Shown here: piece after piece, positions 1 to 6,055 of the stretch
How the letters are laid out: each line of letters opens with the position of its first letter
How positions within the stretch are numbered: position 1 is the first letter of the stretch
Assembly: GCF_048403405.1 (NCBI RefSeq)
Contig: NZ_CP183132.1
DNA: 6,055 nucleotides
Reading direction: 5' to 3' (one strand)
Source: Escherichia coli
Lineage (GTDB): Bacteria > Pseudomonadota > Gammaproteobacteria > Enterobacterales > Enterobacteriaceae
Position numbers and translations under genes: made by a program
The notes under the pieces: generated by a model
Told to the model about the DNA's origin: nothing
Databases searched by the model: none
The model's input: the letters and a program-made list of their open reading frames with translations, nothing else

Positions 1-2
1 TC

Positions 3-31
3 TTGAGATCCTTTTTTTCTGCGCGTAATCT
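3..31 (+). promoter_or_regulatory. RNA II (primer RNA) promoter: -35 TTGAGA (3-8), 17-bp spacer, -10 TAATCT (26-31)
   Basis: Seen in sequence: hexamers with 17-bp spacing about 7 nt upstream of the predicted RNA II 5' end. Established knowledge: the region matches, from memory, the RNA II promoter of ColE1/pMB1 replicons (pBR322 ...ttgagatcctttttttctgcgcgtaatctgctgc...). Confidence 0.6.
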
Positions 32-37
32 GCTGCC

Positions 38-144
38 TGTAAACGAAAAAACCGCCTTGCAGGGCGGTTTGATCGAAGGTTAAGTCAGCTTGCAGACTGC
101 TTAACCAGGTAACTGTCTTATGCGAGACGAGTCACCAAAATTGT
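38..144 (-). ncRNA. RNAI: RNA I antisense copy-number control RNA (about 107 nt)
   Basis: Minus-strand transcript complementary to the 5' end of RNA II. Its 3' end coincides with a GC-rich hairpin (ccgccctgcaaggcgg) followed by a T-run on the minus strand at about 46-70, i.e. an intrinsic terminator. Boundaries by analogy with the 108-nt pBR322 RNA I. Confidence 0.7.
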
Positions 145-628
145 TCTTCTAGTGTAGCCGCACTCCGGCAGCCACTTCAAGTACTCTCTAAATATCTCGC
201 ACATGACTTTTACCAATGGCTGCTGCCAGTGGCGCTTTGTGGTGTCTTTTCCGGGTTGGACCCAAGAGAACAGTTACCGGAGAAGGCGCAGCAGTCGGGC
301 TGAACGGGGGGTTCCTGCATACAGCCCAGCCCGGAGCGAACTGCCTAAGTCGCCCCGAGATACCAGAAGACGTGAGCTATGAGAAAGCGCCACGTGTCCC
401 GTAAGGGAGAAAGGCGGAAAAGGTATCCGGTAATCGATATGGCGGGAACGTGGGGGCGCAGGAGGGAGCGATTCACCGGAAACGGTGATGATCTTTAAGC
501 CACGTCGGGTTTCGCCACCGCTGGCGGATTTCATGGTTGAGCCGCAAGGCTCCCACAGATGCACCGAAAAAGTGTCTGTTTTGTGAAGTCCGTCAGGGGG
601 GCGGAGCCTATGGAAAAAGCGCCTCCGG
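39..628 (+). ncRNA. RNAII: RNA II pre-primer transcript of a ColE1-type origin; 3' end (RNA-DNA transition) approximate
   Basis: Start placed at G39 by analogy with the pBR322 RNA II start (GCAAAC; here GTAAAC). The downstream sequence is collinear with the ColE1/pMB1 primer region, including ...gtcaggggggcggagcctatggaaaaa... just before the expected transition point. End not determined precisely. Confidence 0.65.
151..180 (-). promoter_or_regulatory. RNA I promoter: -35 TTGAAG (complement of 175-180), 17-bp spacer, -10 TACACT (complement of 151-156)
   Basis: Seen in sequence on the minus strand; the spacing and hexamers resemble the pBR322 RNA I promoter as I recall it. Confidence 0.55.
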
Positions 629-650
629 CGCGGCCTTTCCCGGGGTTTCG
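585..650 (+). other. oriV: approximate RNA II to DNA transition region of the ColE1-type origin
   Basis: Lies about 550-600 nt downstream of the RNA II start and contains ...ctatggaaaaagcgcctccggcgcggcctttcc..., homologous to the pBR322 origin segment (...tatggaaaaacgccagcaacgcggcc...). No Rep protein gene is present, consistent with host Pol I / RNase H priming. Confidence 0.55.
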
Positions 651-849
651 TTTTTTGCGTACATGTTCTTTCCTGGTTTATCCCCGGGTTCTGTGGATAA
701 CAGGGTTAGCGTTTTTGAGAAAGGAGAGTCCGCTCGCCGCAGCCGAACGACCGAGCGTAGCGAGTCAGTGAGCGAGGAAGCGGAAGAGCGCCTGAACTGG
801 CATTTTCTCCTTACGCATCTGTGCGGCATTTCACACCGGACATGGCGCA

Positions 850-915
850 CTTTTCATACAATCCGCACTGATGCCGAATGGTTAAGCCAGTATACACTCC
901 GCTATCGCTACGTGA
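850..915 (-). other. bom/oriT-like region (origin of transfer with the relaxase nic site), approximate
   Basis: The sequence ...tgatgccgaatggttaagccagtatacactccgctatcgctacgtgactgg... is near-identical to the pBR322 bom region (...tgatgccgcatagttaagccagtatacactcc...) read on the opposite strand. It sits between oriV and rom as in pMB1/ColE1. Exact nic position not determined. Confidence 0.45.
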
Positions 916-1035
916 CTGGGTCAGGGCTTCGCCCCGACACCCCAAAGGTCAACGGCCTGACGCGCCCTGGCGGGCTTGTCTGCTCCCGGCATCCGCTCAC
1001 AGACAAGCTGTGACCGTCTCCGGGAGCTGCATGTG

Positions 1036-1227
1036 TCAGCGGTTTTCACCGTCATCCCCGAAGCGTGCGAGGCAACTGCGGTAAAGCTCATCGGCGTGGT
1101 CGTGAAGCGATTCACAGATGTCTGCCTGTTCATCCGCGTCCAGTTCGTTGAGCTTCTCCAGCAGCGTTAATGTCTGGCCTCTGATGAAGCGGGCCATGTT
1201 AAGGGCGGTTTTTTCCTGTTTGGTCAC
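1036..1227 (-). CDS. rom: Rom/Rop, the RNA I - RNA II pairing modulator (63 aa, GTG start)
   Basis: The minus-strand ORF 1036-1299 contains VTKQEKTALNMARFIRGQTLTLLEKLNELDADEQADICESLHDHADELYRSCLARFGDDGENR, near-identical to pBR322 Rop as I recall it (MTKQEKTALNMARFIRSQ...GDDGENL). The true start is the GTG at complement 1225-1227, as in pBR322, not the upstream ATG of the 87-aa ORF. Confidence 0.9.
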   Translation of the reverse strand: MTKQEKTALNMARFIRGQTLTLLEKLNELDADEQADICESLHDHADELYRSCLARFGDDGENR

Positions 1228-1258
1228 TGATGCCTCCGTGTAAGGGGGGGTTCTGTTC

Positions 1259-1615
1259 ATGGGGGTAATGATACCGATGAAACGCGAGAGGATGCTCACG
1301 ATACGGGTTACTGATGATGAACATGCCCGGTTACTGGAACGCTGTGAGGGTAAACAACTGGCGGTATGGATGCGGCGGGTCTGCCTGGGTGAGCCGGTTG
1401 CCCGTTCCGGGAAGCTGCCGACACTGGCACCGCCGTTACTGCGTCAGCTGGCCGCCATCGGGAATAACCTTAACCAGACAGCGAGGAAGGTGAACAGCGG
1501 GCAGTGGTCTTCCGGTGACCGGGTTCAGGTGGTGGCCGCACTGATGGCCATCGGGGATGAGCTGCGCCGGCTGCGTCTGGCGGTCAGGGAACAGGGGGCG
1601 CGGGATGATAGTTAA
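1259..1615 (+). CDS. mbeC: MbeC/MobC-type relaxosome accessory protein
   Basis: The translation (...MLTIRVTDDEHARLLERCEGKQLAVWMRRVCLGEPVARSGKLPTLAPPLLRQLAAIGNNLNQTARKVNSGQW...) matches ColE1-family MbeC; the truncated homologous stretch follows rop in pBR322. Strong SD (aaggggggg, about 8 nt) precedes ATG 1259; alternative in-frame starts at 1277 and 1292 would give 112 or 107 aa. The stop overlaps the mbeA start. Confidence 0.75.
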   Translation: MGVMIPMKRERMLTIRVTDDEHARLLERCEGKQLAVWMRRVCLGEPVARSGKLPTLAPPLLRQLAAIGNNLNQTARKVNSGQWSSGDRVQVVAALMAIGDELRRLRLAVREQGARDDS

Positions 1616-3170
1616 GTTTCATGCCAGGGGAAAAGGTGGTGGCAGTGGTCCGGTTGATTACCTGCTGGGAAGGGAGCGTAACCGGGAAGGGGCAACGGTG
1701 CTTCAGGGGAATCCGGAAGAGGTCCGGGAACTCATCGATGCCACGCCATTTGCGAAGAAATACACGTCAGGTGTTCTGTCGTTCGCGGAGAAGGAGCTGC
1801 CGCCTGGAGGGCGTGAAAAAGTGATGGCGAGCTTTGAGCGTGTACTGATGCCCGGTCTCGAGAAAAATCAGTACAGCATCCTGTGGGTGGAGCACCAGGA
1901 CAAGGGACGGCTTGAGCTGAATTTTGTCATTCCGAACATGGAGCTACAGACCGGAAAACGCCTCCAGCCGTACTACGACCGGGCAGACAGGCCGAGAATT
2001 GATGCCTGGCAGACGCTGGTGAATCACCATTACGGTCTGCATGACCCCAACGCCCCGGAGAACCGCCGGACGCTGACCCTTCCTGATAACCTGCCGGAAA
2101 CGAAACAGGCGCTTGCTGAGGGCGTCACACGCGGGATAGACGCGCTTTACCATGCCGGAGAGATAAAAGGCCGTCAGGATGTGATTCAGGCGCTCACAGA
2201 GGCGGGGCTTGAAGTGGTCAGGGTGACGCGAAGCAGTATCAGCATTGCAGACCCGAACGGCGGGAGGAATATCAGACTGAAAGGAGCGTTTTATGAGCAA
2301 TCTTTTACAGACGGGCGCGGAGTTCGAGAAAAAGCTGAAAGAGAGAGCCGAATCTACAGAGAAAATGCTGAACGACGAGTTCAGGAAGCTCGAAGAATCT
2401 GTAAACAGGGAACTGACCTCAAACGAATCTTTAATCAGGAACGCTATCAACGACCATACAACAGCCCTGAAAGAACTGCTGGAGAGGTATCAGAAAACGA
2501 CCGTCGATACGATGGACGCGCACTGGAAAACCGTACTGAAAATGAGCGTGAAACGCTGGCTGTGGCTGATTATCGTCTCAGTACTGATGTTTGCCACGAC
2601 CGGGAGTCTGCTGTGGTACCAGGGCATGAAGATAAACGCGAATATGAATATTCTCCGCGAGCAGAAAGAGAGTCTGGAGAAGCTGAACGCGAAGACATGG
2701 GGCGTGCGTTATCACGAGGACAGCAACGGACGTTTTCTGGTGTTGCCGAAGGGGATGAAAGCCGAAACGAACTGGACGAAGGACAACGGCAAACTGAACG
2801 CAGTGAGACTGGTGCAGGAGTGACAGAGCATGACGGAGCTGGAAAGACATTTGCTGAACGCATTAGAGCAACTGCAACAGGACTATATGCAGCGGCTGAA
2901 CGAATGGGAGAACGCCTTCGTGGAATTGCAGAAAATGTTTTCGCTTACGCAACGGGACAACGCGATGCTGAACGGGCGAGTCATGCAGTTGAGTCAGCAG
3001 GTGCAGCACTTGAGCGAGCGGACAGAACGCTTGAGCCAGTTATACAGCGAGAACAGGAGATAAGGGATGAACGGCTGATGCAGGAACGCGAACATGAGTT
3101 ATCTCTGGAGCGGGAGCGTCAGCCGGAAATCCAGGAGCGGACACTGGATGGCCCTTCGCTGGGATGGTGA
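1605..3170 (+). CDS. mbeA: MbeA relaxase (MOB-HEN family), 521 aa
   Basis: N-terminus MIVKFHARGKGGGSGPVDYLLG... contains the catalytic Tyr19 and the HEN motif (H97, E104, N106 in ...WVEHQDKGRLELNFVIPN...) described for ColE1 MbeA. SD agggggcg lies 5-6 nt upstream of ATG 1605. The longer 537-aa ORF from 1557 is an upstream extension running through the end of mbeC. Confidence 0.9.
   Translation: MIVKFHARGKGGGSGPVDYLLGRERNREGATVLQGNPEEVRELIDATPFAKKYTSGVLSFAEKELPPGGREKVMASFERVLMPGLEKNQYSILWVEHQDKGRLELNFVIPNMELQTGKRLQPYYDRADRPRIDAWQTLVNHHYGLHDPNAPENRRTLTLPDNLPETKQALAEGVTRGIDALYHAGEIKGRQDVIQALTEAGLEVVRVTRSSISIADPNGGRNIRLKGAFYEQSFTDGRGVREKAERESRIYRENAERRVQEARRICKQGTDLKRIFNQERYQRPYNSPERTAGEVSENDRRYDGRALENRTENERETLAVADYRLSTDVCHDRESAVVPGHEDKREYEYSPRAERESGEAEREDMGRALSRGQQRTFSGVAEGDESRNELDEGQRQTERSETGAGVTEHDGAGKTFAERIRATATGLYAAAERMGERLRGIAENVFAYATGQRDAERASHAVESAGAALERADRTLEPVIQREQEIRDERLMQEREHELSLERERQPEIQERTLDGPSLGW
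2293..2823 (+). CDS. mbeB: MbeB mobilization protein (176 aa), nested in a different frame inside mbeA
   Basis: ORF with a good SD (aaggag, 6 nt upstream of ATG 2293) and one hydrophobic segment (WLWLIIVSVLMFATTGSLLWY). The nested position inside mbeA matches the ColE1 mbe operon. Confidence 0.8.
   Translation: MSNLLQTGAEFEKKLKERAESTEKMLNDEFRKLEESVNRELTSNESLIRNAINDHTTALKELLERYQKTTVDTMDAHWKTVLKMSVKRWLWLIIVSVLMFATTGSLLWYQGMKINANMNILREQKESLEKLNAKTWGVRYHEDSNGRFLVLPKGMKAETNWTKDNGKLNAVRLVQE
2830..3063 (+). CDS. mbeD: MbeD mobilization/entry-exclusion protein (77 aa), nested inside the 3' part of mbeA
   Basis: ORF immediately after mbeB, with SD aggag about 9 nt upstream of ATG 2830; its position matches mbeD of the ColE1 family. 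Product inferred from gene order and overlap, not from recalled protein sequence. Confidence 0.65.
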   Translation: MTELERHLLNALEQLQQDYMQRLNEWENAFVELQKMFSLTQRDNAMLNGRVMQLSQQVQHLSERTERLSQLYSENRR

Positions 3171-3232
3171 AACCATGAAAAATGACGTGTTCAGTGGATT
3201 AAGGCGGGCTAATGTGGCCTGTAGCATCTGGT

Positions 3233-3250
3233 TGCATAGGTATTCATGCG
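3233..3250. promoter_or_regulatory. Putative ArgR box within the cer accessory region
   Basis: TGCATAGGTATTCATG resembles the ARG-box consensus (TNTGAAT-4W-ATTCANA) with mismatches and lies about 100 bp upstream of the XerC arm, the expected position in cer-type sites. Confidence 0.4.
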
Positions 3251-3346
3251 GTTAAAATTTATCAGGTGCGATCGCGGCAGTTTTTCGGGTGGTTTGTTGC
3301 CATTTTTACCTGTCTGCTGCCGTGATCGCACCGAACGCGTTTTGGC

Positions 3347-3375
3347 GGTGCGTACAATGCGACGTTATGGTAAAT
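3347..3375 (+). other. XerC/XerD recombination core: GGTGCGTACAA (XerC arm) - TGCGACG (central region) - TTATGGTAAAT (XerD arm)
   Basis: Seen in sequence. Both 11-bp arms are identical to those I recall for ColE1 cer; the central region is different and 7 bp long here. Confidence 0.75.
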
Positions 3376-3465
3376 GGAGCGGATTTTCAGGAAGGAGTGA
3401 TACTAACAACTCGAACACTGTGCAAATAATGATTTTTTTAAAATATCGGTAACGATAATAAATTA

Positions 3466-3503
3466 TTTCGTTTTACGCCGGTAATAAATATAATGTAGTT
3501 TCA
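3466..3503 (+). promoter_or_regulatory. Candidate sigma70 promoter for the cargo operon (-10 TATAAT at 3489-3494; weak -35; AT-rich upstream)
   Basis: A perfect TATAAT hexamer lies about 50 nt upstream of ATG 3544 in an AT-rich tract (taataaattatttcgttttacgccggtaataaatataatg). No good -35 at 17-bp spacing; a second TATATA at 3505-3510 is also possible. Confidence 0.3.
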
Positions 3504-3543
3504 GTATATAAAAAAATATATGAGGTGTCTTGTGGGAGCTTTC

Positions 3544-4596
3544 ATGAATCTTCAACAACGTATAAATAAACTACCACAATTATCATCCAGTTTTTCATTT
3601 GGAAAAGATATTGATAATATTCATTCATTTATCTTTAACGAAACTTCTAAAGATAAAATTGAAGATTTACTAAGAAAATGGGTGTCAGGCAATCAGCCCT
3701 GTGTATTTGGTAAATTGGCAAGCAAGAAAATTAAAGGGCTTGATTTCCATTTATCTATTGTAAATAGCCCCCAACTATATAATGATGATGGTCATTTGTT
3801 TGATTTTTTGCGTAATGAAAGAGTTCGTTTTAAAGAACGCGCAAGAAGAGGAGAGGTCAGTGCGCATCTCATTTATTTTATTCATCCACAACTTGCCTTT
3901 GCTCGTCCATCAGAAGAGTTAGTGGACATACAAAAATATATTTGTTCGCTGCATATGCCAGAGTGCTATCCAATAAAAGAGGATGTTATTTATACTGAAA
4001 GCGTACCATTTCAGGATAAAGATGGGCTAAAAATATATAAGGCTGGTGTTAATGTTTTTTACTCTTCTGCTCATAGAACAAGAAATCATGATAGAAGAAT
4101 ACCAGGGGGAATACTTATTTCTGTAAATGCCCCGGGGCATTTTATGAGGCTGGCGATAGAAAAAGGTTTCTATAAAGATCAAGAACAAGCGTTAGCGGAT
4201 ATTCGTAACATGACTATTCAGTCTGTTGGTAAGGGTGGGTATTCACATCCGGAAGGGATTTCTACAACATGGCATTCAGAATCTAATTTGGATCGTTTTG
4301 GATGCCCAGTGCACACCGGTAATAGTTCTTATTACAGCGGTTTTTATCATACTGATGTATTAATTCCAGGAGAATTAACTAAGGATGAAAGATTGCTCCA
4401 TGAAATAGAAAATAGTGATCCAATGATCTTCAACTGGAATGTATTGTTTTATGTTTCATTAGAAGAGTTTCCTATAGATGATCCTTATTATGGAGAGTTT
4501 ATTGGTATTCCTGTAGATGATGCATCTATGTTTTTTAACTCCTTTCAACCAAGGAAATTTGAAAACAAACCCCTTTATGAGAAAGAGGATGATTAA
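3544..4596 (+). CDS. Hypothetical soluble protein, 350 aa, family not recognised (first gene of the AT-rich cargo operon)
   Basis: Long ORF (track 3520-4596) in AT-rich DNA. ATG 3544 is preferred over ATG 3520 because of the SD gggag 5 nt upstream. No signal peptide or hydrophobic helices evident. Conserved-looking segments include NAPGHFMRLAIEKGFY and DRFGCPVHTGNSSYYSGFYHTDVLIPGE. Confidence 0.75.
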   Translation: MNLQQRINKLPQLSSSFSFGKDIDNIHSFIFNETSKDKIEDLLRKWVSGNQPCVFGKLASKKIKGLDFHLSIVNSPQLYNDDGHLFDFLRNERVRFKERARRGEVSAHLIYFIHPQLAFARPSEELVDIQKYICSLHMPECYPIKEDVIYTESVPFQDKDGLKIYKAGVNVFYSSAHRTRNHDRRIPGGILISVNAPGHFMRLAIEKGFYKDQEQALADIRNMTIQSVGKGGYSHPEGISTTWHSESNLDRFGCPVHTGNSSYYSGFYHTDVLIPGELTKDERLLHEIENSDPMIFNWNVLFYVSLEEFPIDDPYYGEFIGIPVDDASMFFNSFQPRKFENKPLYEKEDD

Positions 4597-4597
4597 T

Positions 4598-5464
4598 ATG
4601 ATTAAAGGAATGCTTTTTGCTTTTTTAGCAGCGTTCTCATGGGGGGCAGCTATCGTAATGAGCAAAAAAGGAGTTGAAGAACTAGATGCCGGAGGGGTGT
4701 TTTTCTGGCAGATTTGTAGTGCAGTAATACTATCTTGGATAGTTCTTTTTATAAAAAGAAAAAAACTCCCATTAAACTCAAAAGCGATACTTGCTTATGC
4801 GACAGGCGTTTTTGAACCATTCTTAGCGTATACTTTTACACTCTACGGACTTTATTTTATTTCAGCAGGAAGCGCATCAATTATTTTTTCACTTGAATCA
4901 GTGTTTATATTGGTGTTGTCTGTTCTTATTTGCTCAGTTAAAATTAATTCCCCGCAATATTTTATATTGTTCCTTATAGGTGCAATTGTTGGCAGTATTT
5001 TGGTAGCCTTGCCAGACATCAGTAATGGATCGAATAATATTGTTGGATATTGTCTTGTTGTTGCCGGTGTGTTATCGGCAGCATTTTATGTTGTTATATC
5101 GTCTCGCCTTATTAAATCGTTTGAGCCTATCACATTATTGAGCGGACAGTTGACATTCTCCCTTATACTGTCATCGCTCTTTATTTTTATATCTAAATCA
5201 TCAATTTATCTTCCGTTGGAATCCGTGATTATTGTTTTTTCATCTGGAATATTACAATATTTTTTAGCTTTTTGTTTTTACTTGAACTCCTTGCGTTGGC
5301 TCCCAGTTCATTTGGCAGGGATAATGTTGTACTTTATTCCGCTAGTTGCATTATTTTTGTCATGGTTGTTTTTGGATGAACAATTCACATTCTTACAGGG
5401 GGTAGGATTTATTGTAACTGTGCTAAGTGTATATTTTCTTAACAGAAAATACTCAGAGGAGTAA
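4598..5464 (+). CDS. DMT-superfamily (EamA-like) integral membrane transporter, 288 aa, about 10 predicted TM helices
   Basis: About ten hydrophobic segments of 18-23 residues in a 5+5 arrangement, with an N-terminal LFAFLAAFSWGAAIVMSKKG typical of EamA-domain proteins. Start ATG 4598 has SD aagagga 8 nt upstream and lies 2 nt after the stop of the upstream gene; the track ORF from 4517 is an N-terminal over-extension. Confidence 0.8.
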   Translation: MIKGMLFAFLAAFSWGAAIVMSKKGVEELDAGGVFFWQICSAVILSWIVLFIKRKKLPLNSKAILAYATGVFEPFLAYTFTLYGLYFISAGSASIIFSLESVFILVLSVLICSVKINSPQYFILFLIGAIVGSILVALPDISNGSNNIVGYCLVVAGVLSAAFYVVISSRLIKSFEPITLLSGQLTFSLILSSLFIFISKSSIYLPLESVIIVFSSGILQYFLAFCFYLNSLRWLPVHLAGIMLYFIPLVALFLSWLFLDEQFTFLQGVGFIVTVLSVYFLNRKYSEE

Positions 5465-5633
5465 CATTCTGTTCAGGATTGCCCCCCGGCCTCCATCGAT
5501 ACCGTGCCAAATGCACGTAAAAAACGGGAGCGTTTCTGGTGTCGGAATGTAACCAAGGGGGTCAGAGGCGCGCTAAAACGCTCTCAGGGGAGTCAAATAG
5601 AGACGTTTGTAACAAAAAGATCAAAGGATCCTC

Positions 5634-5662
5634 TTGAGATCCTTTTTTTCTGCGCGTAATCT
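5634..5662 (+). promoter_or_regulatory. RNA II promoter, second copy of 3-31 in the terminal overlap
   Basis: Identical sequence at offset 5631. This copy shows the true context on the circle: the promoter lies about 170 bp downstream of the cargo transporter gene. Confidence 0.6.
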
Positions 5663-5668
5663 GCTGCC

Positions 5669-5775
5669 TGTAAACGAAAAAACCGCCTTGCAGGGCGGTT
5701 TGATCGAAGGTTAAGTCAGCTTGCAGACTGCTTAACCAGGTAACTGTCTTATGCGAGACGAGTCACCAAAATTGT
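5669..5775 (-). ncRNA. RNAI: RNA I, second copy of 38-144 in the terminal overlap
   Basis: Identical sequence at offset 5631. Confidence 0.7.
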
Positions 5776-6055
5776 TCTTCTAGTGTAGCCGCACTCCGGC
5801 AGCCACTTCAAGTACTCTCTAAATATCTCGCACATGACTTTTACCAATGGCTGCTGCCAGTGGCGCTTTGTGGTGTCTTTTCCGGGTTGGACCCAAGAGA
5901 ACAGTTACCGGAGAAGGCGCAGCAGTCGGGCTGAACGGGGGGTTCCTGCATACAGCCCAGCCCGGAGCGAACTGCCTAAGTCGCCCCGAGATACCAGAAG
6001 ACGTGAGCTATGAGAAAGCGCCACGTGTCCCGTAAGGGAGAAAGGCGGAAAAGGT
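5670..6055 (+). ncRNA. RNAII: RNA II, 5' part, second copy of 39-424 truncated by the window end
   Basis: Identical sequence at offset 5631. Confidence 0.65.

Follow-up and report, generated by a model that had tools for sequence, protein, structure and literature searches.

An apparently complete ColE1-type mobilisation module, with mbeB and mbeD nested in the relaxase gene mbeA, on a common 5,631-bp plasmid

The region described here is, with a probability that we put at about 90%, a complete and undamaged mobilisation module of the ColE1 type (MOBP5/MOB-HEN), consisting of an oriT, mbeC, the relaxase gene mbeA and, nested within the latter, mbeB and mbeD (Table 1). This reading rests on the integrity of the genes, their family membership, the motif residues, the conservation of the oriT and the maintenance of both reading frames, all of which were observed in the present analysis. 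The module belongs to a common, previously sequenced plasmid and is in itself already known and ordinary, its biology having been worked out between the 1980s and the 2000s. Two elements are modestly new, namely the quantitative support for the maintenance of both frames and a cassette-like variable block that overlies a predicted disordered linker of MbeA.

Table 1. Features of the mobilisation region (nucleotide positions in the window; aa, residues of the protein named)
Feature	Position	Strand	Description
oriT/bom region	841..940	-	ColE1-type nick sequence and imperfect inverted repeat
mbeC (mobC)	1292..1615	+	107-aa nicking accessory protein; ORF, PF05713
mbeA	1605..3170	+	MOBP5/HEN relaxase, 521 aa; ORF, NF047848, PF03432
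MbeA relaxase domain	~aa 1-229		Single-coding part of mbeA
MbeA helix	aa 234-280		AF2 model
MbeA disordered linker (predicted)	aa 285-414		AF2 model
MbeA C-terminal helices (predicted)	aa 416-513		AF2 model
Shine-Dalgarno-like AAAGGAG	2280..2286	+	6 nt upstream of the mbeB ATG, inside the mbeA CDS
mbeB	2293..2823	+	Nested in mbeA, +1 frame; 176 aa; PF04837
MbeB layout			N-terminal domain aa 1-52, conserved; hydrophobic segment aa 89-107; C-terminal domain
Hypervariable, putatively mosaic block	2400..2820	+	MbeB aa 37-176, MbeA aa 266-406
AGGAG-TGA junction	2816..2823	+	AGGAG runs directly into the mbeB stop codon; the mbeD ATG follows after 6 nt
mbeD	2830..3063	+	Nested in mbeA, same +1 frame as mbeB; 77 aa

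The plasmid and its distribution

The window, i.e. the whole 6,055-nt stretch of DNA that was analysed, comprises a complete plasmid of 5,631 bp followed by 424 nt of wrap-around. Over its full length this plasmid is 100% identical to pJJ1886_3 (NC_022662.1), which Lanza et al. 2014 listed as MOBP5/ColE1-like in their study of the ST131 plasmidome (PMC4270462). More than 100 plasmids of 5,631 bp are identical to it, and among these and pJJ1886_3 it is the annotation that differs between releases, the sequence being the same. The identical copies come from E. coli, Salmonella enterica and Klebsiella pneumoniae, with humans, poultry, pigs and river water as their sources, and 98 of 5,426 complete E. 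coli genomes (~1.8%) carry a plasmid of this type. Typing by PLSDB and MOB-suite returns “mobilizable” with a relaxase of the MOBP class. The replicon includes an RNAI (RF00106; 56.5 bits, gathering score 47) at 43-143 on the minus strand and a Rop protein that matches PF01815 (3.3e-37). For the protein encoded by the cargo genes of the plasmid a relationship to YqcI/YcgG was considered at the sequence level and rejected, as 0 of 34 family members match Pfam and there is no match among PDB sequences.

The relaxase MbeA

The open reading frame of mbeA extends from the ATG at 1605 to the TGA at 3168-3170 and comprises 521 codons with neither a frameshift nor an internal stop, which bears out the intactness claimed in a preliminary description of this DNA. 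The interval 1605-3170, which that description had taken as the module, corresponds exactly to mbeA, with mbeC (bar 11 nt) and the oriT lying upstream of it. The catalytic tyrosine and the HEN residues that had been named were all found at the residues given, with Y19 lying within GPVDYLLG and H97, E104 and N106 within HQDKGRLELNF (residues 97-107). Together with S59, F60, D99 and F107 these residues are invariant in the 13 lineages aligned, and Y19, SF and HQD-x4-ELNF have been named as relaxase motifs (PMC9282650). Consistent with the definition of the HEN type of motif III (PMC12857230, PMC9282650), MbeA has a single motif I tyrosine (Y19) and an H-E-N motif III replacing the three histidines, as in MOBP5/MOB-HEN relaxases. 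The family model NF047848 (relax_MbeA_E1) matches MbeA over residues 1-513 with 900.3 bits (cut-off 500), while the match to PF03432 (Relaxase) has an E-value of 4.2e-07 (30.7 bits vs 24.6). RefSeq annotates the protein as “plasmid mobilization relaxase MbeA” (WP_000635805.1).

An AF2 model of MbeA, built from a 13-sequence alignment, has a mean pLDDT of 56.5, with values of 55-87 in the N-terminal domain. A Foldseek search of the PDB with this moderate-confidence model gave no match at E <= 0.001, the best relaxase match being F TraI at rank 10 (E = 0.59), and a profile search of PDB sequences with MbeA likewise gave no match. Because the structure searches gave no clear match, the assignment of the relaxase fold, which for the N-terminal domain would be that of an HUH endonuclease with the tyrosine and the metal ligands in proximity, rests on Pfam and NCBIfam.

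The absence of mbeA from the PLSDB feature lists suggested that it might be a pseudogene, which was rejected since the reading frame is intact, RefSeq annotates mbeA and the misclassification of a relaxase as a pseudogene is documented (PMC11229322). Current RefSeq lists mbeA, and the PLSDB tables list MbeB and MbeD; such inconsistent handling of nested genes by the pipelines, together with false pseudogene flags, can distort counts of mobilisable plasmids.

MbeC and the oriT

The mbeC gene lies directly upstream of mbeA and its stop overlaps the start of the relaxase gene, the overlap being 11 nt, a layout that points to translational coupling of the two genes. MbeC matches PF05713 (MobC, 5.3e-12) and PF21983 (NikA-like, 1.2e-08), and shares the RefSeq accession WP_000955999.1 with its ColE1 counterpart. 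The region upstream of mbeC is 95-97% identical to ColE1, and a simple consensus scan of it found no sigma-70-like promoter on the plus strand.

The bom/oriT-like region of the preliminary description is indeed present, positions 841-920 being 97% identical to ColE1 and positions 901-960 82%, within a single collinear alignment; a ColE1-type oriT is therefore found in cis to the mobC-mobA/BD operon. The nick sequence reads 5'-GTATACTGG CTTAAC-3' on the minus strand (complement of 881-895), and the motif GTATACTGGCTTAAC is likewise present on that strand of the oriT. The strand and the exact position of the nick are taken over from ColE1 by homology, and the nick presumably falls within CTGG/CTTAA, as in the ColE1 literature. 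At 919-937 there is an imperfect inverted repeat, GGTCAGGGC-TTC-GCCCCGAC. A hairpin is seen in the centroid fold of the oriT, with a folding energy no better than that of shuffled sequences (z = -0.36), and for this reason no structural claim is attached to it.

The nested genes mbeB and mbeD

The claim that mbeC, mbeB and mbeD are all full length was confirmed by open reading frames of 107, 176 and 77 codons with matches to the respective families. Alignment with the ColE1 proteins showed MbeC to be 100%, MbeD 91%, MbeA 78% (~99% over aa 1-229) and MbeB about 51-52% identical. The description of mbeB and mbeD as nested in alternative frames holds insofar as both lie within the relaxase gene and outside its frame; the two do not, though, occupy different frames with respect to each other, as both are read in one +1 frame, with the mbeB stop and a further 6 nt between them. 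Likewise, the overlapping architecture is a real case of dual coding, which is textbook knowledge for ColE1 and not new.

All 16 lineages start mbeB at position +688 of mbeA, in its +1 frame, and each of them has AGGAG, GGGAG or AGGGG at the same distance before this start. The conservation of this Shine-Dalgarno-like motif could partly be explained by the conserved MbeA residues RLKGA that are encoded there. MbeB matches PF04837 (MbeB_N, 1.1e-18) and has no NCBIfam match. Its identity between types ranges from ~24 to 75% among the 16 lineages, all of which retain a hydrophobic segment of 19 residues with a mean Kyte-Doolittle value of 1.7-2.9 that resembles a membrane anchor in its sequence.

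At the mbeB/mbeD boundary the fused AGGAG-TGA has the appearance of a translational-coupling junction. Ten of the 16 lineages have GGAG directly followed by TGA, TAA or TAG, and in 14 the two genes lie 0-6 nt apart. MbeD, which has 77 aa in both plasmids, matches PF04899 (4.2e-34) and NF033829 (115.5 bits vs a cut-off of 60); its gene overlaps the predicted C-terminal helices of MbeA and is nested in mbeA in all 16 lineages. An exclusion activity has been ascribed to mbeD (PMC2831885; PMC11493245).

Maintenance of two reading frames

The nesting of the genes was invariant across a comparison set of 16 lineages, in which MbeB identity goes down to ~25% and which are mutually related, so that they are not fully independent trials. 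Across the overlap (702-801 nt) the mbeA frame has 0 stops in every lineage, compared with 17-29 in the third frame. When the codons of mbeB and mbeD were shuffled synonymously, the mbeA frame stayed open in 0-2.7% of 1000 trials, and the nested frames survived synonymous shuffling of mbeA in 0-2.4% of trials (12% in one lineage); put differently, in 88-100% of trials the shuffling of one gene closes the frame of the other, the figure being at least 97% in all tests except one. The nesting is thus far beyond chance. In addition, 56 single-base changes would truncate MbeA while being silent for MbeB and MbeD, and none of them has been fixed in any lineage.

At the three codon positions, the single-coding domain shows a divergence of 0.057/0.043/0.313, the stretch shared with mbeB one of 0.219/0.208/0.202 and that shared with mbeD one of 0.146/0.075/0.125, and the mbeA tail that follows mbeD has a weak codon periodicity (0.30/0.33/0.41). 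Among three close pairs the substitutions are distributed 22:12:5 in the codon phase of mbeB (p = 0.0036), an asymmetry between mbeB and MbeA that rests on 39 substitutions. The stronger proposition of a much higher conservation in MbeB than in the overlapping segment of MbeA was rejected, the identity over the whole segment being 40% vs 41% in 120 pairs. Near-invariant or invariant positions are found in MbeA at ~410-472 (D410, R421, G466, A472), where the predicted helices reach a pLDDT of up to 80. Both frames are therefore actively maintained by evolution. The constraint is unequally divided between them along the overlap. The DNA that encodes the folded parts of MbeA (the helix 234-280 and the C-terminal helices) is highly conserved; in the region of the predicted disordered linker the MbeA frame is just kept open, the substitution pattern follows the MbeB frame and the linker-coding block appears to be swapped among otherwise near-identical plasmids.

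The variable block over the MbeA linker

Positions 2400-2820 form a block with sharp boundaries, 38-72% identical to ColE1 at the nucleotide level, compared with 88-100% in the flanks, and the block coincides with a segment of MbeA that has a pLDDT of 25-35 in the AF2 model. Among the plasmids that match mbeA, 192 of 1,028 have a single match that covers at least 80% of the gene; those sampled from below these 192 mostly match in two pieces, with 93-96% identity and ~75-77% of the gene covered. The identities of MbeB are strongly bimodal, with 182 records at 95% or above, 4 at 80-95%, 50 at 60-80% and 2,672 below 60%. Judged from these alignments, the block appears to be recombinationally mosaic. 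It may be speculated further, with considerable reservation, that the block, which takes in the membrane-anchor-like segment and the C-terminal domain of MbeB, is an exchangeable specificity cassette, the MbeB types being shuffled by recombination between the conserved flanks. If true, the MbeB type would decide by which helper coupling proteins or secretion systems the plasmid is mobilised, or against which relatives it exerts exclusion, and its position over the predicted disordered part of the relaxase would let the block diversify without damage to MbeA.

Mobilisation and helper range

What the motif residues do in catalysis, the succession of steps and the parts played by MbeB and MbeD would follow by analogy from work on ColE1. 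In this scheme, MbeC would bind the oriT and assist the action of MbeA there, whose N-terminal domain, in which H97, E104 and N106 would coordinate a metal, would cut one strand at the nick site and become covalently attached to the cut strand via Y19. A conjugative plasmid in the same cell would subsequently export the MbeA-DNA complex through its coupling protein and type IV secretion system. MbeB, as a single-pass membrane protein, and MbeD, as a small helical protein, would presumably serve as accessory factors, and a mild exclusion of related plasmids may, as reported, be a further role of MbeD.

The mobilisability predicted in the preliminary description is supported at the level of sequence, as all the elements named are present, full length and of the right family. 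The plasmid would appear to have everything needed for its carriage by conjugative plasmids, and its cargo operon, which is uncharacterised, would therefore be mobile across enteric bacteria. The identical copies in three genera may be regarded as natural evidence of movement between hosts.

The list of IncF, IncI and IncP plasmids as helpers, on the other hand, is borrowed from ColE1, and since the block 2400-2820 differs from the experimentally tested plasmids, the helper range is not transferable from ColE1. Chen et al. 2022 (PMC9282650) described a conserved ColE1-type oriT with another mobA/B/D lineage that was moved by IncP tra genes and not by F; for pSN11/00Kan, with an intact mobC-mobA/BD, the values were <1e-7 with F tra and 0.78 with IncP. 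The MbeB of the window plasmid is 48% identical to that of pSN11/00Kan. Both pSN11/00Kan and pSNC3-Kan carry other types of the mbeB block, and the helper ranges measured for them are therefore not simply transferable either.

Alternative readings

It could be argued that mbeB and mbeD are not genes at all and that they are accidental open frames in a long relaxase gene, with dual coding an annotation habit. The current RefSeq records of the plasmid, which annotate mbeA without the nested genes, the missing NCBIfam match of MbeB and its low conservation over the whole length (~40% mean pairwise identity) would agree with this. The constant position and frame of both ORFs in 16 of 16 lineages, their closure in most synonymous shuffles of mbeA and the matches to PF04837, PF04899 and NF033829 above cut-off nevertheless speak for genes, as do the conserved Shine-Dalgarno-like motif and stop-start junction, the hydrophobic segment kept in every MbeB despite the divergence, the close-pair substitutions that track the mbeB codon phase and the published exclusion activity of mbeD, so that this reading is scarcely credible. 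A second reading, which is only slightly less improbable, holds that just the N-terminal ~230-280 residues of MbeA are real and that the long frame is passive, the layout being relaxase, mbeB and mbeD in series. PGAP repeatedly gives a short or pseudogenised relaxase beside MbeB and MbeD, e.g. a 675-nt CDS in Erwinia, and many other records have gaps in their locus tags; furthermore, MbeA 285-414 is predicted to be disordered and is almost unconserved, and the tail after mbeD has weak codon periodicity. Against that, the pseudogene calls are errors according to Hanke et al. 2024 (n = 487; PMC11229322), the NCBIfam model of MbeA extends far beyond such a short protein, and the mbeA frame is free of stops throughout and rarely survives shuffling of the nested genes. 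The truncating changes that would be silent for MbeB and MbeD have never been fixed, and conserved residues and predicted helices occur at MbeA ~410-472.

A third possibility, unlikely though clearly less so than the former two, accepts the intact module and supposes that the plasmid is effectively unmobilised, or has few helpers, and that it has spread clonally or by transformation. The mbeB/MbeA-linker block is unlike that of all experimentally tested plasmids, and pSN11/00Kan, with its conserved oriT and intact operon, was moved by IncP and left unmoved by F (PMC9282650), both of which are in line with such a restriction. What argues against it are the identical copies found in three genera and in diverse sources, the continued purifying maintenance of both frames and the conserved nick region of the oriT. 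A complete ColE1-type module, with both frames of mbeA in use, remains the preferred reading.

Comparison with known systems

In the operon architecture, the ColE1-type oriT and the motifs Y19, SF and HQD-x4-ELNF, the window plasmid resembles pSN11/00Kan and pSNC3-Kan (PMC9282650). The likeness to pSNC3-Kan in the alignment extends from mbeD onward only, with another type of the mbeB block before it. Compared with ColE1 (NC_001371), the gene order, the overlaps, the +688 start of mbeB and its +1 frame are the same. An accessory gene within a relaxase gene is also found in RSF1010/R1162 (MOBQ), where mobB is encoded inside mobA in a different frame; the MobA of these plasmids belongs to another relaxase family, in which motif III has the canonical histidines and a primase forms the C-terminal part. 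With ColE1 the window plasmid also has the replicon type (RNAI RF00106, Rop) in common. It differs from ColE1 by a different allele in the mbeB body and the middle of MbeA (2400-2820), by an MbeB that is 4 residues longer (176 vs 172 aa) and by a low-GC two-gene cargo in place of the exc1/exc2 and colicin genes.

The plasmid and its backbone

Positions 1-424 and 5632-6055 of the window are identical, and the window represents the whole of a circular 5,631-bp plasmid followed by 424 nt past its own start; RNAI and several small ORFs appear twice in it because the circle was read 424 nt past the origin. Over its full length the plasmid is 100% identical to pJJ1886_3 of the E. coli ST131 strain JJ1886, already placed among the MOBP5/ColE1-like plasmids by Lanza et al. 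2014 (PMC4270462), and the same full identity holds with many other plasmid records, which come from E. coli, Salmonella enterica and Klebsiella pneumoniae. With the coverage set at 80% or more, a plasmid-specific query running from the end of mbeA through the cargo junction (2400-3900) had hits in 115 PLSDB records and in 98 of the 5,426 complete E. coli genomes. Neither the mobilization module nor the plasmid is new, the former being a known system and the latter known and common.

The backbone is a ColE1 replicon, with RNAI and rop. The alignment with ColE1 (NC_001371) is collinear from window position 1 to 3375. Past the mbeA stop codon the homology runs for approximately 200 nt more (3170-3375, 85-93% identity) and stops abruptly near 3375, where the low-GC cargo starts (34-35% GC vs 55% in the backbone), and this position marks the backbone/cargo junction. 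The two-gene cargo is understood less well than any other part of the plasmid. Its first protein gave no match in Pfam and NCBIfam searches, belongs to a family with at least 96 unannotated homologues in which Cys53 is invariant, and yields a confident structure model (pLDDT 89.7, pTM 0.90); no sequence-level link to the YqcI/YcgG proteins was found.

Mobilization genes

All features named in the preliminary description were found. It had given 1605-3170 as the interval of an intact MOB-HEN relaxase module; the interval holds for mbeA alone, with mbeC and oriT lying upstream, outside of it. Neither a frameshift nor a premature stop was found in mbeA, and its product carries the predicted catalytic Tyr19 (in GPVDYLLG) and the HEN residues His97, Glu104 and Asn106 (in HQDKGRLELNF), all four at the expected positions, with Y19, S59, F60, H97, D99, E104 and N106 invariant in 13 lineages; Chen et al. 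2022 name the Y19, SF and HQD-x4-ELNF motifs for this type of relaxase (PMC9282650). MbeA reaches 900 bits with the model NF047848 ("plasmid mobilization relaxase MbeA"), for which the cut-off is 500, NF033829 matches MbeD, and the Pfam matches in the module are PF03432, PF04837, PF04899 and PF05713. The genes mbeC, mbeB and mbeD are full length. The nesting of mbeB and mbeD within mbeA likewise stands, although the two do not occupy two different frames, as had been implied, but share the +1 frame, in which mbeD begins six bases after the mbeB stop codon.

Features of the plasmid and predicted segments of MbeA
Feature	Position	Strand	Remarks
RNAI	43-143	-	RF00106
rop	1036-1227	-	PF01815; coordinates transferred from RefSeq records
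mbeC	1292-1615	+	107 aa
mbeA	1605-3170	+	ATG 1605, TGA 3168-3170; 521 codons, no internal stops
mbeB	2293-2823	+	176 aa; +1 frame of mbeA
mbeD	2830-3063	+	77 aa; +1 frame of mbeA
Cargo gene 1	3544-4596		
Cargo gene 2	4598-5464		EamA/DMT transporter
MbeA N-terminal alpha/beta domain	residues 1-226		AlphaFold2 prediction
MbeA helix	residues 234-280		AlphaFold2 prediction, pLDDT up to 90
MbeA unstructured segment	residues 285-414		AlphaFold2 prediction, pLDDT 25-35
MbeA C-terminal helices	residues 416-513		AlphaFold2 prediction

Like mbeB and mbeD, a 53-aa ORF on the plus strand (3094-3255) is in the +1 frame; it runs across the mbeA stop codon, at the position reported for mbeE/mobE in ColE1-type plasmids, and is a candidate mbeE. 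Similar ORFs occur within the ColE1 clade in two of the compared plasmids (L004 and L016) and, in a shorter form, in ColE1; among the compared lineages outside this clade no homologue is kept.

Maintenance of the overlapping genes

The overlap was compared in 16 lineages, comprising the window, ColE1 and 14 plasmids that span the hits of an MbeB tblastn search; these are related and do not amount to 16 independent trials, their MbeB types still differing by 25-75% in amino acids. Identity to the MbeB of the window is 25-97%. The layout is shared by all 16: the mbeB start falls at +688 of mbeA in the +1 frame, mbeD begins 0-60 nt beyond the end of mbeB in that frame, and mbeA, with 484-532 codons, encloses both genes. 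Between the mbeB start and the mbeD stop (702-801 nt) the mbeA frame contains no stops in any lineage, and the remaining frame contains 17-29. When synonymous codons were permuted within mbeB and mbeD, with the proteins and the codon usage kept (1,000 trials per lineage), a mean of 2.7-8.3 stops appeared in the mbeA frame, which was open in 0-2.7% of the trials; in the reciprocal shuffling of mbeA, mbeB and mbeD stayed open in 0-2.4% of the trials (12% in one lineage). Furthermore, the window offers 56 single-base changes that would cut MbeA short without altering a residue of MbeB or MbeD, and none of these is fixed in any of the 16 lineages.

A Shine-Dalgarno-like motif lies 6-8 nt 5' of the mbeB ATG in every lineage, and in 10 of the 16 a GGAG is fused to the mbeB stop codon just 5' of the mbeD start, a layout suggestive of translational coupling. 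A single hydrophobic stretch of 19 residues (mean Kyte-Doolittle hydropathy 1.7-2.9) is also kept in each MbeB and is absent from MbeD and from the overlapping MbeA segment. Taken together, the invariant nesting, the open frames, the translation signals and the hydrophobic segment show that MbeA, MbeB and MbeD are all maintained by selection.

Division of constraint and the mosaic block

Codon-position divergence, pooled over 19 lineage pairs with 0.5%-30% divergence across the mbeB overlap, follows ordinary third-position wobble in the single-coding relaxase domain (0.057, 0.043 and 0.313 at mbeA positions 1, 2 and 3), loses this periodicity in the mbeB overlap (0.219, 0.208 and 0.202) and is intermediate in the mbeD overlap (0.146, 0.075 and 0.125). 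For the three closest pairs that are separate from one another, 39 substitutions were counted in the mbeB overlap, with a split of 22:12:5 over mbeA positions 1, 2 and 3; in the phase of mbeB itself this reads third > first > second (chi-square p = 0.0036). The relaxase domain of these pairs gives 7:8:53. Since identity over the whole segment does not separate the two proteins (40% for MbeB, 41% for the overlapping MbeA segment), any asymmetry between them rests on this small phase test. The AlphaFold2 model of MbeA was built from a 13-sequence alignment and has a mean pLDDT of 56.5. Searches of PDB structures and PDB sequences did not confirm the relaxase fold. Residues 283 to 410 have almost no invariant columns. 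In the overlap segments of MbeA, Arg, Glu, Gly and Ala are abundant and hydrophobic residues make up only 14-19%, vs about 30% in MbeB and MbeD.

From about 2400 to about 2820 the nucleotide identity of the window to ColE1 is only 38-72%, compared with 88-100% on both sides, and this stretch holds one conserved island, near 2660-2700, which encodes the MbeB motif LNAKTWGV. Because this block, which encodes MbeB residues 37-176, also covers MbeA residues 266-406, it essentially coincides with the MbeA linker predicted to be disordered. A megablast search with mbeA matched 1,028 plasmids, only 192 of them in a single place over 80% or more of the gene, and most of the sampled rows below those 192 consist of two pieces at 93-96% identity and about 75-77% coverage. 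MbeB identity to the window is strongly bimodal (at least 95% in 182 records, 80-95% in 4, 60-80% in 50 and below 60% in 2,672). The pattern is a general one, and it looks as if discrete mbeB types are exchanged between near-identical backbones. The block might further be an exchangeable specificity cassette, tolerated because the part of MbeA that overlies it is disordered, a reading which we offer tentatively and consider rather unlikely (roughly one chance in four).

Annotation of the module

In the PLSDB feature tables of the window plasmid and its relatives, MobC, MbeB and MbeD are given and the relaxase is absent, the locus tags jumping by one gene between MobC and MbeB; current RefSeq records annotate mbeA and omit the nested mbeB and mbeD (compared on NC_022662.1, NZ_CP051618.1 and NZ_CP018985.1). 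This inconsistency stems from the handling of nested genes by the pipelines. A pseudogene status of mbeA is ruled out by the intact gene; Hanke et al. 2024 reported that 487 relaxase "pseudogenes" in ColE1-like plasmids are misclassified ORFs, with conserved synteny with mobC, mbeB and mbeD (PMC11229322).

Among the compared records, L015 (NZ_CP142332.1, Erwinia aphidicola, 20,855 bp) is an array of five head-to-tail units, each a ColE1-like plasmid of about 4.17 kb, and a MobC, MbeB, MbeD and YadA-like set recurs in it every ~4,171 bp. The array is a genuine multimer or else an error of assembly; PGAP gives a 675-nt "relaxase" in two of the units, although an mbeA open over 504 codons is present in one unit or more. 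L018 (NZ_CP067017.1), a linear record of 1,526 bp labeled "Anaerococcus obesiensis plasmid" after a Gram-positive anaerobe, is an enterobacterial mbeA/mbeB/mbeD fragment, with MbeD 96% identical to that of the window and MbeB, a third type, 62% identical; contamination or mis-binning of the contig is the probable explanation.

Mobilization and comparison with known systems

The oriT stretch at 841-920 is 97% identical to that of ColE1, includes the sequence with the minus strand GTATACTGGCTTAAC, and is adjoined at 919-937 by an imperfect inverted repeat, GGTCAGGGC-TTC-GCCCCGAC, the predicted folding energy of which is no better than that of shuffled sequence. ColE1 is presumably nicked within CTGG/CTTAA, on the same strand as GTATACTGGCTTAAC, and by homology the nick of the window plasmid would occupy the corresponding position. 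From the identity with ColE1, the following order of events is likely: MbeC would bind oriT and assist MbeA, which, with H97, E104 and N106 as metal ligands, would cut at the nick site and attach through Y19; the coupling protein and secretion system of a helper plasmid would export the MbeA complex, and MbeB and MbeD would serve as accessory proteins. An exclusion activity has been attributed to mbeD (PMC2831885) and described as mild and without an identified target (PMC11493245). The predicted mobilizability of the plasmid is supported indirectly, by the identical copies in three genera and by MOB-suite typing.

As to the helper range, Chen et al. 2022 found for pSN11/00Kan, which has a conserved ColE1-type oriT and another mobA/B/D lineage, transfer at 0.78 with the IncP tra genes and none with F (<1e-7), and pSNC3-Kan was transferred with both IncP and F (PMC9282650). 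The MbeB of the window is 48% identical to that of pSN11/00Kan, and its mbeB block has no match to that of pSNC3-Kan (record H98); it is a third type beside these two. All four counterparts were found in the protein alignment with ColE1, where MbeC is identical, MbeD 91% identical and of equal length, MbeA 78% identical (521 vs 517 aa) and MbeB 52% identical (176 vs 172 aa), and the helper range of ColE1 should not be carried over to the window plasmid.

Follow-up and report, generated by a model that had tools for sequence, protein, structure and literature searches.

A Pcer/Rcd-like module in the cer-like site of a small ColE1-type plasmid from Escherichia coli

Results

Organization of the plasmid and the cer-like locus

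The DNA analyzed here, referred to as the window, is a stretch of 6,055 nucleotides from Escherichia coli. It represents a circular plasmid that was read past its origin: positions 1-300 are repeated at 5632-5931, which gives a unit of 5631 bp. The plasmid is a common ColE1-type replicon. Its backbone genes encode Rop, MobC, the MbeA relaxase, MbeB, and MbeD. RNAI is located on the minus strand, and thus RNAII runs on the plus strand. The relaxase gene is followed by a cer-like site, and the cer-like site by low-GC cargo. A 271-bp cer query was 100% identical to the E. coli plasmid pS138-2 (OY754449.1, 5631 bp) and also to a Salmonella plasmid. JJ1886, JJ1887, and VR50 have 5631-bp plasmids in which the segment with the presumed promoter (Pcer) and the Rcd-like RNA was likewise 100% identical. 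The features of the window that are relevant for the following analyses are:

43-143, minus strand: RNAI (Rfam RF00106)
3165-3375, plus strand: cer-like XerCD multimer-resolution site (accessory sequences and core), from alignment with ColE1 cer; left boundary approximate
3231-3248, strand not applicable: ARG box (predicted ArgR-binding site) GTTGCATAGGTATTCATG, overlapping the Pcer -35 hexamer and spacer
3232-3237, plus strand: predicted Pcer -35 hexamer TTGCAT, identical to ColE1 3795-3800
3253-3258, plus strand: predicted Pcer -10 hexamer TAAAAT, identical to ColE1 3816-3821
3265-3334, plus strand: predicted Rcd-like small RNA of about 70 nt, from homology to ColE1, fold, and covariance-model match
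3265-3281, plus strand: 5' arm of the 17-bp outer stem, from inverted repeat, fold, and covariation
3316-3332, plus strand: 3' arm of the 17-bp outer stem, from inverted repeat, fold, and covariation
3286-3300, plus strand: conserved 15-nt motif CGGGTGGTTTGTTGC in the apical part of the hairpin, 14 of 15 positions identical to ColE1 AGGGTGGTTTGTTGC
3340-3343, plus strand: short T-run TTTT, 8 nt past the stem, from reading of the sequence
3347-3357, plus strand: XerC-binding arm GGTGCGTACAA, identical to ColE1
3358-3364, plus strand: core central region TGCGACG (7 nt), outside the Rcd hairpin
3365-3375, plus strand: XerD-binding arm TTATGGTAAAT, identical to ColE1
3403-3430, plus strand: promoter-like CTAACA-16-AATAAT in the AT-rich DNA that separates the cer core from the cargo ORF
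3520-4596 (RefSeq start 3544), plus strand: cargo gene 1, hypothetical protein of 350-358 aa (WP_001053268.1)
4517/4598-5464, plus strand: cargo gene 2, EamA/DMT-family transporter (Pfam PF00892, E = 6.8e-44)

The cer-like site

The window can be aligned collinearly with ColE1 (NC_001371) between the end of the mobilization region and the XerD arm; directly past this arm, the similarity collapses. An initial annotation of this DNA had described the accessory and core sequences as close to cer, and the collinear alignment as well as the identity of both Xer arms confirmed this description. The orientation of the site relative to RNAII is the same as in ColE1, and RNAI is encoded on the minus strand in both the window and ColE1. 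A query with the cer sequence matched 3867 PLSDB records.

The consensus of the ARG box is WNTGAATWWWWATTCANW, and its best match within 3200-3300 is GTTGCATAGGTATTCATG, with 13 of 18 positions. The TGCAT...ATGCA palindrome of the box was kept in 18 out of 18 cer-like sites. The box is located about 98-99 nt upstream of the XerC arm, and thus the sequence has the layout expected of a cer-type site, with XerC and XerD arms around a central region of 6-8 bp and an ARG box about 100 bp upstream. The central region differs from that of ColE1, as it comprises 7 nt (TGCGACG) instead of 8 nt (TTAAGGGA). The 7-nt version recurs in at least four other sampled plasmids with differing flanks, where it was found together with several different Rcd variants.

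A conserved promoter upstream of the hairpin region

The hexamers of Pcer are separated by a 15-bp spacer (PMC5935869). The standard promoter scan admits spacers of 16-18 bp only and cannot see Pcer, and it was replaced by our own enumeration of promoter-like pairs. On the plus strand, only two pairs with 15-bp spacing were found, in ColE1 as in the window, namely TTGCAT-15-TAAAAT and a second pair with the -10 hexamer TACAAT inside the XerC arm. In the window, the pattern TTGCAT-N15-TAAAAT has a single occurrence (3232-3258, plus strand), compared to 0.00 occurrences expected by chance. The initial annotation had not placed the promoter with confidence and had named alignment with ColE1 as the way to check it; in this alignment both hexamers and the 15-bp spacer length turned out to be kept, with a single substitution within the spacer at 3247 (A in ColE1, G in the window). 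The -35 hexamer matches the consensus weakly (3/6) and overlaps the ARG box.

The positions of the Pcer hexamers in ColE1 were triangulated from secondary papers and from sequence tests. We took TTGCAT-15-TAAAAT to be Pcer on the basis of the hairpin, the conservation of the -10 hexamer, and the positions of the published 15-nt sequence, together with the location of the other -10 hexamer in the XerC arm. Of the two pairs, only TTGCAT-15-TAAAAT yields a 70-nt RNA that folds into a single hairpin. TAAAAT or TACAAT was present at the -10 in 13 of 18 cer-like sites, ColA and CloDF13 included, and of the two candidate -10 hexamers only TAAAAT is kept in ColA and CloDF13. Rcd has been reported to contain a conserved 15-nt sequence, proposed to be the site of target interaction, whose ColE1 version has 93.3% identity to that of ColA and 86.7% to that of CloDF13 (PMC5935869). 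All 15-mers that reproduce these identities are located at ColE1 3816-3862, and none of them lies near or beyond the core. Within the RNA body, the site of CGGGTGGTTTGTTGC is the sole one (ColA 14/15, CloDF13 13/15); the others overlap the -10 hexamer and the transcription start. CGGGTGGTTTGTTGC is thus a candidate for the published target-interaction sequence, its position being deduced from the identities. Taken together, TTGCAT-15-TAAAAT very probably is Pcer.

The second pair belongs to an alternative reading, according to which a promoter overlapping the XerC arm fires rightwards through the core and generates a transcript of about 3365-3434, which could be an Rcd-like RNA or a leader of the cargo genes. 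The interval of the initial annotation (3280-3400) corresponds roughly to this reading. Two plus-strand pairs, CGAACG-15-TACAAT (3332-3358) and TTGGCG-18-TATGGT (3342-3371), agree with the consensus at 7-8 of 12 positions. A precedent is the promoter of the EcoRI genes on pMB1, which overlaps the cer core and has its -35 in the central region (PMC7315355), and binding of XerCD would directly occlude such a promoter. However, the predicted RNAs are unstructured (z = +1.08 for the window and -1.16 for ColE1), they would extend into the region just past the XerD arm where the similarity to ColE1 collapses, and the published identities of the 15-nt motif are unattainable there. In addition, TACAAT is absent in ColA (GACAAC) and CloDF13 (GATAAG), for both of which Rcd homologues have been reported (PMC5935869). 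A -10 hexamer within the XerC arm is also hard to square with the finding that mutations in Pcer or rcd lower plasmid stability without affecting XerCD resolution (PMC4393325). We therefore regard a promoter within the core as the source of an Rcd-like RNA or cargo leader as highly improbable.

At the -10, a clade of small plasmids of Klebsiella and E. coli (L013-L017) carries TAAAAA in place of TAAAAT. The initial transcribed sequence of this clade differs as well, but the hairpin and the apical motif are retained. Judging from these sequences, Pcer of this clade may be weaker or differently placed.

The Rcd-like RNA and its predicted fold

Rcd has been described as a 70-nt RNA with a single stem-loop (PMC5935869), whereas an older citation gives a size of about 90 nt. 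The 5' end of the RNA in the window was placed 7 nt after the -10 hexamer and the 3' end according to the published length of 70 nt; the RNA may extend to the T-run at 3340-3343. If the older size applies, the 3' end would be at about 3354, which is still upstream of the central region. The plus strand of 3265-3334 is predicted to fold into a single long hairpin (MFE -43.6 kcal/mol, z = -8.56), and none of 200 shuffled sequences was as good. In the hairpin, an internal loop separates the 17-bp outer stem from a short inner stem, and the apical region carries the conserved motif CGGGUGGUUUGUUGC; the outer stem contains an inverted repeat of 16 nt (3265-3280 with 3317-3332). A terminator scan detected no site in 3100-3560, and no canonical intrinsic terminator was found 3' of the hairpin. 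The T-run is not a canonical terminator, but it may contribute to 3'-end formation.

The initial annotation had proposed an Rcd-like RNA within the cer-like site at 3280-3400. The proposed element is indeed present; the coordinates, in contrast, have to be changed, because promoter and RNA together occupy 3232-3334, about 15-50 bases upstream of the earlier placement. The interval 3280-3400 cuts off the 5' arm of the hairpin and takes in about 65 nt that do not belong to Rcd, namely the XerC arm, central region, and XerD arm of the core (3347-3375) followed by a non-conserved flank. When this interval was folded as an RNA, it was about equal to shuffled sequence (z = 0.00 for the plus strand and -0.89 for the minus strand). 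It had also been suggested that the altered central region may affect the RNA. This does not hold for the RNA itself, since a distance of at least 24 nt separates the hairpin from 3358-3364, which lies downstream of it and outside of the 70-nt RNA.

Comparison with Rcd of ColE1

The Rcd sequences of the window and of ColE1 are identical at 65 of 70 aligned positions, and all five differences preserve or improve base pairing. Relative to ColE1, C to U at 3267 is compensated by G to A at 3330, U to C at 3332 converts a closing G·U pair into a G-C pair, A to C at 3286 converts an A·G mismatch into a C-G pair, and an extra G at 3276 provides a partner for a C that forms a bulge in the fold of ColE1. 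Accordingly, the outer stem has 17 uninterrupted pairs in the window, whereas that of the ColE1 record contains a bulge. This comparison supports the view that the cer-like site keeps a Pcer/Rcd module that is homologous to that of ColE1.

The rcd gene is always transcribed in the direction of RNAII, and read-through of RNAII reaches ArgR/PepA first and XerCD afterwards (PMC2831885). In ColE1, RNAI is on the minus strand and cer is in plus orientation, as in the window, which places Rcd on the plus strand. The direction of Rcd thus equals that of RNAII, as the rule requires, according to the RNAI strands in the window and in ColE1 and to the G·U asymmetry described below.

The region could in principle encode a small protein, as the mechanical ORF list contains two ORFs on the plus strand, 3246-3452 (68 aa) and 3289-3429 (46 aa). 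However, no Pfam match was obtained, RefSeq annotates nothing at this position, and the ORF crosses the recombination core into the non-conserved flank. Moreover, ColE1 has a 1-nt indel inside the ORF, and the substitutions follow the paired RNA and not codons. The probability that a protein-coding gene explains the region is in our view practically negligible.

Covariation and strand asymmetry in 18 cer-like sites

For a broader comparison, 18 cer-like sites with about 70-100% identity were aligned, the window among them. The alignment includes ColE1, ColA/pCfc1, CloDF13, the Yersinia plasmid pPCP1, and plasmids of E. coli, Salmonella, Klebsiella, and Enterobacter. When the 18 sites were placed on the MFE structure of the window, 93.8% of the alignment cells formed standard pairs, compared to 35-57% when the partners were slid by 1-3 columns. 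Double-sided changes were found in 13 pairs, 12 of which belong to the 17 pairs of the outer stem, with 94.8% of the cells paired. The covariation score was 0.426, in comparison to 0.06-0.14 in the slid controls, and it was reached by none of 500 shuffles. RNAalifold independently recovered the same outer stem. The apical 15-nt motif is nearly invariant across the 18 sites. The earlier expectation that an Rcd-like transcript may be conserved is thus backed, as far as sequences can tell, by the high identity to ColE1, by the structure-preserving character of the differences, and by covariation.

The strand of the RNA can be read from the non-canonical pairs. In the 18 sites, 76 cells are G·U on the plus strand, whereas only 2 are A·C, which corresponds to G·U on the minus strand. 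An RNA from the minus strand was rejected on these grounds. Covariation and G·U asymmetry together are the signature of selection for a plus-strand RNA, and not of a DNA palindrome or a symmetric protein-binding site.

These results also speak against the reading that the palindrome at 3265-3332 is solely a DNA-level accessory feature of cer, involved in PepA/ArgR wrapping, bending, or cruciform formation, and that no functional RNA is made. The palindrome is situated inside the accessory region of about 180 bp that is required for synapsis, a region whose conserved phased A/T tracts are said to promote curvature (PMC2831885), and the minus strand of the hairpin region also folds well (z = -6.1). 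Because cer DNA doubles as accessory sequence for the recombination synapse, part of the conservation concerns the DNA itself. However, the arms lack conservation in sequence and instead show covariation in 12 of 17 pairs, as is typical for base pairing and not for protein recognition, and 76 versus 2 G·U cells on the plus and minus strand would not be expected of a cruciform or a symmetric protein site. Furthermore, a conserved -10 hexamer is present at the right distance upstream of the palindrome, and the RNA of ColE1 has been documented experimentally (PMC4393325, PMC5935869). A DNA feature without any RNA is therefore very unlikely.

Covariance-model searches and distribution

A covariance model was built from the 77-nt alignment of the 18 cer-like sites. 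It yielded a single match in the window (3263-3339, plus strand) and none on the minus strand; the score of 98.8 bits was obtained by construction, as the window was part of the training set. As a control, 0.77 Mb of sequence was searched, including 99 of 120 loci that carry the 14-mer GGGTGGTTTGTTGC. This 14-mer had proven to be unspecific, because 116 of the 120 loci among the matches listed were due to chance, and these loci were reused as negative controls. In the 0.77 Mb, four independent cer-like loci scored 83-96 bits, whereas the next best match, a chance locus, reached 25 bits.

The 83-96-bit loci are located on tiny contigs of Varibaculum cambriense (254 bp), Lentzea terrae (2.9 kb), and Pseudovibrio stylochi (1.27 kb), and on one of 471 bp (L114). 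The most likely explanation for cer/Rcd-like loci in non-enterobacterial assemblies is contamination by a ColE1-type plasmid or vector.

Copies of the 121-bp Pcer-Rcd segment with at least 80% identity are present in about 13% of the complete E. coli genomes (710 of 5426), all of them on plasmids and never on chromosomes. A megablast search with this segment matched 1082 PLSDB plasmids, 147 of them with at least 99% identity. Among the PLSDB/RefSeq matches listed, none carries an RNA annotation over the element, and one shows only an overlapping mobilization-protein gene. Searches of Rfam 15 with the cer regions of the window (3150-3500) and of ColE1 (3650-4000) gave only sub-threshold chance matches to miRNAs and leaders. 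As cer of ColE1 itself has no match, Rfam 15 does not contain a model for Rcd, and this negative result says nothing about membership.

Cargo genes and possible read-through

The product of cargo gene 1 has no match in Pfam, NCBIfam, PADLOC, or the PDB sequences, and tblastn found the gene in only 167 PLSDB plasmids, including copies of about 75% identity on plasmids of 100-140 kb. The product of cargo gene 2 is weakly similar to carboxylate and amino-acid exporters. The probable start of cargo gene 2 is not 4517 but the ATG at 4598, located behind the ribosome-binding site AAAGAGGA. The unknown protein and the transporter may form a small metabolite-export or immunity module. CTAACA-16-AATAAT is the best promoter-like site for the cargo and, as a match to the consensus, a candidate cargo promoter.

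As the DNA from the Rcd hairpin to the cargo ORFs (3520-5464) lacks a canonical terminator, read-through from Pcer would be possible. Transcripts from Pcer might then pass the XerCD core and enter the cargo genes, and cargo expression would be tied to the multimer state or to XerCD occupancy. We consider this a long shot; if true, it would represent a coupling between cargo and multimers or XerCD that has not been described for cer sites.

Discussion

The evidence makes it highly likely that the cer site of the window is of the ColE1 type and that its accessory region harbors the known Pcer-rcd module. With respect to all testable features at the sequence level, the element is an ordinary member of the already known Rcd/Pcer family. 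According to the model for such modules, Pcer, with its sub-optimal 15-bp spacer and its overlap with the ARG box, would start transcription at about 3265 on the plus strand in the direction of RNAII and give rise to an RNA of about 70 nt that ends at about 3334 and forms one long hairpin. By homology with ColE1, Pcer would be silent in plasmid monomers, with FIS and XerCD implicated, and synapsis of two cer sites would turn it on in multimers. Neither the window nor ColE1 itself contains a match to the strict FIS consensus GNNYRNNWNNYRNNC. Rcd would then bind tryptophanase, indole would increase, and division and growth would be held until XerCD has resolved the multimers. Multimer-specific firing, repression by FIS and XerCD, binding to tryptophanase, the rise in indole, and the delay of division are known for ColE1 only, and a review states that the regulatory model of Pcer lacks experimental testing (PMC4393325). 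For the plasmid studied here, transcription, the exact ends of the RNA, multimer-specific expression, and an action via tryptophanase and indole are inferred.

Rcd is a classic plasmid checkpoint RNA with the unusual property of targeting a protein, yet Rfam has no family for it. The alignment and the covariance model show clear covariation as well as strand asymmetry and could be used as the seed of such a family. The importance of the finding lies mainly in annotation. The plasmid itself is equipped with the full ColE1-style stability set, i.e., cer with Pcer/Rcd, RNAI/RNAII, and Rop.

The closest known system is Rcd/Pcer of ColE1 (NC_001371, about 3795-3896), which shares the placement between the ARG box and the XerC/XerD core, the -35 and -10 hexamers, the length of the 15-bp spacer, the strand relative to RNAI/RNAII, and the single-hairpin fold. 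The two plasmids differ in their cargo, which consists of the unknown protein and the DMT transporter in the window and of colicin, immunity, and exclusion genes in ColE1. The Rcd homologues of ColA, CloDF13 parB, pRK2, pCS36-4CPA, and the Rahnella pHW plasmids have the same architecture and apical motif, and their hairpin is kept via compensatory changes. The window belongs to the ColE1-proximal clade, and its stem arms differ at most positions from those of the ColA, Klebsiella, and CloDF13 clades. With cer of pMB1/NTP14, which carries the EcoRI PR promoter, the window shares the ColE1-type plasmid and the location of cer directly upstream of cargo genes. However, in pMB1 the -35 of the cargo promoter (TTAAGG) sits in the central region of cer, whereas the central region of the window is devoid of TTAAGG. 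Lastly, RNAI and Rcd are both plasmid-borne, highly structured RNAs of about 70-110 nt with a role in plasmid maintenance, but RNAI has an Rfam family and regulates RNAII as an antisense RNA, whereas Rcd, without a family in Rfam, reportedly acts on a protein, tryptophanase.

Follow-up and report, generated by a model that had tools for sequence, protein, structure and literature searches.

The closest described relatives of the site reported here are cer of ColE1 and nmr of NTP16, in which 11-bp XerC- and XerD-binding arms lie on either side of a short central region. The ColE1 cer core (NC_001371, 3909–3938) reads GGTGCGTACAA TTAAGGGA TTATGGTAAAT, with an 8-bp central region, and the core of NTP16 nmr (NC_002090, 2320–2348), a characterised 29-bp site, reads GGTGCGCGTAA TGAGACG TTATGGTAAAT; nmr is listed as 'previously characterised' by Fournes et al. 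2025 (PMC11724359). Phased A-T tracts have been described in cer, and the site is as a rule oriented like RNAII in ColE1-like plasmids (PMC2831885); the ColE1 promoter Pcer is reported to have a 15-bp spacer (PMC5935869). E. coli dif and pSC101 psi have the same 11-N-11 architecture and both begin GGTGCG, with 6-bp spacers (TGTATA and GATCCA, respectively) and the XerD arm TTATGTTAAAT or TTATGTTAAAC; dif is FtsK-dependent and has no accessory sequence, and psi has an ArcA-type accessory sequence. Accessory-dependent recombination works at sites of 28, 29 and 30 bp, with FtsK dependence restricted to those of 28 bp (Fournes et al. 2025, PMC11724359).

The stretch of Escherichia coli DNA analysed here (6,055 nucleotides, referred to as the window) represents a circle of 5,631 bp that continues beyond its own starting point, such that positions 1–300 are repeated at 5632–5931. 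Positions 3140–3440 are 100% identical to many plasmids in PLSDB, including pJJ1886_3 (NC_022662) and pVR50D (NZ_CP011138), and the window plasmid is a ColE1-type mobilisable plasmid of the pJJ1886_3 / pVR50D type. This is a very common small plasmid of E. coli, Salmonella and Klebsiella, carried for example by the ST131 strain JJ1886. The genes in its RefSeq annotation code for Rop, a MobC-family protein, MbeA, a hypothetical protein and a DMT transporter, and Pfam confirms MobC and the relaxase, together with nested MbeB and MbeD; no recombinase of its own was found among the encoded genes. The replication and nested mobilisation features are as follows.

43–143 and 5674–5774, minus strand: RNAI, in two copies as the window wraps (Rfam gathering-threshold scan).
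2293–2823, in another frame nested inside mbeA: mbeB (Pfam MbeB_N, E = 1e-18).
2830–3063, in another frame nested inside mbeA: mbeD (Pfam MbeD_MobD, E = 4e-34).

We note that mbeB and mbeD are annotated in ColE1 and absent from the RefSeq annotation of the window plasmid. The minus-strand position of RNAI places RNAII on the plus strand. The XerCD site at 3347–3375, the subject of this report, carries no annotation in the RefSeq records of the plasmid; its parts, all on the plus strand, are listed below.

3150–3346, plus strand: accessory sequence, the putative ArgR/PepA binding region (left limit approximate).
3232–3258, plus strand: candidate Pcer promoter, with −35 TTGCAT (3232–3237), a 15-bp spacer and −10 TAAAAT (3253–3258), conserved in ColE1.
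3233–3247, plus strand: ArgR box TGCATAGGTATTCAT, identical to the ColE1 cer box marked by Fournes et al.
3265–3332, plus strand: Rcd-like hairpin, from an RNA fold of 3264–3345.
3347–3357, plus strand: XerC-binding arm GGTGCGTACAA, the same as the XerC arm of ColE1 cer (NC_001371 at 3909).
3358–3364, plus strand: central (strand-exchange) region TGCGACG, 7 bp, one base away from the TGAGACG of NTP16 nmr.
3365–3375, plus strand: XerD-binding arm TTATGGTAAAT, the same in cer, nmr, parB (CloDF13), ColA, ColE3 and mwr.

The 29-mer at 3347–3375, GGTGCGTACAATGCGACGTTATGGTAAAT, parses on the plus strand as 11 + 7 + 11 bp (GGTGCGTACAA-TGCGACG-TTATGGTAAAT), as the initial annotation had described, and the naming of the site there as a cer-like XerCD core is well founded: both arms are those of ColE1 cer, with an ArgR box at −114 and an accessory sequence 93% identical to that of cer. 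The cer, dif and psi references it had used agree with the database records (NC_001371 and the table of Fournes et al.), including the 8-bp ColE1 centre, TTAAGGGA, which differs from TGCGACG. A search of the window with GGTGCGTACAA-N6-8-TTATGGTAAAT gives this one match, and the pattern occurs in 0 of 200 dinucleotide-preserving shuffles; the XerD arm, present in a single copy, is weaker evidence by itself, as 32 of 200 shuffles hold a match with at most one mismatch. No second Xer site was found on the window plasmid. The core is not a chance match: it has an ArgR box at the canonical offset, and over the 116 bp upstream its identity to ColE1 cer is 93%. The XerC arm is on the side of the accessory sequence, as in all characterised cer-type sites.

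Placed beside the described classes, the site is of the cer family, and its two halves have different likenesses. With 11-bp XerC and XerD arms it falls within the range of 6–8 bp that defines the central region in PMC11724359, but it departs from the strict ColE1 cer form, whose centre is the 8-bp TTAAGGGA: TGCGACG has 7 bp, leaves a 1-bp gap in the alignment with ColE1 and has only its first T in common with the cer spacer. A 7-bp centre of the TGNGNCG type adjoining TTATGGTAAAT is the mark of the 29-bp nmr class, and this the site has; it differs from nmr by a single substitution in the spacer, and the two also agree in the XerD arm and in the ArgR box at −114. The nmr XerC arm GGTGCGCGTAA, however, differs from that of the window at 3 of 11 positions, and the nmr accessory sequence, which belongs to another family, is 58% identical. 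The site is thus a mosaic, with a cer-type left half and an nmr-like spacer. It is not of the dif/psi type (6-bp centre, XerD arm TTATGTTAAA(T/C), FtsK or ArcA control), because it has a 7-bp spacer, G rather than T at position 6 of the XerD arm, and an ArgR-type accessory sequence.

Three catalogued plasmids carry a 29-mer identical to that of the window. The first, pJJ1886_3 (NC_022662, xrs 2821), is the same plasmid; in the second, pECO29 (NC_001537), the identical core is on an NTP16-type accessory sequence (84% identical to NTP16, 58% to the window), and the paper on this plasmid does not discuss its cer site; the third, pETEC_5 (NC_009791), has a cer-type accessory sequence like that of the window and a different cargo. 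The xrs of pAPEC-O78-3 (NZ_CP010318) shares the spacer and XerD arm and has a cer-type accessory sequence 87% identical to the window's, but its XerC arm is GGTACGCGCAA.

The initial annotation had raised the possibility that the divergent 7-bp central region sets this site functionally apart. We find no support for this proposal, as the spacer belongs to a large natural class, nmr is characterised and one base away, and sites of all three lengths are reported to recombine; the 7-bp spacer is a common variant and not a new kind of site. The window site, its class and its plasmid are already known: the exact 29-mer is listed among the 185 unique Xer sites of Fournes et al. 2025 (PMC11724359), where NC_022662 (5,631 bp) is given an ArgR-type xrs at 2821 (−1) as a computational prediction. 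This entry is the window site, whose minus-strand match maps to 2821–2849. By our own count the list contains 13 sites of 30 bp and about 27 of 29 bp, the remainder being of 28 bp. We found nothing specific in the literature on direct experiments with E. coli plasmid sites whose centre is 7 bp long, and no experiment on the exact site of the window.

A scan of GTDB species genomes for GGTRCNNNNAA-N6-8-TTATGGTAAAT returned at least 120 matches; about half of those listed are chance matches in unrelated genomes without an ArgR box and are left out of the counts. Among the matches listed, 58 count as ArgR-type sites, an ArgR-like box standing at the canonical offset; their spacers are of 6 bp in 33, 7 bp in 21 and 8 bp in 4, such that the textbook 8-bp cer spacer is a minority form and 6-bp and 7-bp spacers prevail among the ArgR-type sites surveyed. 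TGCGACG is the commonest 7-bp spacer and the second commonest overall (8 of the 58 among the matches listed), where it occurs with six different XerC arms; related 7-bp spacers in the sample include TGCGGCG, TGAGGCG and TGGGACG. The exact 31-nt site is carried by 154 plasmids in PLSDB, which differ in size, cargo and genus (Escherichia 117, Salmonella 18, Klebsiella 11, Shigella 3, uncultured 5). It is also present in 123 of 5,426 complete E. coli genomes, plasmid-borne every time, and 399 of the same genomes carry the canonical cer core; were the two cores distributed independently, about 9 of these genomes would be expected to carry both. Enterobacterial cer-type sites with ArgR boxes, including the exact window site, are also seen on tiny contigs of unrelated assemblies from Gram-positive and other taxa (Streptococcus parasanguinis, Corynebacterium frankenforstense, Streptomyces, Cutibacterium and Microbacterium); these most likely stem from contaminating small ColE1-type plasmids.

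The accessory sequence resembles that of ColE1. On its left it runs into the 3′ end of mbeA (stop at 3170), and its position downstream of the mbe genes, the candidate Pcer/Rcd region and the orientation relative to RNAII all match ColE1 cer, as does the ArgR box. Identity to ColE1 cer is 93% over −116 to −1 and 89% over about 290 bp, comprising 260 bp upstream with the end of mbeA and the core; the cer family is characterised by about 180 bp of such homologous accessory sequence, which is found here. T-tracts can be read near 3281, 3293 and 3303. The site lies in the direction of RNAII on a small ColE1-type replicon with Rop and mbe genes, again as expected of the cer family, and the Rcd-like hairpin has the same direction.

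Within this region, TTGCAT and TAAAAT are the hexamers we would choose for a Pcer-like promoter. The consensus promoter and terminator scan does not list it, as the scanner needs spacers of 16–18 bp, and no terminator is reported. The RNA predicted downstream folds into a hairpin with a 17-bp outer stem (−43.3 kcal/mol, z = −6.8; 0 of 200 shuffles fold as well), and relative to ColE1 one U-A pair has become C-G by a double change that retains the pair. A putative Rcd RNA of about 70 nt would end near the T-run at 3340–3343, and the size of the hairpin is consistent with the Rcd of about 70 nt reported previously. No consensus structure was obtained by RNAalifold from 57 unique accessory sequences of diverse sites, and the Rcd-like hairpin is therefore claimed for the cer-type subgroup only. 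At the Rfam gathering threshold, RNAI is the only hit in the window and no family reaches threshold at the site.

The ArgR box starts at −114 relative to the XerC arm, on the canonical side and at the canonical distance for the cer family, and all 21 of the sampled 7-bp sites have the same offset. In 28 of 33 sites with a 6-bp spacer the offset is −115, in ColE1, with 8 bp, it is −113, and in the other 8-bp sites it is −114, that is 133 bp to the XerD arm; these counts ignore the relatedness of the sites. We note that the XerD arm begins about 132 bp after the first base of the box almost regardless of spacer length, a near-constancy which suggests that the geometry is anchored on the XerD side.

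On this anatomy, 3347–3375 is very probably a multimer (dimer) resolution site of the cer family, in its 29-bp class, and its most likely function is XerCD dimer resolution dependent on ArgR and PepA. Following the cer paradigm, we infer binding, strand-exchange order, Rcd expression and resolution activity by analogy. Host XerC would bind GGTGCGTACAA and XerD TTATGGTAAAT, ArgR would bind the box 114 bp upstream, and PepA would bind the flanking accessory DNA. ArgR and PepA would interwrap the two directly repeated sites of a dimer, confining recombination to one molecule. XerC would probably be the recombinase that makes the first exchange, of the top strands, at the junction of the XerC arm and the spacer, to give a Holliday junction; this would be completed to monomers either by XerD or, as at cer, independently of Xer. 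The Pcer-like promoter and the Rcd-like hairpin would probably provide a cell-division checkpoint, with Rcd expressed from dimers. The two sites of a dimer carry the same spacer, whose sequence therefore has no bearing on resolution. Such a site would account for the plasmid staying monomeric and stable.

Cer-type sites tolerate little change in geometry, which would favour the view that the core is decayed or hybrid, an inactive relic that hitchhikes with the backbone or is kept for the Rcd accessory region. Some ArgR-type sites are apparently inactive in the pPCP plasmids of Yersinia (Fournes et al. 2025, PMC11724359). Yet both arms are perfect consensus, and the 29-mer is invariant in the 154 plasmids of E. 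coli, Salmonella, Klebsiella and Shigella with their differing cargos. The strict −114 offset of the box in the 7-bp class suggests selection on geometry, and this small multicopy plasmid, which has no second Xer site and whose genes include no recombinase, lacks any other evident means of resolution. An inactive relic is thus extremely unlikely, and we retain dimer resolution as the reading of the site.

The site also marks the point at which the conserved mob-cer backbone gives way to a variable, AT-rich cargo. Just past the XerD arm the GC content drops from about 50% to 28–38%, and the sequence to the right of the arm has no relation to ColE1 (where exc genes occupy this place), NTP16, pECO29 or pETEC_5. 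The cargo module begins directly after the XerD arm and contains two genes, as follows.

3376–5470: AT-rich cargo module.
3544–4596, in the cargo: 350-aa open reading frame, preceding the EamA/DMT transporter gene.
4598–5464, in the cargo: EamA/DMT transporter gene, following the 350-aa open reading frame.

The 350-aa protein has no match in Pfam, NCBIfam or PDB sequences, and we note that it and the EamA/DMT transporter form an uncharacterised gene pair on a very common clinical E. coli plasmid. Beside the identical core, pECO29 carries Eco29kI restriction-modification and pETEC_5 a DUF3800 protein.

The ends of alignments between plasmids show where the backbone and cargo part company. Of the 1,094 PLSDB matches to 3140–3440, an evenly spread sample of 60 was examined: 23 right ends are at 3358, which takes in the XerC arm and the first spacer base, 26 are at 3375–3378, the outer end of the XerD arm, and 9 alignments continue. 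On the left, the ends are grouped at the ArgR box or reach into mbeA, and the homology of many plasmids begins only at about 3229–3234 and proceeds rightwards. Crossovers on the XerC side, together with an XerD arm that does not vary, would be expected to leave such a pattern if they form the backbone/cargo junction.

A Xer site as a junction of this kind has already been described (PMC7315355). The fall in GC, the identical cores beside unrelated cargos in the window, pECO29 and pETEC_5, and the clustering of ends at 3358 and 3375–3378 would all fit a site that serves mainly for cargo exchange, through rare intermolecular Xer events, and not for dimer resolution. A 2017 paper by Moran and Hall reportedly concerns the same junction idea, to judge by its title. 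Cargo exchange is, however, compatible with resolution, as a by-product of the same chemistry, and alignments would be expected to break just past the XerD arm anyway, the arm being invariant in all such sites. Moreover, the ArgR box, the phased T-tracts and the putative Rcd would enforce selectivity for resolution, and cargo capture alone would not keep them. We therefore judge it very unlikely that cargo exchange is the main role of the site, and prefer dimer resolution.

What the 7-bp spacer might do between plasmids is a separate matter. For tyrosine recombinases, spacer homology matters in strand swapping, and the first base (T) of the spacer alone is common with cer; a shorter, heterologous spacer could, as the initial annotation also suggested, block or strongly reduce Xer exchange with 8-bp cer, averting cointegrates or hybrids with co-resident ColE1-type plasmids. 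Such plasmids do meet: strain VR50 carries both pVR50C, a ColK-type plasmid with a TTAAGGGA core and an accessory sequence 89% identical, and pVR50D, which is the window plasmid, and in strain JJ1886 it is accompanied by pJJ1886_2, whose 6-bp core is of the ColE3 type. In pSCU-124-3 (NZ_CP051709.1, 12,301 bp, colicin E1), the window plasmid and ColE1 are fused head to tail, the 7-bp site (3535–3563) and cer (10193–10222) being in direct repeat and both in their parental contexts, with the junctions of the fusion within the shared mob/rop backbone. If the spacer does insulate, several ColE1-type plasmids with near-identical accessory sequences could coexist in strains such as VR50 and SCU-124 with neither fusions nor hybrids arising through Xer.

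Against insulation, the restriction of accessory-dependent sites to intramolecular recombination, established for cer, leaves little intermolecular exchange to prevent. The occurrence of TGCGACG with six XerC arms among the matches listed, and of the identical core with two unrelated accessory families, points to repeated exchange around the core; the 23 of 60 sampled alignments that stop at the junction of XerC arm and spacer are what is expected of XerC-side crossovers between heterologous sites, and natural mosaics of this sort oppose a strong barrier. A 1995 paper is said, by its title, to treat recombination between cer and nmr in vivo. We thus consider an insulating role of the spacer unlikely. 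A bolder form, in which spacer classes of 6, 7 and 8 bp would be 'recombination incompatibility groups' with the 7-bp class orthogonal to cer, or in which the 7-bp geometry would let XerD finish the exchange, unlike at cer, is more doubtful still. Dimer resolution, for which the spacer need only match its own copy, remains the preferred reading.

The fusion plasmid pSCU-124-3 was considered as natural evidence that the 7-bp site does not cross-react with cer and was rejected as such, given its backbone junctions, its linear flag and the deposition of a homodimer of the window plasmid as well. The homodimer, NZ_CP146562.1 in PLSDB (11,262 bp), is a perfect 2 × 5,631 repeat with two copies of the site; as Xer should resolve it, assembly artefacts are plausible among deposited multimers, and pSCU-124-3 may be either a real cointegrate or such an artefact. 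We also note that CP082392.1 (14,501 bp) matches the 301-bp query 3140–3440 at three places; this record and NZ_CP146562.1 are either plasmid multimers or duplications from long-read assembly.

Several minor features lie near the core or resemble it. A promoter-like CTAACA, 16 bp, AATAAT at 3403–3430, 28 bp past the XerD arm, is directed towards the cargo genes; it matches the consensus only, and such matches are no more numerous in this region than in shuffles. The 20 or so bp to the right of the XerD arm (3376–3395), GGAGCGGATTTTCAGGAAGG, resemble the ColE3-type right flank of pJJ1886_2, GGATCGGGTTTTCGGGAAGG (L128, 1069–1088, minus strand), and a weaker resemblance over about 60 bp extends into pAPEC-O78-3. 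A second 7-bp cer-type site, GGTGCGTACAA TAAGGGA TTATGGTAAAT, is found in two of the surveyed loci (L012 and L098), where its spacer is the cer spacer minus one T and its accessory sequence is almost identical to that of the window; a similar loss of one T is mentioned for plasmid P6 (PMC7315355).

Follow-up and report, generated by a model that had tools for sequence, protein, structure and literature searches.

A plasmid-borne two-gene module of Escherichia coli ST131 predicted to pair an N-hydroxylase-like enzyme with an exporter

The AT-rich cargo of a small ColE1-type plasmid of Escherichia coli ST131 consists of two translationally coupled genes, one encoding a soluble protein and one encoding a membrane transporter. 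The cargo is best read as an N-hydroxylase-type enzyme with an exporter of its product, a reading that we consider about equally likely to be right or wrong. If so, and judging from structural models, the product made and secreted by the module is most likely an N-oxygenated amine or guanidine, and the “cryptic” plasmid therefore probably serves a chemical function. Plasmids of this small, ColE1-like kind, in pandemic ST131 and in food-animal Salmonella, are usually dismissed as cryptic, and a literature search found no functional study of this plasmid or of the two protein accessions. The soluble protein belongs to an uncharacterized family, and the newly described heme-thiolate N-hydroxylases are the only match to its predicted fold.

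The stretch of DNA that was analyzed (the window; 6,055 nt) is plasmid pJJ1886_3, a circle of 5631 bp, with a 424-base overlap (positions 1–424 recur as 5632–6055). Its main features are collected in Table 1. An earlier note, made from the letters of the window, had described a ColE1-like backbone with ori, rom, mbe, and cer, and this description holds. The plasmid is a ColE1-type mobilizable plasmid with an accessory slot between cer and the origin; RNAI was detected, Rop, MobC, MbeB, and MbeD are annotated on the backbone, and positions 1–3375 are 84.6% identical to ColE1 603–3938. This homology stops at the final base of the XerD arm, and the ColE1 comparison gave no counterpart for the window beyond 3375. 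The G+C content, estimated by eye in the earlier note at 30–35% for the cargo, was computed as 34.3% in 3420–5470 versus 54.8% in the remainder of the 5631-bp plasmid. The fall sets in just past the cer core and ends at the gene 2 stop codon (5464). Codon usage differs likewise, the third-position G+C being 23.6% in gene 1 and 30.8% in gene 2 versus 49–73% in the mob genes.

Table 1. Features of the cargo slot and its borders, in window coordinates
Feature	Position	Strand	Details
cer-type Xer recombination core	3347–3375	+	GGTGCGTACAA-TGCGACG-TTATGGTAAAT; left border of the variable cargo slot; XerC and XerD arms presumably as in ColE1 cer
AT-rich leader/promoter region of the cargo operon	3376–3543	+	read from the sequence
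Gene 1	3544–4596	+	350 aa; WP_001053268.1, annotated “hypothetical”
Translational-coupling junction	4583–4600	+	AAGAGGA (4583–4589) within the end of gene 1, TAA (4594–4596), one base, ATG (4598–4600)
Gene 2	4598–5464	+	288 aa; WP_001335763.1, DMT/EamA-family transporter
Spacer of ordinary G+C between cargo and replication origin	5465–5631	+	no ColE1 homology
RNAI	5674–5774	minus	Rfam, 56.5 bits (threshold 47)

The cargo sits at the ColE1 site of the genes for exclusion, colicin, immunity, and lysis, the last three of which the earlier note had named. The genes exc2, exc1, and the lysis gene are annotated in the nonhomologous ColE1 arc, which we take to hold cea and imm as well. The two plasmids share the backbone type and the slot, and, by analogy, both cargoes would act outside the cell; the ColE1 cargo is a protein toxin, whereas the present cargo is a predicted small-molecule enzyme with a transporter, is nonhomologous, and comes without an SOS box. 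Occupation of the exc, cea, imm, and kil slot by AT-rich, horizontally mobile DNA could suggest that the colicin and exclusion genes have given way to a module for phage defense or exclusion, or to a system resembling bacteriocins. We regard this as very improbable, as neither protein matched any PADLOC family at E ≤ 1, the chromosomal contexts of relatives are housekeeping or biosynthetic rather than defense islands, nothing like a LexA box was found near gene 1, the cargo has neither a lysis nor an immunity gene, and neither of its proteins resembles a colicin component. Of the three functions proposed in the earlier note, defense thus finds no support, and production/export is favored over detoxification/efflux.

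The tight coupling of the two genes, with one base between stop and start, is as first described. Gene 1 has a Shine–Dalgarno sequence, GGGAG, at 3534–3538; a longer open reading frame starting at 3520 is backed neither by homologs nor by RefSeq. Upstream lies a weak σ70-like site (3403–3430), with promoter-like sites not exceeding chance in number. Rfam searches of the gene 1 upstream region and of nine related loci gave no riboswitch, the only matches being RNAI, RybB, tRNA, and AgrB, and comparison of diverged module copies gave no conserved upstream element. Silencing in E. coli is possible for an operon with 34% G+C. Its transcript could end at 5623–5645, where a hairpin precedes a T-run.

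The protein encoded by gene 1 has no hydrophobic segment, in agreement with its earlier description as soluble, and the claim that it cannot be assigned by sequence was borne out. Pfam gave nothing for gene 1 even at E ≤ 10, nothing at E ≤ 0.001 for 42 of its relatives, and nothing for two alignments of the family, and searches of NCBIfam (including its resistance models), PADLOC, and PDB sequences (phmmer and profile) gave no annotation. A “DUF3396” label on two relatives in AFDB was not reproduced in Pfam scans of related family members. The family, for which neither Pfam nor NCBIfam appears to hold a model, comprises 229 representatives (one per 50%-identity cluster) that match gene 1 at E ≤ 0.001 and span Proteobacteria, Actinobacteria, Acidobacteria, and Planctomycetes. 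The key residues are W46, Q51-P52-C53, H177, H182-D183-R184-R185, N195, H199, S227-x-G-x-G-G232, and Y264/Y268-H-T-D271. Of these, C53, within W46..Q51-P52-C53-x-F55-G, is invariant in both family alignments (A1, 42 sequences; A2, 39 sequences), as are D183, R185, and N195, with H199 nearly so. Both cargo genes are under strong purifying selection (dN/dS of 0.095 for gene 1 and 0.118 for gene 2).

The predicted structure of gene 1 (pLDDT 88, pTM 0.90) has an α/β “sandwich” fold of the AglA type, and fold searches with this model matched only heme-thiolate N-hydroxylases, with marginal Foldseek scores. AglA (PDB 9ub3) belongs to the YqcI/YcgG family (PF08892; “FPC/CPF motif”), heme-thiolate guanidine N-hydroxylases that also include DcsA, GntA, ChmN, AmbT, and Mhr24. 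The order of elements is identical in the models of gene 1 and of P0253, a true YqcI/YcgG protein: helix, Cys, helix, strand, helix, strand, helix, loop, and strand(s), followed by an Arg-rich loop, an Asn-ending strand, His, two helices, and long C-terminal loops. Where helix 2 begins, gene 1 has the conserved N-terminal Cys, at the position of the FPC motif; C53 precedes this helix by 1 to 3 residues, like C71 in P0253. The heme ligand of AglA is Cys44, and a propionate is bound by Arg166 (PMC12866846). R184 and R185 lie in the loop ahead of strand 4 in the gene 1 model, with a Cys-to-Arg spacing of 131–132, compared with 122 in both AglA and P0253; the other propionate ligands of AglA, Lys196 and Arg200, have no clearly conserved counterparts. 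The proposed equivalence of Cys53 and AglA Cys44 rests on topology and spacing.

Profile–profile comparison of gene 1 with YqcI/YcgG (hhalign) gave a probability of 0.2–0.3%, and an HMM built from YqcI/YcgG matched a single protein, P0100, a fusion of a gene-1-like domain with a bona fide Pfam YqcI_YcgG domain (4.4e-47) that has a MatE exporter and a MOSC protein among its neighbors. A first hhalign match of 94.6% was an artifact of a fusion fragment, P0241, that carried the tail of a gene-1-like domain; since nothing significant was left once P0241 had been removed, we do not claim sequence homology between gene 1 and YqcI/YcgG. Gene 1 differs further from that family in its greater length (by about 100 residues), in an additional segment at the N terminus, and in its C-terminal part of about 120 residues, which has its own invariant SxGNGG and YSxxYHTDVLxP motifs. 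AglA has a native PDR/VanB reductase, whereas no reductase gene is present in the two-gene module or elsewhere in the window. From the predicted fold we infer that the gene 1 family is a very divergent branch of YqcI/YcgG-type heme-thiolate N-hydroxylases.

The lack of significant profile similarity to YqcI/YcgG leaves some room for an enzyme and exporter with another chemistry. Gene 1 would then be a non-heme enzyme, with Cys53 as a nucleophile or with a metal site formed by His, Asp, and Tyr, whose modification of an amine or guanidino substrate is a hydrolysis, a transfer, or an oxidation, and the transporter would export the product. H177, H182, D183, D271, and Y264, all invariant in the family alignment, and the nearly invariant H269 could indeed bind a metal, the conserved Cys of YqcI/YcgG was first proposed by Iyer et al. 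to be a thioester anchor, and enzymes acting on guanidino compounds and amines are neighbors of the family in other phyla. We nevertheless consider this alternative unlikely, as fold searches found no structural relatives other than heme-thiolate enzymes, the positions of Cys53 and of the Arg-Arg loop in the model resemble those of the heme ligands in AglA, and the module takes the place of an N-hydroxylase in clusters of the hydrazine-synthetase type (see below).

Gene 2 encodes a protein with about 10 hydrophobic segments by hydropathy, annotated by RefSeq as “DMT family transporter,” and the earlier view of a 10-TM DMT/EamA-type transporter is upheld. This architecture, which it shares with E. 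coli EamA, YddG, and the TIGR00950 (“2A78”) family, places it in the DMT superfamily, and Pfam EamA (PF00892) is recorded on orthologous neighbors. Its TIGR00950 match (E 1.2e-15) reaches 57.7 bits, below the cutoff of 230, and we therefore give it no named DMT subfamily. Unlike the EamA/YddG-type exporters, gene 2 falls far below every curated subfamily cutoff, and its weak best matches are carboxylate, amino acid, and amine transporters. It represents a distinct DMT subfamily, defined by its linkage to the gene 1 family.

This linkage is close. A transporter of the gene 2 type is present in 33 of the 34 close-subfamily loci with usable flanks and accompanies gene 1 homologs in both Proteobacteria and Actinobacteria. 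In most Proteobacteria it adjoins or overlaps the gene 1 homolog; in Rhizobiales and relatives it is divergently oriented, with a MarR gene in between in some loci; and in Actinobacteria it lies a few kilobases away, on the same strand except in one case. Pairwise identities of gene 1 and gene 2 are correlated (Mantel r 0.75, 0 of 5000 permutations), which is partly expected for any two genes that share the same genomes. In one relative, the DMT is replaced by MatE. Gene 2 is predicted to export the product of gene 1.

The direction of transport by a DMT protein is not evident from its sequence, and some DMT members are importers. The pair could thus serve uptake and catabolism, with the transporter importing an external amine or guanidine from the gut or urine and gene 1 oxidizing it, as a nitrogen source or for neutralization. 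MarR-type regulators next to the pair in Rhizobiales and the origin of many carrier strains from urine or animal gut would fit such a role. It is an improbable one, given that an exporter family, MatE, fills the transporter slot in one relative, that the nearest named DMT models are exporters (e.g., YddG and EamA), and that in Actinobacteria and Lysobacterales the pair is surrounded by genes for biosynthesis and by SARP regulators.

In other phyla, the pair lies within polyamine, agmatine, or arginine operons. The order in Lysobacterales is a PLP decarboxylase, a deoxyhypusine-synthase-like protein of the homospermidine/bis-guanidino-aza-nonane type, an agmatinase (199 bits, cutoff 174), the gene 1 homolog, and the DMT. 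In Catelliglobosispora and relatives, the gene 1 homolog is followed by an arginine dihydrolase/DDAH-like protein, a PLP decarboxylase, a member of the saccharopine-dehydrogenase family, and the DMT. These contexts suggest polyamine-, agmatine-, and lysine-type amines as much as arginine as substrates, a further difference from YqcI/YcgG. GNAT acetyltransferases are frequent neighbors of gene 1 homologs, as in hydroxamate pathways.

In Streptomyces and Amycolatopsis, the gene 1 homolog is followed by a cupin, a MetRS-like protein, an FAD amine oxidase and, further on, the DMT, with polyamine genes close by. Cupin and MetRS-like genes of the hydrazine-synthetase type accompany the pair in five actinobacterial loci (L020, L025, L027, L028, and L029), and four of these loci have the gene 1 homolog directly upstream of them. 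The Streptomyces and Amycolatopsis loci add an FAD oxidoreductase; Microbispora has the cupin and MetRS-like genes. Cupin and MetRS-like proteins are hydrazine synthetases that couple an amino acid with a hydroxylamine, the latter usually supplied by a flavin N-hydroxylase, as in the known trio spb38/39/40 (PMC12376268; bioRxiv 10.1101/2025.08.22.671884). According to Iyer et al., such a monooxygenase adjoins these genes “without exception” (PMC2922099). No flavin N-hydroxylase was found among the annotated ORFs of the five loci, where ORF calls are heuristic (GC3-filtered in these high-GC loci) and a small or atypical one could be missed. By analogy, we infer that the gene 1 homolog occupies the place of the N-hydroxylase in these clusters. 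The likeness to flavin amine N-hydroxylases of siderophore and hydrazine-synthetase pathways (IucD, PvdA, and Spb38/AzsL) would be one of role, a functional analogy drawn from gene position and not homology, those enzymes being Rossmann-fold flavoproteins, whereas gene 1 is modeled as a heme-thiolate-like sandwich. The plasmid itself lacks cupin, MetRS-like, and FAD oxidoreductase genes, its cargo being only the enzyme and the transporter.

Production and export is favored because the predicted fold matches a biosynthetic N-hydroxylase, because the DMT partner is conserved across phyla and replaced by the exporter MatE in one relative, and because the pair is found elsewhere in biosynthetic operons of the polyamine, agmatine, and hydrazine-synthetase types. 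The cargo would then be a self-contained module for the synthesis and export of a small metabolite. The gene 1 product would be a cytoplasmic enzyme of an unnamed family, with Cys53 binding the heme iron, Arg184/Arg185 binding a heme propionate, and the C-terminal loops (residues 228–350, with the SxGNGG and YSxxYHTDV motifs) closing the substrate pocket. Supplied with electrons by a ferredoxin/flavodoxin system of the host, it would carry out N-hydroxylation, or another kind of N-oxygenation, on a common cationic metabolite containing nitrogen, for example arginine, agmatine, lysine, or a di- or polyamine. Export of the reactive hydroxylamine-type product by the gene 2 transporter would both deliver it outside and protect the producer.

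A bolder version of this proposal, which we put forward tentatively, is that gene 1 founds an unrecognized family of heme-thiolate N-oxygenases and that E. coli, Salmonella, and Klebsiella with this plasmid turn a core amine into a secreted hydroxylamine-type metabolite, the cargo being a small-molecule analog of the colicin genes. Candidate products would be the N-hydroxy derivatives of arginine, agmatine, or lysine, or hydroxylated di- and polyamines; their targets would be competitors, iron, or the arginine/NO metabolism of the host, with the DMT providing export and self-protection. If the N-hydroxylase prediction holds, the metabolic output of this widespread clinical plasmid could influence competition, the handling of iron, or arginine/NO chemistry in the host. 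A second family, unlinked by sequence methods, would join the recently defined non-P450 heme-thiolate N-hydroxylases, and a new N-hydroxylase could be mined for in clusters for hydrazine-synthetase and polyamine-derived natural products. With only two genes, the module can readily be tested directly in E. coli.

Copies of the operon with at least 99% identity occur in 141 plasmids of the database and in 118 of 5426 complete E. coli genomes (~2%), in every case on a plasmid. Presence on multicopy mobilizable plasmids of several backbones, in clinical and food-animal isolates, is what might be expected of a selectable trait, and the layout of enzyme plus pump is common in resistance determinants. 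Gene 1 might accordingly inactivate an antimetabolite or xenobiotic, with gene 2 pumping out the toxin or the product. We think it quite improbable, a shade more so than uptake, that the module serves resistance or detoxification, as it matched no NCBIfam family, the resistance models included, its homologs elsewhere reside in biosynthetic-type operons and not in resistance islands, and no literature tying either protein to resistance was found.

Some neighbors of relatives, namely the cysDN-type sulfate-assimilation genes in Pseudomonas and the hem genes, lysA-like decarboxylase, and cyaY in Algicola, are treated as coincidental because they are not conserved across loci. The pair of gene 1 and gene 2 is found on three different plasmid backbones and in the Edwardsiella chromosome, and it moves as a unit. 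The earlier suggestion of a low-GC donor is plausible, although no donor was found; the nearest chromosomal copies, those in Edwardsiella, have 62% amino-acid identity, and there, too, the G+C content of the module is below that of its flanks.

The sequence under study runs once around a circular plasmid of 5631 bp and 424 bases beyond, positions 1–424 being identical to 5632–6055, an overlap that duplicates RNAI and several small ORFs. The sequence matches pJJ1886_3 from E. coli ST131 strain JJ1886 (NC_022662.1) exactly. The backbone is ColE1-type; its annotation includes Rop, MobC, MbeB, and MbeD, and window positions 1–3375 align with ColE1 603–3938 at 84.6% identity. The MobC-type protein WP_000955999.1 has the same sequence in ColE1, although the backbone DNA is only ~85% identical. 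The PLSDB gene table lacks a 537-aa relaxase ORF (1557–3170), within whose coordinates fall the annotated mbeB (2293–2823) and mbeD (2830–3063) ORFs.

An earlier note had described positions 3420–5470 as AT-rich cargo, and the computed G+C content is indeed 34.3%, compared with 54.8% in the remaining plasmid. Third-position G+C is also lower in gene 1 (WP_001053268.1; 23.6%) and gene 2 (WP_001335763.1; 30.8%) than in the mob genes (49–73%). The predicted proteins contain no (gene 1) and about ten (gene 2) hydrophobic segments, matching the soluble protein and 10-TM transporter of that note, which placed the coupled stop and start exactly and was correct in all checkable details. Gene 2 is made in step with gene 1 by translational coupling. 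Starting gene 1 at an in-frame ATG at 3520 would lengthen it by 8 codons; this start lacks a Shine-Dalgarno sequence and is backed by neither homologues nor RefSeq. The mechanical ORF of gene 2 begins at 4517, within gene 1.

The cargo occupies the colicin position of ColE1, as had been claimed; homology ends at cer, and the ColE1 arc to which the PLSDB table assigns exc2, exc1, and the lysis gene has no counterpart in the window. In ColE1, cea and imm lie in that arc as well; this table lists neither. With the XerC and XerD arms assigned after ColE1 cer, the similarity to ColE1 stops with the final base of the XerD arm. The variable cargo thus starts at the site of Xer crossover, a hint of possible module exchange at this point. 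The central region of cer has 7 bases in pJJ1886_3 and 8 in ColE1.

Table. Positions of plasmid features in the window.
Feature	Position	Strand	Details
RNAI	43–143 and 5674–5774	minus	Rfam 56.5 bits, threshold 47
cer core	3347–3375		last base of XerD arm at 3375, where ColE1 homology stops
Gene 1	3544–4596		350 aa; Shine-Dalgarno GGGAG 3534–3538; stop TAA 4594–4596
Gene 2	4598–5464		288 aa; AAGAGGA 4583–4589 ahead of start

RefSeq names the products “hypothetical protein” (gene 1) and “DMT family transporter” (gene 2), and our searches found no paper on the function of either. In keeping with the earlier view that gene 1 could not be assigned from sequence, it had no match in Pfam, NCBIfam, PADLOC, or the PDB sequences. 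Gene 1 nevertheless belongs to a genuine protein family: with one representative taken per 50%-identity cluster, it matches 229 proteins at E ≤ 0.001, and its relatives form 96 clusters at 90% identity. The hosts are Gammaproteobacteria, Rhizobiales, Burkholderiales, and Actinobacteria, with a more distant subfamily (~25% identity) in Acidobacteria, Planctomycetes, and Bradyrhizobium. Invariant motifs are W46, Q51-P52-C53-x-F55-G, A176-H-x-T-x-N-H-D-R-R-x-P-G-G189, N195, G198-H199, S227-x-G-x-G-G, W243-H, and Y264-S-x-x-Y-H-T-D-V-L-x-P275. Invariance extends to the distant subfamily for C53, D183, R185, N195, Y264, D271, and Y303, the first six of which are retained at its loci L042–L048 and L051. 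One of these loci, L042, has a deoxyhypusine-synthase-like gene in the vicinity.

The AlphaFold2 model of gene 1 is confident (pLDDT 88.2, pTM 0.90). In a Foldseek search of the PDB, its best four matches were all structures of AglA, with E values of only ~1e-2, and against AFDB50 the first match beyond the gene 1 family was annotated YqcI/YcgG (E 9e-3, probability 0.98). AglA is the first solved YqcI/YcgG heme enzyme; these enzymes N-hydroxylate guanidines. Its iron is ligated by the Cys44 thiolate, and the propionates are held by Arg166, Lys196, and Arg200; its authors found no structural relatives (PMC12866846). We compared the gene 1 model with that of P0253, a true YqcI/YcgG protein (pLDDT 85). 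The order of predicted elements is identical, and conserved Cys, Arg-Arg, Asn, and His residues appear at matching places. Cys and Arg are spaced by 122 residues in both AglA and P0253 and by 131–132 in gene 1.

Table. Order of structural elements in the P0253 and gene 1 models (H, helix; E, strand).
Element	P0253	Gene 1
Helix 1	H51–65	H36–50
Cys	C71	C53
Helix 2	H72–80	H54–60
Strand 1	E83–90	E68–73
Helix 3	H94–113	H82–101
Strand 2	E120–127	E107–113
Helix 4	H133–152	H124–137
Strand(s) 3	E172–185	E151–173
Arg loop	R190/R193/R194	R179/R184/R185
Strand 4, Asn at end	E199–204, N203	E189–195, N195
His	H205	H199
After His	two helices, long loops	two helices, long loops

In the 622-aa metagenomic protein P0100 (L052/L053, 2530–4398), a gene-1-like domain is fused with a genuine YqcI_YcgG domain (Pfam, 4.4e-47). 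Downstream are genes for a 347-aa unknown protein, a MatE exporter, an OprB porin, and a MOSC-domain protein; members of the MOSC class are known to reduce N-hydroxylated compounds. The alignment of the two families with hhalign gave a probability of just 0.2–0.3%, the best, nonsignificant alignments setting Cys on Cys, and P0100 was the sole match in the YqcI/YcgG-protein HMM search. No sequence method detects the relationship, and gene 1 is therefore classed outside PF08892, as an enzyme that probably works like the YqcI/YcgG proteins and is a very distant relative. A rival reading keeps the pairing of an enzyme with an exporter and makes the enzyme a non-heme one.

Partner genes were sought with iterated profiles in the ORFs of 43 genomic loci encoding relatives. 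A gene 2-type DMT is present in 33 of the 34 close-subfamily loci with flanking sequence; none adjoins gene 1 in the distant subfamily (L042–L048, L051). In the plasmids, Edwardsiella, Algicola, and Burkholderiales, the DMT gene directly follows gene 1, and the two often overlap; in Pseudomonas and Affinibrenneria, it directly precedes gene 1; and in Rhodopseudomonas, Ciceribacter, and Salinarimonas, the two are divergent, in some loci with an intervening MarR gene. Actinobacteria have it 3–6 kb downstream on the same strand, except Microbispora (upstream, opposite strand). Pairwise identities of the gene 1 and gene 2 proteins are correlated (Mantel r 0.75, 0/5000 permutations), which partly reflects shared genome ancestry.

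A Lysobacterales metagenome-assembled genome encodes a LysA/arginine-decarboxylase-like PLP decarboxylase, a deoxyhypusine-synthase-like protein (best models, homospermidine biosynthesis and 1,9-bis(guanidino)-5-aza-nonane synthase), an agmatinase (199 bits, cutoff 174), the gene 1 homologue, and a DMT. Catelliglobosispora, Kibdelosporangium, Hamadaea, and Microbispora combine the homologue with a PLP decarboxylase, a saccharopine-dehydrogenase family protein, a DMT, and a SARP regulator, and two of these loci add an arginine dihydrolase/dimethylargininase-like gene. A GNAT acetyltransferase adjoins the module in Rhodopseudomonas, Algicola, and one metagenomic locus.

In three Streptomyces species and Amycolatopsis, the gene 1 homologue directly precedes a 117-aa cupin gene, accompanied by a 550-aa MetRS-like protein, an FAD amine oxidase, and a methyltransferase, with the DMT further on. 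Nearby are a PotD/PotF-like binding protein, an aminobutyraldehyde dehydrogenase, an aminotransferase, or an AdoMet-decarboxylase/aminopropyltransferase fusion; in Microbispora, the nearby MetRS-like gene is cupin-extended. Together, cupin and MetRS-like proteins form hydrazine synthetases, which couple an amino acid with a hydroxylamine (bioRxiv 10.1101/2025.08.22.671884). In the canonical trio spb38/39/40, the synthetase is accompanied by a flavin lysine N6-hydroxylase and an FAD oxidoreductase (PMC12376268), and Iyer et al. placed a monooxygenase beside these MetRS paralogues “without exception” (PMC2922099). No flavin N-monooxygenase was found among the annotated ORFs of the Streptomyces, Amycolatopsis, and Microbispora loci, which, with the homologue upstream of the cupin gene, leads to the argument that the gene 1 family may supply the hydroxylamine by non-orthologous displacement. 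This argument agrees with the independent fold evidence.

We propose that gene 1 would draw on heme and ferredoxin/flavodoxin reductases of the host to N-hydroxylate a common cationic nitrogen metabolite and that gene 2 would export the product. Export is favored over import because a MatE exporter replaces the DMT at the P0100 fusion locus and because the pair occurs in biosynthetic, regulator-controlled operons in other phyla. Uptake with catabolism and detoxification with efflux are further rivals to the proposed production and export. A defence or bacteriocin role is poorly supported, as there were no PADLOC matches, no LexA box, and no defence-island context. A tailoring oxygenase with an exporter is a known kind of system. 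What is new is the enzyme family, together with its predicted link to the recently solved fold of AglA, its fixed DMT partnership, and its occurrence as the only cargo on a clinical plasmid that is very common.

PLSDB contains 141 plasmids that share the 2-kb cargo at 99% identity or more (110 Escherichia, 18 Salmonella, 6 Klebsiella, 5 uncultured, and 2 Shigella). Of 5426 complete E. coli genomes, 118 have it, each time on a plasmid and never on the chromosome. Diverged copies of the pair (62–76% amino-acid identity) also exist. One Salmonella plasmid, whose replicase differs and whose relaxase is of the MobA/MobL type, carries such a copy, as does a 43-kb E. coli plasmid contig that has toxin-antitoxin and ParA genes; in Edwardsiella chromosomes, the pair is flanked on one side by an aspartate:alanine antiporter-like gene with rybB and on the other by housekeeping genes. 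Genes 1 and 2 are functional genes that are diverging together, with dN/dS values against the 75% variant of 0.095 and 0.118, respectively. The module also looks mobile in Edwardsiella, Pseudomonas, Affinibrenneria, and Paraburkholderia, where its G+C content is 8–13 points below that of the flanks.

Small RNA genes are typical landmarks of horizontally acquired islands. In Edwardsiella hoshinae (L011), the module follows the rybB sRNA gene (7083–7161) at a distance of ~0.8 kb, and in a Burkholderiales genome (L024), a tRNA gene (5886–5959) lies ~2 kb from it. The 43-kb contig with the 75% variant (L055) carries several toxin-antitoxin pairs and another, unrelated gene pair, for an EamA transporter and a GFO/IDH/MocA oxidoreductase (5726–7619). 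Copies of gene 1 with 97–100% identity occur in assemblies labeled Tieghemostelium lacteum (a slime mould), Bacteroides, Faecalibacterium, Streptococcus parasanguinis, Rhizobium wenxiniae, and Pseudomonas sp. (AFDB A0A151Z2F1/A0A151Z2F0, A0A7J5NSK6, and A0A844DL93; loci L009, L010, L013, and L040). Their contigs are for the most part tiny, and the likeliest source of these copies is contaminating plasmid DNA from E. coli, not carriage by the named organisms.

Follow-up and report, generated by a model that had tools for sequence, protein, structure and literature searches.

A hybrid Xer site at the left edge of the cargo region of the ColE1-like plasmid pJJ1886-3

The window analysed here, a stretch of 6,055 nucleotides from Escherichia coli, is a circular plasmid read beyond its own starting point: positions 1-424 are repeated at 5632-6055, leaving a unit of 5,631 bp. 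This unit is 100% identical to pJJ1886-3 (CP006787 / NC_022662.1) from the E. coli ST131 strain JJ1886, and identical copies are found in more than 100 further records from E. coli, Salmonella, Klebsiella and Shigella; about 120 of 5,426 complete E. coli genomes carry the plasmid. It has been described as a cryptic MOBP5/ColE1-like plasmid (PMC4270462, PMC5841774) whose RNAI/II region is nearest to that of pColD-157 (PMC5841774), and in strain JJ1886 it is co-resident with a Col156-type plasmid, pJJ1886-2 (PMC4270462; table in PMC7276700). Its junction architecture and hybrid Xer locus are not described in the literature that we examined (PMC4270462, PMC5841774). Profile matches identify the backbone genes rop, mbeC (MobC), the relaxase gene, mbeB and mbeD, and Rfam places RNAI on the minus strand at 5674-5774.

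The cargo consists of two genes on the plus strand. The first (3544-4596) encodes a 350-aa protein of an uncharacterised family; the second (4598-5464), whose ATG lies 1 nt past the stop codon of the first, encodes an EamA/DMT transporter of 288 aa (Pfam EamA, E = 4.6e-44; 'DMT family transporter' in RefSeq). [quoted passage not shown] The family has an invariant cysteine, Cys53, within a QPCxFG motif; in AglA, an N-terminal cysteine thiolate (Cys44) is a heme ligand (PMC12866846). The cargo may be a pair for the production and export of a small molecule.

The two genes also occur together elsewhere, the EamA gene directly following that of the 350-aa protein in all five relatives whose contexts we fetched. 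The homologue on a Salmonella Rep/MOBQ plasmid is 76% identical; this plasmid has a Xer site of its own, and the pair is found 316 bp from it on the XerC side, reading away from it. Homologues on large-plasmid contigs of E. coli are 75% identical, and those in Edwardsiella chromosomes, where the pair forms a low-G+C island adjoining ybjL, 62-63%. An AT-rich leader precedes the first gene in each homologous pair, with no DNA similarity to the leader of the window (3401-3543) upstream of the ATG. A search of species-representative genomes for the donor of the cassette brought up nothing beyond plasmid copies at 100% identity and, in chromosomes, distant homologues (Edwardsiella hoshinae, 63%; MAGs, 53-59%); some of the identical copies, in assemblies of unrelated taxa, are probably contamination.

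Upstream of the cargo, and on the same strand, lies a Xer core (3347-3375) made up of the XerC arm GGTGCGTACAA (3347-3357), the central region TGCGACG (3358-3364) and the XerD arm TTATGGTAAAT (3365-3375). Both arms match the consensus with no mismatches, and this is the sole such pair in the window. The core is preceded by an accessory region of the ColE1 cer type (3171-3346, plus strand), recognised by its similarity to ColE1-type plasmids over 170 nt: these left 170 nt agree at 156 positions (92%) with the ColE1-like plasmid L004 and at 158 (93%) with L002, against 55-57% identity to ColE2-type loci. By sequence, the site thus has the accessory stretch of about 180 bp on the XerC side that is expected of a cer-type site. 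It includes an inverted repeat (I6, 3265-3280 and 3317-3332) that is 94% complementary, and we take 3265-3332 to be a putative Rcd stem-loop. The hexamers TTGCAT (3232-3237) and TAAAAT (3253-3258), separated by a 15-bp spacer, presumably form a putative Pcer-like promoter.

The central region agrees with this assignment of the left side. TGCGACG is also present in the ColE1-type plasmid L031 and in the second replicon of L008, whereas ColE2-type loci have CGGGAG.

The sequence to the right of the core has a different affinity. The first 25 nt after the XerD arm, GGAGCGGATTTTCAGGAAGGAGTGA (3376-3400, plus strand; G+C 0.52), correspond to GGATCGGGTTTTCGGGAAGGATCGA of Xer loci of the ColE2/Col156/IncF type. 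They are identical at 20 of 25 positions to the ColE2-type locus L003, at 19 of 25 to both the Col156-type locus L027 and the IncF locus L028, and at 18 of 25 to L010, compared with 4/25, 5/25 and 11/25 for the flanks of the ColE1-type plasmids L004, L018 and L002, respectively. The chance of at least 20 matches in 25 at a fixed register is about 1e-8. Overall, the right 25 nt are 76-80% identical to ColE2-type loci versus 16-44% to ColE1-type loci; the Fisher p values for the contrast between the two types are 2.7e-15 on the left (170 nt) and 0.014 on the right (25 nt). The likeness to ColE2-type loci stops at 3400, the point where the G+C content begins to fall. A ColE2-type locus with a flank of this kind occurs in 1,344 plasmid records, in which homology runs on for 84-118 nt beyond the XerD arm; among the sampled ColE2-type flanks, none was nearer to GGAGCGGATTTTCAGGAAGGAGTGA than 76-80%. 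Today the 25 nt are probably an inert spacer.

Beyond 3400 the composition changes abruptly. The backbone (1-3375) has a G+C content of 0.551 and the flank one of 0.52, followed by 0.28 over 3401-3543 and about 0.35 in each cargo gene. The maximum-likelihood change point falls at 3424, with 3400 a close second, in agreement with a reading made from the sequence only, which had placed a sharp fall in G+C within about 50 bp of the XerD arm. The same reading had taken 3376-3543 as the left edge of the cargo beside that arm; the tract is indeed AT-rich and does adjoin the arm, but its foreign part starts at about 3401 rather than at 3376.

The AT-rich leader of the cargo operon (3401-3543, plus strand) contains a TATAAT at 3489-3494, previously singled out as the only promoter-like hexamer for the operon. 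The hexamer is present and is the best -10 candidate, but "only" was too strong: the tract holds further TAnnnT hexamers (TAAAAT at 3439, TAAATT at 3459 and TAATGT at 3491), and a consensus promoter scan picks CTAACA-16-AATAAT (3403-3430) as an alternative. The scan leaves out TATAAT 3489-3494 because its -35 is poor: the best, TTTCGT, matches at 2 of 6 positions and falls short of the threshold of at least 4/6 at 16-18-bp spacing. The hexamer lacks an extended -10 TGn. Over 3150-5750 the number of promoter-like sites is at chance level, with 9 found and 8.9 expected from shuffles. A Shine-Dalgarno sequence, GGGAG (3534-3538, plus strand), stands ahead of the ATG at 3544, which is also the RefSeq start. 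From these motifs, 3401-3543 probably supplies the cassette with its own candidate promoter (TATAAT), ribosome-binding site (GGGAG) and start codon (ATG 3544); transcription may also enter the cassette by read-through from the mob genes, which run in the same direction, and from Pcer. Two RNA candidates were discarded. A known RNA or riboswitch in 3376-3543 is not indicated by Rfam, which at E up to 1 yields RNAI alone in the window, and a structured leader is not indicated by the predicted fold of 3496-3560, which is no better than those of shuffled sequences (z = +0.4).

The edges of the backbone were defined by comparing the junction regions with 72,556 plasmids and tallying breakpoints on sampled records, 57 for the left side and 58 for the right. 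On the left, the homology of cargo-free plasmids ends exactly at 3375 in 43/57 records and within 3375-3381 in 50/57; in 3/57 it stops earlier, where the XerC arm ends (3358). The backbone breakpoint in cargo-free ColE1 plasmids is thus exactly 3375|3376, next to the Xer site, where the sequence-only reading had put the junction. The ColE1-like plasmid L004, for example, aligns solely to 1-3375 and again from 5615, and has exc, cea and imm between these points. Three sampled records, all ColE2-type, align through the junction at 3337-3396. Homologous plasmids with the same flanking sequence and no breakpoint here were not found in these comparisons. Taken with the affinities of the flank, these alignments indicate that 3375|3376 is a change of plasmid lineage and not the onset of foreign DNA, the AT-rich cassette beginning at about 3401.

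The junction is identical in all cargo-bearing relatives. Even a diverged 5,875-bp lineage differs over 3330-3560 by only two homopolymer lengths and one SNP. Because all cargo-bearing plasmids have this one junction in common, we infer a single acquisition.

The right side of the cargo is more complex. The cassette ends at about 5465-5473, a few bases past the stop codon of the EamA gene, and 5465-5631, which had been treated as one right-junction unit, does not hold together as such: it includes a separate 129-bp element (5474-5602; G+C 0.56) that is found in other plasmids, stands apart from the cargo genes and begins at the right G+C change point, 5474. This element is 94.6% identical to a segment of the ETEC-type IncF plasmid NZ_CP035820.1 (L006, 6001-6130) and 84% identical to one of the Col(MP18) plasmid L007, neither of which has the cargo genes; in a set of 5,426 complete E. 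coli genomes its copies are all on plasmids. The element is followed by 12 bp, ACGTTTGTAACA (5603-5614), with no match among the compared sequences; homology to L006 ends at 5602 and that to ColE1-type plasmids starts at 5615. The ColE1 backbone, defined by the homology of cargo-free plasmids, resumes at 5615 (segment 5615-5662, plus strand). Its restart varies among the sampled records (5615 in 19/58, 5623 in 17/58, and mostly within 5614-5627 otherwise). From what is known of pMB1/ColE1 origins, we take TTGAGA (5634-5639) and TAATCT (5657-5662) to be the hexamers of the RNAII promoter. The right homology restarts 7-20 bp upstream of the -35 so assigned, 5615 being 19 bp before it.

A clean insertion of the cargo into a pre-existing flank was considered but not adopted. 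When 3376-3400 is joined directly to 5474 and onwards, the product fits a ColE2-type flank at 30 of 36 positions and then not at all. An empty site, in which the GGAGCGGATTTTCAGGAAGGAGTGA flank is followed by CAGGATTGCCCCCC, is absent from PLSDB, and the single match in a metagenome scan is a chance one inside a coding region.

Searches for the signatures of mobile elements were negative. Neither repeat families nor inverted repeats flank the cargo on both sides within the window, and no transposase or integrase ORF is present there. The longest direct and inverted k-mers common to 3366-3440 and 5450-5640 are 7 nt, a length reached in 146 and 129 of 300 shuffles, respectively, so that short repeats across the two junctions are at chance level. 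None of the similarities to the ends of 11 common IS/Tn elements rises above multiple-testing noise. The one hit, to an internal portion of the inverted repeat of IS10 and within a poly-A/T tract (z 5.3; 2/300 shuffles; 66 tests), counts as noise, and an IS1 IRL that matches by eye at 12/15 positions of 3397-3411 failed the shuffle test. The absence of inverted repeats, target-site duplications and integrase or transposase remnants at the junctions, remarked on in the sequence-only reading, is therefore borne out by the repeat, ORF, k-mer and IS-end searches, and no IS or transposon ends came to light that would define a different mechanism. A second Xer site was not found in the window either, whether at up to 3 mismatches per arm or at up to 6 in total over the 22 arm positions with 6-8-bp spacers. 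Because there is one Xer core only, pdif-module and IMEX architectures are excluded, the latter being elements that bring a site of their own and so leave two on integration.

The two sides of the core come from different site lineages, and we conclude that the Xer locus of the window is a hybrid: its left side and central region are of the ColE1 type, and the 25 nt on its right are of the ColE2/Col156/IncF type. The crossover can be placed between the central region and the flank, because TGCGACG is of the ColE1 type and the flank of the ColE2 type. The 11 nt of the XerC arm are identical in both site types, as are 14 nt made up of the XerD arm plus GGA; the crossover would lie inside these 14 nt, the identical arms limiting the resolution of the mapping.

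A second hybrid locus is present in the kdgT plasmids NZ_CP095536.1 (L029) and NZ_AP022092.1. Their accessory region and XerC arm, GGTGCGCGCAA, are 93.5% like those of L031 and the ColE1-type 4,593-bp plasmids, and the homology of these 4,593-bp plasmids to L029 likewise ends exactly at the XerD arm. L029 has CGGGAG as its central region and a 60-nt flank that is 82-88% ColE2-type. As far as the alignments can locate it, the crossover in L029 falls where the XerC arm meets the central region; this locus mirrors that of the window and is an independent hybrid. In the Xer reaction, XerC exchanges the top strands at its own edge of the central region, and XerD works at the opposite edge; a Holliday junction that XerC has formed at cer does not need XerD to be processed. 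The crossovers of the two hybrids, lying at the two edges of the central region, would thus coincide with the XerC and XerD cleavage positions, as Xer chemistry predicts.

We consider it reasonably probable that the left junction has two layers: an exchange at the Xer core with the site of a heterologous plasmid, together with illegitimate joins to the AT-rich cassette. In the first layer, a ColE1-type cer would have undergone XerCD-catalysed exchange with a heterologous Xer site carried by another plasmid of the same cell, the product being a cointegrate or a Holliday-junction intermediate. The two parts would be joined through the XerD arm, which is conserved universally, with the crossover on that side of the central region. 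In the second layer, an illegitimate join at 3400|3401, which shows no recognisable site, would connect the remnant of the flank to an AT-rich cassette of two genes. This cassette, made up of the 143-bp leader, the gene for the 350-aa protein and the EamA exporter gene, circulates as a unit also in other plasmids and in Edwardsiella chromosomes. The right joins, at about 5465-5473, 5602|5603 and 5614|5615, may likewise be illegitimate and, ending shortly before the RNAII promoter, leave the cargo in the colicin slot of ColE1. The ragged right boundary at 5614-5627 supports this part of the reading, as it is what would be expected of non-site-specific joins bounded only by the RNAII promoter.

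Xer recombination thus accounts for 3375|3376 alone; the joins at 3400|3401, about 5465-5473, 5602|5603 and 5614|5615 have no site and are illegitimate or unexplained. The sequence-only reading had ventured that the cargo may have been acquired by site-specific or illegitimate recombination at cer. For 3375|3376 that suggestion is strengthened by the hybrid locus and by the second hybrid in the kdgT plasmids, but it does not extend to the remaining joins. Several points also weigh against a Xer exchange. The remnant is short (25 nt) and merely 76-80% identical to the sampled ColE2-type flanks. Neither the reciprocal product of the hybrid nor a cointegrate occurs among the sampled matches. A sharp edge at the XerD arm would be expected anyway, since this arm is conserved in all cer-like sites, and sharpness alone is no proof. 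Sites of the cer type strongly favour intramolecular resolution, intermolecular events being rare. Finally, Xer recombination leaves the position of the cassette, 25 nt from the arm, unaccounted for.

A rival reading is a purely illegitimate acquisition by non-homologous events, in which selection for the integrity of cer and of the origin sets the boundaries and the likeness of the 25 nt to ColE2-type loci is an ancestral flank that was retained. The right boundary, 19 bp upstream of the RNAII -35 and ragged among plasmids, fits such an origin, as does the lack of a site at 3400|3401 or 5473|5474, and the sharp left edge could reflect conservation of the XerD arm. An ancestral flank, however, should accompany a matching accessory sequence, whereas the window pairs a left side that is 92% ColE1-type with a right side that is 80% ColE2-type; the close ColE1-type relatives (L002, L004, L018, L031 and the second replicon of L008) have unrelated flanks, and the crossover of the second hybrid lies exactly at the opposite edge of the central region. 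We therefore regard wholly illegitimate acquisition as unlikely.

The exchange between two co-resident plasmids might instead have been RecA-dependent, or based on short homology, and have taken place inside the conserved 28-30-bp core with no catalysis by XerCD. The two site types do share the 11-nt XerC arm and the 14 nt of the XerD arm plus GGA, and the catalyst of an exchange cannot be read from sequence. We think this route quite improbable, in view of two independent hybrids that cross at the XerC and XerD cleavage points and of shared tracts of 11-14 nt, which are below the usual length for efficient RecA-dependent exchange in E. coli. Delivery by an IS or transposon that later lost its ends through decay or deletion, for instance by an IS1-mediated rearrangement, seems more improbable still: an IS1 right end without target duplication does abut the 129-bp element in NZ_CP035820.1, at the same nucleotide as 5473|5474, and an aph(3')-Ia derivative of pJJ1886-3 breaks 1 nt away from that point, but the coincidence touches the right junction and not 3376-3543, and neither IS ends nor transposase remnants nor target duplications occur in the window.

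An exchange at the Xer core combined with illegitimate joins would place pJJ1886-3 on a known route of small-plasmid evolution. It is not a new mechanism, and the plasmid itself was already known. Hybrids of heterologous cer-type sites are a classical laboratory product; those of ColE1 cer and CloDF13 parB, for instance, were reportedly studied by Summers and Sherratt. Like those hybrids, pJJ1886-3 appears to have its accessory sequence and right flank from different parents, with a crossover within the core, and the central region can come from either parent, as the window and L029 illustrate. Unlike the laboratory-selected cer x parB hybrids, the present ones would be natural, old (the flank is about 80% identical) and further rearranged.

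A model in which ColE1-like plasmids evolve through exchange at Xer and oriT was reportedly put forward by Tran et al. (2012) for qnrB19 plasmids and by Zakharova et al. (2002) for pECL18/pKPN2, both of them cited to this effect in PMC8683028 and PMC6764390. Like the plasmids of that model, pJJ1886-3 is a small ColE1-like plasmid with a module edge at a Xer core and with exchange deduced from mosaics. It differs in that its partner would belong to another replicon family, of the ColE2/Col156/IncF type, that 25 nt are left of this partner, and that oriT is not where the cargo has its other edge. The mapped crossovers would provide a concrete natural example of the module exchange at Xer sites that has been proposed for ColE1-like plasmids, and they suggest that ColE1-type and ColE2/Col156/IncF-type sites can be exchange partners. 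The Xer-site route has also been put forward to explain how qnrB19 and further resistance genes spread. That small ColE1-like plasmids trade modules by recombination at cer/Xer and oriT is already an accepted proposal. What pJJ1886-3 would add is a new, well-resolved natural case, with a partner from the ColE2/Col156/IncF family, a 25-nt remnant and a mirror hybrid elsewhere.

Xer recombination is also thought to move cargo between plasmids in the pdif modules of Acinetobacter (PMC7399989). The cargo of pJJ1886-3 is like them in directly adjoining an XerC/XerD site; pdif modules are bracketed by two sites, whereas the cargo of pJJ1886-3 has one Xer core. We tentatively suggest, though we think it may well not hold, that single Xer cores are recurrent docking points at which XerCD swaps the XerD-side DNA between loci of the ColE1 type and the unrelated ones of the ColE2/Col156/IncF type, which occur together in many E. 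coli strains; L029 and the window would be natural products of such swaps, with crossovers at the XerC and the XerD edge of the central region, respectively. If this were true, single Xer sites, and not only paired, pdif-style ones, would be a general route for cargo between non-homologous small and large enterobacterial plasmids.

In its position between the cer XerD arm and the RNAII promoter, the cargo of pJJ1886-3 occupies the same place as the colicin genes of ColE1, ColK, ColN and ColD; among the plasmids compared here, L017 has the colicin N operon in this slot and L004 has exc, cea and imm. Unlike the colicin slot, that of pJJ1886-3 holds an AT-rich gene pair (an unknown enzyme and a DMT exporter) and fragments of other plasmids. 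Although labelled cryptic, pJJ1886-3 is one of the small plasmids met most often in clinical E. coli. The breakpoints 3375|3376, 3400|3401, about 5465-5473, 5602|5603 and 5614|5615 can be used for engineering pJJ1886-3 or tracing it.

The two cargo genes of pJJ1886-3 recur as a pair outside this plasmid. Their closest diverged copy, at 76% amino-acid identity, lies on a small Salmonella plasmid of the Rep(PF03090)/MOBQ type (L010/L011; features at 4378-4426, minus strand, and 4743-6679). There, the pair fills the slot that colicin genes take in ColE2-type plasmids, on the XerC side of the Salmonella plasmid's own Xer site. pJJ1886-3 and the Salmonella plasmid belong to unrelated replicon families, yet they share one cargo type, and in both it lies next to a Xer site. 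The position of the pair in the Salmonella plasmid therefore implies that one type of cargo has reached Xer sites in two replicon families. A more distant copy of the two-gene pair, with 62-63% identity, is present in the Edwardsiella chromosome (L021 4983-6916, from Edwardsiella hoshinae, and L015), where it is placed downstream of grxA-ybjM-ybjL. There it forms an island of lower G+C, with values of 0.34-0.47 amid flanking DNA of about 0.6, so Edwardsiella too seems to have gained the pair by horizontal transfer.

The Xer cores themselves vary. The central region of the window's cer-type core (3358-3364) is 7 bp long and reads TGCGACG, a version that sequence comparison shows to be common to several ColE1-type plasmids (L031, L008); another ColE1-type plasmid, L002, has TGTGACG. 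This 7 bp spacer compares with 8 bp in ColE1 and 6 bp in ColE2-type loci, so sites with all three spacer lengths coexist, and apparently they recombine with each other.

In a linear record of 9,269 bp (L008, NZ_CP069469.1), the cargo plasmid is linked with another ColE1-like replicon, one that carries a nickel-transporter cargo; the record's Xer cores are at positions 1173 and 6792, both on the minus strand. Within the cargo-plasmid part, only 3 bases in 3,457 differ from the window, and all three fall within the XerC arm, which is GGTGCGCGTAA there and GGTGCGTACAA in the window. The L008 version matches the arm of the other replicon's cer. Either the Xer core carries a patch of conversion, or the differences are an artefact of assembly or polishing.

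On the right, downstream of the cargo, lies a 129-bp element (5474-5602) with 56% G+C. ETEC-type IncF plasmids also carry it, and Col(MP18) plasmids have a diverged version. In the IncF plasmid L006 (5233-6130), the element is adjoined by an IS1 end, without target duplication, and this join falls at the exact nucleotide at which the window's AT-rich cassette stops.

Variants of pJJ1886-3 were also found. A lineage of the plasmid with 5,872-5,875 bp, mostly from poultry, is represented by L001 (CP098994.1), in which the cer region has at its left end about 296 bp (365-660) instead of the window's 53 bp (3176-3228); outside this segment, identity to the window is about 99%. E. coli and Salmonella also harbour kanamycin-resistance plasmids of 5,310 bp (L005, NZ_CP018120.1), which correspond to the 'X plasmids' (PMC5841774). 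They are pJJ1886-3 with most of the cargo swapped out: a 1,327-bp aph(3')-Ia segment (L005 2747-4073) stands in for window 3827-5474, but the left junction is still present, as are the initial 283 bp of the cargo gene. Finally, plasmid segments at 99.7-100% identity occur on short genome contigs (L019, L020, L023, L024) from assemblies labeled Streptococcus parasanguinis, Pseudomonas sp. A-RE-19 and Rhizobium wenxiniae; rather than marking real hosts, these copies most likely reflect contamination by an E. coli plasmid.

Follow-up and report, generated by a model that had tools for sequence, protein, structure and literature searches.

The system closest to the protein analysed here is the YqcI/YcgG family (PF08892; COG3403, 'FPC/CPF motif'), which includes AglA, DcsA, ChmN, GntA, Mhr24, AmbT and GrbE, and in which an equivalent cysteine acts as the haem thiolate in every characterised member. 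In AglA the axial haem ligand is Cys44, within an FPC motif, a haem propionate is bound by R166 with K196 and R200 as the other propionate ligands, and loop L2 is substrate-gating, while the C47A substitution in ChmN causes loss of the haem. These enzymes use a generic ferredoxin/reductase, and when produced in E. coli they bind haem; prior to the discovery of the haem, their conserved cysteine was once proposed as a thioester anchor. YqcI/YcgG proteins are found in MetRS-paralogue/cupin operons similar to those described below (GrbE is a YqcI/YcgG homologue and GrbD an SznF-like protein), and hydrazine-synthetase cassettes need an N-hydroxylated amine, the usual source of which is a flavin N-hydroxylase.

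The gene and its plasmid setting

The window (the whole 6,055-nucleotide stretch of E. coli DNA analysed; contig NZ_CP183132.1 of assembly GCF_048403405.1) carries at 3544..4596 (+) an open reading frame of 350 amino acids plus stop, which we read directly and which matches a RefSeq CDS (WP_001053268.1, labelled 'hypothetical protein'), confirming the frame given in a preliminary description of this DNA. We predict that it encodes a divergent YqcI/YcgG-like (AglA-fold) haem-thiolate oxygenase. Translation likely starts at ATG 3544; an alternative in-frame ATG at 3520 would add eight residues, and the downstream start is favoured because a Shine-Dalgarno-like GGGAG (3534..3538, +, direct reading) lies 5 nt upstream of it and homologue alignments begin at residues 1–3 of the resulting protein. 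The carrier of WP_001053268.1 is pJJ1886_3, a ColE1-type plasmid of 5631 bp (118 of 5,426 complete E. coli genomes), and the gene occurs in Salmonella and E. coli of clinical and food-animal origin, ST131 JJ1886 and poultry Salmonella among them. Our literature search found no functional description of the plasmid, of its accessions or of a pairing of a haem N-hydroxylase with EamA.

The gene lies in a low-GC cargo island (3400..5500) with a GC content of 0.29–0.40 in the composition profile, versus 0.52–0.61 in the ColE1-type backbone. The left edge of the cargo is marked by a XerC/XerD core site at 3347..3375 (+), an exact pattern match with 0 expected by chance, which we take to be cer-like on the basis of the ColE1 cer core. 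Upstream of the target gene, a consensus scan, whose count was not above that of shuffled sequences, and direct reading of an AT-rich region (3403..3494, +) suggested candidate sigma-70 promoters: CTAACA-16-AATAAT at 3403–3430, and a perfect TATAAT at 3489–3494 with a poor −35 element.

A 288-amino-acid DMT/EamA-family transporter (WP_001335763.1, 'DMT family transporter' in RefSeq), the predicted product exporter, follows at 4598..5464 (+). Its ATG lies 1 nt past the target stop codon (TAATATG) and is preceded by AGAGGA, and on this reading of the junction it is translationally coupled to the target gene. The target opens a cargo operon of two genes, in agreement with the earlier description of it as the first gene of the operon. 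The transporter shows an EamA/DMT profile and about 10 transmembrane segments in about 290 amino acids, matching a local EamA HMM at 7e-124 and, in NCBIfam, TIGR00950 (a carboxylate/amino acid/amine transporter model) at 6.6e-16 and the YddG model weakly. It remained under the curated cut-offs of all named exporter models in NCBIfam and had no sequence match among solved structures. The plasmid copy of the module contains no regulator gene, and no redox partner gene is encoded on the plasmid or nearby.

Family extent, fold and conserved residues

The target protein had no match in Pfam even at E ≤ 10, in NCBIfam, in PADLOC and PHROGs at E ≤ 1, or in the PDB by sequence (phmmer and two family profiles). 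The protein therefore belongs to no recognisable family at the sequence level, as first described, and the by-eye exclusion of nucleotidyltransferase, HEPN, Fic, PLD, ATP-grasp, amidinotransferase and carbamoyltransferase stands because none of these appeared in any profile or fold search. Matches to porphobilinogen synthase and Fab heavy chains in the PDB (E 0.3–1) were at chance level and were discarded as noise. Pfam searches of 88 close relatives returned nothing significant and PF08892 in none; a 'DUF3396 domain-containing' label on two AFDB relatives was rejected because Pfam did not reproduce it on these 88 close-clade members, several actinomycete-like ones included. Faint PF08892 matches were seen in two of 63 distant relatives (best 0.031), significance against PF08892 or AglA being reached by no sequence method (Pfam, PDB profile searches), and a word-index search with the superfamily profile for bridging PF08892-annotated proteins returned family members only.

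The target is nevertheless far more than a chance open reading frame, given 96 homologues from several phyla, with identities as low as 30%, a family of 412 clusters at 50% identity (E ≤ 1e-3) from Proteobacteria, Actinomycetes, Acidobacteria and Planctomycetes, 28 invariant columns in the close-clade alignment, and an AlphaFold model with a pLDDT of 93.2 and a pTM of 0.92. Family members are 345–420 amino acids long (350 in the target), and the target is ~110 residues longer than YqcI/YcgG enzymes, which are single domains of ~210–280 amino acids; the PF08892 proteins compared here were 240–280 amino acids long. The model is that of a soluble globular alpha/beta protein, in keeping with its earlier description as soluble-looking, and has the AglA-type alpha/beta sandwich, in which a central sheet is flanked by three helices on one side and by two on the opposite side. 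The order of secondary-structure elements (alpha1-alpha2-beta1-alpha3-beta2-alpha4-beta3-beta4-alpha5) is common to the model, AglA and the published family prediction. Foldseek listed nitric oxide synthase (NOS) haem domains right behind AglA; the target does not have the NOS haem-domain fold.

The segment GNQPCVFGKL (residues 49–58; 3688..3717, +) holds the signature Q51-P52-C53-x-F55-G56, in which C53 (codon 3700–3702) is the predicted axial haem ligand. Both C53 and P52 are invariant (104 of 104 sequences), and in the AlphaFold model C53 lies at the N-terminus of helix 54–60. Profile–profile alignment (hhalign) placed QPC on the FPC motif of YqcI/YcgG, at AglA Cys44 (E 9.8e-5, probability 58%), with Gln rather than an aromatic residue before the Pro. 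The score of 36.8 compares with 16.6 ± 3.9 (maximum 27.7) for block-shuffled and 14–23 for reversed decoys, whereas with the close clade alone it was 26.2 (probability 7.6%), within the decoy range. Adding 40 sequences, mostly haloarchaeal, to the YqcI/YcgG profile brought no gain (36.8 for alignment A3 versus the deeper profile, 39.8 versus A4), and the global score was 2.5, for proteins of unequal length. Dozens of family members gave weak YqcI-HMM matches in one common register. A weak profile alignment plus topology thus suggest that Cys53 is the equivalent of AglA Cys44.

The same alignment equated F172 with the conserved Phe (AglA F152), R180/R184 with AglA R163/R166 and N195 with Q177, pairing AHrTrNHDRR with PAHxxRkSR (AglA R163/R166) and ILISVN with the AglA strand of Q177/R179. 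R184/R185, of which R185 is invariant, aligned on the RxSR motif with R166, and no conserved equivalents of K196/R200 were seen. Greedy extension, at low confidence, placed GNGG..sW on LGxYG..EW and C254-P255 on CPF; such local extensions for A1 and A3 conflict downstream of beta3, and only the Cys-motif block was therefore taken as reliable.

Two further blocks are conserved. The stretch AHRTRNHDRRIPGGILISVNAPGH (residues 176–199; 4069..4140, +) covers the beta3-beta4 loop and strand beta4, with D183, R185 and P187 invariant and N195 nearly so; conservation and hhalign make these positions candidate haem-propionate or substrate-positioning residues. Residues 227–271 (4222..4356, +), which include SVGKGG...W243-H244, the C254-P255 motif and Y264...Y268-H269-T270-D271 and have invariant or near-invariant columns, probably form an enlarged counterpart of AglA loop L2 and the distal/substrate pocket. 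P255 occurs in 97 of 104 sequences and C254 in about 60–76%, and across the superfamily H182, H269 and R184 are not invariant. The three motifs quoted in the preliminary description are present (residues 49–58, 195–210 and 250–277), and the Cys/His/Asp-containing motifs that it pointed to are the conserved core. Its residue numbers ran ~30 too high, C283, H286, H299 and D301 being C254, H257, H269 and D271 when counted from M at 3544. Of these residues, proposed as targets for mutagenesis, H269 and D271 are (nearly) invariant, H257 is not conserved and C254 is kept in only ~76% of close relatives; the sole invariant cysteine, C53, was missing from the list.

Genomic contexts

An EamA gene adjoins the family gene in 20 of the 21 proteobacterial loci and lies inside the operon in several actinomycetes, all orthologous neighbours carrying the Pfam EamA domain (PF00892); the co-occurrence with DMT transporters, suggested earlier as a check, is thus real and strong. 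A MarR-family regulator adjoins the family gene in 13 proteobacterial loci, several with a divergent MarR-EamA arrangement. Many actinomycete and distant loci have the gene without any transporter, and a distant subfamily (~25% identity) has neither transporter nor biosynthetic neighbours. A specific GNAT was found beside the family gene in four lineages; a hydroxylase and an acyltransferase make up a hydroxamate-forming pair.

The actinomycete operons comprise a MetRS paralogue, a cupin, a decarboxylase and a methyltransferase. Eight loci have the family gene with the MetRS paralogue, seven of these with the cupin too, and the Actinoplanes locus has an annotated FAD amine oxidase. No flavin N-hydroxylase was present in the Pfam-annotated actinomycete locus. 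The MetRS-paralogue/cupin/FAD-oxidase loci would match hydrazine-synthetase cassettes, a likeness of domain composition rather than of Spb40 orthology. Several recurrent neighbour clusters of high-GC loci were discarded as antisense or out-of-frame shadow ORFs.

A natural fusion (P0099), present in three assemblies, joins the target family (residues 10–361) to a full PF08892 domain (418–619; Pfam, i-E 4.4e-47). It has as neighbours a MatE efflux pump and a DDAH-like enzyme of the guanidino-modifying kind. A phmmer search of the PDB with the C-terminal domain did not reach AglA. A 347-amino-acid neighbour of the fusion was rejected as a family paralogue (hhalign probability 0.06) and weakly resembles DDAH instead.

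Proposed function and known systems

The reading that we prefer, with a probability of about one-half, is that the target belongs to a divergent sister family of YqcI/YcgG and is a haem-thiolate N-oxygenase whose substrate resembles an amino acid and whose product is exported. The fold, and probably the Cys motif, are those of a recently solved class of haem enzymes that oxygenate amino-acid nitrogens, and the pairing with an exporter is near-constant; a plasmid-encoded route for producing and secreting a modified amino acid is therefore probable. The analysis shows the fold, the conserved motifs, the pairing of the genes, the fusion and the operon contexts, whereas we infer haem binding, oxygenase chemistry, substrate class and transport direction as follows. 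Cys53 of the invariant QPCxFG, at the N-terminus of helix alpha2, would be the thiolate ligand of a b-type haem sandwiched by the central sheet and the helical face; the basic loop H182-D183-R184-R185 between beta3 and beta4 would hold the haem propionates. Electrons would come from a housekeeping ferredoxin/flavodoxin and reductase, proposed because the plasmid encodes no redox partner. O2 would be activated as in P450s to hydroxylate a nitrogen atom in a free amino acid, or in a close derivative of one; the likeliest substrate is a basic amino acid (Arg, Lys or Orn), modified on its side-chain guanidino or amino group. Guanidino N-hydroxylation is suggested by genomic context, namely by the DDAH-like enzyme beside the fusion and by the N-hydroxylase position in the cupin/MetRS-like operons. 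The enlarged C-terminal region (~228–350; Y264, Y268-H269-T270-D271, Y303) would stand in for AglA loop L2 and set substrate specificity. The translationally coupled 10-TM DMT/EamA transporter would export the product and thereby also protect the producer, and the two genes would make up a 'make and export' module complete in itself, located where ColE1 has its colicin operon. In favour of this reading are the shared order of secondary-structure elements, the Cys-motif alignment, the weak YqcI-HMM matches, the PF08892 fusion, the MetRS/cupin and GNAT neighbourhoods, the EamA pairing and the behaviour of YqcI/YcgG enzymes made in E. coli; against it speak the non-significant sequence matches to PF08892 and AglA, the greater length, the lack of obvious counterparts of K196/R200, the extra invariant polar residues, the absence of a nearby redox partner and the distant subfamily devoid of transporter or biosynthetic neighbours.

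A more speculative extension, which we consider rather doubtful, is that the cargo is a minimal small-molecule factory, in which a haem-thiolate N-oxygenase of a new class turns a common amino acid into an N-hydroxylated or further N-oxidised product that is secreted by the DMT transporter as a diffusible antimetabolite or host-modulating metabolite in place of a colicin. Such a module would be present in ~2% of E. coli sequenced to date, among them the reference strain of pandemic ST131, and the family would in addition be an unrecognised non-flavin source of hydroxylamines for actinomycete hydrazine/N–N-bond natural-product pathways. One candidate reaction is that of L-arginine to N-hydroxy-arginine, which is an arginase inhibitor, an NO-synthase intermediate and an antimetabolite.

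The same fold could support other chemistry, with Cys53 as a nucleophile or, together with H182/D183/H269/D271, as part of a non-haem metal or Cys-His-Asp site that hydrolyses, transfers or isomerises a small amino-acid-like molecule moved by the DMT transporter. The extra conserved polar residues D183, H269, D271, Y264, Y268 and Y303 would suit such a site equally well, the invariant C/H/D residues exceed those conserved in YqcI/YcgG, and the AglA K196/R200 haem contacts are unconserved in the target family; moreover, sequence similarity to the haem family is marginal, and there is the earlier thioester-anchor proposal for the YqcI/YcgG cysteine. We nonetheless judge this unlikely: in the one family of similar structure, all characterised members have the equivalent Cys as haem thiolate, the target Cys likewise sits in a Pro-Cys-x-Phe-Gly setting at the start of a helix, H182, H269 and R184 vary across the superfamily, and the operon contexts demand an N-oxygenase rather than a hydrolase.

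A second alternative concerns physiological role only and is compatible with haem-oxygenase chemistry, namely a resistance or detoxification module in which the enzyme would oxidise or otherwise inactivate a toxic amino-acid analogue or xenobiotic, the DMT pump would expel toxin or product, and the MarR of chromosomal copies would sense the toxin. The 13 MarR-associated loci, with the divergent MarR-EamA layout typical of inducible efflux, the frequency of resistance genes on small ColE1-type plasmids (PMC5841774) and the spread of the gene among E. coli and Salmonella from clinical and food-animal sources all point this way. However, actinomycete copies lie within biosynthetic-type operons, the fusion to a biosynthetic-type YqcI/YcgG domain points to synthesis, the plasmid copy has no regulator and no resistance-gene model was matched, which makes this role quite improbable. 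Least credible of all, with very little weight in our view, is a non-catalytic haem binder, either a haem carrier or a sensor of gas or redox state, that modulates the adjacent transporter. The fold and Cys motif would suggest haem here too, and tight translational coupling to a membrane protein could mean a physical complex, but the many invariant polar residues of the predicted distal region resemble a substrate pocket, the gene occurs without a transporter in many actinomycete and distant loci and in enzyme-rich operons, and the known relatives are all enzymes.

If the N-oxygenase reading is true, a family called "hypothetical" by every annotation pipeline gains a function, and the newly defined non-P450 haem-thiolate N-oxygenase fold gains a second family with a different and larger substrate pocket. 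It would be of value for natural-product genome mining because a candidate non-flavin N-hydroxylase adjoins hydrazine-synthetase-type genes, with use in biocatalysis too. A small mobilisable plasmid that is common in clinical E. coli would then bear a module for making and exporting a metabolite, not a colicin or resistance gene, which raises questions on gut and urinary-tract competition and on host arginine/NO metabolism.

Among known systems, the flavin-dependent N-hydroxylases (Spb38/AzsL/ThzL; IucD/PvdA class) occupy the same operon slot, beside genes for a cupin, an FAD oxidase and a MetRS-like protein of hydrazine-synthetase type, or beside an N-acyltransferase, and the predicted product class, an N-hydroxy amino acid, is the same. 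Their fold and cofactor are unrelated, the target having neither a Rossmann/FAD-NADPH domain nor a Pfam match, and the functional analogy comes from context only. The transporter resembles EamA/RhtA/YddG-type DMT amino-acid exporters in its length (288 amino acids), its TIGR00950 match, its weak YddG match and the EamA neighbours of its relatives, while differing in lying below the curated cut-offs and matching no structure by sequence. What the target would share with cytochrome P450 and with the oxygenase domain of nitric oxide synthase is chemical: a Cys-thiolate haem predicted to act on the nitrogen of an amino acid. With respect to YqcI/YcgG, the PF08892 model fails to detect the target family, the AglA K196/R200 haem contacts have no obvious conserved counterpart, and Gln replaces the Phe/Tyr before Pro-Cys; the target has an additional N-terminal helical segment (residues 1–35), its family an extra elaborated C-terminal region of ~120 residues with its own invariant Y..YHTD and Y303 and, unlike YqcI/YcgG, a characteristic tight pairing with EamA.

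The gene, its partner and the plasmid

The ORF at 3544–4596 (+ strand) is real: its 350 residues are the same as those of RefSeq WP_001053268.1 ('hypothetical protein'), and GGGAG lies 5 nt upstream of the ATG at 3544. The three motifs quoted in the preliminary description are present (residues 49–58, 195–210 and 250–277); its residue numbering was about 30 too high, the candidate residues 'C283, H286, H299, D301' being C254, H257, H269 and D271. With 96 full-length homologues (identity down to 30%), 412 clusters at 50% identity (E ≤ 1e-3, among 1.8 billion representatives) and 28 invariant columns in the clade of its nearer relatives (the close clade), this is not a chance ORF. It is translationally coupled to a DMT/EamA-family gene (4598–5464, + strand, 288 amino acids), the ATG of which lies one base past the stop codon (TAATATG).

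The window covers a circular, mobilisable ColE1-type plasmid of 5631 bp and continues beyond its start: bases 1–424 are repeated at 5632–6055, the ORFs at 203–404 appear again at 5834–6035 and RNAI (minus strand) is present at both 43–143 and 5674–5774. The backbone (GC 0.52–0.61) carries Rop, MobC, MbeB/MbeD-like genes and a relaxase ORF, and GC drops to 0.29–0.40 from about 3400 to 5500. This low-GC cargo comprises the two + strand genes, between the replication origin and an Xer core site (3347–3375; XerC/XerD core GGTGCGTACAA-TGCGACG-TTATGGTAAAT), which we take to be cer-like and which abuts the left end of the cargo. Its position beside the Xer site, in the slot occupied by the colicin operon in ColE1, hints at a module acquired next to that site. 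The 537-amino acid relaxase ORF (1557–3170) contains the MbeB-like (2293–2823) and MbeD-like (2830–3063) genes nested in another frame, an arrangement typical of ColE1 mob regions; the relaxase CDS is absent from the PLSDB gene table of the reference plasmid.

The cargo is 100% identical to that of pJJ1886_3 (E. coli ST131 JJ1886) and of many 5.6-kb E. coli and Salmonella plasmids. The 2.2-kb module also occurs at 100% identity on plasmids of 4.6 to 9.3 kb (matches H10, H13, H20, H21 and H23), and a relative of 11.8 kb, carrying a Cfr10I restriction-modification system, is mentioned in the literature; it thus travels on several backbone variants.

Proposed relationship to the YqcI/YcgG haem enzymes

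The preliminary description had recognised no family for this protein, which is right at the level of sequence methods: Pfam gave nothing even at E ≤ 10 (and nothing significant for any of 88 relatives), and NCBIfam, PADLOC, PHROGs and the PDB (sequence and profile searches) were empty. Literature searches found no paper on the family or on the cargo of the plasmid.

A natural fusion protein, P0099 (622 amino acids; three soil-metagenome assemblies), links the family to YqcI/YcgG (PF08892): residues 10–361 are the family domain (E 2.6e-129) and residues 418–619 a complete PF08892 domain (Pfam i-E 4.4e-47), with both Cys motifs kept. Two domains fused in this way usually act in one pathway. The fusion gene is followed in its operon (L009 2530–9385; also L010 and L011) by genes for a 347-amino acid protein with a weakly dimethylargininase-like C-terminus, a MatE efflux pump, a porin (OprB) and a MOSC protein, and it is preceded by a Rieske-oxygenase-like gene. 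This operon could encode a pathway to a doubly N-oxygenated guanidine compound.

For residue-level comparison we used 13 YqcI/YcgG sequences including DcsA (supplementary alignment of the Aravind 2010 paper, PMC2922099), with the numbering of AglA, the structural reference (9UB3; axial haem ligand Cys44), anchored via DcsA to the PDB entry. AglA YPC44YFG corresponds to DcsA FPC35, and R163/R166 lie within the RRSR motif. Profile–profile alignment of the superfamily (both subfamilies) gave E 9.8e-5 and a probability of 58%, centred on QPC53xFG over FPCxFG; its score of 36.8 compares with 16.6 ± 3.9 (maximum 27.7) for block-shuffled decoys and 14–23 for reversed profiles, a signal that appears real but modest. 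On its own, the close clade gave E 4.6e-3 over 130 columns, with a score (26.2) within the decoy range; here GINvF172Y falls on GEPxF (AglA F152), AHrTrNHDRR on PAHxxRkSR and ILISVN195 on the strand bearing AglA Q177/R179. Among 255 family members the YqcI/YcgG HMM made dozens of sub-threshold matches, sharing one register over the Cys motif. C53, P52, W46, D183, R185, P187, D271 and Y303 are invariant in all 104 sequences from both subfamilies. Greedy extension was colinear across almost the whole YqcI/YcgG profile, placing GNGG...sW on the LGxYG...EW loop (the substrate-gating loop L2 of AglA) and C254–P255 on the CPF motif; this mapping is only suggestive beyond β3, since the two extensions tried disagree downstream of it.

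Distribution and gene neighbourhoods

The family is rare and patchy, with 48 loci among 100,044 species (one genome per species). The gene occurs in 118 of 5,426 complete E. coli genomes, always plasmid-borne, at least 99% identical and annotated as hypothetical, and on 145 PLSDB plasmids, most from E. coli and Salmonella. Identical copies (100%) on tiny contigs of assemblies assigned to Streptococcus parasanguinis, Rhizobium wenxiniae and Pseudomonas sp. A-RE-19 (L017, L018, L022, L052) almost certainly reflect contamination with, or mis-binning of, the E. coli plasmid, as do UniProt/AFDB entries listed under Bacteroides, Faecalibacterium and the slime mould Tieghemostelium lacteum.

The co-occurrence with DMT transporters raised in the preliminary description is borne out: within the clade of the target protein, EamA is directly adjacent in 20 of 21 proteobacterial loci, and the exception lies at a contig end. 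Enterobacterial relatives at 75% identity preserve the overlapping gene pair, beside toxin–antitoxin modules. MarR-type regulators are also found at 13 of these proteobacterial loci; they carry an unusual Cys-rich C-terminal tail (CRMCDEDTCVPEHCP; L030 5256–5768 and 12 others), possibly a metal- or redox-sensing extension.

Actinomycetes carry the family gene within larger operons, in Actinoplanes in the order DUF3291, family gene, cupin, MetRS paralogue, FAD amine oxidase, DUF4178, SIS, EamA, cupin; the MetRS paralogue recurs at eight loci, the cupin at seven and a DAP/ornithine-decarboxylase-like enzyme at six or seven. Bacterial hydrazine synthetases combine a cupin with a MetRS-like domain and join an amino acid to an amine that has been N-hydroxylated, normally by a flavin lysine N6-hydroxylase; an FAD oxidoreductase completes the cassette (PMC12376268). 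The annotation of the Actinoplanes locus shows no flavin N-hydroxylase, and none recurs in the others, which suggests that the family fills this slot. YqcI/YcgG proteins and efflux transporters were already noted in MetRS-paralogue/cupin operons by Aravind's group, and the YqcI/YcgG enzyme ChmN, partnered by a cupin enzyme, hydroxylates L-arginine with a generic ferredoxin/reductase (PMC10849742).

A distinctive GNAT acetyltransferase lies beside the family gene in four more lineages (L065 3777–4355; L066 4191–4769; L005 9159–9767, equivalent to L028; L051), replacing or accompanying the transporter; this subfamily has the motif GANGGCWCMWWR and 33–36% identity between lineages. A hydroxylase with an acyltransferase follows the logic of hydroxamate synthesis, and the GNAT partner would fit such a pathway. 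Loci of the distant subfamily (~25% identity) have no EamA, MarR, MetRS/cupin or GNAT partners. They show a conserved convergent neighbour (415–527 amino acids; L016 8176–9780, L055 1898–3145, L057, L060, L062) with no Pfam/NCBIfam match, and no transporter; at L016 it lies in a mobile-element setting (integrase, DUF932, type I restriction enzyme).

Proposed function and comparison with known enzymes

We propose, with a probability of roughly one half, that the protein is a haem N-oxygenase of a divergent sister family of YqcI/YcgG. Cys53 would be the axial ligand of a haem-thiolate oxygenase that receives electrons via housekeeping ferredoxin/flavodoxin reductase systems and hydroxylates a nitrogen of an amino-acid-like substrate, the product probably being secreted through the coupled DMT exporter. 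A C-terminal elaboration of ~120 residues, which has invariant Y..YHTD and Y303 motifs of its own, appears to replace loop L2, the determinant of substrate specificity in AglA, so that the substrate need not be arginine. Our best guess, from neighbours that resemble DDAH and decarboxylases, partners that use hydroxylamines and an exporter of the amino-acid/amine type, is a basic amino acid. In this proposal the analysis shows the fold, the conserved motifs, the pairing of the two genes, the fusion and the operon settings, from which haem binding, oxygenase chemistry, the class of substrate and the direction of export are inferred.

The same fold could instead house a non-haem or nucleophilic active site built from Cys53 and the extra invariant His and Asp residues, an unlikely arrangement in our judgement. 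Slightly less probable still is that the gene pair forms a MarR-style detoxification/efflux module and not a biosynthetic one, a role that would be compatible with the same chemistry, and we give very little credence to a haem protein devoid of catalysis. The haem N-oxygenase reading replaces the label 'unknown' with a specific hypothesis for a family that is wholly unannotated, yet resides on a common clinical-strain plasmid.

On present evidence the protein appears to function as YqcI/YcgG enzymes do, yet we do not file it under PF08892, because neither it nor the 88 relatives match that profile, its size and C-terminal architecture differ, Gln stands where the FPC motif has an aromatic residue, and two of the three propionate ligands of AglA have no conserved counterpart. 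What the two families have in common is the fold, the genomic company and, it appears, the Pro-Cys-x-Phe-Gly context and the basic β3–β4 loop.

Follow-up and report, generated by a model that had tools for sequence, protein, structure and literature searches.

The ten-segment Drug/Metabolite Exporters of the DMT superfamily, such as YddG, EamA (YdeD) and RhtA, are proteins of about 290 aa in which two EamA repeats form a 5+5 arrangement of helices with an N-in/C-in topology. The DMT/DME family includes many efflux proteins, and the DMT superfamily comprises importers as well as exporters. Regulated versions of such transporters are familiar: in Dickeya, the PecS/PecM system joins a MarR-type regulator to an EamA-type exporter linked to indigoidine production, and MarR-regulated pairs of an enzyme and an efflux protein are typical of detoxification systems. 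On ColE1 plasmids, colicin-immunity-lysis operons sit as cargo between the origin and the mob/cer region. A last group of relevance here are AglA (PDB 9UB3), DcsA, GntA, ChmN, AmbT and Mhr24, guanidine N-hydroxylases of the YqcI/YcgG family (PF08892) that work with a thiolate-ligated heme (PMC12866846). The heme ligand of AglA is Cys44, within an FPC motif, and the heme propionates of this enzyme are held by Arg166, Lys196 and Arg200 (PMC12866846).

The two-gene locus described here resembles each of these systems in part. Its transporter has the two EamA repeats, the 5+5 pattern, the topology and the size of the characterised DMT exporters; unlike them, it falls below the equivalog cutoffs and belongs to a lineage always found paired with the family of its upstream neighbor, here called gene 1. 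Compared to the PF08892 N-hydroxylases, the gene 1 protein is longer by about 100 aa, has a conserved extension at its C-terminus and invariant motifs of its own (AHxTxNHDRRxPGG, SxGxGG, TWH and YHTDVLxP), and gives no Pfam match; furthermore, whereas those hydroxylases are embedded in large natural-product clusters, gene 1 is always accompanied by an EamA transporter. As in PecS/PecM, many chromosomal relatives carry a MarR gene beside an EamA exporter and a small-molecule enzyme, but the plasmid cassette is without MarR and the enzyme family is an unrelated one. The cassette also occupies the cargo position of a colicin operon (in a replicon with RNAI, Rop and MbeA), and an allelic pair on plasmid pECOED lies beside colicin E5 and lysis-gene remnants; it encodes, however, a putative small-molecule enzyme and a membrane carrier, and no protein toxin.

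Results

The window, that is, the whole stretch of 6,055 nt that was analyzed, begins with 424 bases (1-424) that recur as an exact copy at 5632-6055, and therefore represents a circular plasmid of 5631 bp read past its own start. It is 100% identical to pJJ1886_3 of Escherichia coli JJ1886 (ST131), a mobilizable ColE1-type replicon with Rop, a MobC-family protein and MbeA. In the literature, this plasmid appears only as a reference ColE1-like plasmid, and a search on the plasmid, the two protein accessions and ColE1 cargo retrieved no functional description. Two features define its layout:

43-143, minus strand: RNAI (Rfam).
3400-5480, strand not applicable: two-gene cargo cassette of about 35% GC within a backbone of about 55% GC (composition profile).

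This low-GC block, at about 3400-5480, holds the two genes and is the sole cargo of the plasmid; GC content is 0.348 in the gene pair and 0.550 in the flanks. In several hosts, the pair is GC-poor with respect to its flanks. A promoter scan, with 9 sites found and 8.9 expected by chance, was uninformative. The genes, their signals and the domains of the transporter are as follows:

3533-3537, plus strand: Shine-Dalgarno sequence of gene 1, GGGAG, 6 nt before ATG 3544 (sequence reading).
3544-4596, plus strand: gene 1, 350 aa, RefSeq WP_001053268.1 ("hypothetical"), a soluble protein with a predicted YqcI/YcgG-like fold (RefSeq start, predicted model).
4585-4600, plus strand: coupling junction, with GAGG (4585-4588) in the end of gene 1, TAA (4594-4596), T (4597) and ATG (4598-4600) (sequence reading).
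4598-5464, plus strand: DMT/EamA transporter gene, 288 aa, RefSeq WP_001335763.1 (two PF00892 domains, ten hydrophobic segments, internal repeat).
4604-5005, plus strand: first EamA repeat, residues 3-136, TM1-5 (Pfam PF00892, E 1.3e-22).
5042-5443, plus strand: second EamA repeat, residues 149-282, TM6-10 (Pfam PF00892, E 4.9e-21).

The product of the intact reading frame at 4598-5464 is a genuine ten-helix DMT/EamA transporter. Such identity had been proposed in a previous sequence-only reading of this DNA and is borne out by the Pfam scan, which returned both of the EamA repeats expected (E 1.3e-22 and 4.9e-21), as well as by hydropathy, which gave ten hydrophobic segments in the proposed 5+5 arrangement both for the single sequence and for the mean over 30 partner transporters. 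Helix count and topology are those derived from hydropathy and loop charge; K/R-rich and K/R-poor loops alternate, in a pattern that fits N-in/C-in. The two halves of the protein also align to each other (27.5% identity over 80 aa, E 2.7e-6), as is expected of an internal repeat. Among NCBIfam models, the best match was TIGR00950 (carboxylate/amino acid/amine transporter) with 57.7 bits against a cutoff of 230.2, and the YddG model reached 20.3 bits against a cutoff of 300; because the protein stays below every curated equivalog cutoff, we regard it as a DMT transporter without assigned specificity. A comparison with PDB sequences yielded no match. RefSeq already lists the protein as a "DMT family transporter" and, taken alone, it is an ordinary one.

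What distinguishes this transporter is its neighbor. The start of gene 1 had earlier been placed at position 3520, but ATG 3544, which is preceded by GGGAG and is the start used by RefSeq, is the better choice. At the other end of the gene, the reading that the transporter start abuts the upstream stop and has a Shine-Dalgarno sequence of its own was correct, with a single spacer base between stop and start and GAGG located 9 nt before ATG 4598. A second candidate start, the in-frame ATG 4589, would overlap the stop of gene 1, and the conclusion on coupling is the same with either codon. No plus-strand terminator was found between the two genes, nor is there room for one. Overlaps of 4 to 13 nt occur at the same junction in relatives, and a 4-nt ATGA overlap between gene 1 and the EamA gene recurs across many lineages. 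The arrangement thus supports translational coupling of 3544-4596 and 4598-5464, and the two genes would form one co-transcribed, translationally coupled module.

The strongest result of our analysis is that this partnership is real. A scan for gene 1 homologs limited to one genome per species identified 29 loci, 27 of them with enough flanking sequence, in which neighboring reading frames were labeled locally by BLAST against seeds from Pfam-annotated loci. An EamA gene was part of the cluster at all of these 27 reference-genome loci, which span three proteobacterial classes and the actinomycetes. The same was seen in eight contig look-ups within the gene 1 clade (Algicola, Pseudomonas, Rhodopseudomonas, the second E. 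coli/Salmonella allele, Morganella, Hamadaea, Steroidobacteraceae and a marine metagenome), where EamA was adjacent or in the same cluster in 8/8. Four arrangements were found: gene 1 followed by EamA, often with the ATGA overlap; EamA followed by gene 1, in Pseudomonas and Affinibrenneria; a MarR-EamA operon divergent from gene 1, in Rhodopseudomonas, Ciceribacter and Rhizobiales; and, in Hamadaea, Catelliglobosispora and Kibdelosporangium, gene 1 followed by a LysA-like decarboxylase gene, a saccharopine-dehydrogenase-like gene and EamA. The two partners diverge together, as the identity of the EamA protein to that of the window tracks the identity of gene 1 (75/71, 63/56, 54/42, 53/39, 53/37 and about 35/30%), and both genes are under purifying selection, with dN/dS of 0.09 for gene 1 and 0.11 for the transporter when the window is compared to an allele with 75% protein identity. 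In the more distant sister clade of gene 1, which hhalign relates to it with 100% probability, the EamA neighbor was absent in 2/2 contexts, and the pairing is therefore specific to the gene 1 clade.

Proteobacterial genomes contain many EamA genes and some chance adjacency is expected, which would allow for gene 1 and the transporter to be mere neighbors with no functional relation. A pairing that holds at 27/27 loci and through four gene orders, with correlated divergence and conserved overlaps, is difficult to attribute to chance, however, particularly in a pair that moves between replicons as a bare unit. We consider this explanation extremely improbable and, on such genomic evidence, effectively refuted already. 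The functional partnership suggested by the sequence-only reading is strongly supported by the 27 loci and the eight look-ups, and further by the co-divergence of the partners and their recurrent overlap. The stoichiometric form of partnership and the self-protection role that it also brought up are conjectural.

The same reading had described the presence of the pair on a ColE1 plasmid as unusual, which turned out to be overstated. The exact cassette is found on 145 PLSDB plasmids, whose hosts are Escherichia, Salmonella, Klebsiella and Shigella, and 118 of the 5426 complete E. coli genomes (2.2%) have it, always on a plasmid and never on the chromosome, with an identity of at least 99% in nearly all of the 118. 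The second allele, the one with 75% protein identity, resides on 30 E. coli plasmids that are large and for the most part conjugative, and its synonymous sites are near saturation with respect to the window allele. On pECOED of strain ED1a, this allele sits between IS26 and the remnants of the colicin E5 operon and lysis gene. One allele is found on small ColE1 plasmids and the other on large ones, and the two genes, with nothing else attached, have therefore been picked up by plasmids on at least two occasions.

A MarR gene is adjacent in 15 distinct loci, a frequency that keeps alive the possibility of a detoxification or resistance function, where gene 1 would inactivate an exogenous toxin, such as an amine- or guanidine-type antimetabolite or a xenobiotic, and the transporter would expel the toxin or its modified form. 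Such a layout is classic for inducible efflux and detoxification, and chromosomal versions could be induced through a ligand-sensing MarR, with the plasmid version having lost its repressor and become constitutive, as mobilised resistance genes often do. It would agree with the richness of the DMT/DME family in efflux proteins, with the matches to TIGR00950 and YddG, with the spread of a highly conserved cassette on mobilizable and conjugative plasmids of clinical and food-animal enterobacteria, and with the fact that the plasmid would need no further biosynthetic genes. Set against this are the failure of the pair to match any defense or resistance model (none in PADLOC), the lack of a candidate toxin, and the biosynthetic look of the actinomycete loci, in which the pair shares its cluster with genes for a decarboxylase and a saccharopine-dehydrogenase-like enzyme. 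In addition, the characterised YqcI/YcgG relatives are biosynthetic N-hydroxylases and not detoxifying ones (PMC12866846). Both the function as such and the scenario of a lost repressor thus seem doubtful to us, even though they deserve to be kept in mind.

The genes that accompany the pair offer a hint, at most, on the chemistry involved. LysA-like decarboxylase and saccharopine-dehydrogenase-like neighbors, neither of which has a curated assignment, are found in four actinomycetes and in Morganella, and hint at amine or polyamine chemistry; GNAT neighbors are found in a few genomes, and the accessory genes taken together give no coherent pathway. Because they are too inconsistent, the substrate cannot be named from them. 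A scheme in which an N-hydroxylase and an acetyltransferase make a hydroxamate, based on the GNAT and PALP neighbors of the pair in Algicola, was discarded, as those neighbors resemble housekeeping genes, one for a RimJ-like acetyltransferase and the other for a Ser/Thr dehydratase that scores above its curated cutoff. Other apparently recurrent neighbor clusters in our local survey were antisense shadow reading frames in high-GC DNA. No redox partner, either reductase or ferredoxin, was conserved near the loci of the gene 1 family.

The gene 1 protein has no hydrophobic segments and gave no match in Pfam (E<=10), NCBIfam, PADLOC, PHROGs or the PDB sequences. Its homologs form about 96 clusters at 90% identity, with 229 representatives at 50% identity; all of these clusters are labeled "hypothetical" and none has a Pfam domain. 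Cytochrome P422 (DUF6875, PF21780), known from a preprint, was considered as a possible family for gene 1 and is a different one. The family alignment nonetheless has conserved motifs that are enzyme-like, namely QPCxFG, AHxTxNHDRRxPGG, SxGxGG, TWH and YSxxYHTDVLxP, and eight residues are invariant in the 68 sequences of both clades (W46, C53, D183, R185, P187, G189, D271 and Y303). Two sites within these motifs are of particular interest:

3700-3702, plus strand: codon of Cys53 in the QPCxFG motif, a candidate thiolate ligand of heme (no variation among 68 sequences from the two clades).
4087-4098, plus strand: codons of His182-Asp183-Arg184-Arg185 (HDRR loop), candidate heme-propionate contact (invariant in alignment A1).

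A confident AF2 model of gene 1 built with the family alignment (pLDDT 90.5, pTM 0.91) has the alpha/beta "sandwich" fold of AglA. When the PDB was searched with this model using Foldseek, AglA entries ranked 1-5 and were followed by NOS heme domains, and in AFDB50 the first annotated matches outside of the family were to a "YqcI/YcgG family protein" (E 6.2e-5 and 8.7e-3). The gene 1 model shares the order of eleven secondary-structure elements and three motifs with a model of a canonical PF08892 protein. The latter proceeds from a helix, the Cys, a helix, a strand, a long helix, a strand, a long helix and a beta-hairpin to the Arg loop, a strand, two helices and a C-terminal loop with C-P; the gene 1 model matches it one-to-one and then continues for about 90 more conserved residues.

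Residues can be related through the PF08892 profile, which aligns to AglA at E 2e-5 and equates AglA Cys44 with the family Cys, and AglA Arg166 with R193. Three independent hhalign runs, the first with the gene 1 family and the others with the sister clade and the merged alignment, placed Cys53 of gene 1 on the Cys of the F-P/S-C motif of PF08892, with non-significant E values of 0.13-0.24. R184/R185 of gene 1 fall opposite R193/R194 of PF08892, again in a non-significant hhalign alignment, and C254-P255 aligns with the C-terminal WRCPF motif, with C254 not being invariant in the gene 1 family; no counterparts of the AglA propionate ligands Lys196 and Arg200 were mapped. The hhalign alignment of the gene 1 family to PF08892, from which the residue mapping follows, is non-significant by itself (E 0.13-0.24, probability below 1%). 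A probability of 97% obtained with alignment A3 is an artefact, because A3 included a PF08892 domain, the C-terminal one of fusion protein P0100, and without P0100 the E value was 0.19. The PF08892 profile gave no Pfam match to the gene 1 protein or to any of 44 family members, and sub-threshold matches in only 2 of 40 sister-clade members (best E 0.03). Sequence-level homology between gene 1 and PF08892 is, therefore, not established, and we did not file gene 1 in PF08892. The models rather suggest a new family with the same fold as PF08892 and plausibly the same heme-thiolate site. A naturally occurring protein of 622 aa, in which a domain of the gene 1 type is fused to a genuine PF08892 domain, has a MatE exporter as its neighbor and a MOSC protein nearby; it connects the two families functionally and ties the gene 1 family to an exporter once again.

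The non-significant profile comparison would also be compatible with gene 1 not being a heme enzyme. Cys53 and the conserved His/Asp residues might in that case belong to a hydrolase or transferase that depends on a metal or a thiol, or the protein might be a non-catalytic one of binding or immunity type, with the likeness to AglA reflecting only a shared ancient alpha/beta sandwich and the partnership with the transporter still holding. Indeed, H177, H182, D183, H244, D271 and Y303 are invariant and are not among the features described for AglA, and two AFDB relatives carry the label "DUF3396", which is a T6SS immunity family. That label was rejected, however, as 0/44 family members match DUF3396. 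Moreover, the only strong structural neighbor of gene 1 is a heme enzyme with heme ligands that coincide with the Cys and Arg positions of gene 1, and the natural fusion connects the family to true PF08892 domains. Both the alternative catalytic or binding roles and a purely ancestral resemblance to AglA seem to us quite unlikely.

Discussion

Our preferred reading, to which we would tentatively assign a probability of roughly 45%, is that the locus is a co-transcribed and coupled module formed by a divergent heme-thiolate N-oxygenase-like enzyme and a DMT transporter for its product. The gene 1 protein would be a soluble cytosolic enzyme, very distantly related to the YqcI/YcgG (PF08892) thiolate-ligated heme N-oxygenases, in which Cys53 would act as the ligand of the heme iron and the HDRR loop would contact a heme propionate. 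The C-terminal 90 aa or so, with the motifs SxGxGG, TWH and YSxxYHTDVLxP, might form a substrate pocket unlike that of the arginine hydroxylases. We infer that the enzyme oxidises a small metabolite that is common, contains nitrogen and belongs to the amino acids or amines; the electrons for this reaction could come from the ferredoxin or flavodoxin systems of the host.

The DMT/EamA protein, for its part, would be a dedicated carrier of the compound across the inner membrane, and export of the product is its most likely task and the best-supported reading of the partnership. The opposite direction was also considered, in which the transporter imports an external compound that gene 1 then transforms in the cytoplasm, for nutrition or signaling. 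Some members of the DMT superfamily do import, a MarR regulator could sense the substrate, and a tight pairing of enzyme and transporter suits substrate delivery as well as product removal. On the other hand, YddG and the DME-type TIGR00950, which are the nearest curated families, work as exporters, the relative with the fused domains is linked to MatE, an efflux family, and a lone oxygenation step without downstream catabolic genes would make for a poor nutritional pathway, all of which renders uptake followed by conversion improbable. Under the preferred reading of product export, the transporter would keep the product from building up in the producer and would deliver it outside of the cell. 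Because the usual chromosomal MarR repressor is absent from the plasmid, expression of the cassette is probably constitutive as well as multicopy. A more specific proposal appears to us rather unlikely as it stands: the gene 1 family would be a hitherto overlooked branch of the thiolate-ligated heme oxygenases and would form, with its dedicated DMT exporter, a self-contained route of a single enzyme by which a primary metabolite becomes a bioactive N-oxygenated molecule (an antimetabolite, a signal or a metal-binding compound) that is secreted.

What matters in these findings is the existence of a conserved, mobile enzyme-plus-exporter module and the link of an unnamed enzyme to the AglA fold. 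The module offers a concrete and testable function for the sole cargo of a small and very common "cryptic" plasmid, present in ST131 as well as in Salmonella and Klebsiella, and connects a protein family of about 230 clusters at 50% identity, for which neither Pfam nor NCBIfam has a model, with the non-canonical thiolate-heme fold defined not long ago for AglA. Confirmation of heme binding and of a product would make gene 1 a new enzyme family for N-oxidation chemistry, and the cassette a small-molecule trait that is spreading among clinical enterobacteria on mobilizable and conjugative plasmids. Should the product in fact be a secreted metabolite, a widespread ColE1 plasmid, found in ExPEC/ST131 E. 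coli as well as in Salmonella, would not be "cryptic", and would instead carry a small-molecule counterpart of a colicin.

Plasmid structure and the edge of the cassette

The two ends of the window carry an exact duplication of 424 bp (1-424 = 5632-6055), and the window is the circular, 5631-bp plasmid pJJ1886_3 in a sequence that runs beyond its own start; because of this read-through, RNAI and several ORFs are present twice. Within the relaxase gene mbeA (1557/1605-3170), two long ORFs are found in another frame:

2293-2823, + strand: ORF of 176 aa with a hydrophobic segment
2830-3063, + strand: ORF of 77 aa

Their positions are those of mbeB and mbeD in ColE1; the RefSeq record carries no annotation for either ORF. 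Ahead of the low-GC cassette, which consists of gene 1 and the transporter gene, two further features were identified:

3265-3280 / 3317-3332: inverted repeat of 16 nt, 94% complementary, just upstream of the following sequence
3347-3375: cer-like sequence GGTGCGTACAATGCGACGTTATGGTAAAT, ~50 bp before the low-GC start

The latter resembles a ColE1 cer-type XerC/XerD site, so that the edge of the cassette falls at this candidate Xer site.

Relatives of the pair

A 75%-identical allele of the pair is carried by pECOED (NC_011754.1, locus L049), typed by MOB-suite as IncK2/Z and with an IncFII-family RepA annotated nearby:

4865-9162 of L049: allele of the pair with its surroundings

An IS26 transposase gene lies on one side of this allele, and on the other are colicin-related fragments, namely a colicin E5-type ribonuclease, a "colicin transporter" and a colicin lysis gene, which suggests that a Col-plasmid cargo region was taken into a large conjugative plasmid. 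On chromosomes of named species, the nearest relative of the pair is that of Edwardsiella hoshinae NBRC 105699 (L022, 6001-7916), where the two genes, 63% and 56% identical to those of the window, overlap by 4 nt. Because GC content there is 44%, compared to 53% in the flanks, this pair also appears to have been acquired horizontally.

More distant homologues of gene 1 (~25% identity), belonging to a sister clade, are found in a Phycisphaeraceae MAG (L016, 1-3458) and in L017. Both keep the same QPCxFGR and HDxRxPGG motifs, and neither has an EamA neighbour; near one of them are cytochrome c genes, a nitrous-oxide-reductase-like gene and a gene for an Rrf2 regulator, and restriction and helicase genes surround the other.

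A natural fusion protein of 622 aa, P0100, was also seen in soil metagenome contig Ga0210401_10009213 (L010); in it, a domain of the gene 1 family is joined to a true YqcI/YcgG (PF08892) domain:

2530-4398 of L010: P0100 fusion gene

The genes that follow encode an unknown protein of 347 aa, a MatE-type exporter and a porin (OprB), and a MOSC-domain protein is encoded nearby. MOSC proteins reduce N-hydroxylated compounds.

Probably misattributed copies and loss of the cassette

Copies of the cassette with 100% identity are filed under Streptococcus parasanguinis, Pseudomonas sp., Rhizobium wenxiniae, the slime mould Tieghemostelium lacteum, Bacteroides and Faecalibacterium (L020, L021, L025; AFDB A0A151Z2F1, A0A7J5NSK6, A0A844DL93). 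Every such copy sits on a tiny contig or fragment, and the most likely source is a high-copy E. coli plasmid that was present as a contaminant or was mis-binned. In the related 5.3-kb plasmids NZ_CP018120.1, CP082528.1 and NZ_CP149293.1 (5310 bp), the transporter is absent and gene 1 is reduced to its first 94 codons (~307 bp). These plasmids are deletion derivatives and demonstrate that loss of the cassette is possible.

Follow-up and report, generated by a model that had tools for sequence, protein, structure and literature searches.

The arrangement in which a two-gene cargo operon of the small plasmid pJJ1886-3 reads towards the promoter of the plasmid's own replication primer, RNA II, is normal for the plasmid family, and no new mechanism is indicated. 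The explanation that we prefer, and which as a whole we consider fairly probable, joins a relic spacer, a palindrome of Dam methylation sites, an ancestral cargo slot and tolerated read-through. Under this explanation the spacer between cargo and primer promoter would lack a dedicated terminator and would fall into three parts, namely a relic (5463/5473-5603), ColE1-type sequence from about 5614, and a palindrome followed by seven T (5623-5649). Part of the RNA polymerase that transcribes the cargo, and perhaps also the mob genes and the cer-like site farther upstream, would probably enter the primer region, and such read-through would be a tolerated property of the family and no specific regulatory device. 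Established knowledge covers the plasmid itself and its type of replicon, as well as the GATC-rich primer promoter and where, and in which direction, colicin operons lie, and that upstream transcription may disturb ColE1-type replication is an idea decades old.

Identity and replicon type of the plasmid

The window, the whole stretch of 6,055 nt that was analysed, consists of a 5,631-bp circular plasmid and a 424-bp wrap-around. Many complete circular plasmid records from E. coli, Salmonella and Klebsiella match the 5,631-bp unit at 100% identity, among them NC_022662 from strain JJ1886, and the plasmid also occurs in Shigella, in all four without change. The name pJJ1886-3 is found in a paper on kanamycin-resistance plasmids, which also gives 96.7% identity to pColD-157 for the RNA I/II region (PMC5841774). 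The genes mobC and mbeA lie on the + strand, with mbeB and mbeD nested within mbeA, and the sole genes on the - strand are rop and RNA I.

The replicon is of ColE1 type, as it carries an RNA I gene with a terminator and a primer promoter that lies upstream of RNA I and is convergent with it. The RNA I antisense gene (5674-5774, - strand) matches Rfam family RF00106 over its full length (56.5 bits, gathering score 47, E = 1.1e-8) and ends in a terminator formed by a hairpin at 5701-5680 and a T-run (- strand; d = +16.5, 8 pairs, dG -15.8, z = -4.4). The RNA II promoter (5634-5662, + strand) comprises a -35 box TTGAGA at 5634-5639, a 17-nt spacer and a -10 box TAATCT at 5657-5662, and pMB1-type and ColD-type relatives have an identical promoter stretch. 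By analogy with pMB1 and ColE1, RNA II would start near 5670, which fits the position of the 3' end of RNA I (5674). In ColE1-type replicons RNase H processes RNA II at the origin, and the processed RNA primes DNA polymerase I. Homology of the origin region to ColD-type plasmids amounts to 83% over 2.5 kb. When 5604-5800 was used as query, the sequence conserved in at least 5,000 ColE1-type records started at query positions 11-24, or 5614-5627 of the window, at the left arm of the palindrome; family alignments place its left limit at 5614-5622, which includes the first GATC (5619-5622). Several ColE1-type RefSeq records carry short 'replication initiation protein' CDSs that adjoin or overlap the RNA I/RNA II region and are annotated opposite the RNA II strand (L010, 1716-1853; L014, 261-410; L015, 1235-1393). 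These are probably spurious annotations, since ColE1-type replicons require no such protein.

A two-gene cassette in the accessory slot

The window is homologous to a colicin D plasmid of its replicon cluster from the primer promoter (5632/1) round to the end of the cer-like site (3375), which places the accessory slot at approximately 3376-5613 and indicates that the same slot holds either a colicin operon or a cassette. The homology of the backbone stops exactly at 3375, so the cargo starts directly past the recombination site. This site (about 3345-3375, + strand) we take to be cer-like from its XerC and XerD boxes; the XerC/XerD core at 3345-3375 reads GGTGCGTACAA...TTATGGTAAAT, and immediately upstream of it lies a 16-nt inverted repeat (3265-3332, 94% complementary, spaced 36 nt). 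The 7-mer TTCAGGA is common to both cargo junctions, with a chance probability estimated at about 5%.

The cargo (3544-5464) is low in GC, at 28-41% against 50-66% in the backbone. Its first gene (3544-4596, + strand) encodes a 350-aa protein of an unannotated family; the start follows the RefSeq annotation of a 1,053-nt CDS in the same plasmid, and alternative upstream starts lie at 3520 and 3535. The second gene (4598-5464, + strand, stop codon TAA at 5462-5464) encodes an EamA/DMT transporter (Pfam PF00892, E = 4.6e-44) and starts 1 nt past the stop of the first, and so the two genes are read as an operon. The pairing of gene 1 with an EamA transporter was present in every genomic context examined, among them Pseudomonas, Algicola and other plasmids, a Replicase-type plasmid, toxin-antitoxin plasmids and a chromosomal-looking site. 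As one component of the preferred explanation, and with the same fair probability as the whole, the cargo would be a mobile two-gene cassette that replaced the colicin D operon.

The protein of cargo gene 1 had zero matches on sequence comparison with Pfam, NCBIfam, PADLOC and the PDB, and a PDB profile search gave chance matches only. All 96 homologs detected are annotated as 'hypothetical' and are without Pfam domains, and within the family Cys53 and an HDRR motif are invariant. Heme binding in AglA proceeds via Cys44 and arginine/lysine salt bridges (PMC12866846). A search of 42 gene 1 family members at E <= 1 for a relationship to the YqcI/YcgG heme-dependent N-hydroxylases returned no relevant Pfam match; membership is thus unsupported at the sequence level, and a possible likeness of Cys53 and HDRR to AglA is a lead and no finding. 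The cargo is more intriguing than the terminator question.

Related records show how the slot varies. The 5,310-bp kanamycin-resistance plasmids carrying aph(3')-Ia (L013, NZ_CP039864.1) are pJJ1886-3 with 3827-5474 swapped out; they retain the region upstream of the cassette and approximately the first 94 codons of cargo gene 1, and their resistance gene is oriented as the cassette that it replaced. A 7,565-bp contig from a 'Pseudomonas sp.' assembly (NZ_JAHBDQ010000047.1, L005) is 100% identical from cargo to RNA I over the 800 bp read. It seems to hold the DMT gene twice and is probably a circular plasmid assembled beyond its own start, possibly an enterobacterial contaminant of the Pseudomonas assembly. 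In a 6,665-bp record the DMT annotations are fragmented. No cargo-less ancestor in which cer is joined straight to the 131-bp module described below was found, the shorter records being incomplete linear assemblies.

Terminator-like signals between the cargo and RNA II

The sequence-only reading had placed the end of the transporter gene at 5464 and a second copy of the RNA II -35 box downstream on the same strand. Both coordinates agree with the ORF list and the sequence, and the wording 'second copy' is apt, as positions 1-424 are repeated at 5632-6055. It had further seen no clear GC-rich hairpin with a T-run ahead of the -35 box, which holds for 5465-5622, where a consensus scan found no intrinsic-terminator-like site, but it had overlooked a palindrome with seven T at 5623-5649. 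Candidate terminators were scored with a d'Aubenton-Carafa-type discriminant d, the 1990 formula being re-implemented with modern energy parameters (threshold 0, zero point approximate). With this score 5465-5622 was clean, every candidate lying at or below -48 (best -48.9), and the one marginal site was 5623-5649 (d = +3.0), which is the only terminator-like site from the transporter stop codon to the RNA II start. Its central claim, that the cargo is co-directional with RNA II and separated from it by no strong terminator, is therefore borne out, the best intervening site reaching only the value just given. Terminator searches near ColE1-type origins must cover the palindrome on the -35 box.

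Over the whole plasmid, two + strand sites have d > 0, namely the hairpin on the -35 box and one inside the DMT coding sequence (5059-5083, + strand; d = +10.1, dG = -13.9, followed by TTTTATGTTG). The latter is the strongest terminator-like site of that strand and lies about 380 nt ahead of the DMT stop codon; its function as a terminator is doubtful because the sequence is translated. Within the spacer, no promoter directed towards RNA II was detected at nine or more of 12 matches, and the promoter scan as a whole was at chance level, with 9 sites against 8.3 expected.

Factor-dependent termination is a further way in which the cargo transcripts could end. Past the transporter stop codon, 158 nt of untranslated RNA follow, and a C-rich, G-poor part of it (5475-5510, + strand; C/G up to 1.5) has a weak rut-like signature: windows of 78 nt that begin at 5430-5460 have a C/G of 1.35-1.5, and 5430-5540 holds 14 YC dimers per 78 nt. 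Rho could end the cargo transcripts in this stretch, and little transcription would then reach the primer promoter. We regard this as quite unlikely, as the signal attains only about the 90th to 95th percentile for the plasmid (plasmid-wide values 1.32 and 1.53), and beyond 5490 the G content rises sharply and C/G drops to 0.56-0.78.

A spacer probably derived from an oriT-flanking region

From the transporter stop to the RNA II -35 box the spacer measures 169 bp, most of which is a non-coding, plasmid-only module of 131 bp (5473-5603) that recurs in other backbones. The 169-bp spacer was found in about 144-149 plasmid records and in no E. coli chromosome. A copy of the module in an IncF plasmid is 95% identical, its left edge abutting an IS1 end and its right flank differing, and one in a 2,395-bp Rep_1 rolling-circle plasmid is 84% identical with indels of 2 nt and 18 nt, which preclude a coding function; copies lie at 2165-2290 of L002 and at 3001-3130 of L004. 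The aph(3')-Ia plasmid was rejected as an independent context of the module, since it is pJJ1886-3 with 3827-5474 replaced. A scan of the genome collection for the module core returned the same plasmid only, and a text search of papers for the module sequence found none.

The left end of the module overlaps a degenerate ColE1-type oriT inverted repeat, AACATTCTGTTCAGGATTGCCCCCCGGCCTCC (5463-5494), of which the nic-proximal half is absent. The left end of the Col(MP18) copy of the module matches the oriT repeat of the window (915-940) at about 23 of 26 positions; the copy as a whole is 84% identical to the window module (E = 4e-22), and in the Col(MP18) plasmid the unit runs straight on from a fuller oriT-like sequence. 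No nic site or nic-proximal sequence was found at the left end of the module in the window, where the end of the DMT gene occupies those positions, and 5463-5494 is for that reason not filed as an oriT. From this sequence similarity and the loss of the nic half we take the spacer to be what is left of a region that once flanked an oriT, and its gain by recombination among small mobilizable plasmids carries the same fair probability as the joint explanation to which it belongs.

Alternatively, the module might have a function, for instance as an accessory element of oriT or as a signal for single-strand priming on the strand that is transferred. It is confined to plasmids and present in three backbone types, its core of about 65 bp (5500-5563) is well conserved at an overall identity of 84%, it adjoins oriT-like sequence in the rolling-circle plasmid, and, judging from the orientation of oriT, it would enter a recipient approximately 1 kb after the nick. 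We consider a function highly improbable all the same: neither strand of the module, whether taken as RNA or DNA, folds better than shuffled sequences (z -1.0 to -1.7), the spacer (241 nt searched) has no Rfam match at E <= 10, the distribution is narrow at about 150 records, nearly all of one lineage, and the nic side is missing in the window. A single-strand promoter or priming-signal reading was considered, and no supporting structure was found. A structured RNA of a known family was likewise rejected for the spacer on the grounds of the Rfam result and the shuffle-like folding, and a 51-codon ORF (5504-5659) was rejected as a small protein because it spans the module boundary and its variants differ by the 2-nt and 18-nt indels. 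No promoter-like or terminator-like site was found within 5473-5603. The truncated relic is accordingly the reading of the module that we retain.

Two small features of the spacer were observed besides. A motif just past the transporter stop occurs in unrelated contexts as CAGGGCTGCG, CAGGGACTGCACCC and CAGGATTGCC (L030 at 2161, L033 just after 5962, and the window at 5474); it resembles oriT-repeat sequence and may, on thin evidence, mark a recurrent recombination junction. The C-run of the module has six C at 5482-5487 as against eight in relatives of about 5,873 bp (L003, around 1570), which is either homopolymer length variation or sequencing error.

A GATC palindrome on the -35 box

The palindrome with its T-run (5623-5649, + strand) consists of a core stem at 5626-5642 and seven T at 5643-5649, and it overlaps the -35 box. 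The consensus scan reports it as AAAGGATCCTCTTGAGATCCTTT at 5623-5645 followed by TTTTCTGCGC on the + strand, with a mirror-image site on the - strand. The stem has 8 pairs, three of them G-C (core of 5-6 bp); the core GGAUCC/GAUCC has a dG of -5.2 kcal/mol, or -10.1 with the A-U extension, and 20 of 200 shuffled sequences fold equally well (z = -1.5). As a terminator it is weak and marginal, with d = +3.0 against +16.5 for the RNA I terminator. Full extension of the stem consumes three of the seven U, and the extended stem with the four U left could terminate more efficiently than the score implies. The low score is related to a single position: the family consensus, GGATCTTCTTGAGATCC followed by seven T, scores +11.5, and the C at 5631 in place of the consensus T (GGATCT to GGATCC, creating a BamHI site) lowers this to +3.0. 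Among the sampled plasmids, the variant recurs in one other, the unrelated-looking M19 plasmid C.

The palindrome was compared among 16 replicons taken in even steps down the BLAST ranking, a sample neither random nor large, in which 13 are independent and informative for gene orientation. Fifteen of the 16 have the palindrome, ten of them with the T7 and five without the full T-run. The remaining replicon has neither and carries a separate, proper terminator past its upstream gene. In the colicin S4 plasmid the stop codon of the lysis gene lies at the left arm of the palindrome, the gene is co-directional with RNA II and no T-run follows (d = -33); in Kp307-P3 the lysis gene likewise abuts a palindrome without a T-run (d = -59).

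These data bear on the possibility that the palindrome with T7 is an efficient two-way terminator, which would keep upstream transcription off the primer promoter and RNA I read-through out of the cargo. Its symmetry makes it terminator-like on the - strand too (9 pairs, dG -11.1, z = -2.3), and its consensus form, at +11.5, is kept in 10 of 16 relatives and directly 3' of colicin lysis genes. On balance we judge this role unlikely, since in pJJ1886-3 the score is just +3.0 with three G-C pairs, the full stem uses up part of the U-run, and both ColS4 and Kp307-P3 retain the palindrome without a T-run in spite of the abutting lysis gene, which suggests that selection maintains the GATC sites and not termination.

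Three such sites, at 5619, 5627-5630 and 5638-5641, flank the -35 box of pJJ1886-3, and relatives with palindrome and T7 have two to four. The palindrome is better conserved than the T-run, and the GATC sites are on that account the likelier target of selection. According to bioRxiv 10.1101/2025.02.19.639193, which cites Patnaik, Merlin and Polisky 1990, ColE1-like plasmids retain two Dam sites near the origin, conserved as a pair, to which SeqA binds in the hemimethylated state, with a delay of re-replication as the result. The conservation of the palindrome would be best explained by Dam methylation sites and SeqA, with the fair probability assigned to the joint explanation, and its terminator-like shape is probably secondary.

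Layout across ColE1- and ColD-type relatives

The colicin D plasmid of this cluster carries its colicin-immunity-lysis operon on the RNA II strand, with 10 nt between the end of the lysis gene and the palindrome, and several further relatives retain a remnant of the 3' end of a lysis gene at the position of the palindrome. In seven of the 13 independent, informative relatives, the closest gene annotated upstream reads in the direction of RNA II. There is no orientation rule for upstream genes, and co-directional cargo without a real terminator is common. The absence of the T-run in ColS4 and Kp307-P3 makes it evident that read-through into RNA II is tolerated.

A slot for cargo that has the cer-like site on one side and the primer promoter on the other, and reads towards RNA II, would then be the ancestral layout of ColE1/ColD-type colicin plasmids, again at the fair probability of the explanation as a whole, and the layout of pJJ1886-3 is ordinary for the family and has no peculiarity specific to its cargo. 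Nearly all genes of pJJ1886-3 point along the unidirectional replication fork, and from established ColE1 biology, co-orientation with the fork could by itself have favoured this gene orientation.

Read-through and copy number

Transcription may plausibly run on from the cargo into the primer region, given the anatomy of the region and the weak terminator scores, since the sole intrinsic barrier is marginal and the Rho-type signal modest. Thermodynamic prediction indicates that 5'-extended transcripts retain the three RNA II stem-loops, with mean pair probabilities of 0.91-0.95 against 0.95 for the native RNA at 110 nt, and such transcripts, keeping the stem-loops that RNA I targets, could bind RNA I. 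If cargo transcription altered the copy number, the expression of accessory genes would feed back on their own dosage in very common small plasmids, and a coupling of dosage to expression would, if true, bear on plasmid burden and persistence.

The sequence-only reading had proposed such a coupling by way of RNA II levels raised relative to RNA I. In the version weighed here, cargo transcription entering the primer region would raise functional RNA II, or titrate RNA I, and the copy number would rise with cargo expression. The lack of a strong terminator between cargo and RNA II, a hairpin weaker in pJJ1886-3 than in the family consensus, and the predicted retention of stem-loops I-III, which would permit pairing with RNA I, are all in keeping with this. 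We nevertheless think it very unlikely. The same geometry is found family-wide, which speaks against an adaptation to this cargo, and the orientation of the upstream gene is mixed among the relatives (7 of 13 co-directional); polymerases crossing the primer promoter could, moreover, occlude it. The accessible literature points away from an increase: in the summary that PMC3061898 gives of Stueber and Bujard 1982, copy number and stability are reported to fall under strong transcription, and among ColE1-type plasmids those that were transcribed more replicated with lower fitness within the cell (bioRxiv 10.1101/2025.02.19.639193), although the geometry in either case may differ.

A broader version would extend the idea to the whole family. 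Accessory operons of ColE1/ColD-type plasmids, which in the ancestors were SOS-induced colicin operons, would leak through the weak palindrome and yield 5'-extended RNA II that pairs with RNA I; induction would transiently raise the copy number, and the result would be a conserved gene-dosage amplifier, tuned upward in pJJ1886-3 by the T-to-C change at 5631. We hold this to be exceedingly improbable, and tolerated read-through remains the reading that we favour.

Comparison with known systems

The closest known systems are the colicin D plasmids (pColD-157 and pO177C3; replicon cluster 2401), which share with pJJ1886-3 the replicon, the accessory slot, its orientation and a palindrome with T7 on the -35 box. 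In place of their colicin D-immunity-lysis operon, pJJ1886-3 has the low-GC two-gene cassette and the 131-bp relic, with the consequence that the distance from stop codon to palindrome is 158 nt as opposed to 10 nt in ColD, and its palindrome bears the stem-weakening C5631 (GGATCC). The primer promoter of pMB1/pBR322-type plasmids is identical to that of pJJ1886-3 in -35 box, spacer and -10 box, with three GATC sites flanking the -35 box. In vectors of the pBR322 type, the bla gene from Tn3 lies upstream in the same direction and brings along a hairpin terminator built in a similar way, whereas the cargo of pJJ1886-3 is without a terminator of its own; a Tn3 end adjoining the pMB1 junction was observed in L017.

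The constructs of Stueber and Bujard 1982, in the summary given by PMC3061898, are likewise a case of transcription of plasmid genes acting on the replication region and copy number; there the outcome was a lower copy number and instability, and the geometry and promoter strength may differ from those of pJJ1886-3. Within the plasmid itself, the RNA I terminator and the hairpin on the -35 box are both a stem-loop followed by a U-run, the latter with a core of 5-6 bp, three G-C pairs and a dG of -5.2, compared with 8 pairs, a dG of -15.8 and z = -4.4 for the former.

Follow-up and report, generated by a model that had tools for sequence, protein, structure and literature searches.

Is a sequence that occurs at both ends of a stretch of plasmid DNA a duplicated replication-control region, or is it the beginning of a circle that was written out a second time? 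The question arises for a 6,055-nucleotide stretch from Escherichia coli (contig NZ_CP183132.1; its full length is called the window hereafter). In the initial annotation, made from the sequence, an exact 424-bp direct repeat at the window ends was described, with the proposal that a circular molecule had been written past its junction. The answer decides how many replication-control elements the replicon has, what its true size is and which genes are neighbors on the circle.

A terminal repeat without biological boundaries

Self-comparison of the window confirms the repeat. Positions 1-424 (copy 1) are identical to positions 5632-6055 (copy 2), with 0 mismatches over 424/424 bases at a period of 5631, and identity at the other offsets between 5000 and 6040 was at most 38%. 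The repeat search of the window returned one direct-repeat family, with a spacing of 5631, and no further families. An exact match of 424 bp within 6 kb cannot be due to chance. The repeat spans from window base 1 and reaches the last base, so its length reflects the position at which the sequence was cut and not divergence between the copies. Window position 1 lies 2 nt upstream of the -35 box of the RNA II promoter and cuts a conserved hairpin mid-way, and the end of the repeat (424 and 6055) coincides with no feature but falls in the middle of RNA II, so that copy 2, the start of the circle rewritten, ends inside this transcript. Both cut points look arbitrary, as they would for a circle opened anywhere and written past its opening.

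The window very probably holds one full 5,631-bp circular, ColE1-type mobilizable plasmid together with its first 424 bases repeated, and the repeat is a product of how the sequence was written, not new biology. The point of opening would be arbitrary, 2 nt before the RNA II -35 box, and the redundancy of 424 bases would be an overlap left untrimmed when the circle was assembled or exported. An overlap of this length fits no one technical origin in particular. The window is in this respect like other circular contigs with direct terminal repeats, having an exact repeat at both ends and a unit that equals independently closed circles. The circle would carry one each of the RNA II promoter, the RNA I gene, the origin, rop, the mbeABCD/bom region, a cer-like site, and the cargo pair. 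However, the letters of the window by themselves fit equally well a monomeric circle written past its junction and a piece of a head-to-tail dimer, multimer, or concatemeric assembly in which the second copy continues past the window end; the repeat reaches the last window base and could extend further. This is the only rival reading with any weight, and the evidence that bears on it comes from other records of the same plasmid and from its multimer-resolution site.

Closed records of the same plasmid

Window bases 1-5,631 match many closed circular records of 5,631 bp over their full length at 100.0% identity (rounded), from E. coli, Salmonella enterica, Klebsiella pneumoniae, and K. oxytoca. 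At least 80% of the unit is present in 119 or more PLSDB records and in 108 of the 5,426 complete E. coli genomes, and the exact 350-amino acid protein encoded by the first cargo gene was found in 18,478 blocks of public assemblies, mainly in contigs of 5-10 kb. Among the matching records is pJJ1886_3 (NC_022662.1), a plasmid of the E. coli ST131 strain JJ1886, annotated as circular with 5,631 bp and listed in the literature as a 5.6-kb MOBP5/ColE1-like plasmid (PMC4270462); further clinical isolates with 5,631-bp plasmids were also described (PMC11507042). The window unit corresponds to NC_022662.1 reverse-complemented and rotated. The two agree in length, gene order, and sequence and differ in the start point, the strand, and one SNP at window position 660, while the window alone has the 424 redundant terminal bases. 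The proposal of a circular molecule written past its junction is supported, the unit being a rotation of independently closed circular records of 5,631 bp. The plasmid belongs to the pJJ1886_3 family, which is widespread in E. coli, Salmonella, and Klebsiella and is already known.

The base-by-base comparison covered two records, NC_022662.1 and NZ_CP059951.1 (p4 of strain 268.2). The latter was expected to be identical to the window, its score being one bit higher, but its sole difference from the unit is also at window position 660, the same SNP as in pJJ1886_3. This position is T in the window and C in both records; it is non-coding and lies about 40 nt downstream of the predicted origin.

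The closed records bear directly on the possibility that the window was cut from a multimer. More than 100 independent closed assemblies give a 5,631-bp monomer, and a sequence of exactly one unit plus a brief overlap is what a circular contig would more typically give. ColE1-type plasmids do form dimers by homologous recombination, and two public sequences contain more than one unit: an 11,254-bp record designated "circular" (NZ_CP183122.1; L004) with two copies, and a 22,487-bp contig (GCA_040188985.1, the source of L013) that repeats the unit. Both are probably doublings introduced by long-read assembly. In the dimeric record, the mbeA, hypothetical, and DMT genes are frameshifted. Taken with the cer-like site considered below, these data make a multimeric source unlikely for the window, and even a multimer would leave the 5,631-bp unit and its gene order unchanged.

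A second alternative is a genuine partial tandem duplication, in which a replicon of at least about 6,055 bp would have a single origin but two copies each of the RNA II promoter and the RNA I gene. If it were true, copy-number control would be altered. Nothing speaks for it beyond the compatibility of the bare sequence with such an arrangement, and several observations speak against it. Among the public records of the plasmid there is none of 6,055 bp and none with a 424-bp partial duplication, the sole record longer than the unit being the full dimer. Both boundaries of the duplication would have to fall exactly at the window ends, which would be a strong coincidence, and an exact direct repeat of 424 bp in a high-copy plasmid would be expected to be lost soon by recombination. 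We regard a partial duplication as very improbable, and a single circle written past its opening remains the preferred reading.

The junction and the replication-control region

If the circle was opened arbitrarily, the sequence across the junction 5631|5632 should be found unbroken elsewhere. The 400 bp centered on this point are uninterrupted inside both NC_022662.1 and NZ_CP059951.1, and each of the ten larger public contigs with the cargo genes (L010-L019) likewise reads across the junction without a break. It is moreover colinear with ColE1, window positions 5590-6055 aligning to ColE1 positions 560-1010. A hairpin on the plus strand at 5623-5645, AAAGGATC...GATCCTTT (AAAGGATCCTCTTGAGATCCTTT TTTT) followed by a T-run, spans the junction and overlaps the RNA II -35 box; it is a terminator-like match conserved in ColE1, and the window start has its right arm without the left.

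The region written twice is the beginning of the replication-control region. The RNA II (pre-primer) promoter, on the plus strand at 3-31 and again at 5634-5662, lies in a block identical to ColE1 in the alignment. Its -35 box, TTGAGA (3-8 and 5634-5639), and -10 box, TAATCT (26-31 and 5657-5662), are separated by a spacer of 17 nt and are the same as in ColE1; the hexamers are presumably those of the promoter, an assignment we take from established knowledge of ColE1 and pMB1. The antisense copy-number regulator RNA I is encoded on the minus strand at 43-143 and 5674-5774. It matches Rfam family RF00106 over the full model (1-102) with 56.5 bits, compared with a gathering score of 47 (E 1.1e-8), and its minimum free energy fold has a single-stranded 5' tail followed by three stem-loops (-41.9 kcal/mol, z -6.3). 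The RNA I promoter (-35 TTGAAG, -10 TACACT; minus strand, 146-180 and 5777-5811) lies in a block conserved with ColE1 and was assigned by analogy with ColE1/pMB1. The initial annotation had placed the RNA II promoter and RNA I within the repeat, which agrees with the RF00106 match and the ColE1-identical promoter boxes. It had also taken the origin elements to be single-copy, and this holds as well: the RNA-to-DNA switch site, CCTATGGAAAAA at 607-618, occurs once in the window and lies outside the repeat.

The RNA II pre-primer is predicted to be about 580 nt long (39-618, plus strand) and is colinear with that of ColE1. RNA II of ColE1 is 555 nt. The -10 box and the A-run are 587 nt apart in the window and 564 nt apart in ColE1. 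In the alignment, RNA II of the window has an insertion of about 41 nt (window 500-600) a little before the origin and a deletion of 16 nt farther from it, at about 200-215. The stem-loop sequences of RNA I and RNA II are largely unlike those of ColE1, and this divergence of the RNA I stem-loops suggests a separate incompatibility type, as far as such a type can be predicted from them. The gene rop/rom (1036-1227, minus strand), which has a GTG start and encodes 63 amino acids, was recognized by Pfam PF01815 (E 1.4e-36) and is annotated as WP_000165975.1. No Rep domain was found in the eight open reading frames scanned, all annotated genes included. With RNA I, a colinear RNA II promoter and pre-primer, Rop, and no initiator protein in the reading frames scanned, the replicon is of the ColE1 type. 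ColE1 itself (NC_001371.1) shares with the window the RNA II/RNA I/rop control, the RNA II promoter hexamers, a homologous origin, bom, mbeABCD, and cer, but identity over the shared replication, mobilization, and cer regions is 82-88%. A further difference concerns the cargo, ColE1 having genes for colicin E1, immunity, lysis, and exclusion where the window has a low-GC gene pair instead.

Mobilization genes, the cer-like site, and larger replicons

Between the replication region and the cargo genes lie the mobilization genes. A block homologous to the bom/oriT of ColE1, and near-identical to it in the alignment, is located at 866-923. It is followed on the plus strand by mbeC (1292-1615), which encodes a relaxosome protein of the MobC family (Pfam PF05713 and PF21983; RefSeq annotation), and by mbeA (1605-3170), which encodes a relaxase of the MOBP5/HEN type (NCBIfam NF047848, 900 bits). 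The genes mbeB (2293-2823; PF04837) and mbeD (2830-3063; PF04899) were recognized by Pfam in another frame and are wholly nested within mbeA, as in ColE1. The RefSeq annotation of identical copies of the plasmid alternates between mbeA and mbeB/mbeD. The presence of MbeA, MbeB, MbeC, and MbeD with a bom-homologous region identifies a MOBP5/HEN module of the ColE1 mbe kind.

Immediately downstream, at 3173-3375 on the plus strand, there is a cer-like multimer-resolution site that is 88% identical to ColE1 cer. Its Xer core at 3347-3375 reads GGTGCGTACAA-TGCGACG-TTATGGTAAAT. The XerC and XerD arms equal those of ColE1 cer and the accessory region is highly similar, while the central region has 7 bp instead of the 8 bp of ColE1. 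An ungapped search of the window for the exact 30-bp core of ColE1 cer, with up to 3 mismatches, gave no match, because the central region is 1 bp shorter than in ColE1. With both arms, a central region within the range of 6-8 bp, and about 180 bp of accessory sequence, the site is a candidate cer-type Xer site. Such a site, given its 88% identity to ColE1 cer, should resolve dimers in xer+ hosts, which further argues against a multimeric source of the window.

Parts of the unit, or all of it, also occur in replicons of 20-115 kb (L010-L012 and L014-L019), and these raise the third alternative, that the window derives from a larger cointegrate formed by integration of the small plasmid into an IncF plasmid or a chromosome. 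However, those contigs have foreign flanks, such as IncFII repA, colicin, and microcin B17 genes, and the window holds only the unit and its own first 424 bases. A cointegrate as the source can almost be set aside, and the free circle of 5,631 bp is retained as the explanation of the window.

The larger contigs fall into two arrangements. In five of them (L014-L017 and L019; locus ~5804), the beginning of the match coincides exactly with that of the cer core (unit position 3347), and in contigs with IncFII repA genes, and with microcin B17 or Tn3-family genes nearby, such matches run through the junction to about unit position 500. One of the five has chromosome-like flanks. L017 contains the unit in full, opened at cer and bounded on either side by cer-like sequence. 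The cer-bounded matches suggest that Xer-mediated cointegration may have joined the small plasmid to larger replicons. The other arrangement was observed in four IncFII/colicin contigs (L010-L012 and L018; locus ~8090-9096), in which the first 372 bases of the unit (RNA II promoter with RNA I) precede an inverted, 81% identical copy of the same region. This inverted copy comes from another ColE1-like element, so that two replication-control regions stand head to head.

The cargo pair

The remaining part of the circle is occupied by two genes whose region has a GC content of 29-39%, compared with about 55-60% in the backbone. Both are on the plus strand. Cargo gene 1 (3544-4596) encodes a 350-amino acid protein of an unnamed family (WP_001053268.1), and cargo gene 2 (4598-5464), which starts 1 nt past the stop of gene 1, encodes a DMT/EamA transporter of 288 amino acids (Pfam PF00892, E 6.8e-44; annotation). 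As the initial annotation had stated, the cargo adjoins the RNA II promoter on the circle. The stop of the DMT gene is at 5464 and the -35 box at 5634, so that the pair ends 169 bp upstream of the box and is oriented in the same direction. The hairpin at 5623-5645 would insulate RNA II from read-through. Together with its T-run, it might keep transcription of the cargo pair, which runs in the same direction, from continuing into the replication primer.

All parts of the window except the cargo have an explanation. The 350-amino acid protein had no match in Pfam, NCBIfam, PADLOC, or the sequences of the PDB, and a literature search on its accession returned nothing. Its family is closed; the roughly 131 clusters, which reach down to about 30% identity, are without exception "hypothetical," with members in Pseudomonas, Rhodopseudomonas, Burkholderia, Algicola, Morganella, Steroidobacteraceae, and some actinomycetes. 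A Pfam scan of 35 family members with E values up to 1 gave no match, YqcI_YcgG included. The family profile, when compared with the PDB sequences, produced only chance matches to antibody chains and did not find AglA; when compared with 5.8 billion proteins, it recovered its own closed family only and no annotated remote relative. The residues invariant in the family include P52-C53, H177, H182-D183-R184-R185, W243-H244, Y264, Y268, and D271. Genomic context is also conserved, an EamA transporter adjoining the homologue of cargo gene 1 in all five other contexts examined and a divergent MarR regulator standing beside it in three of the five.

The AlphaFold2 model of the 350-amino acid protein is confident (pLDDT 86, pTM 0.89). 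A Foldseek comparison of this model with the PDB gave no significant match; the weak matches obtained were all to nitric-oxide synthase heme domains (E ~0.04). Among characterized proteins, the thiolate-heme guanidine N-hydroxylases AglA and YqcI/YcgG (PDB 9ub3; PMC12866846) were compared with the cargo protein, but the identity is 8%, there are about 110 extra residues, and the YqcI/YcgG N-hydroxylases have no sequence or profile link to it. Tentatively, and with more doubt than confidence, we propose that the cargo protein may be an unnamed thiolate-heme oxygenase with an AglA-like fold, the DMT/EamA protein then moving its small-molecule product or substrate.

Implications

For annotation, the window is to be treated as one replicon with a true size of 5,631 bp, and the RNA I gene, the RNA II promoter, and any open reading frames located in 5632-6055 are not to be counted twice. 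The plasmid is already present in public databases more than 100 times, and the repeat adds nothing new beyond the annotation and the placement of the cargo. This placement, in which the cargo pair directly precedes the RNA II promoter, shares its direction, and is separated from it only by a hairpin with a T-run, is relevant to studies of transcriptional read-through. The part of the window that merits further work is the uncharacterized cargo pair and not the repeat. If the proposed oxygenase and transporter functions were true, a high-copy plasmid of pandemic E. coli lineages that is considered "cryptic" would have a metabolic function.
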